In this document: positions 1-42,538 of the stretch, piece by piece
How the letters are laid out: every line of letters begins with the position of its first letter
Position numbering within the stretch: the stretch's first letter is position 1
Virus genome (UHGV): UHGV-0192467
Direction: 5' to 3' (one strand)
Origin: a virus
Length of the DNA: 42,538 nucleotides
Program-made: the position numbers and the translations under genes
The notes under the pieces: model-generated
Database searches by the model: none
What the model was told of the DNA's origin: nothing
Seen by the model: the letters and a program-made list of their open reading frames with translations, nothing else

Positions 1-27
1 ATGACCTCAGAAAGCGAGGTGCAACGC

Positions 28-456
28 ATGGCTTATAACTACCCATTCCCACAGCCCGCTGTGCCGGGATATTTCAACGCCAACTACATGCCCCCTCAGC
101 CGCAGATGATGCAAATGACGCAACAGGTGCCGCCGCAGAACAGCGGCGCGCAGAGCAATGTGTCGTGGATCTACGTCAACGGCGTGCAGGGCGCGCGCGA
201 CCACATCGTCCAGCCCGGACAGACGGCGTGGATGATGGACAATAACGACCCGGTCATCCACGTCAAGGCCGTGGACAGCATGGGCACGGCGACGCTCAAG
301 TCGTTCCGGCTGCTGGAAATCGACCCGCAGGCTCAGACGCAGGCTGCGCCCGCGCCCCAGATCGACGTGTCGCAGTTTGCCACCAAGGACGAGATCAAGG
401 CTGTGTCGGACAAACTGTCGCAGCTTGAAAACGCGCTGGGAGGGATCAACCTGTGA
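28..456 (+). CDS. Gln/Pro-rich hypothetical protein, gene 1 of a five-gene cassette
   Basis: GAGGT RBS at 16-20 favours ATG 28 over ATG 1; low-complexity N-terminus, then a globular core (WIYVNGVQGA...WMMDNNDPVIHVKAVD) and a C-terminal coiled coil. Confidence 0.8.
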   Translation: MAYNYPFPQPAVPGYFNANYMPPQPQMMQMTQQVPPQNSGAQSNVSWIYVNGVQGARDHIVQPGQTAWMMDNNDPVIHVKAVDSMGTATLKSFRLLEIDPQAQTQAAPAPQIDVSQFATKDEIKAVSDKLSQLENALGGINL

Positions 457-671
457 GCAACCCTCTCATCGGCATGATGGCCAAACAGGCCAACGCCCAG
501 GCCCCCGGCTTGCAGATGCTCCAGAAATTCAAGGAGTTTCGAAAAATGTGGTCGCCGCAGTCTGCGAAGCAGAAACTCAATGACATGCTGCAAAATGGCG
601 AGATCAACGGCCAGCAACTGGAGCAGGCGAAGCAGATGGCCGAGCAGATGCAGGACTTTTTCAAAAAATGA
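453..671 (+). CDS. small helical hypothetical protein, cassette gene 2
   Basis: GTGA overlap with the upstream stop; GGAGG RBS; Q/M-rich, 72 aa. Confidence 0.8.
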   Translation: MSNPLIGMMAKQANAQAPGLQMLQKFKEFRKMWSPQSAKQKLNDMLQNGEINGQQLEQAKQMAEQMQDFFKK

Positions 672-728
672 TTCTTTCGCCCGGAGCGCTACGGGCTGAA
701 GATAAATATCAAAAAAGGAGTGACCTAA

Positions 729-1427
729 ATGGACAATATGTCTCTTGCCGACATCGCGGCCGTGACCAATAAGGATCGCAACTGCGACGGTTTCTTCGGC
801 GACGGCGGTTTCTTCTGGATCGTCGTGCTCTTCTTGGTATTCGGCATGATGGGCGGCGGCCTGTGGGGCAACGGCAATGCCGGCCTTCAGGGAGCGCTCA
901 CCCGCGGCGAGATGGCCGACGGTTTTAACACCGCCGAAATCCTCCGCAACCAGAACGGCCTGATGCGTGACCAGTTTGGCGTGCAGCGCGACGTGCTGGA
1001 GAATCGCTACAACACCCAGCTCGGCTTGGCCGGCATCGACAAGTCGATCATGGAAAATCGGTTTGCCGCCCAGCAGTGCTGCTGCACCACCCAGAAGGAA
1101 ATCATGCAGAACCGCTACGACGCGGCCCTGCAGGCTCAGGCCATGCAGGCCCAGCAGGCGCAGTGTTGCTGCGATGTGAAGACGGCGATCCACGCGGAGG
1201 GCGAGGCCACCCGCGCGCTCATCAACGCCAACACGATGCAGGAGCTGCGCGACAACCTGCAGGCGGCCCAGCTCCAGCTCGGCACGCTGTCGCAGACCAA
1301 CACGCTGCTCTCGGCCATCAACAAGACCCCTGTGCCGGCGTATCTGACGTGCAGCCCGTATCAGTCGGGCTACAACCCCTACGCCGCGCAGGGCTGCGGA
1401 AACTGCGGAGCCGGTTACGTCGCGTAA
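729..1427 (+). CDS. membrane-anchored coiled-coil protein with Cys clusters, cassette gene 3
   Basis: AAGGAG RBS; hydrophobic segment FFWIVVLFLVFGMMGGG; repeated 'NR(Y/F)...Q(Q)CCC' units; Cys/Gly-rich tail. Confidence 0.85.
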   Translation: MDNMSLADIAAVTNKDRNCDGFFGDGGFFWIVVLFLVFGMMGGGLWGNGNAGLQGALTRGEMADGFNTAEILRNQNGLMRDQFGVQRDVLENRYNTQLGLAGIDKSIMENRFAAQQCCCTTQKEIMQNRYDAALQAQAMQAQQAQCCCDVKTAIHAEGEATRALINANTMQELRDNLQAAQLQLGTLSQTNTLLSAINKTPVPAYLTCSPYQSGYNPYAAQGCGNCGAGYVA

Positions 1428-1513
1428 CCAACTGACATACGCGTTATAACAGCGCCTGCGCCCGTCCGAGCCATGCGCCGGGCGGGCGCTATGAATTGGA
1501 AAGGAGAAACGAT

Positions 1514-1948
1514 ATGTCCTGCAATTGCAAAAACGTCCACCAGAAGTCTGCGCAGGCCGCATACAACGCCGCTTTGCAGACCTACACCGCCGATGGGACG
1601 ACCATCAACGTGCTCGGCACCCAGATCACCGACACCGGCTGTTCCATCACCACCCAGAGCGGCGGCTTCCGCATCAACGCCGGCGGCCTCTTCCGCGTCA
1701 GTTTTGACGTGACCAGCACCCCCGGCGCGGCGGGCGCTCAGGTGCTCCAGCTCTACAACGGCTCCACGCCCATGCCCTGCGCGATGACCACGGATACCGT
1801 GGCGGCAGGAGGCGAAATCACCCAGCACGTGGAGACGGTGGTACGGCTTGCCACCTGCTGCGCGATCCAGCCCGTCATCAGCGCGCGTCTGAGCGGCGCC
1901 GCCGGAACGGTCAGCCACGTATGCGCCAGCGCGGTCAAGCTGGCATAA
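1514..1948 (+). CDS. beta-rich protein resembling a C1q/BclA C-terminal-like jelly roll, cassette gene 4
   Basis: AAGGAG RBS before ATG 1514; pattern FRINAGGLFRVSFDV...LQLYNGSTPMP...SAVKLA; the fold call is inference. Confidence 0.7.
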   Translation: MSCNCKNVHQKSAQAAYNAALQTYTADGTTINVLGTQITDTGCSITTQSGGFRINAGGLFRVSFDVTSTPGAAGAQVLQLYNGSTPMPCAMTTDTVAAGGEITQHVETVVRLATCCAIQPVISARLSGAAGTVSHVCASAVKLA

Positions 1949-1960
1949 GGAGGCGCGAAT

Positions 1961-2281
1961 ATGAAGATCATCAAGCGCCTGAGCAACGACATCGCAGGTA
2001 ACATCGAGGAGGCCCGCGGCAAAATCCGCACAGCCTACGACCTCAAGGCGGAGCATCCCGAGGCCGCCGCGTGGTATCGCGAGATGGCCGCAGCCCACAT
2101 CAATTTCAACACCAACGGTCACGCCGTGGTGAAGAAGCTGATCGAGGGATACAAGGCCTCCGAGGAGTACAAGCGCAACCCCGCCTACGCCGACGGTATG
2201 ATCGTCGCGTGGGAAGCCATCCACAATGACCTAATCGCCAAGACCGCAGAGGTCAAGGCGATGATCGATGGCTGGAAGTAA
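1961..2281 (+). CDS. helical-bundle (possibly ferritin-like) hypothetical protein, cassette gene 5
   Basis: AAGGAGG RBS; all-helical pattern, 106 aa. Confidence 0.75.
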   Translation: MKIIKRLSNDIAGNIEEARGKIRTAYDLKAEHPEAAAWYREMAAAHINFNTNGHAVVKKLIEGYKASEEYKRNPAYADGMIVAWEAIHNDLIAKTAEVKAMIDGWK

Positions 2282-2288
2282 AAACGGA

Positions 2289-2336
2289 TGAGACAACTTG
2301 CGCCCAAGAACACATTCTTCAGCGCAAGTTGTCTCA
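2289..2336. other. putative attP site for the serine integrase
   Basis: perfect 15-bp inverted arms TGAGACAACTTGCGC (2289-2303) / GCGCAAGTTGTCTCA (2322-2336); inner IR AAGAA/TTCTT; centre at 2312-2313 (AC); 5 bp from the integrase stop. Confidence 0.7.
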
Positions 2337-2341
2337 AATAA

Positions 2342-3919
2342 TTACTTTGGCAGACGCGGGTAGATTTCGAGGGTGAGGCTTTCCAAAGGGGAATGGCCGC
2401 GCAGTGTTTTTGCGATTTTGAAGTAGACGATGTGGTCGATGACGGTTTTGAGCAGGGCGTTTTTTTCGGCGGGGTCGTCGGTGGCGGCATAGGCTTCCAA
2501 CACGTTTTTGACGAGGGGGGCGAATTCGGCCAAGACCTGTTCCATCGGCTTTTCCTTGGGGCGGAGCTGCTCAAGGGCATTTTGGCAGGCTTCGATTCGA
2601 GCGCGGAGATCGCGCTCACGCTCAAGGTATACGTCTACGGTGTATACGCCCTGCTCCAGCAGATCGCGCAGACGGGACAGCTGTTTGTTCAGCGTGGCGA
2701 TCTGCTTTTCCTGTGCCGCGCGGAGAGCGTCGTTGTTTTCGGTCTGCTGCTTCTGCTCCTCCGGGAGGCGGGATACGTCGTAGTCGACCCACGATTGCAG
2801 CGTATTTAGCACGACCTGCTCAACCGGGCGAAAGCGGATGCCAAAGCTGGTGCACGTGTTGATGTAGGTGCATTTGAGATATGCGCCGTCGAGGCCGCGG
2901 CCGGCGTTGCTCATGCGGACGGCGTAGCCGCAGTGGCCGCAGCGGATCAGCCCGGTGAGCGGATTGACGCATTTTCTCTTGCCGGGGATGGGCGCGTTTC
3001 GGCGGTCGACGATGAGCTCCTGCGCGCGGTCGAAAAGGGCCTCGTCGATAATGGCCTCGTGGTATCCGGGCACGACGATGTGGTCATCGGAGAGGGGACG
3101 CTTTTTGACCTTTTGACCATCCTGCATATGGACTTGCTCCCGGCGCTGATACCATTGCACGCAGCCCTTGTAGGTGGGATTTTTGAGGACGTTAAGCACG
3201 CGATCCGATTGCCACGGGAGGCCTTGGAGCGTCTTGACGCCCATGCTGTTGAGCCTGTTGGCAATGCGCTGGCACCCGAGGGTTTCGCCGTTTTCGCCGT
3301 GGAGATACCAGTCGTAGATTTTGCGCACGACTGCGGCCTGATCCTCGACGATCCTCAGCGACCACCCGCGCCGGTCGGGCAGCTTATAGCGCTCATAGCC
3401 ATAGATCGGGCGGCTGGAGACGTAATAGCCCTCCTTGACCGCGTTGACGCGGCCCGTCTGCATGCGGCGCTTGATCATCTGGTATTCGCGCCGGGCGAAA
3501 AAAAGGCGGATTTCGAAAAATTCGTTGTCCGCGGGGTCTTCCGGGTCGTACACCTTGAGCGGGGTGACGATCAACGTCTGGGAATACAAAAACGTCTGCG
3601 CGACAAGACCCTGATCCATCGTGTCGCCGCGGGCCAGACGGTCGATGTCCGCGACGAATACGCCGTTCCAACGGCCAAGCTCCACGTCCTGCATCAGGCG
3701 GCGCATTTCGGGGCGGTCGGCGATGGTGTCGCCGGAGACGATCTCCCGATAGACGGCCGATTCGGGGATGGGATGGCCGAGCATGCGCCCGGCCAGCTCC
3801 TGGAGCATCATGTAATGGCGCGCCAGCGTCTCACCGGCGCCCATGCGCTCCGCGTCGTCGTCCGCGCGGGATCGGCGCAGATACATGCAATAGCTGCCAA
3901 ATTTATTTACCGTATCCAT
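2342..3919 (-). CDS. int: large serine recombinase (integrase)
   Basis: YLRRS catalytic Ser motif, DIDRLAR motif, recombinase domain (PIYGY, VLKNPTYKG, HEAII), Zn ribbon CGHCG, coiled coil; 525 aa. Confidence 0.95.
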   Translation of the reverse strand: MDTVNKFGSYCMYLRRSRADDDAERMGAGETLARHYMMLQELAGRMLGHPIPESAVYREIVSGDTIADRPEMRRLMQDVELGRWNGVFVADIDRLARGDTMDQGLVAQTFLYSQTLIVTPLKVYDPEDPADNEFFEIRLFFARREYQMIKRRMQTGRVNAVKEGYYVSSRPIYGYERYKLPDRRGWSLRIVEDQAAVVRKIYDWYLHGENGETLGCQRIANRLNSMGVKTLQGLPWQSDRVLNVLKNPTYKGCVQWYQRREQVHMQDGQKVKKRPLSDDHIVVPGYHEAIIDEALFDRAQELIVDRRNAPIPGKRKCVNPLTGLIRCGHCGYAVRMSNAGRGLDGAYLKCTYINTCTSFGIRFRPVEQVVLNTLQSWVDYDVSRLPEEQKQQTENNDALRAAQEKQIATLNKQLSRLRDLLEQGVYTVDVYLERERDLRARIEACQNALEQLRPKEKPMEQVLAEFAPLVKNVLEAYAATDDPAEKNALLKTVIDHIVYFKIAKTLRGHSPLESLTLEIYPRLPK

Positions 3920-4241
3920 TTAATTTCTCCTTTTCCTCTAAAAACGCGCAGAACCCGATGGCCTGCGGCGATCCGAACCTTGCCACAAAGTCGTCGTCGC
4001 CCATCCGGCGGATGCAGACATAGTGCGTATTCGGCCAGCCGATGCGGTCATCGGGGCCGAGGTCGTCGCTGATGGAGACGTCCTCCGCAGCAAACGCGTC
4101 GCCGCGGTAGCCGAGTTCGTGGTGCAGCTTATTGTAAGCTACCGCAAGGCCAGCCTTCAGCTCATCAACGGTACGATATTCGCGCATGGTCTTCATTGCT
4201 TCATCGAGAGTGCCTCTGTGGTCGCGATACAGGATCTTCAT
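3903..4241 (-). CDS. hypothetical protein overlapping the integrase start
   Basis: GGAGG RBS; 112 aa; 17-nt overlap with int. Confidence 0.75.
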   Translation of the reverse strand: MKILYRDHRGTLDEAMKTMREYRTVDELKAGLAVAYNKLHHELGYRGDAFAAEDVSISDDLGPDDRIGWPNTHYVCIRRMGDDDFVARFGSPQAIGFCAFLEEKEKLNGYGK

Positions 4242-4260
4242 GTTTATTCCTCCCGTCTCA

Positions 4261-4761
4261 TTACATCAATGGCCACAGCGCGGCGAACATGTCTTCCGCG
4301 TAGAGCATCATGGCCGCAGAATACTGGATGTAGCCCCTGCCGGGGTGCAGCACGTCCCAGACGAGCAGGGCGATGATAAAGAGCATCTCCCCCATCGCTA
4401 TCGACCGCCACCAGACGAGGTTTTCGTGCAGGGTCGTGTGGACGCAGGAGGTCATCACGTCGCGGAACGCGCCGCGGCATGCCTCGGCCACGTCCTCGCG
4501 TATGAGGCAGAGGGGCGAGTGGGGCGCGGGCGAATCGGAGCCGTCCGGGGGAGGCGCGGCGAGGCCGCAGAACGAATCGACGCTCGCGCCGAAAAACGCG
4601 AGAATGGCGACGACGTCCTGAAACGACGGCCGGGCGGTCTGGCCGGAGAAGATGCTGCTGACGGTGCCCACGGGGATGCCGGTGCCGTCGGCGATCTGCT
4701 GATGGGTCATGTGCTGCTGTTCCTTGAGGAGATTCAGTTCGGCGCGCAAATCCATATTCAT
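4261..4761 (-). CDS. XRE-type HTH protein with C-terminal transmembrane segment
   Basis: HTH MTHQQIADGTGIPVGTVSSIFSG..RPSF; hydrophobic MLFIIALLVWDV. Confidence 0.8.
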   Translation of the reverse strand: MNMDLRAELNLLKEQQHMTHQQIADGTGIPVGTVSSIFSGQTARPSFQDVVAILAFFGASVDSFCGLAAPPPDGSDSPAPHSPLCLIREDVAEACRGAFRDVMTSCVHTTLHENLVWWRSIAMGEMLFIIALLVWDVLHPGRGYIQYSAAMMLYAEDMFAALWPLM

Positions 4762-4921
4762 TCGACCTTTCTAATGCGAAACAGACAAAAAAGCGGGTGT
4801 AAACATGTCGTGATTGGGAAGTCGTGTAAGGAAAATATGAAACAGATGGTTACAGGCCTTGCGCATGGCCGGTGCACGTCCTATGCTGGATACAGCCATC
4901 AGGGATGCACCTGATACTTTA

Positions 4922-4932
4922 AGTATACCACA
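4922..4932 (-). promoter_or_regulatory. leftward extended -10 element TGTGGTATACT
   Basis: same TGTGNTATACT motif as at 6378-6388 and 7205-7215; upstream of the leftward integrase-side genes. Confidence 0.5.
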
Positions 4933-4963
4933 GTTTGTCAAGTAACCAACAGGAGGAGACGAC

Positions 4964-5152
4964 ATGCACGAGCAGGAGTACGGACAGATCACGGCGGGTT
5001 TCAGACGGCGCTACATCCGGGCCAGGGAGTTTTCGCAGGTATTGCGATTCGTTTCGCTGCCGAAAAGGACGGTTTACATCAACGTTTGCGCCGAAAAAGG
5101 TGCAAAAATCATCAAGCTGTCCTTCAATGATAAGGATTTGTTAAGAATTTAA
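4964..5152 (+). CDS. small hypothetical protein
   Basis: AGGAGGAG RBS; followed immediately by a terminator. Confidence 0.6.
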   Translation: MHEQEYGQITAGFRRRYIRAREFSQVLRFVSLPKRTVYINVCAEKGAKIIKLSFNDKDLLRI

Positions 5153-5153
5153 G

Positions 5154-5187
5154 AAACAGCCGCCCGAGGGATTGGGCGGCTGTTTTT
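5154..5187. terminator. bidirectional intrinsic terminator
   Basis: AAACAGCCGCCC / GGGCGGCTGTTT stem between convergent genes. Confidence 0.8.
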
Positions 5188-5193
5188 GCGGGG

Positions 5194-5649
5194 TCACTGG
5201 GCTTTTTCGTCGGAATGGGCGTCGATGACGCGGGCGGTCAGGTACTCGCCCACGTCCGGCTCGGGCTCGCCCTCGGCGCGGGCCTTGGCCACGGCGGCGG
5301 CGAATCCCTCGAGGATTTCCTCCACCAGATGGCGGCGCGGCTCGTCCAGCTGGAGATAGGTCGTCAGGATGGCCCGGAGAATCGGGCTGCCGTGATACGC
5401 CCGCACCAGCTGATCCACAAGGGCCTGATCGTCTTGGGAATGCGGCTGAAACATGTCGCCTTTTCCAGTTTCGAGCCATTCGCGATTGACACCAAGATTA
5501 TCGCAAAGCAACATGAGCGTAGAACCTGAAGGCTTGTTTCGCCCTCTTTCGATGTTCGAGACAGCGGATTCAGAAATTCCGAGGAGTGTGCCGAGCTGTT
5601 TCAACGTAAGCCCCTTTGCTTTTCGAGCTTCCTTAATTCGCTTTTCCAA
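5194..5649 (-). CDS. CI-like XRE-family repressor
   Basis: HTH LTLKQLGTLLGISESAVSNIERG; VNREWLETGKGDMF; TTG start with GGAGGTG RBS; divergent from the early operon. Confidence 0.9.
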   Translation of the reverse strand: MEKRIKEARKAKGLTLKQLGTLLGISESAVSNIERGRNKPSGSTLMLLCDNLGVNREWLETGKGDMFQPHSQDDQALVDQLVRAYHGSPILRAILTTYLQLDEPRRHLVEEILEGFAAAVAKARAEGEPEPDVGEYLTARVIDAHSDEKAQ

Positions 5650-5670
5650 GTTTTCACCTCCTTGATATTG

Positions 5671-5699
5671 ATTATAATACGATAAATACAGTATGTCAA
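5671..5699 (-). promoter_or_regulatory. sigma-A promoter for the repressor
   Basis: TTGACA (5699-5694), 17 bp, TATAAT (5676-5671): perfect consensus. Confidence 0.85.
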
Positions 5700-5718
5700 G
5701 AAAATTTTTGAAAAAGGC

Positions 5719-5747
5719 TTGACAGACTTGAGTATCTGTATTATAAT
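5719..5747 (+). promoter_or_regulatory. sigma-A early (lytic) promoter
   Basis: TTGACA 5719-5724, 17 bp, TATAAT 5742-5747; overlapped by the IR CTTGAGTAT/ATACTCAAG (5727-5735/5754-5762). Confidence 0.85.
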
Positions 5748-5845
5748 CTAGACATACTCAAGGTGATGCTTGAGCAAGCAAAGATTATGATAGGAGGGAC
5801 ACCAATGCGTAAGCGTTACAGGCGACGGGAGGGGGGGTGAACGCC

Positions 5846-6052
5846 ATGCGGAGGATACTGGCGGAGGTGTGGGAATACATCCGATACACGCCGGGGCTTA
5901 TTCTGGATTATTGCATGGAGCACATGTGGGCAGAGATTCTGCTGACGATTGTTGTGTCAATTCTGACGAGCCTGCTAACCATCTTTTCAATCGCTCTCCT
6001 AGCGGCGGCAGGGTGTATACCGTCACCATGGTGGTCAGCAGCGCTACGATAA
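5846..6052 (+). CDS. small membrane protein
   Basis: hydrophobic segment ILLTIVVSILTSLLTIFSIALL; lies just downstream of the early promoter; overlaps an antisense gene. Confidence 0.5.
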   Translation: MRRILAEVWEYIRYTPGLILDYCMEHMWAEILLTIVVSILTSLLTIFSIALLAAAGCIPSPWWSAALR

Positions 6053-6347
6053 CGGGGATGACAATGCTGCGCAGAATGAGTTGGCAGCGCTCGTCCGACC
6101 GGCGCTCAAAGTACGCGATACCCGATGGCGTGAGCGTCACGGCGTAAGGCCCCTGATTATCGGCACTGTGGACGGAGAGCAGGCCAAGACCCTCCAGCGC
6201 ATAAAGCACGTTGGCGAAATCCTTTCGAGCGATCAGCGCCGGAACAGTCGCATCATTAAGCCGAAGCGAATGGCGGGGCGACTGCCGGCAGGCGGAAACG
6301 ATGGCGCGCATGTACAGATCGCGGGTACGGCGCGAGATGGGTTTCAA
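5898..6347 (-). CDS. winged-helix-like protein with C-terminal TM helix
   Basis: TTG start with AAAGG RBS; LYALEGLGLL...VTLTPSGIAYFE; TM IVIPVIVALLTTMV; own extended -10 at 6378-6388. Confidence 0.65.
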   Translation of the reverse strand: MKPISRRTRDLYMRAIVSACRQSPRHSLRLNDATVPALIARKDFANVLYALEGLGLLSVHSADNQGPYAVTLTPSGIAYFERRSDERCQLILRSIVIPVIVALLTTMVTVYTLPPLGERLKRWLAGSSELTQQSSAESLPTCAPCNNPE

Positions 6348-6405
6348 GAGATCACAACCTTTCAACAATTTGAAAAAAGTATAGCACAAAAAGGGAGGAT
6401 GGACA

Positions 6406-6537
6406 ATGGACAAGACCAAGACTGCTGAGAGAATCACGCAGATTTGCACCGAGATGAAGCAGGAGGATCAGGAGAAGATTCTCTGGCTCATGGAAGGCAT
6501 GAAGATGGCGACCACCGCGGAAGCCAAGTCCGCATGA
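6406..6537 (+). CDS. 43-aa protein (MDKTKTAERITQICTEMKQEDQEKILWLMEGMKM...), possible antirepressor
   Basis: GGGAGG RBS; translated by hand (below the ORF track cut-off). Confidence 0.7.
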   Translation: MDKTKTAERITQICTEMKQEDQEKILWLMEGMKMATTAEAKSA

Positions 6538-6569
6538 AAAAGCTCCCCGCCGGAGCGGGGAGCGAAGGG

Positions 6570-7181
6570 TCAGGAATGCGATGGGAAAATCATTGCGCTG
6601 AAGAGCTGCGGCGAATCGGGGGAATAGATGGCGAGAAGGTAGCAACCGTCCTCCGGGAGGAAAGCCGCGGCAAAAGTCGGCGGGGTGGCATACAGAGCTA
6701 AAAACACCTCGGCGAAGTCACAAAACTCAGTTGCAGAAGGGCTGATGGCGTAGGCGGGATCCACGGGCAGATCAGGCGTTGTTTCCAACGTGGTGAAAAA
6801 GAGCGCAGCGGCAGAGGCCGCGTCCGCAGCGGAGGGAAAGGCCCGCCGCAGCTCGACAGAGGTGATGAGACCATCCTCGCAATTGAGGATAATTCCGGCG
6901 CTGTCGGTATTTTGGAACAGGTAGCAGAGGCCGCCGGTCACGGCAGTCCAGTGGGGCTCGGAAGCAAGCGGGCGGGCGTCCTGACCGATGAGCGCGGACA
7001 GGGCGGAAACGTTGTCGATGAAAAAAATGTCGGCGGTTTTGTCCTCAAGCAGGCCGAATACCGACGACAGAACGTCGACCGTGTAGCCGGAAGCGGGCGC
7101 GGGCGTGGGAACGGCTTCCGCGAACGAAGCGGGAGCACAGCAGAGAAGCAGGCAGAGCAGAACCGAGATCAGCTTTTTCAT
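6570..7181 (-). CDS. secreted protein with signal peptide (moron-like)
   Basis: MKKLISVLLCLLLCCAPASFA signal peptide; AGAAAGGA RBS; own promoter at 7205-7215; hairpin at ~6538-6565. Confidence 0.8.
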   Translation of the reverse strand: MKKLISVLLCLLLCCAPASFAEAVPTPAPASGYTVDVLSSVFGLLEDKTADIFFIDNVSALSALIGQDARPLASEPHWTAVTGGLCYLFQNTDSAGIILNCEDGLITSVELRRAFPSAADAASAAALFFTTLETTPDLPVDPAYAISPSATEFCDFAEVFLALYATPPTFAAAFLPEDGCYLLAIYSPDSPQLFSAMIFPSHS

Positions 7182-7250
7182 GGTACACCATCCTTTCTGT
7201 GAAAAGTATATCACAAAAGGGTTAATCGCGCAACGATGGGAGGAAGAACA

Positions 7251-8075
7251 ATGGAAATTCACAAGTTTTACAGAGCGCTGGCGAAGAATTACGGCGGGAC
7301 CTGCAAGGGCTGCGCGGCCCGAGATTTCTGCTACACCCCGCCGTGCAGCATGACCGACGAGATCATCGATCAGGCGGTCGCGATGACGGGGGAAGTCGAG
7401 GATCAGGGGAACAGGCGCGCCGCCAAGGCGCGGAATGTGACGGTCACCTACGACGCGGACGGTGTGCGGGATGTGCAGATAGACTTCAGCAGCGGCGAGG
7501 AGGACGGTACGCGGGACGTGCATGAGGACTTTGATGGCGGCGAGGCGCAGCGGAATCTGCTGGCCGGAATGATCCGCTGTATGCCGATCAAGGGAAGAAT
7601 CGAAGAGATGCAGCAGATGGTACTTGCAATGCTGGTCGCAAGCGATTTTGAAGATTGCGGGGACGGCATTGCGGTCGATTACGAGGGCAACCGATACGGA
7701 TACGTCTTTGTCAAAGACGAATATCTGGACAGCCGCGACGGGGAACTGTTTGCCGGAATGTTTGTGGAAAACATCGCCGACGAGGAACTCCGCTGTAAAG
7801 CGTATCTGTACAGGGGCGCAAGCAAACAGAACAAGCTGATGAAAGCGGAACGGGAACGCTGTCTGGAGAGCATCGAGAGAAGGCTCCGGCGGAGATGGAA
7901 ACCGCCCGAGGGGCAGTGCAAGGATTGCAAGTACTGGCAGCGCGACCGACCGCCTTTCCACTACGCTGGGGTGTGCCTCAACGAAAAACGATGGCTCGAA
8001 AAGAAAGCGGGCATCTACATCGGAGAAGGCGGCATGTGCGAGGAATTCGCACGACGGGAAAAGGCAGACCAGTAA
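7251..8075 (+). CDS. hypothetical protein with Cys clusters at both ends
   Basis: GGGAGG RBS; CKGC..FC at the N-terminus and CKDCKYW...C...C at the C-terminus. Confidence 0.75.
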   Translation: MEIHKFYRALAKNYGGTCKGCAARDFCYTPPCSMTDEIIDQAVAMTGEVEDQGNRRAAKARNVTVTYDADGVRDVQIDFSSGEEDGTRDVHEDFDGGEAQRNLLAGMIRCMPIKGRIEEMQQMVLAMLVASDFEDCGDGIAVDYEGNRYGYVFVKDEYLDSRDGELFAGMFVENIADEELRCKAYLYRGASKQNKLMKAERERCLESIERRLRRRWKPPEGQCKDCKYWQRDRPPFHYAGVCLNEKRWLEKKAGIYIGEGGMCEEFARREKADQ

Positions 8076-8130
8076 CCGCCCGGAGGACAGGCTGCCGCAG
8101 CATAAGATGAAGCGAAAGGGAGGTGCCGAC

Positions 8131-8331
8131 ATGGCAGTTGTAGCGGACTACTACGACAACGGCGCGCACGTCATCATCAGGGATGACGCATACGCCAACG
8201 CATCGCCGCAGGAGCTGGCACGCCGGGAAGAGGAGTTTTACAGGGTGGTCGCGCGGATCATCCACAACGCGACGGTCAGGGCCACCCGCAGGCATCTGAT
8301 GGAGCAGGCGGCCGCCGGAAAGGAGAACTGA
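8131..8331 (+). CDS. hypothetical phage protein
   Basis: GGAGGTG RBS; MAVVADYYDNGAHVIIRDDAY. Confidence 0.75.
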   Translation: MAVVADYYDNGAHVIIRDDAYANASPQELARREEEFYRVVARIIHNATVRATRRHLMEQAAAGKEN

Positions 8332-8333
8332 GC

Positions 8334-8405
8334 ATGGCGCAGTGGTTTGGGATCGCCTTCGGAACGGCGTTTCTGATCTGGTTCGACCGGGAGGCGGGCC
8401 GATGA
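8334..8405 (+). CDS. 23-aa hydrophobic peptide
   Basis: AAGGAG upstream; ATGA coupling to the next gene; MAQWFGIAFGTAFLIWFDREAGR. Confidence 0.45.
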   Translation: MAQWFGIAFGTAFLIWFDREAGR

Positions 8406-8800
8406 GCGTGGTTTTTGACGAAAAATGGCTGGCGGAGTACTGCGCCCGGACGGGGATGGCCCCGCCCGAGGGACGGAAGAAGGAGGCTCCGAAGCGGAGC
8501 AAGTACGGCAGCGAGAAGGCCGAAGCCGGCGGGCGCGTCTTCGACAGCCGGCACGAGGCGGAGTGCTTCGGGCGGCTGGAGCTGGAGAAGAAGGCCGGGG
8601 AGCATCGGGCGGTGCTGTGTCAGGTGGCGTTTGAGCTGCCGGGCGGCATCAAGTACATCGCGGATTTTGTCACGCTGGAGCCGGACGGCACGTATCGCGT
8701 GTGGGACGCGAAGAGCGCGGCCACGGCGCGGGACAAGGTGTACCGGCTGAAAAAGCGCCTGATGCGGGAGTGCCTGGGACTGGAAATCGCGGAAATCTGA
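8402..8800 (+). CDS. DUF1064-like PD-(D/E)xK endonuclease
   Basis: SKYG...FDSRHEA...QVAFEL...YIADF...WDAKS. Confidence 0.8.
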   Translation: MSVVFDEKWLAEYCARTGMAPPEGRKKEAPKRSKYGSEKAEAGGRVFDSRHEAECFGRLELEKKAGEHRAVLCQVAFELPGGIKYIADFVTLEPDGTYRVWDAKSAATARDKVYRLKKRLMRECLGLEIAEI

Positions 8801-8842
8801 GGGGCGAAAGTCCCTCTGAAGAATAAAAGGAGGCTGTTACAC

Positions 8843-9178
8843 ATGAAACAGACGGCATACAGCGGCGGCGAATCGGTGGTGGGCGAGATCATCCGCACGG
8901 CGGAGCGGTCGGCGCTGAAGCACGAGGGCGAAAACGGGCTGCGCACGCGCCTGACCCGGCTGGTCAAGCGCTACGAGAAGGAATTCCGAGGCAAGACGGC
9001 CTTTCTGGCCGCCAGCGCGGCGGTGGAGCGGAAGCGGCTCAACGAGCGGCTGGACGTGCTGATGCTGAAAAACGCGCCGGACGAATGGCTGGCGAGGCTC
9101 TGGCACGAGATGCACGCACTGGACATTGCGGCGCAGCTGCTGATGGGAGGGCGCGAGGGGTATGTGGGAATTGCCTGA
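8843..9178 (+). CDS. hypothetical helical protein
   Basis: AGGAGG RBS; 111 aa. Confidence 0.75.
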   Translation: MKQTAYSGGESVVGEIIRTAERSALKHEGENGLRTRLTRLVKRYEKEFRGKTAFLAASAAVERKRLNERLDVLMLKNAPDEWLARLWHEMHALDIAAQLLMGGREGYVGIA

Positions 9179-9194
9179 GGGCACCATTGGGGGG

Positions 9195-9416
9195 AAACGA
9201 AACGGAATAGAAGTGCTGCGAACAGCAATGGAGAAGCAAGGCGCTGCAGGGAACAGCAGAGCAACGGAAAAGTTGAGCTCTGATATGAGCGGACAGGGAA
9301 ATGGGACGATATGCAATGCGCCGAGCTGACATGGAATTGAATGGATACGCGTGGCGAGGCGAAGAGACGGAAAAGCAATGACAGGCGATGAGCAGCGGAG
9401 ATAAGGAAAAGACACG
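9195..9416 (+). repeat. periodic pentamer array (putative guide-like ncRNA)
   Basis: 43 consecutive pentamers ending in G, 41/43 starting with A or C; single extra G at 9205, 9231, 9267, 9298, 9334, 9370, 9406; junction consensus ANGGARWWG in 7/7. Confidence 0.85.
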
Positions 9417-9434
9417 CACAAGGAGGAAGCCCGC

Positions 9435-10028
9435 GTGAAAGAAATGACAATCACGATCACCCTGACAGAGGAAGCATTGGGCATGATGCCCGCGAACCCT
9501 GAAATCTACCGCGACTACATCGCCAGCAATGCGCCCGACGCGGCGAAGCTGGCGGAAGAGATCGAAGAAAACGGCGTGGACGCGATGGTGGAGAACGGCA
9601 CCACCGTTTTCCCGAGGCTGGAGGACGGTCGCCCGTTCTTTTGGGACTACCAAATTCGTGGGATGTTTAAGGATTCGATCGGCATGCTTCGCCGCGTTCC
9701 GGGGACGGCGTGCAGCAAGGTCAAAGCCTACAAAAAGATCGTCGACGGTCTGATTTTTGTTCGGGAGCGCAGGATTCCCGTGGAGGTGTGCGGCAAGATG
9801 GGTAACTGTCAGCGCGCACTGCGCACGGATGGCCCGACGGGCAGCCACACCGCGCTGGCCAGCAGCGAGACCGTTCCGGCGGGCAGTATGATGGCGCTGA
9901 CGATTGTGATGCTGACAGACGATCTGGAGGCAGTCGTGCGGGAATGCCTGGACTACGGCGCACTGCGCGGCCTCGGACAGTGGCGCAATTCCGGCAAGGG
10001 CCGGTTTACGTGGAGGGAAGTATGCTGA
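9435..10028 (+). CDS. stand-alone Cas7-like RAMP-fold protein
   Basis: AGGAGG RBS, GTG start; ITITLTEEALG, PFFWDYQIRGMFK, ETVPAG and C-terminal Gly-rich loop GLGQWRNSGKGRF. Confidence 0.8.
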   Translation: MKEMTITITLTEEALGMMPANPEIYRDYIASNAPDAAKLAEEIEENGVDAMVENGTTVFPRLEDGRPFFWDYQIRGMFKDSIGMLRRVPGTACSKVKAYKKIVDGLIFVRERRIPVEVCGKMGNCQRALRTDGPTGSHTALASSETVPAGSMMALTIVMLTDDLEAVVRECLDYGALRGLGQWRNSGKGRFTWREVC

Positions 10029-10186
10029 CGCAGATCATCAAGGCGGTGCTCATCGCTTACATTTTCCTGATCGGCGGCATTGCCGGTTACAACCTTGCCC
10101 TGCTGGGCTTCGGCCTGCGGAGCTTCGACGGAGAGTTTGAGGAGGAGAGCGACAATGGACAGAATCGCGACATGCAGCATCATTAA
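10022..10186 (+). CDS. small membrane protein
   Basis: GGAGG RBS; single TM segment. Confidence 0.6.
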   Translation: MLTQIIKAVLIAYIFLIGGIAGYNLALLGFGLRSFDGEFEEESDNGQNRDMQHH

Positions 10187-10466
10187 GGGCAACGGCGGCG
10201 TGGAGGCCTACGTCAACGGCGTGGTTTCCGAGGAGCTGCGCCGCCAGAACGCCATCCGGGAGGCGGAGGAAGCCGCCCTGCGGGCGGAGCTGGCCGTGAC
10301 CCGAGCGCGGCGCAACCGGCTGCTGGCCGAAGACCTGCGGCTGCGGCGAACCGTGCGGAAGCGCCCGCTGCGCCAGCGCGTGCGGGACAGGATCGCGGAC
10401 GGCTGGGCGTGGGTGATGGGGTGCATCGTTACCTATCCCAAGCTGATCAAAATGTGGAAGCAATGA
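10155..10466 (+). CDS. hypothetical protein
   Basis: GGAGGAG RBS; basic coiled coil. Confidence 0.7.
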   Translation: MDRIATCSIIKGNGGVEAYVNGVVSEELRRQNAIREAEEAALRAELAVTRARRNRLLAEDLRLRRTVRKRPLRQRVRDRIADGWAWVMGCIVTYPKLIKMWKQ

Positions 10467-10681
10467 CGCGGACAATCGAATGGGTGGACAAGCGGGATCG
10501 GATGCCCACGGCGGCGGATGCAGACGCTGTGGGCGCGATCCTGGCGTGGAACGTCCACGACGGACTGCATCTGACCAACCCGGCGGTGTTTCGATCGTAC
10601 GGGACTTTTTACACCCATTGGGCGACGCCGCCCGAGGGGCCGGAGGGGGCGGGAGGCACATGGGAGAAACGGAAAATCTGA
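10463..10681 (+). CDS. hypothetical phage protein (DUF551-like)
   Basis: ATGA overlap; EWVDKRDRMP...THWATPPEGP pattern. Confidence 0.65.
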   Translation: MTRTIEWVDKRDRMPTAADADAVGAILAWNVHDGLHLTNPAVFRSYGTFYTHWATPPEGPEGAGGTWEKRKI

Positions 10682-11415
10682 AATCCGAGACGGGATGCAC
10701 GGTGCGGGATTACATGCTGGCGGCCGTCGAGGCGGCGGGGAGCGGGCGGAAGCTCGCCGAGGCCATCGGGAGAAACGAGGAGCGAATTTACAACTGGGCG
10801 AGCGAGGAGCAACTGCCGAAGGTACGGATGCTGCTGGAAATCGAGGGGAAATCGGGCGTGAGCCTGGACGAATATCTGCCGGAGATACGGCGGGGCATGC
10901 GAGCCGTGGAGGAGATGCGCAAAGCCGGTCAGGGGATCAGCAAAAGAGACAGGGCCGCGCTGGGAATCGGGCACAACAGCTGGTGCGATTACATGAGAGG
11001 CGACAGAGCGGCGGATGGACTGAGCCTGACCACGCTGTTTGCAGCGTGCCGGTTTTTCGAGGGAAAAATTAAGCCGATGCCGAAGCCGCCGCGGAAGAAG
11101 CCCAGGCCGGCAGCCGAGGGAGAGCTTGTGATCAAAGCGGAGCCGACGGCCAAACCGACGCGGAAGCTGTCGGCGGAGGAAATGCGGCGGGAAATGGCCT
11201 ACGGGTTTTACAGGCAGGCGATGGGCACGGGAGACGCGAGGGACTTCGACTTCGGGGAAGCGGCGGACGGGAGCTATCGATTCCGGACGGCGCACTACGA
11301 CGGGATTATCGACCTCAGGGCGATGGAGCTGCGGGTGATTTTCCGCAGGACGGGACATATCAGCATAAGGAGGGATCTGCATGCGGGACAGGCCATGCCC
11401 GTGCCGCGGCTGTGA
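10660..11415 (+). CDS. HTH DNA-binding protein with two HTH-like segments
   Basis: SGRKLAEAIGRNEERIYNW and AALGIGHNSWCDYMRG; GGGAGG RBS. Confidence 0.65.
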   Translation: MGETENLKSETGCTVRDYMLAAVEAAGSGRKLAEAIGRNEERIYNWASEEQLPKVRMLLEIEGKSGVSLDEYLPEIRRGMRAVEEMRKAGQGISKRDRAALGIGHNSWCDYMRGDRAADGLSLTTLFAACRFFEGKIKPMPKPPRKKPRPAAEGELVIKAEPTAKPTRKLSAEEMRREMAYGFYRQAMGTGDARDFDFGEAADGSYRFRTAHYDGIIDLRAMELRVIFRRTGHISIRRDLHAGQAMPVPRL

Positions 11416-11550
11416 GACGCGGGCGGAGGGATGCCGCGCCAACTGCCCGAGGGACTACGGCTACAGCGAGTGGGCGGCGGAGCACGCGGCAAATCGGGCC
11501 GCGGACGAAGGGCGAAGAAGGCGCGGAAGAATGCGGAGGAGGGAGAAGGC

Positions 11551-11760
11551 ATGAAAGAAGTCAAGCAGTACAAATGCGAGCATTGCGGAACACTCTACGC
11601 GAACAAATCGGAATGCGAAGCCTGTGAGAAACAGCACGCAATTCCGCGCGAAATCGCCGCGGTGCATCACAGGCCGAAGGGCGTATGCGCGGTGTATCCT
11701 CCGAGGATCGACGTTGTTTTTGACAACGGAGCAGTCCGACACTACGAGATGAGGCGGTGA
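11551..11760 (+). CDS. zinc-finger-like protein
   Basis: YKCEHCGTLY...CEKQH. Confidence 0.7.
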   Translation: MKEVKQYKCEHCGTLYANKSECEACEKQHAIPREIAAVHHRPKGVCAVYPPRIDVVFDNGAVRHYEMRR

Positions 11761-11766
11761 CAGAGC

Positions 11767-11886
11767 ATGATCCACGACAGCTGCGAAGGATGCAGGCACA
11801 ACCTGGGCGGCGGGTGCTGTCGGATGAACATGGAGGCAGAGTGCGGAGAGGGAGACCGGGAGCTGTGGGAGGAGAAGGAAGGATGA
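11767..11886 (+). CDS. 39-aa Cys-rich peptide
   Basis: MIHDSCEGCRHNLGGGCC...; ATGA coupling to the next gene. Confidence 0.5.
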   Translation: MIHDSCEGCRHNLGGGCCRMNMEAECGEGDRELWEEKEG

Positions 11887-12092
11887 TTGAGCTTAAGCCG
11901 TGCCCGTTTTGCGGGCAGCTTCCGCAAGTGCAAGAGGATTTTCGTTATCCGTGGCCCGAACGCGAGCGCACGCGGGCATACGAGGTAGTCTGCCAGAATT
12001 CCGACTGTATTATAGGGAAGGTGGATGCACGCTATCGACTTACAAAGCGCGAAATTGTTGAGCTGTGGAACAGGAGGACTGAGAATGGCTGA
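11883..12092 (+). CDS. Lar-like restriction alleviation protein
   Basis: ELKPCPFCG...CQNSDC...WNRR. Confidence 0.75.
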   Translation: MIELKPCPFCGQLPQVQEDFRYPWPERERTRAYEVVCQNSDCIIGKVDARYRLTKREIVELWNRRTENG

Positions 12093-12645
12093 ATTTGTGG
12101 AAGTCATGCGGCAGGCACGGAGAATGTGCAGCACTCAAACGTGCTGTGAAGATTGCCCGCTATGCTACGAAAATAACGGCGCGAATTGTCGATTTGCGCT
12201 CGATGAAAAGTATCAGGCCGATGCTGAACTAGAGCGTGTCGTGTCAGACTGGGCCGCAGAGCATCCCGAGCCGGTGTATCCGAGCTGGGAAGAGGCGTGG
12301 AAGAAACTGTTCCCGGAGATGGATTCGGTGAGGCCTCCGTGCGTACGGTACTTTTTGCCAACGGGGGAGTACCAGGATATTTGCGACCGATTCGACGGGG
12401 AGTGCTATAAATGCAATGAGCTGCCTGTCCCCGCAGAGGTCGCGAAGAAACTGGGGATCAGGCCGATTGAGATCAAAAAGCCGGTCAGCTGCAGAACGTG
12501 CAAATATAGTAACAAATCCGTGTGGGAAGCGCCGTGCGGGACTTGCAAGCGTGCGCATGGCGATTGTTACCCTGACCAGAGAGAGGAAGAGAACGATGCC
12601 GCCGAAAAGCGCGGAGAAGCTGGGATTAAGCCGAAGGAGAAATGA
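12085..12645 (+). CDS. Cys-rich hypothetical phage protein
   Basis: AGGAGG RBS; several CxxC motifs. Confidence 0.7.
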   Translation: MAEFVEVMRQARRMCSTQTCCEDCPLCYENNGANCRFALDEKYQADAELERVVSDWAAEHPEPVYPSWEEAWKKLFPEMDSVRPPCVRYFLPTGEYQDICDRFDGECYKCNELPVPAEVAKKLGIRPIEIKKPVSCRTCKYSNKSVWEAPCGTCKRAHGDCYPDQREEENDAAEKRGEAGIKPKEK

Positions 12646-14255
12646 AGATGACGTTGGGCAGTCTTTTTGACGGGAGCGGAGGTTTTCCCCTCGCCGGGGC
12701 GCTCTCTGGCATCCGCCCGGTCTGGGCGGCGGAGGTGGAGCCGTACCCCATTGCGGTGACGCGCTCCCGCTTCCCGGAGATGCGGCACCTCGGCAGCGTG
12801 ACCGGGGTGCATGGCGACAAGGTGCAGCCGGTGGACGTGATTACGTTCGGCTCACCCTGTCAGGATATGTCTGTGGCAGGCAAGCGCGCCGGGATGAAGC
12901 ACGAGGAAAACGGCGACGATCAGACCACGCGAAGCGGCCTGTTTTACGAGGCCGTCAGAATTATAAGAGAAATGAGGCAAGAAACCAATGGTCGGTATCC
13001 AACTTTCGCTGTTTGGGAAAACGTGCCCGGAGCCTTCAGCAGCAACAAAGGCGAGGACTTCCGATGCGTCCTCGAAGAATTCGTCCACGTCTGCGACGAA
13101 AAACTGTCAGTGCCTCGACCTGCGAACGGACGCTGGAATACTGCCGGAGAGATCGTGGGCGACGGCTACAGCGTCGCGTGGAGGCAGCTCGACGCGCAAT
13201 ACTGGGGAGTGCCCCAGCGTCGCAAGAGAATCTACCTTGTGGCAGATTTTGCAGGCGGACGCGCCGGAGAAATATTATTTGAGCGCGAGGGCCTGCGAGG
13301 GCATCCTGCGGCGTGCGGAGCGCCGGGGCAAGGCGCTGCCGCCCAAGCTGCGGGAGGCGCTGGAGGAAGCCGTGATGCTGGGCGCGTGATGAGCTTTAAG
13401 CCGGGGCAGGGCGCGAAGGCGCGAACGCTCGGTGAATCGGAAACGACCGTACCGACACTTGCCAGCGAAGCAGGCGGAAACGCGGTGCCTGGGGTATGTT
13501 ATCCAAGCATTTTCCATACGCTCACTGCTCAGAATGCAAGGAACCCGGAAAGCGCGCAGCAGCCGAATTGCATCTGCTACCCACAGGTCGCCCGGACGCT
13601 GACGGCGGAAGCGGATGCGTCTCCCTGCATTGACCGCGGGCAGAACGTTGTGTGCTACGACGCACGCGGCAACGGCGATGGCACACATTGTCCCACGCTG
13701 ACCGGCGACCATGAAAACCGCGTGACGGACTACACGGCAATCTGCGTTTCGGAGCATACTCCCGCCTACGGCGTGGACTGCCATAATATCATCTGCTACG
13801 GCGGAGACAAGGCGGGAACGCTGGATGCCTCATACTACAAGGGCACTGGCGCACGAAATGGCAAGGAGAGGGAATTCATCGCAGAACGCAAGACTGGGCT
13901 ACCGCGCAAGTACATCATTCGCCGCCTGACGCCGCTGGAATGCTGCCGCTTGCAGGGCTTCCCCGATGGCTGGGGCGTCCCCGACCACAAGGACAGGCTG
14001 TCCGACGAAGAGCTGGCGTTTTGGCAGCAGGTACGCGACACTTCTGCGTCCATTGCGGGGAAGCAGCCCAAGAAATACAGCGCGGAGGCGCTGACCAAAT
14101 GGTACAACTCCATGCACACGGATAGTGCAGAGTACAAAATGTGGGGCAACGGCATCGCGCTCCCATGCGCAGCATTCGTGCTGGGCGGCGTCGCCGAGGA
14201 ATTAAGGATCTGGCCGAAGGAGGAGTTGAACGATGCCAAAATACATCGACGCTGA
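12642..14255 (+). CDS. DNA (cytosine-5) methyltransferase
   Basis: motif I LFDGSGG, IV GSPCQD, VI WENVPG, VIII PQRRKR, RRLTPLEC.RLQGFPD, X GNG; no cognate restriction enzyme adjacent. Confidence 0.95.
   Translation: MKMTLGSLFDGSGGFPLAGALSGIRPVWAAEVEPYPIAVTRSRFPEMRHLGSVTGVHGDKVQPVDVITFGSPCQDMSVAGKRAGMKHEENGDDQTTRSGLFYEAVRIIREMRQETNGRYPTFAVWENVPGAFSSNKGEDFRCVLEEFVHVCDEKLSVPRPANGRWNTAGEIVGDGYSVAWRQLDAQYWGVPQRRKRIYLVADFAGGRAGEILFEREGLRGHPAACGAPGQGAAAQAAGGAGGSRDAGRVMSFKPGQGAKARTLGESETTVPTLASEAGGNAVPGVCYPSIFHTLTAQNARNPESAQQPNCICYPQVARTLTAEADASPCIDRGQNVVCYDARGNGDGTHCPTLTGDHENRVTDYTAICVSEHTPAYGVDCHNIICYGGDKAGTLDASYYKGTGARNGKEREFIAERKTGLPRKYIIRRLTPLECCRLQGFPDGWGVPDHKDRLSDEELAFWQQVRDTSASIAGKQPKKYSAEALTKWYNSMHTDSAEYKMWGNGIALPCAAFVLGGVAEELRIWPKEELNDAKIHRR
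12988..13389 (+). CDS. nested alternative-frame ORF inside the MTase (beta-polypeptide-like)
   Basis: GAGG upstream; STLWQILQADAPEKYYLSARACEGILRRAERRGKALP. Confidence 0.6.
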   Translation: MVGIQLSLFGKTCPEPSAATKARTSDASSKNSSTSATKNCQCLDLRTDAGILPERSWATATASRGGSSTRNTGECPSVARESTLWQILQADAPEKYYLSARACEGILRRAERRGKALPPKLREALEEAVMLGA

Positions 14256-14550
14256 AGTGCTTAAAGCGGCTGTAAGCGCGTATTGTGACAAAACAAAGCC
14301 GTGCTCCACGATTTCTGTCGCGGGTCTAATCCCGGATGTAGTGATTCATGATGTGCTGGACATCATCGACGAGGCCCCTGCCGCCGACATGGTGGAGGTT
14401 GTCAGGTGCAGGGACTGCGTGTGCATGGGCAAGCGGCCTCCGCTGCCCGAGGGCTACCGGGAGGATTGCGGATGGTGCATGCTGCATGGGCGCGTGGTAC
14501 TGCCGGAGGATTATTGCAGCAATGGAGAGAGGATGGATGACGATGCTTGA
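14233..14550 (+). CDS. hypothetical phage protein
   Basis: AAGGAGG RBS; KYIDA...APAADMVEVVRCRDC...DYCSNGER. Confidence 0.75.
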   Translation: MPKYIDAEVLKAAVSAYCDKTKPCSTISVAGLIPDVVIHDVLDIIDEAPAADMVEVVRCRDCVCMGKRPPLPEGYREDCGWCMLHGRVVLPEDYCSNGERMDDDA

Positions 14551-14980
14551 AATACGCCCAATCACGCTTAGAGCAGCAAGCGCCTACATCAATGCATATC
14601 ACCGTCATCACCGTGCAACGGTTGGATGCAAGTTTGCGATAGGGTGCTTTGACGGCGAGACGATGGTCGGGTGCGCGGTGTGCGGACGGCCTGTTTCGCG
14701 CATACTGGACGATGGCCTGACGCTTGAGGTCAATCGCGTATGCACCGATGGCACCCGCAATGCATGCTCAATGCTATACGGTGCGGCATGCCGGATTGCG
14801 AAGGCGATGGGATACCGAAAAGTAGTCACCTATACATTGCAATCCGAAAACGGTGCATCGCTGAAAGCCAGCAATTTTGTTTGTGAGGGGCTGGCAGGTG
14901 GGGAAAGATGGACGGGAACGCGCGGAAGTGGCCAGAATTTGCCGTGCGAAATGAAAATCAGGTATGTAAGGAGGCTATAA
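14543..14980 (+). CDS. XF1762-like protein (possible GNAT/Mom-like DNA-modifying enzyme)
   Basis: HRHH...GRPVSR..DDGLTLEVNRVCTDGTRNACSMLYGA..R.AKAMGY...TYTL..E.G.SLKA. Confidence 0.7.
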   Translation: MLEIRPITLRAASAYINAYHRHHRATVGCKFAIGCFDGETMVGCAVCGRPVSRILDDGLTLEVNRVCTDGTRNACSMLYGAACRIAKAMGYRKVVTYTLQSENGASLKASNFVCEGLAGGERWTGTRGSGQNLPCEMKIRYVRRL

Positions 14981-14981
14981 A

Positions 14982-15641
14982 GTGAGATCACCCGAAGAGA
15001 TCAAGAAGGGGCTGGAGTACTGCTCCGAAAAAGCGAAAAGAAAGACAAACTGCTCTGAATGCATCTATTTCAACGACCCATGCGGATGGTGCTCAACGGC
15101 AATTACGAAAGATGCCCTCTCCTACATCCAACAGCTCGAAGCGCAGCAGCCGCGCTGGATCAGCGTCGGGGAGCGGCTGCCGGACGTGAAGATCGACGGA
15201 AACACTTCCGACGGCTACCACACATTCAACGAGCTGTACCACCATCGCGCAGTGTTGTTCTCGGTGATTGTAAAAGCATTCCCGGAGCGGGCATGGAAGT
15301 CCAGAAAGCATCACGATGGTACGATGTACGACGGGATGTTTATCGTCGGGATCGACACGCCGCAGGGGCAGGCGACCTATCACTACGACGTTGACCCTTA
15401 TTGGGAGATGTTTGCTTGCCGTGAGCTTGACCATGCGCCGGAATGGGACGGTCACACGCCAGCGGAGGCAATCACCCGAATCGGTGCACTTGAGCCGGTG
15501 CGGCACGGGAGATGGAAACACAGCGAATATAGGAATTCGCTGCCGATATGCTCAGTTTGCGGACACACCGGTTGCATCGATTGGGTAGCGCGCCCTAACT
15601 GCGGCGTGCGAATGGACGGAGGCGAGGCAGATGGTAGTTGA
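14982..15641 (+). CDS. mosaic phage protein with a WDGH-motif domain
   Basis: SDGYHTFNELYHHR...AWKS..H.DG...TP.GQ.TYHY...EWDGH; Cys-rich ends. Confidence 0.7.
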   Translation: MRSPEEIKKGLEYCSEKAKRKTNCSECIYFNDPCGWCSTAITKDALSYIQQLEAQQPRWISVGERLPDVKIDGNTSDGYHTFNELYHHRAVLFSVIVKAFPERAWKSRKHHDGTMYDGMFIVGIDTPQGQATYHYDVDPYWEMFACRELDHAPEWDGHTPAEAITRIGALEPVRHGRWKHSEYRNSLPICSVCGHTGCIDWVARPNCGVRMDGGEADGS

Positions 15642-15915
15642 TATAACGCCGCGGCAGTGCGAGATACTCGCCCAATTTATCTTCGACCACTGGCACGGGG
15701 CGGAGGAATACAAGGACGACGTTGACGGCATGCTGGAACTGCTCAATGCGCAGAAGGCGTTGGAGAAGGCCAGCAAAGATTGCAAGGATTTTACCCCAAG
15801 GCCGTACATCCCCTACATAGATTATGGCTGCAAGGCGGCGGGGAAAAGCCGGTCGGAACCCCGCCGCCGGGGAATCAAGATCGAAATCAAGTGGGAAAGG
15901 AGCGAAAAGGAATGA
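15631..15915 (+). CDS. hypothetical protein
   Basis: overlaps both neighbours in the operon. Confidence 0.6.
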   Translation: MVVDITPRQCEILAQFIFDHWHGAEEYKDDVDGMLELLNAQKALEKASKDCKDFTPRPYIPYIDYGCKAAGKSRSEPRRRGIKIEIKWERSEKE

Positions 15916-16226
15916 AAACCAAAGATATGATGGTCTTTGACTGGGACAAGGCCGCACGGCTGATTGCGCAGAGAAAGCCTCGGATTGCGATGGCTGGGCT
16001 GCGCGGGGACTGGGAATTTACCGGCGGCGTGATCTATGAGGACGGGAAACTGATCACGGACAAGTACACCTACCTCGCGTCTCCGTGGGCCATCCCGGAG
16101 CTTGACATGGACGGAGAAACCGTAGCTTGTTTCCGCTTTGCGTCACAAACGCCGAGGTGGGATGCGCATACCAAATGGCCCAAGAGCGCGGTGGAAATCT
16201 ATAGGGAGCAGCTTGAGGAGGGTTGA
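15912..16226 (+). CDS. hypothetical protein
   Basis: ATGA overlap; MVFDWDKAARLI. Confidence 0.7.
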   Translation: MKTKDMMVFDWDKAARLIAQRKPRIAMAGLRGDWEFTGGVIYEDGKLITDKYTYLASPWAIPELDMDGETVACFRFASQTPRWDAHTKWPKSAVEIYREQLEEG

Positions 16227-16228
16227 CA

Positions 16229-16372
16229 ATGGCGATTGCCGGAATTCTGTATTTCGTTTGGCCGCTCTTATATGCTTTGATGGCGGGAGAAGAATTTTCA
16301 TGCAATATGATGGCTTTGACCGCGGCAATTGTTGTTGCCGGTGCTTTGGCTGGGCGAAAGGGGGACGTGTAA
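16229..16372 (+). CDS. small two-TM protein
   Basis: GAGGAGG RBS; 47 aa hydrophobic; translated by hand. Confidence 0.55.
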   Translation: MAIAGILYFVWPLLYALMAGEEFSCNMMALTAAIVVAGALAGRKGDV

Positions 16373-16512
16373 TGATCGCCATCTGGATCGCAATCGGTGT
16401 CGTCGCCGCGCTGGGCCTTGTGACGGTGTACGCCTGCATCGTCGCCGGGAGCGACGTGGACGATGAATATGAGCGGTGGAAAGAGACGAGGCATAAGGAG
16501 GAGGACGAATGA
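16372..16512 (+). CDS. small single-TM protein
   Basis: TAATG overlap; MIAIWIAIGVVAALGLV. Confidence 0.6.
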   Translation: MIAIWIAIGVVAALGLVTVYACIVAGSDVDDEYERWKETRHKEEDE

Positions 16513-17433
16513 ATGCTGATGCAGCAGATCATCGGCGCGGACGGGGTCATCCGCACGAAGCTGGATATCGCAATCCATCGATTTAAGTCGTTTGAGCCGC
16601 CGGAGGGCTACTATCTCGCCTTCTCTGGCGGCAAGGACAGTCAGTGTATCTATCACCTTGCAAAGATGGCAGGCGTAAAATTCGACGCTCATTACAACGT
16701 GACCAGCGTCGATCCTCCAGAGCTTATCTATTTCATCCGTGAGCATTATCCCGACGTAATCTTCAATTATCCCAGAGACAAGGATGGTAAGCGGATTACG
16801 ATGTGGAATCTCATTGTCAAAAACAAAATACCGCCCACGCGGCTCGCGAGATATTGCTGCCAATCGCTCAAGGAATCTCAGGGCAAAGGGCGAATCACAG
16901 TCACGGGCGTTCGCTGGGCAGAATCGACGCGGAGAAGAGCCAATCAGGACGTCGTAAACATCCAGAACAAGCCCAAATCAACGCGGAAACTCGCCGAGGA
17001 CGTGGGAGTAAATTATCGACTGAATAAAAACAAAGGCGTAATACTCAATGATGACAACGATCCGAGCCGCAGAATGGTCGAGCAGTGCTACCGCACACAG
17101 AAGACGCTGGTCAATCCCATTGTTGACTGGGAAGACGAAGAAGTATGGGAATTTTTGAACAACGTTGTGAAAGTCCCGCATTGCTGCCTGTACGACGAGG
17201 GGTTTGCCCGCATCGGATGTATTGGATGTCCTCTCGCCAAACAGAAACAACAGCGCGAACAGTTTAAGCGCTATCATAAATATCGCGAAATATATGTCAG
17301 AGCTTTTGACCGTATGATAAAAAAACGTAAAGAGGACGGACTACCGACCACTTGGGAAACCGCCGAGGACGTCATGTCATGGTGGGTAGGAGCGTCTGAA
17401 AACAAGAAAGATAAGGAGGAGGACGAAAAATGA
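16513..17433 (+). CDS. PAPS reductase-family (PP-loop) protein
   Basis: FSGGKDS, RYCC, GVRWAES..R, NPIVDW, RIGCIGCP. Confidence 0.9.
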   Translation: MLMQQIIGADGVIRTKLDIAIHRFKSFEPPEGYYLAFSGGKDSQCIYHLAKMAGVKFDAHYNVTSVDPPELIYFIREHYPDVIFNYPRDKDGKRITMWNLIVKNKIPPTRLARYCCQSLKESQGKGRITVTGVRWAESTRRRANQDVVNIQNKPKSTRKLAEDVGVNYRLNKNKGVILNDDNDPSRRMVEQCYRTQKTLVNPIVDWEDEEVWEFLNNVVKVPHCCLYDEGFARIGCIGCPLAKQKQQREQFKRYHKYREIYVRAFDRMIKKRKEDGLPTTWETAEDVMSWWVGASENKKDKEEDEK

Positions 17434-17873
17434 ACCACGTAACCCTGATCGGCCGTCTGGCCGCCGACCCTGAGGCGCACACGACCCAGAGCGGCATCTC
17501 CCAGTGCAGCTTCCGCTTGGCTGTGCCGCGGCGCTTCGCCAACCAGCAGGGCGTGCGCGAAGCAGATTTTCTCAATATCGTGGCGTGGCGCGGGACGGCG
17601 GATTTCTGCGCGCGGTATTTTCACAAGGGCATGCGCGTGGGCGTGGAGGGCAGCCTCCAGACGCGCTCGTGGCAGGCGCAGGACGGCTCCAAACGCTATG
17701 CCGTTGAGGTGATCGCGGACAATGTGGAGTTCTGCGAGAGCCGGGAGGGCGGCGGAGCGGCTCCCGCCCCCGCCTCTACCGCTCCTGCCGCGCCTGCGCA
17801 TCAGATGAGCATGCGCGAGGCGCCGCCGCAGGAGGGCTTCACCGAGGTGGAGGACGACGAGCTGCCATTCTAA
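17430..17873 (+). CDS. ssb: single-stranded DNA-binding protein
   Basis: MNHVTLIGRL OB fold; acidic tail DDELPF. Confidence 0.97.
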   Translation: MNHVTLIGRLAADPEAHTTQSGISQCSFRLAVPRRFANQQGVREADFLNIVAWRGTADFCARYFHKGMRVGVEGSLQTRSWQAQDGSKRYAVEVIADNVEFCESREGGGAAPAPASTAPAAPAHQMSMREAPPQEGFTEVEDDELPF

Positions 17874-18034
17874 CGCGCTAAAGTGGCTGCCAGCAGTACG
17901 CGGGGAGATTTGAGAGCGTCTCCCTGCGTATTCCCGGCGGCGGGAACCTGTAGCGGGGACGGGCCCGCTTTTCGGGGCTTGTATGGAGTGGTAACAATTC
18001 TTACATTATATATGGAGCATCGGAGGACGAGACG

Positions 18035-19018
18035 ATGAAAAAGACGGCGGGAAGGATCGACGCGGCGGCCTACGAAGTACTGGCGGCAGCCTATGCAAAG
18101 GCGAGCACGGAGGTGTGCCAGGAGGCGGTGGGCGCCTATCGCACCAAGACGACGCGGGCGGGGGAATTTATCTATGTGAGCTGCTACCCGCTGATCTCAT
18201 CCGGAGCCAGCCGGGCGCAGAAGGACAGGCTGGAGGAGCTGCGCAGCGGGAAGGCGAGCGTCGCCGCCCGAGGGAAATACGACCGCTACAACAACAAGCG
18301 CCGGCAGGAGCGGTGCGAGCAGCTGGCGCATGCGAATTTCGGACGCGGGGATTTCCACGTGACGCTGACCTACGAGGTGGAGGACTGGGATCGGCGGAGC
18401 GACCGAAACCCCATCGACCAGCGCACCCGGGAGGAGGCCAAGCGGGAGCTGACCAACTGGCTTGCGCGGGTGCGGCGGCGGCTGCGCCGGTACGGATGCG
18501 ACCTGTCGAAATTCAAGTGGCTGCGGGTGACGGTGACCAGGGCGGGAAACAACGAGGGCCAGAGGGAGCGCCCGGAGACGCACCATCACCACGTGCTGCT
18601 GGGCGGCGTGCCCGAGGAGCTGCGGGGAGAGATCGAGCGGCTCTGGCCATACGGCTACTGCAACGCCGACCGGCTACAGCCGGACGACAAGGGCATCGCG
18701 GCGGTGGCTCAATACATCGCCAAGCAGGAGGGATCGGCCAACGGCCAGCACAGCCGAAAGGAAAAGAGCTGGTCGGGATCGCGAAATCTGAAGCAGCCGG
18801 CGACCACCACCAGCGACAGCCGAATTTCCCGCCGGCGGGTGAGCCGGATTGCGGCGGACGTTCGGCGGGCGGGACGGGAAATCTTTGAAGCGGTCTATCC
18901 AGGCTATCGCACGGTGGAGGAGCCGACGGTGGCGCTGAGCGACTTCTGCGCGGGCGCGTACATACGGGCGAAGCTGAGGATTAAAAACAGAGCGGCGGAA
19001 GGGAGAGGCGCGGCATGA
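18035..19018 (+). CDS. HUH-family replication-initiator-like protein
   Basis: FHVTLTY motif 1, HHHVLL HUH motif, YIAK catalytic Tyr, WSGSRNL. Confidence 0.75.
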   Translation: MKKTAGRIDAAAYEVLAAAYAKASTEVCQEAVGAYRTKTTRAGEFIYVSCYPLISSGASRAQKDRLEELRSGKASVAARGKYDRYNNKRRQERCEQLAHANFGRGDFHVTLTYEVEDWDRRSDRNPIDQRTREEAKRELTNWLARVRRRLRRYGCDLSKFKWLRVTVTRAGNNEGQRERPETHHHHVLLGGVPEELRGEIERLWPYGYCNADRLQPDDKGIAAVAQYIAKQEGSANGQHSRKEKSWSGSRNLKQPATTTSDSRISRRRVSRIAADVRRAGREIFEAVYPGYRTVEEPTVALSDFCAGAYIRAKLRIKNRAAEGRGAA

Positions 19019-19434
19019 CGGCGAGGGAATATCTGGGGCAGGCGCAGAAGCTGATGCGGCAGGCGGAGGCGAAGACAGAGCAGCTGATCCGGCTGCGCGC
19101 GCTGGCGGAGCGGACGACGGCGGCCTACGGCATGGACGCGGGCTGCGGCTCCGGCACGGCGGACCGGCGCGCGGAGATCGTGGCGCGGATCGTGGACATG
19201 GAGCAGGATCTGACCGCGCAGAACGCCGAACTGCTGCGGGCGTGGAACGAGATCGCGGGGCGAATCGGCCAGATGCCCGAGGAGACCCACCGGACGCTGC
19301 TTCAGTTGCGCTATCTGTGCGGAGAATCCTTTACGTGCATCGGGGAGAAAATGGGCTACTGCGAGCGGCAGGTGCGCCGTCTGCACGGGCAGGCGCTGCG
19401 GGCGTTTGAGCGTCGAATGGACAGAACGGCATGA
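19015..19434 (+). CDS. ArpU/RinA-like late transcription activator
   Basis: MTAREYL...LLQLRYL...IGEKMGYCERQVRRLHGQAL; immediately before terS. Confidence 0.85.
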   Translation: MTAREYLGQAQKLMRQAEAKTEQLIRLRALAERTTAAYGMDAGCGSGTADRRAEIVARIVDMEQDLTAQNAELLRAWNEIAGRIGQMPEETHRTLLQLRYLCGESFTCIGEKMGYCERQVRRLHGQALRAFERRMDRTA

Positions 19435-19445
19435 TTTTTGGGAAC

Positions 19446-19491
19446 ATGTCCGCAGATGTCCTTGAATGTCCGGTTTGAAATGTGGTATAGT
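19446..19491 (+). promoter_or_regulatory. activator-dependent late promoter
   Basis: ATGTCC three times at a 10-bp period (19446, 19456, 19466), then extended -10 TGTGGTATAGT. Confidence 0.7.
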
Positions 19492-19662
19492 TAAACTGCC
19501 GAAAAAAACAGAACACGGAAAGCGGGAAGCGGAGCGCAAAGAATGCGCGCTGTGTCTTTGACGTGGAAAAACGTGGAAAGCGCTCACGGGCACGCGCCCG
19601 CGCGCGAATGAGGATAGCGAAAAAAGCGCAGGCGATTGCGGAAGTGACGGCGCGCGGAAAGG

Positions 19663-20190
19663 ATGGCGGCGAAAATGACGGGAAAGGAACGGCGCTTTGT
19701 GGACGAGTATCTCATCGACCTGAACGCCTACGCGGCGGCGCTGCGGGCGGGCTACAGGCCGGCCACGGCGAAGAACGCCGCCAGCTGGATCGACGGAGCG
19801 CGACCGGGGAAGCCGCAGGTGCGCGAGGCAGTGGAGATGCGCATGGCCGAGCTGTCGAAGCGGACGGGCGTGACGGCGGAGCGGGTGGTGCACGAGCTGG
19901 CGCGCATTGCGTTTGCCAACGCGACGGACGCGGTCGACCCCATCAGCGGCAGAGTGCGCGAGGACGCGGACCGGGACGACACGGCGGCGATCCAGTCGGT
20001 CAAAGTAAAATCAGGCGACGATTTCACCGAGCGCGAGGTCAAATTCGGGGACAAAATCCGGGCACTGGAGCTGCTGGGCAAGCACCTGGGCATGTTTACG
20101 GACGTGGTCAAGGTGGACGGCGCGGTGCCGGTCATCATCGACGACACGGGCGAAGACGAACCGCCTCAGGGGAGGATCGGCCATGAGTGA
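19663..20190 (+). CDS. terS: terminase small subunit
   Basis: RFVDEYLIDLNA..AA.RAGY; DKIRALELLGKHLGMF. Confidence 0.95.
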   Translation: MAAKMTGKERRFVDEYLIDLNAYAAALRAGYRPATAKNAASWIDGARPGKPQVREAVEMRMAELSKRTGVTAERVVHELARIAFANATDAVDPISGRVREDADRDDTAAIQSVKVKSGDDFTEREVKFGDKIRALELLGKHLGMFTDVVKVDGAVPVIIDDTGEDEPPQGRIGHE

Positions 20191-21442
20191 CGCGAGGCTG
20201 CGAAAGCTGATCGCGCCGACGTTTCTGCCGGTGCATCGGGCCATTCGCCGGAGGGAGTGCTCGGAGGTCTGGCTGAGCGGCGGGCGCGGCTCGACGAAAT
20301 CGAGCTTTCTGGCCATTGAGCTGATTCTGGAGCTGCTGCGCAATCCCGAGGCCCATGCCATCGCCTATCGCCGGGTGGCGGCGACGCTGCGGGAATCGGT
20401 GTACGAACAGATCATCAAGGCCATCGGCTGGCTGGGAATGGACGGCTATTTCGAATATCGGCTCTCGCCGCTGGAAATCCGCTACCGGCCCACCGGACAG
20501 CGGATTTTGTTTCGCGGCGCGGACGATCCGGCGAAGAGCAAGTCCATTGCGCTGCGCAGGGGCTATTTTGGGGTAATCTGGTTCGAGGAACTGGCGGAGT
20601 TCCGGGACGCGGACGCGATTCGGACGATACGCGCGTCGGTGATTCGCGGCGGCTTCGACGCGCTGACCTTTTACAGCTACAACCCGCCCAGGAGCGCGGG
20701 CAGCTGGGTCAACAAGGAGGCGCTTCAGCCGAAAAAGCGGCGGCTGGTGCACAAATCCAGCTATCTGGACGTGCCGCGGGAGTGGCTGGGTGACGAGTTT
20801 ATCCGGGAGGCCGAGGCGCTCAGGGCCAGCAACGAGCGGGCGTGGCGCAACATGTACATGGGCGAGGTCACCGGCTCGGGCGGCAACGTATTCGACAACC
20901 TGACCATCCGGGCGCTGTCCGAGGCGGAGAAGGACATTCCGACGATCTACTGCGGGCTGGACTTCGGGTTTGCCGTCGACCCGGACGCTTTCGTGCGCTG
21001 GGGCTACGACCAGCGCCGCCGGGCGCTCATTGCGCTTGACGAATACTACGGGCCGAAAAACTCCGTGGATCGGCTGGCCGAGGCGGTGCGCAGGCGGGCG
21101 GGACACGCGCCGGTGCGCTGCGACAGCGCCGACCCGCGCATGATCGCGGAGCTCAACGCCCGAGGGGTCAGCACCATCGGCGTGAAAAAGGGGCCGGGCA
21201 GCATCGAGCACGGCATGCGATGGCTGGAGGATCTGGGCGAGATCGTCATCGACCCGGAGCGCACGCCGAATATCGCCAGGGAGTTTTCGGCGTATGAGTA
21301 CGAGCTGGACAAGAACGGCAACTTTATCGCCGAGTATCCGGACAAAAACAATCACACCATCGACGCGACGAGATATGCCCTCGAAACGCAGATCGGGAAG
21401 AAGAAACTGCAGAGCATGAGCAAGGGCCTGCTGGGCCTGTGA
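20183..21442 (+). CDS. terL: terminase large subunit (PBSX-like)
   Basis: Walker A GGRGSTKS, Walker B WFEE, YNPP, GLDFG, NHTIDATRY. Confidence 0.97.
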   Translation: MSDARLRKLIAPTFLPVHRAIRRRECSEVWLSGGRGSTKSSFLAIELILELLRNPEAHAIAYRRVAATLRESVYEQIIKAIGWLGMDGYFEYRLSPLEIRYRPTGQRILFRGADDPAKSKSIALRRGYFGVIWFEELAEFRDADAIRTIRASVIRGGFDALTFYSYNPPRSAGSWVNKEALQPKKRRLVHKSSYLDVPREWLGDEFIREAEALRASNERAWRNMYMGEVTGSGGNVFDNLTIRALSEAEKDIPTIYCGLDFGFAVDPDAFVRWGYDQRRRALIALDEYYGPKNSVDRLAEAVRRRAGHAPVRCDSADPRMIAELNARGVSTIGVKKGPGSIEHGMRWLEDLGEIVIDPERTPNIAREFSAYEYELDKNGNFIAEYPDKNNHTIDATRYALETQIGKKKLQSMSKGLLGL

Positions 21443-22818
21443 CGGGAGAGACGAGCATGGACGAAAACGGACGGCTGACGGAGCTGGAAATCCGGGCGTA
21501 TCTGGGAAAACACGCGCCCGAGGCGGCGAGGCGAAAGAAGCTCTTTGACTACTACGACGGCAATCACGCGATCTGCCATCGGCGCTTTGACGACCCGAGC
21601 AAGCCCAACAACCGCGCGAGCCACGGCTATCCCAAGATGATCGCCAACATGTACGCGGGCTATCTGCTGGGCGAGCCGGTGAGCTACACGGCGGGCGTCG
21701 GCGGCGAAAAGCTGGAGGAGAATCTCAACGACGACTACAGCTACAACGACGAGCAGGCGGAGAACAGCCAGCTGGCGCTGGACCTGGCCATCTGCGGCGT
21801 GGGCACGGAAATTCTGTACATCGATGACGACAAGCGCGTGCGATTCAACCGCGTCGACCCCATCGGGTGCATCGCGGTGTGGAGCAGCGACATCGAGGAG
21901 CGGCTGACGGCGCTGATCCGCTACTACGACGTGCCCGAGGTGACGGGGACGCGGGTGACGCGCTGGGTGGAGGTCTACGAGGCGACGACCAAGCGGGTGT
22001 ACACCACAGACCTGCCCGGGCTGGGGCTGACGCTTGTGTCGGACGAGGCGCACTATTTCGGAGACGTGCCGGCCATCGCCTTCAAAAACAACAGCCGCAT
22101 AATGGGCGATTTTGAAAGCGAGATCAGCCTGATCGACGGCTACGACCTGATGCAGTCCGACGCGCTCAACGACGACGAGTATTTTTCCGACGCGTATCTG
22201 ATGCTCCGGGGGATGGGCGGCACCGATGAAGAGGACATCACCGCCATGAAGAAGAACCGCGTGATGCTGCTGCCGCAGGACGGGGACGCGTCCTGGCTGA
22301 TCAAGCAGACCAACGACGCGGCGGCGGAGAACATCAAGACGCGGCTGGACAAGGACATTCATCGCTTTTCCGGCGTGCCCGACATGTCGGACGAGAATTT
22401 TGCCGGAAACGCCAGCGGCGTGGCCATCCGATACAAGCTGCTGGCCTTTGAAAACATCGCCAAGGGCAAGGAGCGGGAGTTTAAGCGCGGGCTCCAGCGG
22501 CGCATCGAGCTGATGTGCAATATCTGGCGGGTGATGGGGCGCGGAAGCTACGACTGGCGCAGCGTGACCATCACGTTTAAGCGCGCGCTGCCGCAGAATC
22601 TGCAGGAGGTGGCGCAGTCGGTGAGCCTGCTGGGCAGCATCGTCAGCGACGAGACCAAGCGCAGCATACTGCCCATCGAGATCGACGAGGACGTGGAAAA
22701 GGAGCGCCTGGCCCAGGAGCGGGAGGCGGGCATGAGCCTTTTCACCGCCGGCGAGATGGACGCGATGTCGGCGGCGGTGAGCGGGACGCAGAACGCGGCG
22801 GAGCGTGAGCAGCCGTGA
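21439..22818 (+). CDS. portal protein (SPP1-like)
   Basis: follows terL; DYYDGNH, FAGNASGVAIRYKL; the start may be ATG 21457. Confidence 0.93.
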   Translation: MTGETSMDENGRLTELEIRAYLGKHAPEAARRKKLFDYYDGNHAICHRRFDDPSKPNNRASHGYPKMIANMYAGYLLGEPVSYTAGVGGEKLEENLNDDYSYNDEQAENSQLALDLAICGVGTEILYIDDDKRVRFNRVDPIGCIAVWSSDIEERLTALIRYYDVPEVTGTRVTRWVEVYEATTKRVYTTDLPGLGLTLVSDEAHYFGDVPAIAFKNNSRIMGDFESEISLIDGYDLMQSDALNDDEYFSDAYLMLRGMGGTDEEDITAMKKNRVMLLPQDGDASWLIKQTNDAAAENIKTRLDKDIHRFSGVPDMSDENFAGNASGVAIRYKLLAFENIAKGKEREFKRGLQRRIELMCNIWRVMGRGSYDWRSVTITFKRALPQNLQEVAQSVSLLGSIVSDETKRSILPIEIDEDVEKERLAQEREAGMSLFTAGEMDAMSAAVSGTQNAAEREQP

Positions 22819-24095
22819 GCGACTACTGGCTTCGGCGCGCCATCGAGGACGAGAAGCGCGCCCACCGAAACGCCCAGGCCACCAACGCCGAGCTGAAGGC
22901 GCTGTATCAGCGGCAGTACAGGCGCATATATGCCCAGATGGAGCGGCTGTACGGGCAGGTGGACTGGGGCGACGGGGAGATGATTACCCGCACGCAGCTC
23001 TGGGAATACAGCCGATGGAAGGATCTGGAAAAGGAGCTTCGGCAGTTTGCCACGGAAACGCCGCGGATCGGCGTGGACAAGATCACAGGCTGTCTGGACA
23101 GGGTTTTCCGGGAGACCATCGGCGCGGACGTCAGCCGATACACCGGCGAAAACGCGGGCATGTTCCGGGTGGGAACCGATCCAACAGCGGTCATCAACAC
23201 GGCGTGGTCGGGGGAGTGCTTTTCCGCGCGCCTATGGAAAAACACCGGCGTGATCGCGGAGCGAATCCGCAGCGACATGGAGGACATGCTGGTCAGCGGG
23301 CGCGGGATGAGCGACATCAAAAAGCGACTGATGGAAGACTTCTCCGTCAGCTACAACGACGCGGCCCGGATTGTGGACACGGAGACCTCCTATGTCATGA
23401 ACAACGCGGCGGTGCAGCGCTATCGCAGCGCGGGGCTGCGCAAGGTGCGCTGGTGCATCGCGCCCGAGGACGGGCGGGAGTGCGAAATCTGCAAGAGCCG
23501 GGCGAACAAGGTCTGGCACATCGACACCGCGCCGACCATGCCGGCGCACCCGCGCTGCCGCTGCGTCTGGCAGGGCGTGGTGGAGCTGCCGGGCGAGGTG
23601 GTGCCCTGCGACGGCGAGGGGGAGACGGCAGAAGAGGCGGCGAAGGCTGCACAAATTCGGCAAATCGAAGCAAAACAGCCCAAAACCGTTGTTAACGCGC
23701 CGGAAACGTGGTATAATAGAACCATAGCAGGAAACCCGGAGAAAGAGCGCAGCTATGCGTCGGCGCTGATCAGAGCGAAGGCCGAATCGAAGATCAAGGG
23801 AACGCTCGAAAAGCCGAAACTGCCCGAATACTATAACAGCATCGGCTTTGATGCAGATCATGTACACGGCGACAGAGGGCGGGACATTTCGCGGGAAGAA
23901 GCGATGGAGTACATGCGAGAAGCGATCGTACAAATAGTCCGCAATGATGGGCGATATGTGAATTATTACTCGGAAAAGGGAGCAGCCTATGTAAAACCGG
24001 GCAAAAAGGCAATACGAACGGCGGTAAGGGCATCTGACTATAAGCCGGATGTACAAAAAATGATGGATGTAATGCTGAAGATGAAAGGAAAATGA
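22815..24095 (+). CDS. MuF/SPP1 gp7-like minor head protein with C-terminal extension
   Basis: FSARLW, RIVDTET, CEIC...PAHPRCRC; ~150-aa lower-GC tail. Confidence 0.85.
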   Translation: MSDYWLRRAIEDEKRAHRNAQATNAELKALYQRQYRRIYAQMERLYGQVDWGDGEMITRTQLWEYSRWKDLEKELRQFATETPRIGVDKITGCLDRVFRETIGADVSRYTGENAGMFRVGTDPTAVINTAWSGECFSARLWKNTGVIAERIRSDMEDMLVSGRGMSDIKKRLMEDFSVSYNDAARIVDTETSYVMNNAAVQRYRSAGLRKVRWCIAPEDGRECEICKSRANKVWHIDTAPTMPAHPRCRCVWQGVVELPGEVVPCDGEGETAEEAAKAAQIRQIEAKQPKTVVNAPETWYNRTIAGNPEKERSYASALIRAKAESKIKGTLEKPKLPEYYNSIGFDADHVHGDRGRDISREEAMEYMREAIVQIVRNDGRYVNYYSEKGAAYVKPGKKAIRTAVRASDYKPDVQKMMDVMLKMKGK

Positions 24096-24286
24096 CAATG
24101 GAAAAGCAGTATGACTATCCGGACGTGCAGTGCCCGCTCATGGGTGGGATAATTGAAAACGAGGTTTGCTTTGACATCTGCCTCGTCGCAGAGGAAACGT
24201 CGCCGGAGTACGAACTCCCAGTGGGAATGGAGTGGACACCGGAGAAGGCGAAAATCTGCATGGAGTGCAAAAACCACATGGATTAA
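24092..24286 (+). CDS. small Cys-rich acidic protein (candidate immunity)
   Basis: ATGA coupling to the MuF gene; CPLM, CFDIC, CMECKNH. Confidence 0.65.
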   Translation: MTMEKQYDYPDVQCPLMGGIIENEVCFDICLVAEETSPEYELPVGMEWTPEKAKICMECKNHMD

Positions 24287-24300
24287 CCAACCGGCATCAG

Positions 24301-24325
24301 GCCGCATCGAGAGATGCGGCTTTTT
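24301..24325 (+). terminator. intrinsic terminator
   Basis: GCCGCATC-GAGA-GATGCGGC-TTTTT. Confidence 0.75.
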
Positions 24326-24421
24326 GTATGCCCTTTTTGGCGGGGGCGGGCGAAAAAGAACAACCGACCAAACGACACGGACTGATGCGGCGGCACAGGA
24401 CGCGCGGAAGGAGAACAGAAA

Positions 24422-25057
24422 ATGGAGAAGGTTTGGAAGAGATGGATGAATCTGCAGCTGTTTGCGGAGGGCGCGGACGCGCCCGATGGAGACGGCGGCG
24501 AACCGGAGCCGGCCGGAACGGAAAAGCCGAAGGAGACGGACGCACCCAAGGAGCGGACGTATACCCAGAGCGAGATGCTCCAGATGCTCCAGTCGGAGAC
24601 GGACAAGCGCGTCTCCCAGGCGCTGGCCAAGCAGAAGCGCGAGTACGAGAAAAAGCTGAGCCTGTCGGGCCTGAGCGAGCAGGAGCGGACGATGGCCGAA
24701 AAGGATCAGCAGATCGCCGAGATGCAGGAGCAGCTGAAGGAGCTGAGCCAGTACAAGACGCGGCAGGCGGTGATGGCGGAGCTGTCCACCCGAGGCATCG
24801 CGACGGAACTGGCCGATCTGATCGCGCTGACGGACGACGAAGCGGAGATGAAAACCCGGCTGGACACGCTGGAGGCGGCGTATCGCAAGGCGGTGGAGGC
24901 TGGCGTGAAGGAGCGCCTGACCGGCGGCGCGCCGGGCAGGGGAAGCGGCTCCGCGCCGACGATGACCCGGGAGGCGTTTCGAAAGCTGCCGCTGATGGAT
25001 CAGCAGAAGCTCTACGAGACCGACCCGGAGACCTACAGAAAAATGACGGAGGGATGA
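24422..25057 (+). CDS. capsid scaffolding protein (DUF4355-like)
   Basis: NLQLFAE motif, TYTQSE, coiled coil; directly before the capsid gene. Confidence 0.85.
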   Translation: MEKVWKRWMNLQLFAEGADAPDGDGGEPEPAGTEKPKETDAPKERTYTQSEMLQMLQSETDKRVSQALAKQKREYEKKLSLSGLSEQERTMAEKDQQIAEMQEQLKELSQYKTRQAVMAELSTRGIATELADLIALTDDEAEMKTRLDTLEAAYRKAVEAGVKERLTGGAPGRGSGSAPTMTREAFRKLPLMDQQKLYETDPETYRKMTEG

Positions 25058-25063
25058 TGACCA

Positions 25064-26104
25064 ATGGCAAACAAGAGATATGAAAACTTTGTCCTTGAGA
25101 ACAAGCTCAAGGATCAGCTGGAAACCAGACTGAGCATGCTGGACTATGTGACGGTGGACGACAGCCTGACCCAGACGGCGGGCATGACCAAGAAGATCAA
25201 TGTCTACAAGGCCACCGGCGAGGCGGAGGACGTGGCCGAGGGTCAGGGCAACACCCAGTCCATCGAGATGAGCTACGACCAGCGCGAATACATCGTGGGC
25301 ACCACGCAGGCGCGCTTTGTATACACCGACGAGGATGAGATGACCGACCCGTACATGGTGGACGGCGGCGTGAGCAAGCTGAGCGAGGCGCTGGTGAACA
25401 AGATGTCCCGCAAGGTCAACGACGAGTACTGGCACGCGACCCTCTATGTAGAGGTGGGCGCGAGCGAGACGGCGGGCTTCGACCACTTTGTGGACGCGAT
25501 CGGCAAATTCAACAAGGAAAAAGACGAGGAACTGGCGCTTTTCGCCTTCTGCAATCCGGCCATGCGCGGCAAACTGCGCAAGGCGCTGAAGGACGAGCTG
25601 AAGTATTCCGAGGGCTACGTGCGCACCGGCTATATCGGCACGGTGGCGGGCGTGCCCGTGATCGGCAACAAGCTGATCCCGGACAACTGCGTCATTATCG
25701 CGACAAAGAAGGCCGTCACCTATTTCCGCAAGAAGGACGTGGAGACGGAGCAGGATCGCGACAGGAACAAGCGCATCAATACCCTGTACGGCCGTCAGGT
25801 GGGCGTGGTGGCGTTTACGGACGAGACCGAGTGCGTCATCATCGCCCCGGCCGGCACGAAGCCGACGATCACCACGGCCTCCATCGTGGCGGGCGACGAC
25901 GTATCGGTGGGCGGCACGTGCGCGGAGGGCGCGGCGGTGGAGATGCTGGTCAACGGCAACCTCGTCGGCAAGGCGGTGGTCTCCGGCACGACATGGAGCG
26001 GCACGCTGCCCAAGGTGGCTACGGGGGACAAGGTGACGGTGCGCGCCTGCGTCAAGGGCTACGCGATGGCCGTTTCCGACGCGAAGACCGCGACGGCCGG
26101 CTAA
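25064..26104 (+). CDS. major capsid protein with C-terminal Ig-like domain
   Basis: synteny; IGTVAGVPV, VETEQDRD; ~80-aa beta-rich tail. Confidence 0.85.
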   Translation: MANKRYENFVLENKLKDQLETRLSMLDYVTVDDSLTQTAGMTKKINVYKATGEAEDVAEGQGNTQSIEMSYDQREYIVGTTQARFVYTDEDEMTDPYMVDGGVSKLSEALVNKMSRKVNDEYWHATLYVEVGASETAGFDHFVDAIGKFNKEKDEELALFAFCNPAMRGKLRKALKDELKYSEGYVRTGYIGTVAGVPVIGNKLIPDNCVIIATKKAVTYFRKKDVETEQDRDRNKRINTLYGRQVGVVAFTDETECVIIAPAGTKPTITTASIVAGDDVSVGGTCAEGAAVEMLVNGNLVGKAVVSGTTWSGTLPKVATGDKVTVRACVKGYAMAVSDAKTATAG

Positions 26105-26114
26105 GGAGGACGAC

Positions 26115-26423
26115 ATGACCGACGAGAGACTGGCCCGGCTCAAGTTTCGGCTGAGCAGGCTGATTCCCAACGCCGACGAGGAAAAGATTGAAATCCTGCT
26201 GGAGCAATCCGAGCAGGATTTTCTGTCTACGTGCAGCCGCGGCGACGTGCCCGAGGAGGCGGACGGGCTGCTGATGCAGATGACGGCTTATCGCTACAAT
26301 CAGCTGGGCGCGGAGGGCCTGAGCGGCCAGTCCTTTTCGGGGCAGTCGGAGACGCTGCTGACCGACTGGCCGGAGACGCTGAAGCGCAGTCTGTACCGCT
26401 ACAGGAAGGTGAAGCTCTTATGA
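26115..26423 (+). CDS. head-tail connector
   Basis: YRYNQLGAEGLSGQSFSG; synteny. Confidence 0.85.
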   Translation: MTDERLARLKFRLSRLIPNADEEKIEILLEQSEQDFLSTCSRGDVPEEADGLLMQMTAYRYNQLGAEGLSGQSFSGQSETLLTDWPETLKRSLYRYRKVKLL

Positions 26424-26728
26424 TGCAGCGGATGAAGCCGTACACCCTTGAGCGGAAGGTCAACAGGCTGAACGACCTGTGCGAGCAGGTGGCGAGCTGG
26501 GAGGCAGTGGGCACGATTCGGGCCGCCGTCTCAGTGGCCGGCGGCAGCCGGAACGAGCTGAACCAGGTGCTGCGCATCGATTCCACCCACACGGGTGTGA
26601 CCTACGACGACGTGCGCACGGGAGACCGCTTCGGCGGCTACCGCGTGCAGTACGTCGCCGACGGCCCGAGGATGCGCACGCTGTACCTCGCGCGCGATGA
26701 CCCGGCGGAGGAGGCGGTGGTGGGATGA
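26420..26728 (+). CDS. head closure protein (putative)
   Basis: ATGA overlap; synteny. Confidence 0.65.
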   Translation: MMQRMKPYTLERKVNRLNDLCEQVASWEAVGTIRAAVSVAGGSRNELNQVLRIDSTHTGVTYDDVRTGDRFGGYRVQYVADGPRMRTLYLARDDPAEEAVVG

Positions 26729-27168
26729 ACGTCAGGATCAACGCGGACGAATTCGCCCGAGGGATGGACGCGGCGGCGGCGGAGATCGTGGCGCGCCTCC
26801 ATCAGGCGGTGGAGCTGAGCTGCATCGAAATAGAAAACGAGGCAAAGGCGCGCGCGCCCAAGGCCGACGAGCACATCGGAAACGACGCGCCGCTGCGGTC
26901 GAGCATTGCGCACAAGACCGCCATCGACGGCGCGCGCAGCTTCGGCGTGGTCGGCACGGACAACACCTACGCGGCGTTTGTCCACGAGGGCACGGGCATC
27001 TATTCCCGCACCGGCATGGGCCGCAGGGACGTGCCCTGGGCCTACAAGGACGCGCTGGGCCACTGGCATCAGACCAGCGGCAACAAGGCCGTGCCGTTTC
27101 TGGAGGACGCGGTCGACGTAAAGCGCCCGCGCGTGCTCCAGATTTTTCAATCCATACTGGGAGGCTGA
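26725..27168 (+). CDS. HK97 gp10-like tail completion protein
   Basis: LRSSI...VGTDNTYAAFVHEGTG...PFLEDA. Confidence 0.85.
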   Translation: MNVRINADEFARGMDAAAAEIVARLHQAVELSCIEIENEAKARAPKADEHIGNDAPLRSSIAHKTAIDGARSFGVVGTDNTYAAFVHEGTGIYSRTGMGRRDVPWAYKDALGHWHQTSGNKAVPFLEDAVDVKRPRVLQIFQSILGG

Positions 27169-27172
27169 CATC

Positions 27173-27526
27173 GTGAAGAGCTTTATCGAAAAAATGCGCG
27201 CCGCGCTGAAGCCTGTTCCGCTGCTGGCCAACCACACGGGATACGGCGGCGAGTGCGTGATCTACGACATCAACACCATCGCCTACGACAAGGCCAAGCG
27301 GACGGCGCGGGTCAAGGCGACCATTGTGACGGACACGATGGAACGCGGACTGGAGCTGGAGGGGAAGCTGGACGAGGCGCTGGTGACGCTGGGCGACGAT
27401 GCGCTGACAAACACGGTGACTACCTGCGCCCGCAACGGCGGCGGGTGGCTGAACGACGGCGACCGGCATATCCGGATCGCCTACTATGAGGTTGTAATCA
27501 GAGGAGGGAGAAAACATGGCGGCTGA
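27173..27526 (+). CDS. tail terminator (putative)
   Basis: synteny; GGAGG RBS. Confidence 0.65.
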   Translation: MKSFIEKMRAALKPVPLLANHTGYGGECVIYDINTIAYDKAKRTARVKATIVTDTMERGLELEGKLDEALVTLGDDALTNTVTTCARNGGGWLNDGDRHIRIAYYEVVIRGGRKHGG

Positions 27527-28082
27527 AAAAGAAAGAGTTGTGATGGGCGCCGGCAAATGGTATTCGAAGGCGTGGGATTCCGGCGCGATTGATTTCAAAA
27601 CGCTGTGCGTGGACGACAATCTGATCGGCTACACGCAGGGCGGCGCGGAGGTGACCTACACCCCGGAGACGTACACCATCGAGGACGACATCGGCATGGT
27701 GCGTCGTACGTTCCAGGTCAAGGCGGACGCGGAAATGAAGACCGGCCTGCTGACCTTTACCATCAAGAGCCTCGCGACGCTGCTGAGCGTGGGCGCGGTG
27801 ACCGAAGAGGCGGCGACCACGTCGACGACGGGCCTCGTGACGCTGAAGCTGACGGGCGGCAAGTCCGCGCTGAAGCGCTTCTTCGTGGCCTTCGTCTACG
27901 AGGACGAGGACACGGGCCTCAAGACGTATGTGGGCATGGTGTGCACCAACATCGCGCCGCTGACGCTGTCCTTCATGAAGGACAAGGAGACGGTGGTCGA
28001 CCTGACCTTCAACGGCGAGAGCAACGGCGTGGACACCACCATTCTGACCATCGCCGAGGAGACGGCCAAGACGGAGGCGTAA
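27516..28082 (+). CDS. major tail protein
   Basis: LIGYTQGGAEVTYTPE; synteny; hairpin after the stop. Confidence 0.85.
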   Translation: MAAEKERVVMGAGKWYSKAWDSGAIDFKTLCVDDNLIGYTQGGAEVTYTPETYTIEDDIGMVRRTFQVKADAEMKTGLLTFTIKSLATLLSVGAVTEEAATTSTTGLVTLKLTGGKSALKRFFVAFVYEDEDTGLKTYVGMVCTNIAPLTLSFMKDKETVVDLTFNGESNGVDTTILTIAEETAKTEA

Positions 28083-28141
28083 GACGACGCGACGCGCGAG
28101 GGCGGGAGCGCCCGCCCTCGATTTTGCAGGAGGAATAAATC

Positions 28142-28456
28142 ATGATTCTCGATCTGTCGGTTTTCAAGGAGGAGACGCTGGACATCACGATGATGGACGG
28201 CCAGGTGATCCACGTGCGCAAGCCCGGACAGGGCATGGTGATCGAGCTGATCAAGCTGCGCGACATCGACGAGCACACCGAGGCGGAAAAGGCGCTGGCG
28301 GCGCTGGATGGCCTCACGGCGATGATCCTCAACGACAACACGGACGGCGTGCAATTTGCTCCGGAATCGGTGCGGAAGCTCTCGCTGAAGGTGAAGCAGG
28401 CCATACTGAACGCCTACACGGCGTTTATGCTGGAGCTGCAGGGAAACCCTACCTAG
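28142..28456 (+). CDS. tail assembly chaperone (gpG-like)
   Basis: between the major tail and tape measure genes; ends with slippery G GGA AAC. Confidence 0.85.
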   Translation: MILDLSVFKEETLDITMMDGQVIHVRKPGQGMVIELIKLRDIDEHTEAEKALAALDGLTAMILNDNTDGVQFAPESVRKLSLKVKQAILNAYTAFMLELQGNPT

Positions 28457-28731
28457 CGCTCCCGCGCAAGCCCGGAGAGGACGAGGACGGCGACGGGGAG
28501 CTGATGCGCGGCATCCATGCCGTAATGGAATACACGGGCATGGGCATGAAAGAGGTGCTGAAGCTGCCCTGCGACATGTTTATGCTGTGCCGGAAAAACT
28601 GGGAAATTGACCGGCTGATGGAGACCGAGGCCGGGCGGGAATATCTGGACGACTGCGAGCGCTACAAGCAGACCAAGATGGACAAAAAGGGGATGCAGCG
28701 GCTGATCGCGCGAATGAATGGCGGTGAATAG
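28441..28731 (+). CDS. -1 frameshift extension of the tail chaperone (gpT-like)
   Basis: the -1 frame from GGGAAAC (28441-28447) is open and continuous with ORF 28504-28731. Confidence 0.8.
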   Translation, partial: GKPYLALPRKPGEDEDGDGELMRGIHAVMEYTGMGMKEVLKLPCDMFMLCRKNWEIDRLMETEAGREYLDDCERYKQTKMDKKGMQRLIARMNGGE

Positions 28732-28733
28732 AG

Positions 28734-31667
28734 ATGGCGGAACTGGCGCTTCCGAGCCTTAGCATAAAAATCAATGCCGACGGCACGCTGGCAATCAATG
28801 AGGTCAACCGAGTCAAAAAAGGCATCGGAGGACTGGTCAGCGAAGTGCAGGCGCAAGCCGAAAAGATCGGCAGTGGATGGAGCAAATACATCACCACGCC
28901 CATCGCGGCCATGTACACCGCGGCCACCAAGGGCGCGGCCGATCTGGTGGAGACGGTGGGCAAAACCGAGGTCGTGTTCGGACAGTTCTACGACCGCGTA
29001 GACAAGTGGTCGCAGAGCTCCATCGAGACGATGGGCGTGGCGCGCTCCACGGCGCTGGATATGGCGAGCCTGTACGGCGACATGGCCACGGGCATGGGCT
29101 TCGGGCAGGAGGCCGCCGCCGACATGGCGATGGAGCTGAGCAGCCTAGCGGCGGACATGGCGAGCTTCAAAAACATATCCATCGACATGGCCCAGACGGC
29201 GCTGAAGAGCGTATTCACCGGCGAGACGGAGAGCCTGAAAAACCTCGGCGTGGTCATGACCCAGGCGAACCTTCAGGCCTACGCGCTGTCGCAGGGGATT
29301 ACAAAGAACATTACATCCATGACCCAGGCGGAGCAGGTGACGCTGCGCTATAACTACGTGCTGGCGCAGACGACCAACGCCCAGGGCGACTTCGCGCGCA
29401 CGGGCGACAGCCTGTCCAACCAGAGCCGCAAACTGGGGCAGACGGTCAAGCAGCTGGGCGAGACCTTCGGCACGCTGCTGATTCCCAAGGTGACAGAGAT
29501 CGTGAGCTGGCTGCAGGGGGCGGCGCAGGGGCTGGCGGAGCTGGACGACGGAACGAAAAACACGATTCTGACCATCGGCGCGGTGGTGGCGGCGGCGGGG
29601 CCGATGCTACTGACGCTCAGCAAGACGCTCAAGCTGATCACGGCGCTCAAGGCCGCGATGGCCGCGTCGACCTTCGGCCCGGCGGCGCTGGCCATCATGG
29701 GCGCGGTCGGGGCGGCGGGACTGCTGGTGGCGGCGTTCAACCGCACGAAAAAGGAGATCGACACCACCAGCGAGAGCTACCAGAAGATGAAAAAGCTGCT
29801 GGACGACAACCTCCAGACGACGGTGGAGGTAGACGGGAGCCAGCTGGAAAATCTGGAAGACAAAACCATCACGGTGACAGCGGTGGCAGAAGGCGACACG
29901 GAAAAAGTGCAGGCCTTTATTGACAAGGTTGAAGAGCTGGGATGGGAGCCGAAGACGTTCACGGCCACGGGCGAATTCGAGGTCTCCGAAACGACCATCG
30001 ACAGCCTGAACGAATATGCGACGGCATTGGCGGCAGCGGCATCGGCTACAGGCGATTATAAAGAAGCAGTTGAAGCCGCAAACGCAATTCTCGATCAGCA
30101 AACGCAGGCGAAGATAGATGAAGCCAACAATCAGCTATCCGAACGGATGCGGGAGCAGACGAAACTGTATAACTCCGGGATCATCAGCTGGGATGAATAC
30201 ATCGCGAACCTGAAAACAGAGGCCACCGGCGCAGAAGGCAAAATACGGGAGCTGGAAGAAGCGCTGGATGCCGCACAGCAATCCAATATGGGATTGGCGG
30301 ACGGCATCAGAAATAATGACTTTGAAATAGTAGGCGAAGCCTATACGACGATTTTTGGCGATGAAAAAATCGGCGCTGAGGACTTGAAGAATGCAGCGGC
30401 AGCAATGGCGGAAGCGGCCAAGGCTGGCGAGGACATGACGGGATATCAGCTGGAAGCGAAAGTCACGATGGAAGGCCTGAAGAATACCACGGTCGACAGC
30501 TATAACCAGATGATCGCCGCCAAACAGGCGTATGACGACGCGATGAGCAGCGCGGATGCGACGGAACAGGAGGCGGATGCGGCACAAAGGCGGGCAGACG
30601 TTGCAGGGAAAATGTCCGAAGCAATGCTGGCATTAAACCGCACATTGCCAGTAACGGGCGATACAGAGGCTGCAATTGATGCGGTCGCCGAAAGCATCAC
30701 TGCAACTGAAGAAGAAGCGGCAGCGCTGAAAGAACAGCTGGAACAACTGGTCACAGGGGACGACGGACAGCTGATGGGCGCGTGGGAAGCGCTCGAAATG
30801 CTCGACGAGCATGCCGCCGAGTATTCTGCGGCGCTGGAAAATGAAAGGGCCAATGCACTGGCGAACGCCGAAGCACTCCGAGCCGAGGCGCAAACGGCGC
30901 GGGAGGAAGCGACGCAGAGCTTTGGCGACAGCATGGAGCAAATCCAGCAGAACGTCAATCTGACCGACGAGGAACTACAAGGCCTGTTGAGCACGATTGC
31001 CGCGACCGGCGTTGAGATCGACCCGGCAACGGTGGAACTGATCTCCGGCGTGCAGAGCATGGTCACGGAGGTGGCTACCACGCTTAAGGACGGCGGCCCG
31101 GAAGTGGCAGACGGCGTGAGCGAGATGATCGGCGCGGTGGGGAACGCAAAGAGCGACGCGGAGGCACAGGGAAGGCCTGTTGGCGCAGCCATCACCGCCG
31201 GCATCACCAGCGGCCTGAACAGCGGCACGGGAACGCTCTACAGCACGGTGCGCAGGATTGTTGCCAACGCCATCAAAACGGCCAAAGCCGAAGCGAAAAT
31301 CGCCTCGCCGTCTAAGAGAATGCGCGACGAGGTGGGCCGTATGCTGATCCGCGGCATGGACGTGGGTGCGAAACTGGAAATGCCCTCGTTGCTGTCCGGG
31401 ATGAAAGAGAACATGAACAAGATCATCTCCGGCGCGCAGGCGGTGGTGAACCGCGGCAGTTACACGGTGCCGGCGGTGGACAGCGTGGGGCGCTGGGGCG
31501 GAATTGACTATCAGAAAATGGGCGACGCGCTGGCGGGCGCGGTGCAGGACACGCCGGTGGCGCTGGTGGTCAACGACAAGGCCATCGCGCGCGCCACCAG
31601 CGAGGCGACGGGCCGGGCGCAGGCCATACGCGCACAGAGGATCAACGCGGGAAAGGGGCGCTGGTAA
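28734..31667 (+). CDS. tape measure protein
   Basis: 977 aa, Ala-rich helical; GETESLKNLG; TM-like segment; IASPSK. Confidence 0.92.
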   Translation: MAELALPSLSIKINADGTLAINEVNRVKKGIGGLVSEVQAQAEKIGSGWSKYITTPIAAMYTAATKGAADLVETVGKTEVVFGQFYDRVDKWSQSSIETMGVARSTALDMASLYGDMATGMGFGQEAAADMAMELSSLAADMASFKNISIDMAQTALKSVFTGETESLKNLGVVMTQANLQAYALSQGITKNITSMTQAEQVTLRYNYVLAQTTNAQGDFARTGDSLSNQSRKLGQTVKQLGETFGTLLIPKVTEIVSWLQGAAQGLAELDDGTKNTILTIGAVVAAAGPMLLTLSKTLKLITALKAAMAASTFGPAALAIMGAVGAAGLLVAAFNRTKKEIDTTSESYQKMKKLLDDNLQTTVEVDGSQLENLEDKTITVTAVAEGDTEKVQAFIDKVEELGWEPKTFTATGEFEVSETTIDSLNEYATALAAAASATGDYKEAVEAANAILDQQTQAKIDEANNQLSERMREQTKLYNSGIISWDEYIANLKTEATGAEGKIRELEEALDAAQQSNMGLADGIRNNDFEIVGEAYTTIFGDEKIGAEDLKNAAAAMAEAAKAGEDMTGYQLEAKVTMEGLKNTTVDSYNQMIAAKQAYDDAMSSADATEQEADAAQRRADVAGKMSEAMLALNRTLPVTGDTEAAIDAVAESITATEEEAAALKEQLEQLVTGDDGQLMGAWEALEMLDEHAAEYSAALENERANALANAEALRAEAQTAREEATQSFGDSMEQIQQNVNLTDEELQGLLSTIAATGVEIDPATVELISGVQSMVTEVATTLKDGGPEVADGVSEMIGAVGNAKSDAEAQGRPVGAAITAGITSGLNSGTGTLYSTVRRIVANAIKTAKAEAKIASPSKRMRDEVGRMLIRGMDVGAKLEMPSLLSGMKENMNKIISGAQAVVNRGSYTVPAVDSVGRWGGIDYQKMGDALAGAVQDTPVALVVNDKAIARATSEATGRAQAIRAQRINAGKGRW

Positions 31668-32372
31668 ATGGATGAGCCGTATTTTGTGTACGCGGGGCAG
31701 GACAGCCGCGACATGGGCGTGGTGGTGGAAGAGCTGCCCACCATACAGCGCCCGAGGCGCAAGGTGACGCGCTACGACGTGAGCGGGCGCGACGGACCGG
31801 TGGAGCTGGACGACGGCGGCTACGACGGCTATCAGACCACGATGCAGGTCAACGTATTCGGGCAGACGCGAGAAAAGGTGTTTGGCTGGCTGATCGGCGA
31901 GGGATGGTTCGTCAGCAGTGACGAGCCGGATCGCGCCATGTGGGTTTCGCTGGACGCGCAGGTCAAGGGCAAGCGCTTTTTCTGCGGCGAGTGCTTCGAC
32001 ACGCTGACGGTGACGCTGTACATTTATCCATACCGCTACGTCTGGCCGACGCCGGCAGCGCAGGAATTCACAGCTTTTCCGTCGACGCTGACCAACAATT
32101 ACGGCATTGCGTCGGAGCCGCGACTCCGCATTGAGGCGACGGGCGACATACTGGTCAACATCAACGCCCAGCAGATGAGCTTTGTGGGACTGACCGACGG
32201 CATTATCGTGGACAGCGAGCTGATGGAGTGCCTCAATCTGACGGAAACAGCGCTGCTGAACAGCAGCGCGTCCTTTACGGACTTCCCGCTGCTGAAGCCG
32301 GGGGCCAACATGATTTCGGTGGACGGGAATGTGACCAGGATTTCGATCACGCCGAGATGGAGGGTGCTATGA
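31668..32372 (+). CDS. distal tail protein (Dit-like)
   Basis: follows the tape measure; VSGRDG, FPLLKPGAN.I. Confidence 0.8.
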   Translation: MDEPYFVYAGQDSRDMGVVVEELPTIQRPRRKVTRYDVSGRDGPVELDDGGYDGYQTTMQVNVFGQTREKVFGWLIGEGWFVSSDEPDRAMWVSLDAQVKGKRFFCGECFDTLTVTLYIYPYRYVWPTPAAQEFTAFPSTLTNNYGIASEPRLRIEATGDILVNINAQQMSFVGLTDGIIVDSELMECLNLTETALLNSSASFTDFPLLKPGANMISVDGNVTRISITPRWRVL

Positions 32373-35300
32373 TTACGATCTACGACAGCCGGGAGACGGA
32401 CTTTTCGACGCTGGGTCTGTGCGTATTGCAGCCTACGGAATGCACAATCGAAGGCGAAGAAAACGGAATGATGGAGCTGAGCATGACCCATCCGATGGAC
32501 AAGGATGGGCGATGGCTCAATCTCGCCGAATACAACATCATCCGCGCGCCCGCGCCGGTGCGCGAAACGCCGCTAATCCGCGTGCTGGACAACCCGGGCG
32601 CGTCGGGCAAGACGGCCACGCGGACGATCTGCAAAGTGAAAACCTACACGGGCAAGCGGCTGAGACTGCGCGCGAAGCCCAGCACCAGCGCAAAGGTGCT
32701 GGGCTATTATGCGCCCGGAACGGAGGTCGTGCGGCTGAGCGTCTCCGGCGACTGGGCGCAGGTGGTGATCGTAAAGGGCGGCGCGTCGGGATGGATGAGC
32801 AACGAGCGCCTGCAGGTGGTGCGCACGGAGACGGAAAACGTCTCCGGAAGCGGCACCGAGAACGTCAGCAAGTGCATCGAGCCGCGGCAGACCCGCGAAC
32901 AGCTCTTTCGCATTTGCGAGGTGGAAACGGACGACGAAGCCGGTCTGGTGTACGTCACGGCCAAGCACATCTTTTACGATCTCGCATACAACACAGTCAA
33001 GGGTGACTATTCCCCGGACGGCGCGGCGGTCGGTGAGGTCTGCGCGCAGCTGCTGGCGCGGGCGCTCGATCCGCATGATTTTACGGTCTATTGCAACGCA
33101 GAGGGGACGGTCACCGGCGATTACGGGCGCAAGGGAATCGCCAGTTGTCTGCTGGAGAGTGAAGTCGGCGTGGCCGACCAGACGGGTGCGAAGATCGTGC
33201 TGGACAACTACGACGTGTTTATCCTGAAGGACGAGACGAGGGACAACGGCGTGGAAATCCGGCACGCGAAAAACATGACCGGCGCGACGCTGAAGAAGAA
33301 CGTGGAATCCACCATTACCCGCATCGTGCCGGTGGGCAAGGACAAAAATGGTGACCCGCTGCCGCTGCCCAACGGCGAGTATGTGGAAACGCCGCGGGCG
33401 GCGAGTATCCCGGTGATCCACAGCAAGGAAATCGAATACGACGTGAGCGTCGGGAAGAACGAGGGCGAGTACAAGGACAACGCGGCCGCCTATGCCAAAC
33501 TCAGAGAGCTGGCAACGGCAGATTTTGCGGACAACGCGCTGGATGCGGTAACGGTCGGCCTCGACGTGGACTTTGTCATCCTGGAAAACAGGCACTCGGA
33601 GAGCTACGCGGCCTATGCGGCGCTGCAGACCATCCACATGGGAGACACGGTGCGTGTGGTGTCGTCCCGCTCCGGGATCGACGCAAAGCTGCGCATGACG
33701 GGATTTACCTACGACGCGATGTATCCCAACGGTGGACGATACAAAAAGGTCAGGCTGGGACAACTGACCGACCTGAAAACGCAGGTATATGGCTTTGACA
33801 TCGCCCGAGGGACAACGCCGGGAAACAAAATCCTGCCGAACAGCCTGGACGGACAGGCGGCGCTGAAGAACGCCACCATCGGCTACGCGAAGATCGCCCA
33901 GGCGGCCATTGAGCAGCTGGCGGCGGACAGCATCGTGGCCATCCGGGCGGACATCCACGAGATCGTGGCGGGCAGCGTGACGACGGATCAGCTGTATGCC
34001 GACCTCGCCAGACTGGCCGTGGCGCAGATCACCACGGCGAACATCAAGGAGGCCAATATTGACTGGGCGCAGATCGCCGAGCTGACGGCGCAGATCGCGA
34101 ATATCTCCAAGGCGCAGATCACGACGGCGAACATCAATGCGGCCAATATCAACTGGGCGCAGATCACGTCCCTGTCTGCGGCCATCGCGGATATCGCGAC
34201 GGCCAAGATCGGCGAAGCGGAGATCAAGTCGGCGCAGATCACCGATCTGGAGGCGGAAGTCGCGCGCATTGCGGCGGCGAAGATCGCCGTGGCGGACATC
34301 GACTGGGCGCATATCAAGGACTTGGTGGCGGGCACGGCCATATTTACCGCGGGTGTGGGCGACAAGCTGCATATCGCGCGGCTGGCCGTCACCGAGGCGA
34401 ATATGGTCAGCCTGAGCGTGGGCGAGCTGCTGGTCAAGGGGCAGGACGGCTCGTTTTACTCCGTATCCGTGGACGCGAATGGGAACATCGTCACCGAGAA
34501 AAAGCAGGTCGTGAACAGCGACGTGAAAGACCTTTCCATCAACGCCGGGGAGAAGATCATCGAAGGCACGGTCACAGCGGCATGCCTCAATGCCAACGAC
34601 ATCTTTGCCAACAACGCGACCATCAAGCAGCTCATCGCGGCCAACATCGACGTGGACACGCTGTTCGCGCGGGAAGCGACTATAAATTCGATCAACGCGA
34701 TGGATATTCGCGGGAACAAGTATTTGCAGCTGTATGTGACGGACAAGGTTGACGGCATCGCCGTCGGCGGGCGGAACCTGCTGCGGAACACGAATCAGGG
34801 AACGGTCAACTGGGACTGGTCTATGCAGACAGGTGGGAAAACCATCGAAGAGTATCTGGATGGCGGCGTGCGCGCAGTTAAGATGACGAGGGACGCTACG
34901 CCTCATGCGGGATGGAGCGTTATATCCTACGCAATTGGAAAAGACGCATACGCCCTGCTGGAACCGGACGCGGAGTATATTGTCAGCATGGACTACAAGT
35001 CCACAGTCGCGGCCCCTAATGGTATCAGCGTCAATATTTGTACCGGAGAGGCTACGGATCATGCAATCCAGACCGCGACATACGATCAGGCGATACCGGC
35101 AGATGAATGGACGCATATCGCAGTGCCAATTAAAACGAAGTCTGCACTCCCTGCCTTCAATTATCAGCTTGTATACCTTACGGGTTTTTCCTCTGCCGTC
35201 AACTCAGTTCACATCTTCAAAAACCTGAAGCTCGAAAAGGGCAACAAGGCGACGGACTGGTCGCCTGCGCCGGAGGATATTGAGGAACGAATGAGCGCGG

Positions 35301-37243
35301 CGGAGCTGAAGATCGAGCCGGACGCGATTGTATCCACCGTCACCAGCTCGGCGAGCTATAAGACGCTGAGCAGCAAGGCCGACGACAACGCGACTGATAT
35401 CACGGGACTGAAGACCCGTATGACTACGGCGGAATCGAAGATCGACCAGAAGGCCGACAGCATTACGCTGAGCGTGCTGGAGACGAAGGTTGACGGCATC
35501 TCTGTGGGCGGTAGGAATCTGCTGCGGAACACGAATCAGGGAACGGTCAACTGGGACTGGTCTATGCAGACAGGCGGGAAAACCATCGAAGAGTATCTGG
35601 ATGGCGGTGTTCGGGCAGTCAAGATGACCCGAGATGCGGTGGAACAGACAGGCTGGAGCATTATAAGCTACGCGGTCAGCGAAGACGCATACGCCCATCT
35701 GGAGCCGAACACGGAGTACACGCTGAGCTTCGATTACAAGCCGTCGGTCGCGACGGCAAACGGAGTTATGTTTTCCATCCGAAGAGACGACGGCTCGAAC
35801 GCTGCAACGAATGAAGGCGGCTACTGGAAAGAGATTCCGGCAAATGAATGGACGCATGTCTCGGGTACATTCACGACGGTTGAAAACATTCCGGATTTCT
35901 TGCTTTACTCCACCGAAATCTTTATTGTGGGACTACCGGCGACAGTCAACTCCGTTCACATCTTCAAAAACCTGAAGCTGGAAAAGGGCAACAAGTCCAC
36001 GGACTGGTCACCTGCGCCGGAAGACCCGGCGGGCAGTCTGAGCGTGAACAGCGACTACAGCAAGGTGGACATCAACACCGAACGAGTGAGGATTGTCTCG
36101 AAGCGCATGGAGGTGGCCGTGCCGTCGGAGGACGGCGAGGACGATGTGCTGCGCGTGGACGCGGACGGCGTGCATGCAGAGGTGGTCGAGGCGGATCGGA
36201 TTGTGTCGGACTCTGTGGTGCATACTCATGGCGCGGCGAGCTATACTCCGGCGAATGCTGGCGAACTGGCGGCGATTCTGGAGGAGCTGAGTGGGAAGAC
36301 GCTCACCGGAGCAGTTGTGATTAACTGCGCAAATGTCACCGGCGGAACCGTTGCATTGAGCGGTATTCAGGCGGCAGGCGGACGACTCGAAATTGATAAT
36401 GGAACCTTCGGCGAAGTTACGATTACTGACTGTCAGGCATCCGTGTATTTTTACGGGAGTATAGTGGAGAACGCAAACCTATGTATCGGGATTTACAGAT
36501 CGCAATACGTCCACTTAGATGCGGTAAAAATAAGCGGAGACCTTGGGTTACAATTGGGCTACGAAAGTAATAGCGGTGGAGTATTGGGCGGAAATGTGAT
36601 TATGATTTCGTGCACAGGAAACTGCTATTCACTGGCGCGATTGGGGTATTGTTCAGTCTTGCGAATGATTGGCAGTTCGAAGCCGAGCGGGATTATCCAG
36701 TGCGCGGCGGGTAGCGAGGTCTACAACGCCACGCCCGATCCGACGTTCACCGCCGCCAGCTCGCCGAGCATTCCCACGACCCAGACGGTTATGGTGAGTC
36801 TGTCTCCCACAAGCACATCCACCAGCGGGTACGGCAGCAAGCTCTATCAGGGCCGCTATAGCAGCTCTCAGTCGTTGCGTAAGGGAGTGATGCTGTTTAG
36901 TCTGCCCAGTGATCTGACCAGCGCGGACAAGATCGACTCTGCGACGCTGACGATCAAGCGCATCGGCGGCGTGGGTCAGGGCGGCGGTGTGAGCGTGCAT
37001 TTGCGGTGCTACGATGTGCCGGGCACACTCTATGCCAGCAAGACGGCGTATGAAAACCAGACGGTGAGCATCGACGTGACCTCGGCGGTCAAGGCCATGA
37101 AGACCCATGGATATGGCGGGCTGATGCTCTACAATCCCGACACGACGACCGCGGGCAGCAAGTCTTACACGGCGAGCTATTCGCGGTTCGCGGGCAAGGG
37201 CGAATCGGGCGCGCCGGTGCTGAAGATCAGCTACAGGAAGTGA
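32369..37243 (+). CDS. Tal-like tail spike / host-recognition protein
   Basis: MITIYD start with ATGA overlap; N-terminal phage tail domain with an SH3-like insert; A/I repeats; two GGRNLL...DWSPAPED modules. Confidence 0.85.
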   Translation: MITIYDSRETDFSTLGLCVLQPTECTIEGEENGMMELSMTHPMDKDGRWLNLAEYNIIRAPAPVRETPLIRVLDNPGASGKTATRTICKVKTYTGKRLRLRAKPSTSAKVLGYYAPGTEVVRLSVSGDWAQVVIVKGGASGWMSNERLQVVRTETENVSGSGTENVSKCIEPRQTREQLFRICEVETDDEAGLVYVTAKHIFYDLAYNTVKGDYSPDGAAVGEVCAQLLARALDPHDFTVYCNAEGTVTGDYGRKGIASCLLESEVGVADQTGAKIVLDNYDVFILKDETRDNGVEIRHAKNMTGATLKKNVESTITRIVPVGKDKNGDPLPLPNGEYVETPRAASIPVIHSKEIEYDVSVGKNEGEYKDNAAAYAKLRELATADFADNALDAVTVGLDVDFVILENRHSESYAAYAALQTIHMGDTVRVVSSRSGIDAKLRMTGFTYDAMYPNGGRYKKVRLGQLTDLKTQVYGFDIARGTTPGNKILPNSLDGQAALKNATIGYAKIAQAAIEQLAADSIVAIRADIHEIVAGSVTTDQLYADLARLAVAQITTANIKEANIDWAQIAELTAQIANISKAQITTANINAANINWAQITSLSAAIADIATAKIGEAEIKSAQITDLEAEVARIAAAKIAVADIDWAHIKDLVAGTAIFTAGVGDKLHIARLAVTEANMVSLSVGELLVKGQDGSFYSVSVDANGNIVTEKKQVVNSDVKDLSINAGEKIIEGTVTAACLNANDIFANNATIKQLIAANIDVDTLFAREATINSINAMDIRGNKYLQLYVTDKVDGIAVGGRNLLRNTNQGTVNWDWSMQTGGKTIEEYLDGGVRAVKMTRDATPHAGWSVISYAIGKDAYALLEPDAEYIVSMDYKSTVAAPNGISVNICTGEATDHAIQTATYDQAIPADEWTHIAVPIKTKSALPAFNYQLVYLTGFSSAVNSVHIFKNLKLEKGNKATDWSPAPEDIEERMSAAELKIEPDAIVSTVTSSASYKTLSSKADDNATDITGLKTRMTTAESKIDQKADSITLSVLETKVDGISVGGRNLLRNTNQGTVNWDWSMQTGGKTIEEYLDGGVRAVKMTRDAVEQTGWSIISYAVSEDAYAHLEPNTEYTLSFDYKPSVATANGVMFSIRRDDGSNAATNEGGYWKEIPANEWTHVSGTFTTVENIPDFLLYSTEIFIVGLPATVNSVHIFKNLKLEKGNKSTDWSPAPEDPAGSLSVNSDYSKVDINTERVRIVSKRMEVAVPSEDGEDDVLRVDADGVHAEVVEADRIVSDSVVHTHGAASYTPANAGELAAILEELSGKTLTGAVVINCANVTGGTVALSGIQAAGGRLEIDNGTFGEVTITDCQASVYFYGSIVENANLCIGIYRSQYVHLDAVKISGDLGLQLGYESNSGGVLGGNVIMISCTGNCYSLARLGYCSVLRMIGSSKPSGIIQCAAGSEVYNATPDPTFTAASSPSIPTTQTVMVSLSPTSTSTSGYGSKLYQGRYSSSQSLRKGVMLFSLPSDLTSADKIDSATLTIKRIGGVGQGGGVSVHLRCYDVPGTLYASKTAYENQTVSIDVTSAVKAMKTHGYGGLMLYNPDTTTAGSKSYTASYSRFAGKGESGAPVLKISYRK
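34745..36025 (+). repeat. two ~535-bp direct-repeat modules within the tail gene
   Basis: 34745-35277 and 35486-36025 have near-identical 5' and 3' ends and diverged middles. Confidence 0.85.
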
Positions 37244-37257
37244 GGAGGCAATAAGCG

Positions 37258-38256
37258 GTGAAATATGATGTGACCAAGGGCGGATACATACTGCTCGGCA
37301 GATGTGGCGAGAATCTCGCGCGGACTGTCGAAATTGATGTATCCGAATACCTCAAGGAGTTTCCCGGTGCGGTGGTGACGCTGCTGCACCGGCGGCATGG
37401 CGAGAGCGGCATATATCCTGTGGCGGCGGAGCTGCGGGACGGATGTCTCGTCTGGCAGCCCACCAGAGCGGACACGACCATTGCTGGGAGCGGCGAAGCG
37501 GAAGTGCGCGTGACAGTGGACGGTGTGCTGGCCAAGTCCAAGATCCTCTCCACAATGGTGGACAAGAGCCTGACGGGGCAGGAGACGGACGCGCCGGAGC
37601 CGGGCATGGACTGGGTGGACAAGATTACCACCGCCATCGGCAGCGTTCAGAATATGAAGGCTGAGGCCGAGAGCGTGGCCTACGGAGAGCCTGCCACGGC
37701 GGAATACGACGGCAAGACGGGGACGATGCACTTTGGTATCCCCGAAGGCAGGCCGGGCAGGGACGGTACGGATGGTAAGGACGGAGCACCCGGTGCTAAA
37801 GGCGATCCCGGTGAACAAGGCCCGAAGGGCGAGCCGGGCAGCGACGCGTCTGTGACCGCTGAGAACATCCAATCTGCGCTGGGGTATGCACCGGTTAAAG
37901 ACGTGCAGGTGGCTGGGACGAGTGTGCTGGCTGACGGTGTGGCGAATGTGCCAGTAGCGCAGACGTGGGTAACCGGAGCAAAACATCCGGGCGTATCTGC
38001 GCCATCCATCTCGCATGGATTGTATATTAGTGATAACCTTATCAAAATCTATCCGGCAGAATCAGATAACATTGAAAGACGTGTGTTGGACAGACCTATC
38101 ACGCCAACGAATTTGGACAAAGCCGTCAAAGCCGCCATGTGCGACGGAAAGGGCGCGGCGTGGACGGATGCTGAACGGCTTGCGGCGCTCCTGCGGCTTG
38201 GGTGCACTGTGGGCGATGACGGCATTGTGCGCTGGACTGCGCAGGCGGGAGGCTGA
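37258..38256 (+). CDS. BppU-like baseplate/fibre protein with collagen repeats
   Basis: LGRCGENLAR..., Gly-X-Y run GRPGRDGTDGKDGAPGAKGDPGEQGPKGEPG. Confidence 0.75.
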   Translation: MKYDVTKGGYILLGRCGENLARTVEIDVSEYLKEFPGAVVTLLHRRHGESGIYPVAAELRDGCLVWQPTRADTTIAGSGEAEVRVTVDGVLAKSKILSTMVDKSLTGQETDAPEPGMDWVDKITTAIGSVQNMKAEAESVAYGEPATAEYDGKTGTMHFGIPEGRPGRDGTDGKDGAPGAKGDPGEQGPKGEPGSDASVTAENIQSALGYAPVKDVQVAGTSVLADGVANVPVAQTWVTGAKHPGVSAPSISHGLYISDNLIKIYPAESDNIERRVLDRPITPTNLDKAVKAAMCDGKGAAWTDAERLAALLRLGCTVGDDGIVRWTAQAGG

Positions 38257-38258
38257 TT

Positions 38259-38513
38259 ATGAGATACGTTTACGCGGCAAAGCCTGAGTATAATCCTACA
38301 ACGCACAATCTGTATGAAACCTATCAGTTGGAGGATGACGTGTTTCACGTTAATTACGAGATCCAGCCAAAGCCAGATGAGGACGGGTACACACCGACCC
38401 CTGATGAGCAACCGCAGGGAGCACCGACGTTACGAGAGCGCCTCGATGTGCTGGAGGGCACGACAGATGATATTATCCTGATGATGGCAGACCTGATTGG
38501 AGGAGGTGAATAA
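38259..38513 (+). CDS. hypothetical tail-associated protein
   Basis: GGAGG RBS; PTLRERLDVLE. Confidence 0.7.
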   Translation: MRYVYAAKPEYNPTTHNLYETYQLEDDVFHVNYEIQPKPDEDGYTPTPDEQPQGAPTLRERLDVLEGTTDDIILMMADLIGGGE

Positions 38514-38514
38514 C

Positions 38515-38670
38515 ATGAAGACTTTGAACAATCTGAAACTGCGGATCATGGTGCGGGCGTTCCGCATCCGCATCGGCAACGGCGAATCTTTTGAGGACAT
38601 CGCGGCGGACTACCCCGCTCTGACCACGGACGACCTTGAGGCCATCCGCACCGCACTGGGGGTGGATTAA
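38515..38670 (+). CDS. 51-aa hypothetical protein
   Basis: GGAGGTG RBS; MKTLNNLKLRIMVRAFRIR; translated by hand. Confidence 0.65.
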   Translation: MKTLNNLKLRIMVRAFRIRIGNGESFEDIAADYPALTTDDLEAIRTALGVD

Positions 38671-38981
38671 TGGCGAACTGGAATACGGGACACAACCATT
38701 TCCCGGCGGACGTGGGGGTGCAGTGCGGACGAGTTGCATCCGTTACAGTATCGCATGGCGGATATGAGGACGTAAGCGTTACGTTTCCCGAGGCGTTTTA
38801 CGCTGCGCCCATCGTGGTAGTCGGATTTGAGACGGAATCGACCGCGGGATCGTTTGGTAAATGCTCAGTGGCAGTTATGGGCACGGTGACGACGACTGGC
38901 TTTACAGCGCGCATTTTTAATGGCGATTCGACAAATCGAGCGCCGCGGGTGAGCTGGATTGCGGTGGGAACACCGAAATGA
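38670..38981 (+). CDS. gp53-like / H-type-lectin-like fibre-tip protein
   Basis: QCG...VTFPEAFYAAP...TTTGF...SWIAVG. Confidence 0.65.
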   Translation: MANWNTGHNHFPADVGVQCGRVASVTVSHGGYEDVSVTFPEAFYAAPIVVVGFETESTAGSFGKCSVAVMGTVTTTGFTARIFNGDSTNRAPRVSWIAVGTPK

Positions 38982-38998
38982 GAAAGGATGGATGAAAC

Positions 38999-39991
38999 AT
39001 GACGACGGTACGGGTAGGATCGGCGAGAATCGACGAGAGGGGCAAGGCCTACGGAGGCAAGGCGGGCGACCAGACCGGGCGCGAGCTGAGCACGCAGAAG
39101 TGGTATCTGCACAAGAAGGGCTGGCGGGTGTTCCGCGCCAAGGATCGCGCGGCGGCGCTGAAGATCGCCGCGGACATGGAGGCGGCGTGCAAAAACAGCC
39201 ACATCGGCTACGACCAGTGGCAGCGCAACACGCTGTACAAGGCAGCCGAGCCGCTGGGCTTTGACTGCGCCAAGGTTAAGACCGACTGCGAGACGGACTG
39301 CTCGGCGCTGGTGCGGGTGTGCTGCGCCTACGCGGGCATCATGGGCCTGCCGAGCGATTTCCGAACGGGGAACATGCCCGCGAATCTGCTGAAAACCGGT
39401 GCATTTGTGGAGCTGAAGGGCGCGAAGTACACCGACCAGAGCGCGTATCTGGGCAAGGGCGACATCCTCGTGACCAAGACCAACGGCCACACGGTGGTGG
39501 TGCTGGACGACGGCGCGAAGTACGAGGGGACTGTCGAGGCCAGGGAGTACGCGCTGGGCGAGCGGCTGCTGAAGCACGGCGCGGAGGGCGCGGATGTGAA
39601 GCAACTCCAGCAGTACCTCATCCAGCTGGGCTACGATCTGGGCAAGTGGGGCGCGGACGGCGAGTTCGGCGACGCCACGGAGTTTGCGGTGAGGGCGTTT
39701 CAGGGCGATCACAAGCTCGGCATGGACAGCCAGTACGGTCCCAAGAGCCATGCGGCCATGCTGGAGGCGCTGGAAGCGGACGAGCCGGAGGCGGAGCATC
39801 GCTATGTGGCCATCGAGGGCGGCAATTGCTACGTGCGCACCGCGCCCAACACCGACGGCAAAATCCTCGGCGTTGCCCATCGGGGCGACGTGCTCCCCTA
39901 CGGCGGCGAGAAGGCCGACAACGGATGGCTGCTGGTGACCTATGAAAATCAAAACGGATGGGTGTCCGGCAAATACGGGAAGCTGAAATAA
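38999..39991 (+). CDS. endolysin (NlpC/CHAP-like Cys-His domain, PG-binding domain, SH3b)
   Basis: IGYDQ..R, DCSALV, GHTVVV; LKHGAEGADVKQLQ...ADGEFG; YVRTAP...GWVSGKY. Confidence 0.9.
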   Translation: MTTVRVGSARIDERGKAYGGKAGDQTGRELSTQKWYLHKKGWRVFRAKDRAAALKIAADMEAACKNSHIGYDQWQRNTLYKAAEPLGFDCAKVKTDCETDCSALVRVCCAYAGIMGLPSDFRTGNMPANLLKTGAFVELKGAKYTDQSAYLGKGDILVTKTNGHTVVVLDDGAKYEGTVEAREYALGERLLKHGAEGADVKQLQQYLIQLGYDLGKWGADGEFGDATEFAVRAFQGDHKLGMDSQYGPKSHAAMLEALEADEPEAEHRYVAIEGGNCYVRTAPNTDGKILGVAHRGDVLPYGGEKADNGWLLVTYENQNGWVSGKYGKLK

Positions 39992-40014
39992 CACAAGATC
40001 GGAGGGCAAAGCCC

Positions 40015-40362
40015 ATGAACGACGAAAACCACCTCCACGAGATCGGCGAGGAGCTTGCGGCGCTGAAGGCCAGCAACGAGTCCGATCATAAGAGCTACCA
40101 GCGCCGCCTCAATGCGCTGGAGGACGCGCAGCACCAGCAGACGCGGATGCTGCTGGACATCCAAAACATATCCAATGCCCAGCAAAATATCCTGTCTACG
40201 ATTAACCGCATCGACGGCAAGGTTGACAAGCTGGGCAAGCGCATCGACGTAATCGAGCGAGAACCGGGCGACAAGTGGAAAAAGCTTGCCTTTGAGATCG
40301 TCAAATACGTCGTGCTGGCCGCCGTCGGCGTGGCAGTGGGCTACATCATTAAAGGGGTATAA
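40015..40362 (+). CDS. XhlA-like coiled-coil/TM lysis accessory protein
   Basis: coiled coil plus C-terminal TM; between endolysin and holin. Confidence 0.65.
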   Translation: MNDENHLHEIGEELAALKASNESDHKSYQRRLNALEDAQHQQTRMLLDIQNISNAQQNILSTINRIDGKVDKLGKRIDVIEREPGDKWKKLAFEIVKYVVLAAVGVAVGYIIKGV

Positions 40363-40380
40363 CGAGAAAGGAGAAAAACC

Positions 40381-40740
40381 ATGAACATCAATCTGACCCC
40401 CATCATCCAGGCGATCATCGCGCTGCTGGCGGCGCTGATCACCTACAAGCTGATCCCGTGGATCAAGGCGCGAACGACCAACGAGCAGCAGGCGTTGCTC
40501 AAAGCGACCATCAAGACGATGGTCTTTGCCGCCGAACAGCTCTACGGAGCCAAAAACGGCGCCGAGAAGCTGGACTGGGTAATCTACCAGCTCAGTCAGC
40601 GCGGCTACAGAGTGGACCGAAGCGAAATTGAGGCAATTATTAAAGAAAACGTGGATGCCCTGCACACTTACTCCCCCAGCAAAACGAAGGCACGGGAGGA
40701 GGAAACCGAAGCCGAGAACGAAAAACCTCCCGAGGAATAA
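40381..40740 (+). CDS. holin (LL-H-like)
   Basis: N-terminal TM; LIPWIK...AAEQLYG..NGAEKL. Confidence 0.8.
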   Translation: MNINLTPIIQAIIALLAALITYKLIPWIKARTTNEQQALLKATIKTMVFAAEQLYGAKNGAEKLDWVIYQLSQRGYRVDRSEIEAIIKENVDALHTYSPSKTKAREEETEAENEKPPEE

Positions 40741-40758
40741 CCCCGGGAGGCCGCGCAT

Positions 40759-41007
40759 ATGATGAAATACGACGAGTACCCGCAGTTTGACGGCGTGACC
40801 TCGTCGGTGATGTCGCGCCTCATCATCGAGGCGCGGCTCGCGCCGTCAGATGTGCATATCGCCGCCTCTCGCCTCGTCTGGGGCATGGACTATGCGGACA
40901 TCGCCGCGGCGGTGGGCATGGACAGGAGCGCCGTTTCCAAGCGCCTGCGCGGGCAGATCGTCCCGCGCATCGAGCTGGTGATGCAGGCGGTGGATAAATG
41001 TATGTAG
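40759..41007 (+). CDS. small HTH regulator (sigma region-4-like)
   Basis: GMDYADIAAAVGMDRSAVSKRL. Confidence 0.75.
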   Translation: MMKYDEYPQFDGVTSSVMSRLIIEARLAPSDVHIAASRLVWGMDYADIAAAVGMDRSAVSKRLRGQIVPRIELVMQAVDKCM

Positions 41008-41013
41008 GCTTTC

Positions 41014-41049
41014 AGGCCGGTGGAGCAATCCGCCGGCCTTTTTTCTTTT
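41014..41049 (+). terminator. intrinsic terminator
   Basis: AGGCCGGTGGA/TCCGCCGGCCT stem followed by a T run. Confidence 0.8.
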
Positions 41050-41091
41050 GGCTTTTTTGCAAAAAAAGTTTGGGAAATCCTCTAAAAAGGC

Positions 41092-41120
41092 TTGACTAAT
41101 TACCAATATTGGTATATAAT
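41092..41120 (+). promoter_or_regulatory. sigma-A promoter with palindromic operator
   Basis: TTGACT, 17 bp, TATAAT; perfect palindrome TACCAATATTGGTA (41101-41114) in the spacer. Confidence 0.85.
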
Positions 41121-41186
41121 ATAGTCACAAGGTTGAGAGAGACAAGACCGACCGGCTGCAGAGCCGCAGAAAGTGGAGGAAATACA

Positions 41187-41708
41187 ATGGCAATGGCAAA
41201 TGTGAAGCTCATCTGCAAGGCGTGCGGGAACGAATTTACGTGGTCGAAGAAATGCTACAGCCGCCGGGACGCTGACAGCAGCGAGGCTTGGGCGCGCGAT
41301 AACATCACCCTTTGCCCCGAGTGCACCGCGAAGGCCCGCCGCGAAGCGGAAGCCGCCAAGCAGGCCGAGGCCGTCAAGGGCCTGTCCGTGGAACTGCCCG
41401 AGAACCTCACCGGCAGCGAGAAGCAGATCGCCTGGGCGAAGGACATCCGCGCCAAGTACGCGCTGATGATCCAGCGCGAATACGTCAACGAGGCCGATGA
41501 CGACCTCCGCGTCTACTACGTCAAGGTGCTCGATGTGATGATCGCTGAAAACACCAGCGCCAAGTGGTGGATCGACCACCGCGACGAGCTGAAGGACATC
41601 ACCTCCGGCGGTCAGATGTATGCCGACCGCATGCAGGCGTGGATGGATGAGTATAAGGTCAGCGATCCCGATGGCTACGCCAAGATGATGGAGATCGCCA
41701 ACAGCTAA
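41187..41708 (+). CDS. hypothetical protein with Zn-binding motifs
   Basis: GGAGG RBS; CKAC...CPEC; LTGSEKQIAWA..IR; SAKWWID. Confidence 0.8.
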   Translation: MAMANVKLICKACGNEFTWSKKCYSRRDADSSEAWARDNITLCPECTAKARREAEAAKQAEAVKGLSVELPENLTGSEKQIAWAKDIRAKYALMIQREYVNEADDDLRVYYVKVLDVMIAENTSAKWWIDHRDELKDITSGGQMYADRMQAWMDEYKVSDPDGYAKMMEIANS

Positions 41709-41768
41709 GACAACCAAGCCCTCCCGGCCGGGCAAAAGACCGGGAGAAGAAAGAAAAAGGAGCAGATC

Positions 41769-41984
41769 ATGAAGATCACATACACGTCCAAGTACGGCAA
41801 GATCATCAAGAAATGCCCGGGGATCACCGAGTATTGGTACAAGGGTGAGATCGTTGCTAGAGGCAGCTCGATTTGCGTAGACTGCAATCCGGGAAATAAG
41901 CCGACGAAGGAAGATTGGGCATTTTGCGTATCGTTGCGCAAGTCCGCCGACGGCAAGGAGGAGCAGAAAAGAGATGCGCACTGA
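41769..41984 (+). CDS. small hypothetical protein
   Basis: AAGGAG RBS; 71 aa. Confidence 0.65.
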   Translation: MKITYTSKYGKIIKKCPGITEYWYKGEIVARGSSICVDCNPGNKPTKEDWAFCVSLRKSADGKEEQKRDAH

Positions 41985-42198
41985 CCCAAGACCTAACAGC
42001 AACACGGGCAGCAGCCCCATCGCCCAGCGCCGAATCGCACTGGGAATGACGCAAAAGCAACTTGCCGAGGCCGTAGGATGCTCCCCAAAGGACATATGCC
42101 GATGGGAGCTTGGCAAGTGCGAACCGCGCATCAACTCCCTGCTCAGACTGGCCGAGGCGCTGAATTGCACTGTGGACGAACTGCTTAAGGACTTATAA
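41974..42198 (+). CDS. XRE-family HTH protein
   Basis: GMTQKQLAEAVGCSPKDICRWELG..EP. Confidence 0.88.
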   Translation: MRTDPRPNSNTGSSPIAQRRIALGMTQKQLAEAVGCSPKDICRWELGKCEPRINSLLRLAEALNCTVDELLKDL

Positions 42199-42200
42199 AA

Positions 42201-42237
42201 CAAAAAGGCCGTCGAGATAAACTCGGCGGTCTTTTTG
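42201..42237. terminator. bidirectional terminator
   Basis: CAAAAAGGCCGTCGAG / CTCGGCGGTCTTTTTG. Confidence 0.8.
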
Positions 42238-42325
42238 TCATCGGTAGGTTCATCCCCAGCTGCCCAGCATCAGGGCAGTTTCGCTCGGTGCTCCGAGCCT
42301 GACAGCCGCCATATCTGACGACACC
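42201..42325 (-). ncRNA. candidate structured small RNA
   Basis: leftward TTGACA (42357-42352), 17 bp, TGnTAATAT (-10 at 42334-42329); three hairpins, then the terminator. Confidence 0.45.
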
Positions 42326-42538
42326 TATATATTAACACAACATCAACGCCTTGTCAATACTATGACGGGCGTTATTTTCATTTTTGGCCGGATTTTCTGT
42401 AAGTATACTTCAAATTTCACTCTTTTTTTGATACGTCTTACGTTTTTTCTTGTGTTGTATCTTCAATTTCTTCACTTTTTTTGATTTTTCCCGCCGAACT
42501 CGCATAATTTCCCGCGCCTTTCTGCTGTCTGTGCGAAA

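Follow-up and report, generated by a model that had tools for sequence, protein, structure and literature searches.

Does a 197-aa RAMP-like protein encoded in a phage genome, together with the five-nucleotide-periodic sequence that precedes its gene, constitute a minimal RNA-guided system as an earlier note on this DNA proposed, and if so, to which class does it belong and how might its guides be read? We addressed these questions by computational analysis of the locus and of its homologues.

A two-part cassette in a temperate phage

The window, which is the whole stretch of 42,538 nucleotides analysed here (virus genome UHGV-0192467), is a temperate tailed phage. It carries a serine recombinase gene at 2342-3919 (Pfam/PHROGs), repressor-like genes at 4261-4761 and 5194-5649, and genes for terminase, an SPP1-type portal, major head protein, tape measure, endolysin and holin. 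The periodic array and its adjoining gene, which we term vipr, reside in the early rightward operon and are composed of the following features.

8843..9178, + strand: upstream phage ORF of 111 aa, common to the relative G001; outside the cassette and not a conserved neighbour
9179..10021, + strand: inserted cassette of array plus vipr, missing in G001
9195..9416, + strand: candidate vrRNA array of punctuated pentamers, 43 units of [A/C]NNNG; start possibly at 9185
9206..9230, + strand: segment 1, 5 pentamers, candidate single guide (putative role)
9232..9266, + strand: segment 2, 7 pentamers
9268..9297, + strand: segment 3, 6 pentamers
9299..9333, + strand: segment 4, 7 pentamers
9335..9369, + strand: segment 5, 7 pentamers
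9371..9405, + strand: segment 6, 7 pentamers
9421..9426, + strand: ribosome-binding site AGGAGG, 4 nt past the last pentamer (from the sequence)
9435..10028, + strand: vipr gene, 197 aa, GTG start at 9435, single RAMP domain (AF2, Foldseek, VIA, HHalign)
10022..10186, + strand: downstream small ORF of 54 aa that overlaps the vipr stop; homologue in G001, outside the cassette

The nearest relative found, G001, is 97% identical to the window at 8376-9174 and 10175-11505. Only about 215 bp separate these matched flanks in G001, and they encode a counterpart of the small ORF at 10022-10186; the vipr protein has no homologue in this genome (94% complete, with the empty site itself covered). Because the flanks are so similar and yet the cassette is absent, array and gene are one insertion of approximately 845 bp without a third part. 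A consensus scan 5′ of the array revealed no sigma-70-type promoter, and therefore the array is probably co-transcribed with the early operon.

The gap-free parse reported earlier was reproduced exactly. All 43 pentamers between 9195 and 9416 end in G, and 41 of them begin with A (25 units) or C (16 units). Seven single extra Gs are located at 9205, 9231, 9267, 9298, 9334, 9370 and 9406, the choice of the 'extra' residue within each boundary run of Gs being a matter of parse, and two further pentamers on the 5′ side may place the start at 9185. The end of the array 4 nt before the AGGAGG element of a 197-aa ORF was likewise confirmed. Whereas the array forms a chain of 43 units, the longest chain of G-ending pentamers is 10 outside the array (both strands of the window) and 16 in 5000 shuffles of 9179-9434. 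Within the array, the autocorrelation of G reaches 0.48 (lag 5) and 0.55 (lag 36), compared with approximately zero for the whole window. In each of the seven pentamers preceding an extra G, the third base is A. Folding of the array RNA (-45.8) is no better than that of shuffled sequences (-42.2 ± 4.3), and the four RNA runs, in contig form, cover next to none of the array.

The earlier statement that no other cas gene or repeat-spacer array is present also held. No cas family was matched among 40 window ORFs in Pfam or 25 in PHROGs, no repeat-spacer array was evident in the window when the 20 largest direct-repeat families (of at least 60) were inspected, and Rfam gave no match in the window. 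The locus has neither the cas operon nor the repeat-spacer array of class 1 CRISPR-Cas, and is a minimal viral locus surrounded by temperate phage genes. Two other features of this phage are DNA-modification genes near the cassette at 12642-17433, which encode a C5 methylase, a Mom-family protein and a PAPS-reductase-domain protein, and a 1671-aa tail protein with internal duplicated domains (34745-35763 and 35198-36024, about 741-747 nt apart).

The protein is a predicted RAMP related to Vipr

An AlphaFold2 model of the 197-aa protein (pLDDT 81.9, pTM 0.76) displays RAMP topology, with a predicted thumb at residues 123-147 and a G-loop at 179-189. A Foldseek search with this model gave Csm3/Cas7 as the best matches (best E 5e-7), and VIA matched Csm3, type VII Cas7, Cmr and Csf2 chains with Z-scores of 12.0, 11.8, 11.5 and 11.3 (rmsd 3.8 over 156 positions at Z 12.0, and 2.8 over 137 at Z 11.5). 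The top structural matches are RAMPs only, which supports the RAMP fold suggested from the sequence. No Vipr structure is among the fold-search matches, the structure library ending in April 2026. No corresponding family exists in Pfam, PHROGs, NCBIfam or PADLOC, and the single protein has no sequence match in the PDB.

More specific information came from aligning the family profile with that of the Vipr protein of phage SUSP1. HHalign joined the two families over 183 columns, colinear end to end, with probability 79% and E 1.6e-5, and single-sequence and BLAST comparisons with SUSP1 Vipr were not significant. At the level of sequence profiles, homology to the SUSP1 Vipr family is thus present but remote. 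In this alignment W178 and R179 of SUSP1 are kept as W183 and R184, and the Vipr-type G-loop residues are invariant across the representatives of the family. Cryo-EM of SUSP1 Vipr shows that H17, R138 and D177 read the two guanines of the repeat (10.64898/2026.04.26.720927). All three are replaced in the family of the window: H17 corresponds to M17 in the window protein and to T in 51 of 66 representatives, R138 to E145 (E or D in 66/66), and D177 to Q182 in 66/66.

The family is large. Of 4,748 candidate proteins (90% clustering), 4,371 are homologues at E 0.001 or better, and a profile search with the vipr family retrieved 1,977 clusters at 50% identity. Two long homologues (P0131 and P0143, 432-458 aa) contain two matched stretches each, and possibly represent tandem or fused Vipr forms.

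Punctuated arrays accompany the gene throughout the family

We examined the flanks of homologues for the same periodicity, using the best 80 of at least 598 viral loci and the best 80 of 109 prokaryotic loci, plus the window. According to their record labels, the prokaryotic loci derive mostly from gut Clostridia, with some Coriobacteriia and others. The loci fall into 91 groups by shared DNA. Of the 161 sequences, 157 (156 of the 160 homologous loci, and the window) carry a same-strand array no more than 1.5-2 kb away from the gene. The array parser used scoring weights that were set from these same arrays; applied to 80 terminase loci from other phages, 1.14 Mb in total, it detected no array. 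The punctuated array that had been noticed in a single locus is therefore a property of the family. It may lie on either side of the gene, with 77 upstream and 88 downstream arrays among the 161 sequences, and it typically extends from an upstream stop codon to near the next ribosome-binding site.

The punctuation is also regular. Of 2,218 extra bases, 2,136 are G (the parser penalises other bases), 66% of internal segments in the 66 representatives contain 5-7 pentamers, and the variance of segment length in these representatives is 8.8 compared with 32.6 under random placement. The last pentamer before a boundary is mostly C-[A/G]-A-N-G, a pattern to which the parser itself contributes in part. 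In middle pentamers the entropy at positions 1 to 4 is 1.62, 1.90, 1.98 and 1.98 bits, respectively, with A at 31% of first positions and G at only 24% of fourth positions.

The arrays are hypervariable in sequence. None of the other arrays, including those next to 90%-identical proteins, contains a run of three pentamers from the window array, and the 160 homologous loci yield more than 1,000 distinct segments. In the related loci L001, L002, L004 and L005, common segments have been gained, lost, duplicated and reordered as blocks; local duplications of pentamers also occur among relatives. No accessory gene is conserved, the top neighbour family (an SSB-like phage gene) being present in only 11 of 91 groups, and no common 3′ tail motif across lineages was visible when the 3′ flanks were read by eye.

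Several loci have unusual arrangements. The longest array found, in L081, comprises 285 pentamers (about 1.47 kb) located 1540-68 nt upstream of the gene. Three loci, L117, L142 and L108, have extra arrays that are detached from vipr and dispersed over the early region. In L117, arrays lie approximately 6.4, 5.8, 3.3, 2.9 and 0.7 kb upstream of the gene, immediately downstream of it and 1.9 kb further on its downstream side; in L142, one lies 2 kb upstream.

The locus probably belongs to the staggered NNNNG kind of VIPR

The characteristics described above are those of VIPR systems: a RAMP with a predicted RRM core, thumb and G-loop, homology to Vipr, and a flanking array of NNNNG type. In its available text, the 2026 VIPR preprint lists NNNGG, YNNNG and NNNNG repeats and describes staggered arrays with 1-nt offsets (10.64898/2026.04.26.720920; Methods and legends of Fig. 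S17-S18). As far as its text and legends allow the comparison, its staggered NNNNG systems resemble the window in having a proviral stand-alone RAMP of about 20 kDa, an adjacent 5-nt-periodic array in which only the last G is fixed, and 1-nt offsets between runs; the regular 1-nt register shifts of our array fit the legend of Fig. S18. In the same text, the sRNA-seq support concerns ribozyme and single-vrRNA types rather than staggered arrays, and targets are analysed only for types II, III and V.

Type II VIPR, represented by phage SUSP1 (Vipr YP_009199429.1) and P. fulva, shares with the window the colinear profile alignment, the G-loop W and R residues and the pentamer period. In contrast to the GGY/NN repeats of SUSP1, however, the window has [A/C]NNNG units; its runs of 5-7 are contiguous and tailless, whereas SUSP1 produces separate vrRNAs with 9-16 repeats and a structured tail; and SUSP1 carries vap1, whereas the window cassette has no accessory gene. 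The canonical GGY triad, structured 3′ tail and vap gene of type II are absent, and H17/R138/D177 are replaced by T(M)17/E145/Q182. The locus is a VIPR system, most likely of the staggered NNNNG kind, and does not belong to type II.

Non-canonical arrays described elsewhere also place non-GGY pentamers beside a Vipr-like fold. Passages of that preprint report 21 clusters with motifs such as GAC/NN, CAC/NN, WGT/NN and TGH/NN, the last of which is close to N-G-H/NN, and do not mention 1-nt punctuation of the kind seen in the window (10.64898/2026.10.21.760802). The words 'staggered' and 'NNNNG' do not occur in passages of a further preprint (10.64898/2026.10.15.759431). The backbone RAMPs of class 1 CRISPR systems (Csm3, Cmr4/6, type VII Cas7 and Csf2) are alike in fold, thumb and G-loop, but the window locus lacks another cas gene and a repeat-spacer array, and its step is 5 nt rather than 6 nt.

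The resemblance to VIPR-type systems suspected earlier is therefore borne out by the Vipr profile alignment and the family-wide array. The suggestion of a distinct variant fared less well: the motif does differ from GGY/NN, but its novelty was overrated, because the text of 10.64898/2026.04.26.720920 already names NNNNG repeats and staggered arrays, which places motif and punctuation within described VIPR diversity. System class, motif and staggered arrays are in print; what is new here is the lack of an accessory gene, tail or own promoter, and the family-wide replacement of guanine-pocket residues (R138 to E145 and D177 to Q182). No paper devoted to this vipr branch was found in the literature covered, which excludes subscription journals. 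As a clean case without accessory genes, the locus exemplifies the VIPR architecture that has been tested least, and G001 offers a natural relative lacking the cassette.

Proposed mechanism and search for targets

Because the array exceeds chance, the protein model is RAMP-like, the family aligns with Vipr, array and gene are linked across the family and the punctuation is regular, we consider it probable that this two-part cassette works as a VIPR system that silences rival DNA by means of short guides. The array would be transcribed as part of the early mRNA and, by analogy with SUSP1, one Vipr subunit would bind each pentamer to form a filament. The extra Gs would mark off guides of 5-7 pentamers, each corresponding to about one filament turn, and single guides might be released at these residues, as in the staggered-array model of the VIPR preprint. 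Such guides could pair in a gapped manner with double-stranded DNA, using two bases per pentamer with a one-base skip, and repress without cutting, by a transcription block, the cassette having no nuclease or accessory gene. Likely targets would be co-infecting phages or other mobile elements. Two observations run counter to short guides: the segments contain fewer units than type II vrRNAs, which have 9-16 repeats, with 10-14 bases implying low specificity, and they lack the 3′ tail that caps SUSP1 vrRNAs. If the segments are indeed guides, a small protein with a multiplex array of almost no fixed sequence would make an attractive programmable repressor.

Searches for targets in 3.4-8.6 Mb of local DNA gave nothing above shuffled guides under any decoding rule. 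Chance-level results were obtained with 12 decoding rules applied to 70/131 long segments and with exact k-pentamer matches in 13 rule-length combinations. Seed-and-extend searches across boundaries, run in 16 variants with 163 arrays on 8.6 Mb, likewise did not exceed shuffles, and neither did tests for convergence of segments within 3-kb bins (30 variants) or searches of related-phage sets (238 sampled segments) and of mobile regions of five host genomes. When 994 segments were compared with 217 repressor-upstream regions, 13 matches of at least 12 bases were found versus 8.8 expected (p ~0.06, in one of 33 variants), and 772 dereplicated segments showed no enrichment of -35 or -10 promoter motifs. 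With both registers discussed below, the segments of the window find no perfect match within the window itself. Sequence collections were scanned by exact matching with relatives' segments, whereas the window's own segments were searched in fetched loci. The collection scans (decoded motifs from relatives' long segments) gave 2, 21 (about 9 independent groups) and 2 matches, which are consistent with chance and unrelated to the phage group of the window, and two metagenome scans with decoded motifs gave 0 and 0. The power of these searches is low, because the guides would specify 10-14 bases, collections were matched exactly and the candidate DNA amounts to a few Mb.

One candidate was considered and rejected. 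Under the one-skip rule with positions 2-3 pairing, four segments of L078 match perfectly within 820 bp of the G040 repressor region (L307:13880-14701). Two of the four are adjacent in the cI/cro intergenic switch, which fits the P. fulva precedent, and one of the sites is also present in three further repressor-upstream clusters. The score was 32 and shuffles peaked at 28, but 29-32 was attained with other rule variants; moreover, the two phages have no DNA in common and differ in GC content (52% versus 41%), and the enrichment follow-up was not significant.

Alternative functions for the array

The same observations could be explained if the array is never cut, with Vipr coating the early mRNA as one filament in which each extra G forms a bulge about once per helical turn. 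The modal segment length of 5-6 equals the 5-6 subunits per turn given for the SUSP1 filament in the text of 10.64898/2026.04.26.720927, no promoter, terminator or tail of the array's own was found, and arrays reach from an upstream stop codon to just 5′ of the next ribosome-binding site, where a coat would also damp translation of vipr itself. Yet allowing for 0 or 1 extra target base revealed no long match across boundaries, related loci have gained, lost and reordered whole segments, and in the 88 of 161 loci with a downstream array it cannot cover the vipr ribosome-binding site. We regard an uncut array as unlikely. Still less probable is that the protein is a decoy or anti-CRISPR RAMP for which the array serves as a scaffold without targeting information, an idea that draws on the closest folds (Csm3 and type VII Cas7) and the empty target searches. 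Hypervariable arrays of up to 285 pentamers in strict register would be superfluous for a scaffold, and the invariance of the Vipr-type G-loop residues also argues against such a role. Finally, local pentamer duplications among relatives might indicate neutral low-complexity DNA grown by slippage, but the units differ in sequence and yet retain one G. This origin, to which we assign a negligible probability, is refuted by strict gene linkage and strand bias (157/161), by the regularity of punctuation and by the absence of arrays from 1.14 Mb of control phage DNA.

Possible register of the guide and the pocket code

Given that short-guide VIPR silencing is the preferred function, it is necessary to consider which bases of each pentamer pair. 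We somewhat favour the register N-G-[A/C]/NN, in which pentamer positions 2-3 pair and each segment would provide 10-14 specified bases over 15-21 bp. This arrangement accords with the series from YNNGG to NNNNG in print. Lineages differ at position 1 by far more than sampling would explain, and much less so at positions 2-4; the sequence pattern at position 1 is like that of a base read by the protein, with a preference that depends on the lineage. Counter to this register, positions 3 and 4 are matched in entropy (1.98 and 1.98, versus 1.90 at position 2), and substitution counts at positions 1-4 in the closest pairs are 25, 14, 26 and 26.

These last data favour a different code for the same system, with a fixed triad G-[A/C]-N and pairing by positions 3-4, or by three bases without a skip, which we hold to be a tentative alternative. 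Here the exchange of SUSP1 R138 for E145 would convert the second guanine pocket into a pocket for the amino bases A and C. In agreement with this, the residue aligned to R138 is E145 or D in 66/66 representatives, position 1 is 82% A+C compared with 65% C+T in the family, every lineage has much A and little C at position 2, and both entropy and substitution counts are highest at positions 3 and 4. On the other hand, the motifs NNNNG, YNNNG and TGH/NN in the available preprint text match the register in which positions 2-3 pair, and searches under a rule with positions 3-4 pairing likewise gave no target.

A more ambitious proposal combines several of these elements: the 4,371 proteins would form a gut-phage VIPR branch with a re-coded guide, in which A/C is read through the Arg-to-Glu change of the thumb, a tailless array within the early mRNA is cut at a one-base punctuation once per helical turn into the shortest known RNA guides (26-36 nt), and a single 197-aa protein acts with no partner. 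Taken as a whole, we consider this doubtful. The locus does make testable both the processing of tailless staggered arrays and the manner in which Vipr pockets alter the repeat code.

The pocket code may already vary in nature. In a subclade with W74 and H178 (L061, L111, L120 and L121), position 1 is pyrimidine-dominated (YNNNG), with A in at most 10% of units, and both residues face the Y3 pocket of SUSP1. This coincidence in one subclade, which stands against the code with positions 3-4 pairing, suggests weakly that position 1 is placed in a Y3-type pocket; the association of W74/H178 with position 1 has a Mann-Whitney p of 0.05 over four related loci, and three other W74 loci differ. The subclade might therefore represent a natural specificity switch.

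What the first reader, a model, noticed from the sequence alone, without database searches (positions are those of the whole stretch)
9205..9411. The array is punctuated into ~36-nt units, possibly six separate guides
Seen: a single extra G resets the phase at 9205, 9231, 9267, 9298, 9334, 9370 and 9406, giving units of 26, 36, 31, 36, 36 and 36 nt (1+5n). Every junction matches ANGGARWWG (7/7), while unit interiors are unrelated to each other. Inference: the junctions act as processing or nucleation sites, like CRISPR repeats, and each unit is one guide. If pentamer positions 2-3 are the readout, the units spell AT-AG-TG-AC-AA; GA-AA-GC-AG-AC-AG-AA; AA-TG-TC-TA-GC-CA; AA-GA-TA-AA-GC-GC-CA; AT-AT-TA-GT-GA-GA-GA; AA-AA-CA-GA-GC-GG-TA. 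I found no self-match by eye, but that search was not exhaustive.
Basis: partly seen in the sequence, partly recalled or inferred. Interest (0 to 1): 0.85.

Follow-up and report, generated by a model that had tools for sequence, protein, structure and literature searches.

The report
Phage VIPR guides reading three bases
This stretch is a five-base-repeat array beside a Cas7-like gene in a gut-type phage, matching the recently described VIPR systems; extra Gs divide it into what are likely separate short guides, and related arrays suggest this branch likely reads three DNA bases per repeat with no gap instead of the published two-plus-skip code.

Summary
Observation confirmed: G recurs every 5 nt and an extra G resets the phase at all seven stated positions, plus 9194. 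The array lies directly before a lone 197-aa Cas7-like gene (9435-10028); a sister phage lacks both. The layout fits the 'staggered vrRNA arrays' of VIPR (Yoon 2026, Fig. S18 legend), which this scan has also met on other DNA. 159 of 160 related loci carry such arrays. The nine-letter junction motif is overfitted (256 of 2320 junctions).

New: joining pentamer positions 2-4 without gaps gives natural-DNA-like strings (1277 units, z 6-8; other read-outs z 3.8 or less). They are enriched for promoter -10 and Shine-Dalgarno motifs, and guides of five loci match a 5-bp repeat in replication genes of other mobile elements. The signal stops at junctions (z 0.0 against 3.4 inside units), supporting one guide per unit. 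So the branch likely reads three bases per repeat, position 4 more weakly.

Limits: no target found for the window's six units, no RNA data, signal one third of real DNA. Verdict: new variant of a known kind.

The parts
9194..9416 (+). Staggered pentamer array (M-N-N-N-G repeats, M = A/C), predicted vrRNA region
9194..9204 (+).
9205..9230 (+). Unit 1, 5 pentamers (15 target nt if positions 2-4 are read)
   Evidence: target not found
9231..9266 (+). Unit 2, 7 pentamers
   Evidence: 15-mer scan gave 40 viral hits at chance level
9267..9297 (+). Unit 3, 6 pentamers
   Evidence: target not found
9298..9333 (+). Unit 4, 7 pentamers; its positions 2-4 joined contain a perfect -10 hexamer
   Evidence: scans at chance level
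9334..9369 (+). Unit 5, 7 pentamers; its positions 2-4 joined contain GGAGG (Shine-Dalgarno-like)
   Evidence: scans gave no host-matched target
9370..9405 (+). Unit 6, 7 pentamers
   Evidence: target not found
9421..9426 (+). Ribosome-binding site of the vipr gene, 8 nt before GTG
   Evidence: sequence
9435..10028 (+). Stand-alone RAMP / Cas7-like gene (Vipr-like, 197 aa) with thumb hairpin and G-loop
   Evidence: AlphaFold2 pLDDT 79; Foldseek Cas7/Csm3 E about 1e-7; weak profile alignment to SUSP1 Vipr, E 0.018; 4371 homologues
9175..10072 (+). Cassette (array + vipr + start of next gene) replaced by about 35 bp in sister phage G001
10022..10159 (+). Small hydrophobic gene whose homologue directly follows the upstream ORF in G001; not a conserved partner

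Best explanation
The stretch is a five-base-repeat array next to a lone Cas7-like gene, and it likely works as a VIPR cassette in which each G-delimited unit is likely one short guide that likely pairs three bases per repeat with a gap-free 15-24-nt DNA site to silence competing mobile elements. Shown: array, Cas7-like fold, co-occurrence in relatives, absence from a sister phage, changes by whole pentamers and units, statistical DNA-likeness of positions 2-4. Inferred by analogy with SUSP1 Vipr: one protomer per pentamer; the fixed G and following A/C are held by the protein; position 4 (the place of the first G of GGY) has lost base-specific contacts and pairs, more weakly, with the base that canonical VIPR skips. 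The extra G restores a GG start, breaks filament register and so delimits guides, by cleavage or simply by out-of-phase filaments. Inferred targets in relatives: replication-initiator genes, promoters and ribosome-binding sites of other phages and satellites. Silencing is inferred from the published system.
For: Arrays in 79 of 80 viral and 80 of 80 genome loci; +1 slips 2447 against -1 slips 130. Period 5n+1 is what a 1-nt overlap of GG-started RNAs gives (Fig. S18 legend; my inference). Positions 2-4 joined: Markov z 6.1-7.8 against pentamer shuffles and 6.0-7.5 against permuting position 4 given positions 2-3; other read-outs z 3.8 or less; holds within loci, without repeated triplets, forward minus reversed, and with scaffold dependence kept. 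Extended -10 motif 11 units against 1.95 / 3.9, AGGAGG 17 against 4.4 / 6.2. Host-matched replication-gene loci: excess match +0.169 +/- 0.042 and, in a fresh set, +0.120 +/- 0.045 with 10 units at +2 or more and 0 at -2 or less. Units of L079, L113, L135, L157 and L078 match a 5-bp repeat in replication genes (15/15, 21/24, 23/30, 20/24, 16/18). Held-out position 4 at sites chosen on positions 2-3 only: z 3.0 (14 units) and 3.7 (17 units). G-loop D is Q in 47 of 47 homologues while W and R are kept. Closest clade (47 units incl. the window): position-4 permutation z 2.7.
Against: No target for any of the window's six units (96/97, 102, 115-117). Signal is 306 bits against 945 for real DNA chunks. 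The simple pair position 4 to next position 2 is not significant alone (p 0.1). Reversed strings also score z 3-5. In one search held-out position 4 matched only 0.30 against 0.19-0.30 in shuffles, and only selection on positions 2-3 gave excess hits (87 against 46-59). Order-shuffled controls reached z 2.5. Gapped read-outs also showed small excess (+0.066, +0.067). One search includes L373, found by one guide family's own pattern. No excess for the 55 closest-clade units in a third set or in pooled loci. Position 4 is the most mutable (106 changes against 71 and 84). Closest-clade pentamer-shuffle z is only 1.8. No RNA data.
Confidence: 0.6

Rival explanations
1. Staggered VIPR array using the published rule: only positions 2-3 pair, one target base is skipped. 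Position 4 matches the skipped base only as a trace of how guides arise (for example templated from target DNA) or through weak contacts.
For: Only selection on positions 2-3 gives excess hits in replication genes; position 4 is most mutable; signal is one third of real DNA; the preprint lists NNNNG among alternative repeats under one code.
Against: Position 4 carries target information in several independent tests; 5-7-pentamer units would specify only 10-14 nt, too few to avoid chance sites in a 3-Mb host (arithmetic); no templating enzyme is conserved beside the cassette.
Confidence: 0.25
2. The array is one long RNA (or mRNA leader) that is not cut; the extra G only limits filament length, and several mini-filaments act from one transcript.
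For: No conserved long junction motif, no stable fold (z -1.6), no promoter consensus before the array; staggered arrays were not among those confirmed by sRNA-seq in the preprint. Compatible with the three-base code.
Against: The preprint's legend speaks of processed vrRNAs; the last pentamer is biased (A at -3 in 1765 of 2320), as a cut or end signal might be.
Confidence: 0.3
3. Not a guide array: slippage-born repeat or decoy RNA that binds a Cas7-like anti-CRISPR or regulatory protein.
For: No target for the window's units; nearest solved folds are CRISPR Cas7/Csm3.
Against: Decoded strings match promoter, RBS and replication-gene motifs above controls; rapid unit turnover at 90% protein identity.
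Confidence: 0.05

Closest known systems
VIPR systems with staggered vrRNA arrays and NNNNG repeats (bioRxiv 10.64898/2026.04.26.720920, text, Methods, Fig. S17/S18 legends)
   Same: Phage-borne lone RAMP plus pentamer array; single fixed G; abutting units offset by one base; no self-targeting.
   Different: In the text I saw, no targets or code test are given for staggered arrays and all types are said to use GGY/NN or a related consensus. Here units are short (mostly 5-8 pentamers against 9-16), there is no evident 3' tail and no conserved vap, and position 4 carries target information.
SUSP1 and P. fulva type II VIPR (10.64898/2026.04.26.720920; structures 10.64898/2026.04.26.720927)
   Same: About 195-aa RAMP, G-loop W-R kept, 5 RNA nt per 3 DNA nt, predicted targeting of satellites and other phages.
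   Different: G1-reading residues differ (G-loop D to Q; the H aligns to M in a weak alignment); repeat is M-NNN-G, not YNNGG; inferred three paired bases and no skip.
Class 1 CRISPR Cas7/Csm3 with a multi-spacer array (Foldseek; mechanism recalled)
   Same: RAMP fold; array of variable guides gained and lost as units; contiguous target.
   Different: No cas genes seen beside it, no direct repeats; scaffold bases are interleaved within the guide.

Membership tests
VIPR | Stand-alone RAMP with thumb and G-loop outside a CRISPR locus | tested here: met
   alignment to SUSP1 Vipr is full-length but weak (E 0.018)
VIPR | Adjacent pentamer-repeat tract (YNNGG or the listed NNNGG, YNNNG, NNNNG) | tested here: met
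   NNNNG type, 39 of 39; 159 of 160 relatives
VIPR | Canonical GGY scaffold | tested here: not met
   only one G fixed; next base A/C; G-G only at junctions
VIPR | 1-nt skip code (NN read, third base ignored) | tested here: inconclusive
   three-base period and the weight of positions 2-3 fit, but the skipped position is informative
VIPR | Expressed vrRNA bound by Vipr; silencing | not testable with these tools
   only Logan contigs; the one RNA run laid did not cover the array
VIPR | Accessory vap gene | tested here: not met
   no neighbour shared widely across 161 loci (largest cluster 40, an HTH); cassette is array plus vipr. The preprint says 'typically'; six vaps for seven types
VIPR staggered arrays (Fig. 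S18) | Abutting vrRNAs overlapping by 1 nt | tested here: inconclusive
   period 5n+1 fits the legend by my arithmetic; the figure itself is not held and RNA ends are unseen
VIPR types I-VII | Place in the authors' Vipr phylogeny | not testable with these tools
   Data S4 and reference set not available
CRISPR-Cas | Direct repeats with spacers and cas operon | tested here: not met
   no repeat array by TRF; no cas family among 17 window proteins scanned

The most novel reading that the evidence does not exclude
A large gut-phage branch of VIPR uses a gap-free triplet code (two scaffold bases, three paired bases) and writes new guides from target DNA into a multi-guide array by an unknown process: a phage adaptive-immunity-like system intermediate between VIPR and CRISPR Cas7.
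Probability: 0.15. Interest if true: 0.95.

Novelty: new variant of a known kind. Interest (0 to 1): 0.72.

Why it matters
VIPR is presented as defined by a noncontiguous two-plus-skip code. A branch with at least 4371 homologues that reads all three bases would show the code is tunable by a few protein residues, bring VIPR a step nearer to contiguous CRISPR pairing, and explain how 26-36-nt guides can be specific. It makes targets of thousands of gut-phage guides searchable by plain alignment, points to replication genes, promoters and RBS of rival elements as the battlefield, and offers a very small (197 aa, about 36 nt) programmable DNA binder. One reporter experiment decides it.

Tried and rejected
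Gapped scan of window unit 4 in viral contigs: about 470 estimated hits, chance level by my estimate; only 17 of 64 parts were scanned; about a third of 120 hits fell in one protein family with no link to this host shown. Contiguous scans: unit 5, 2 hits, the 20/21 one lies antisense in a tail gene of an unrelated-looking phage; unit 2, 40 hits, best 20/21, chance; unit 4 in metagenomes, 45 hits, best 20/21, chance; unit 5 in 171 genomes at 3 mismatches, 8 against 4 control. Units 1, 3 and 6 were searched only in fetched loci. Gapped pattern of a relative's unit in 401 genomes: 18 against 8 control, none in a replication gene. Pooled local searches: no excess for any code; one search was swamped by loci fetched with the same pattern and is not used. 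Self-targeting: none. Sister phages as targets: none. Integrase scan found no relatives. -35 hexamer not enriched. Reads: contigs only, no RNA ends; small shares not used. No Pfam or PHROGs family for the RAMP. Protein-coding reading of the array rejected: unit lengths and indels are 5n or 5n+1. No host genome is held; the host stays inferred. Rows dropped before counts: the L004 second array (6-nt coding repeat), arrays under 100 nt, incomplete units, near-duplicate units (1581 to 1277), duplicate locus L510.

Full report
OBSERVATION. The window is a temperate phage genome (serine recombinase, HTH repressor, endolysin by Pfam; terminase name from a cluster member). Between an unknown ORF (8843-9178) and a 197-aa ORF (9435-10028) lies a tract with G every fifth base. 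The periodicity is far above chance (score 37; maximum 17 in 2000 resamplings, 10 in 377 other tiles). The nine-letter junction motif fits 7 of 7 here but only 256 of 2320 junctions in relatives. The general junction is a last pentamer biased to M-R-A-N-G, an extra G, then A or C.

THE PROTEIN AND CASSETTE. The 197-aa ORF has no Pfam or PHROGs family. Its AlphaFold2 model (pLDDT 79) matches Cas7/Csm3 chains at E about 1e-7. It aligns end to end, though weakly (E 0.018), with SUSP1 Vipr. It has 4371 homologues. Arrays of the same kind flank it in 79 of 80 viral and 80 of 80 genome loci: upstream 64, downstream 86, both 9, neither 2 of 161. Genome records are mostly Clostridia, some Coriobacteriia and others. 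No neighbour is widely shared. Sister phage G001 matches the flank at 97% and replaces 9175-10072 by about 35 bp; G412, sharing the endolysin, also has no match to the protein. The host is not known; DNA-level matches in the family of G561 suggest a Clostridia host (inference).

WHAT IS KNOWN. bioRxiv 10.64898/2026.04.26.720920 (I read parts 1, 2, 3 and 5 of 6, found passages, and searched the PMC supplement text; figures not held) defines VIPR, lists NNNNG repeats, and describes 'staggered arrays' whose vrRNAs overlap by 1 nt. RNAs that start G-G-M and end x-G, sharing one G, give period 5n+1, as here (my arithmetic). Staggered arrays were not among those confirmed by sRNA-seq, and targets are reported for types II, III and V only. 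10.64898/2026.04.26.720927 (parts 1-2 of 6) gives the contacts: first G read by an H and the G-loop D, second G by a thumb R and the G-loop W. 10.64898/2026.10.15.759431 and 10.64898/2026.10.21.760802 (passages only) model repeats as three fixed plus two variable bases. Earlier scan notes report staggered VIPR arrays on other DNA, and one a 'GY-NNN' branch with unknown rule; a word search for a three-base code returned nothing.

ARE UNITS GUIDES? Complete units have mostly 5-8 pentamers (1362 of 1718 unique). Of 18 distinct indels up to 45 nt between related arrays, 11 are 5n and 6 are 5n+1. None of the window's units recurs in phages whose protein is 90% identical. The decoded string looks like continuous DNA inside units (z 3.4) and not across junctions (z -0.03). 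This supports separate guides; whether the RNA is cut is untested (one search had contigs only).

THE CODE. Position 4 is as variable as positions 2-3. In 1277 de-duplicated units, joining positions 2-4 without gaps scores as natural DNA under Markov models trained on array-masked flanks: z 6.1-7.8 against pentamer shuffles, 6.0-7.5 against permuting position 4 given positions 2-3; the read-outs 2-3, 3-4, 1-3 and 1-4 give z 3.8 or less; reversed strings give 3-5. The effect survives within-locus shuffles (8.0), removal of units with repeated triplets (4.6 and 3.8), forward-minus-reversed scoring (4.3 and 3.3) and controls that keep scaffold dependence (7.7 and 6.9). It is one third of the signal of real DNA (306 against 945 bits). 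Decoded units hold the reverse-strand extended -10 motif (11 against 1.95 and 3.9) and AGGAGG (17 against 4.4 and 6.2; motifs recalled), not the -35 hexamer. AGGAGG occurs only in mRNA sense (17 against 0), which fits pairing with template-strand DNA, not mRNA (inference).

TARGETS IN RELATIVES. A gapped scan with one relative's unit hit a conserved motif of a protein next to a DnaC-like loader, among others in a 7.2-kb integrase-bearing element; 'replication initiator' and 'satellite' are inferred from context and recall. A second unit in the same phage group spells the next part of that motif. In loci of this gene from the matching host family, 300 units of that group show excess contiguous match of +0.169 +/- 0.042 (includes the circularly found L373) and +0.120 +/- 0.045 in 29 fresh loci, 10 units at +2 or more and none at -2 or less; gapped read-outs give +0.028 and +0.066. 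Units of five loci match a 5-bp repeat inside such genes (15/15, 21/24, 23/30, 20/24, 16/18), two of them again in a third set. At invariant codons the guides carry the right third base (TGG 27/27, ATG 24/27, GAC 24/27, GGC 20/27 sites), at others they do not (GGG 1/27, AAT 1/22). With sites chosen on positions 2-3 alone, held-out position 4 beats random bases at z 3.0 and 3.7, shuffled controls reaching 2.5; a looser version gave only 0.30 against 0.19-0.30. The G-loop D is Q in 47 of 47 homologues while W and R are kept, as expected if the first G is no longer read by the protein.

AGAINST. No target was found for the window's own units in four collection scans, one genome search and local sets (see Tried and rejected); the 55 closest-clade units show no excess in the third set, and the code is carried to the window by homology (53-60% identity to the group tested) plus a weak clade signal (z 2.7 and 1.8). 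Position 4 mutates most, and matching is not pairing.

VERDICT. A real VIPR-type cassette with the published staggered layout. The layout is known; the likely gap-free three-base read-out and the target classes are not in the text I could see. Confidence: VIPR-like guide system 0.92; units as separate guides 0.75; position 4 pairs 0.6. New variant of a known kind, interest 0.72.

Noticed in passing
window 9175-10072 against G001:C1:30892-30926: The cassette sits at the 5' end of a small hydrophobic gene and brings a replacement start, so the gene stays whole; a moron-like swap.
   Followed up: partly
L373 (7199 bp), L374, L375: Small gut elements with integrase, HTH repressor, replication gene, DnaC-like loader, sigma-like and terminase-small-like genes: candidate Clostridia phage satellites.
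   Followed up: partly
L081:4854-6321; L015 and L102 arrays: Very long array (1468 nt, 43 slips) with a block of several units duplicated; block duplications also in L015 and L102.
   Followed up: no
internal pentamers of all arrays: Position 4 purine favours C after the fixed G, pyrimidine favours A (G statistic 81); unexplained scaffold coupling.
   Followed up: partly
L164, L176, L187, L220 and about 40 more loci: An abundant phage protein family with a conserved seven-residue motif matches window unit 4 at codon positions 1-2; host link not shown, treated as chance.
   Followed up: partly
L622, L630, L636: My periodic-G mask flagged tracts in three prophage-like regions of the G561 family; at least L622 looks like another such array.
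   Followed up: no
L004:4370-4518: A 6-nt G-periodic repeat that is probably coding; excluded from all counts.
   Followed up: no
window 34021-34195: 45/90-nt tandem repeat inside the large tail gene.
   Followed up: no
L428 (G407): A unit shared by close relatives matches 13 nt of a -10-like site in G407 itself; p 0.25, possibly chance.
   Followed up: no
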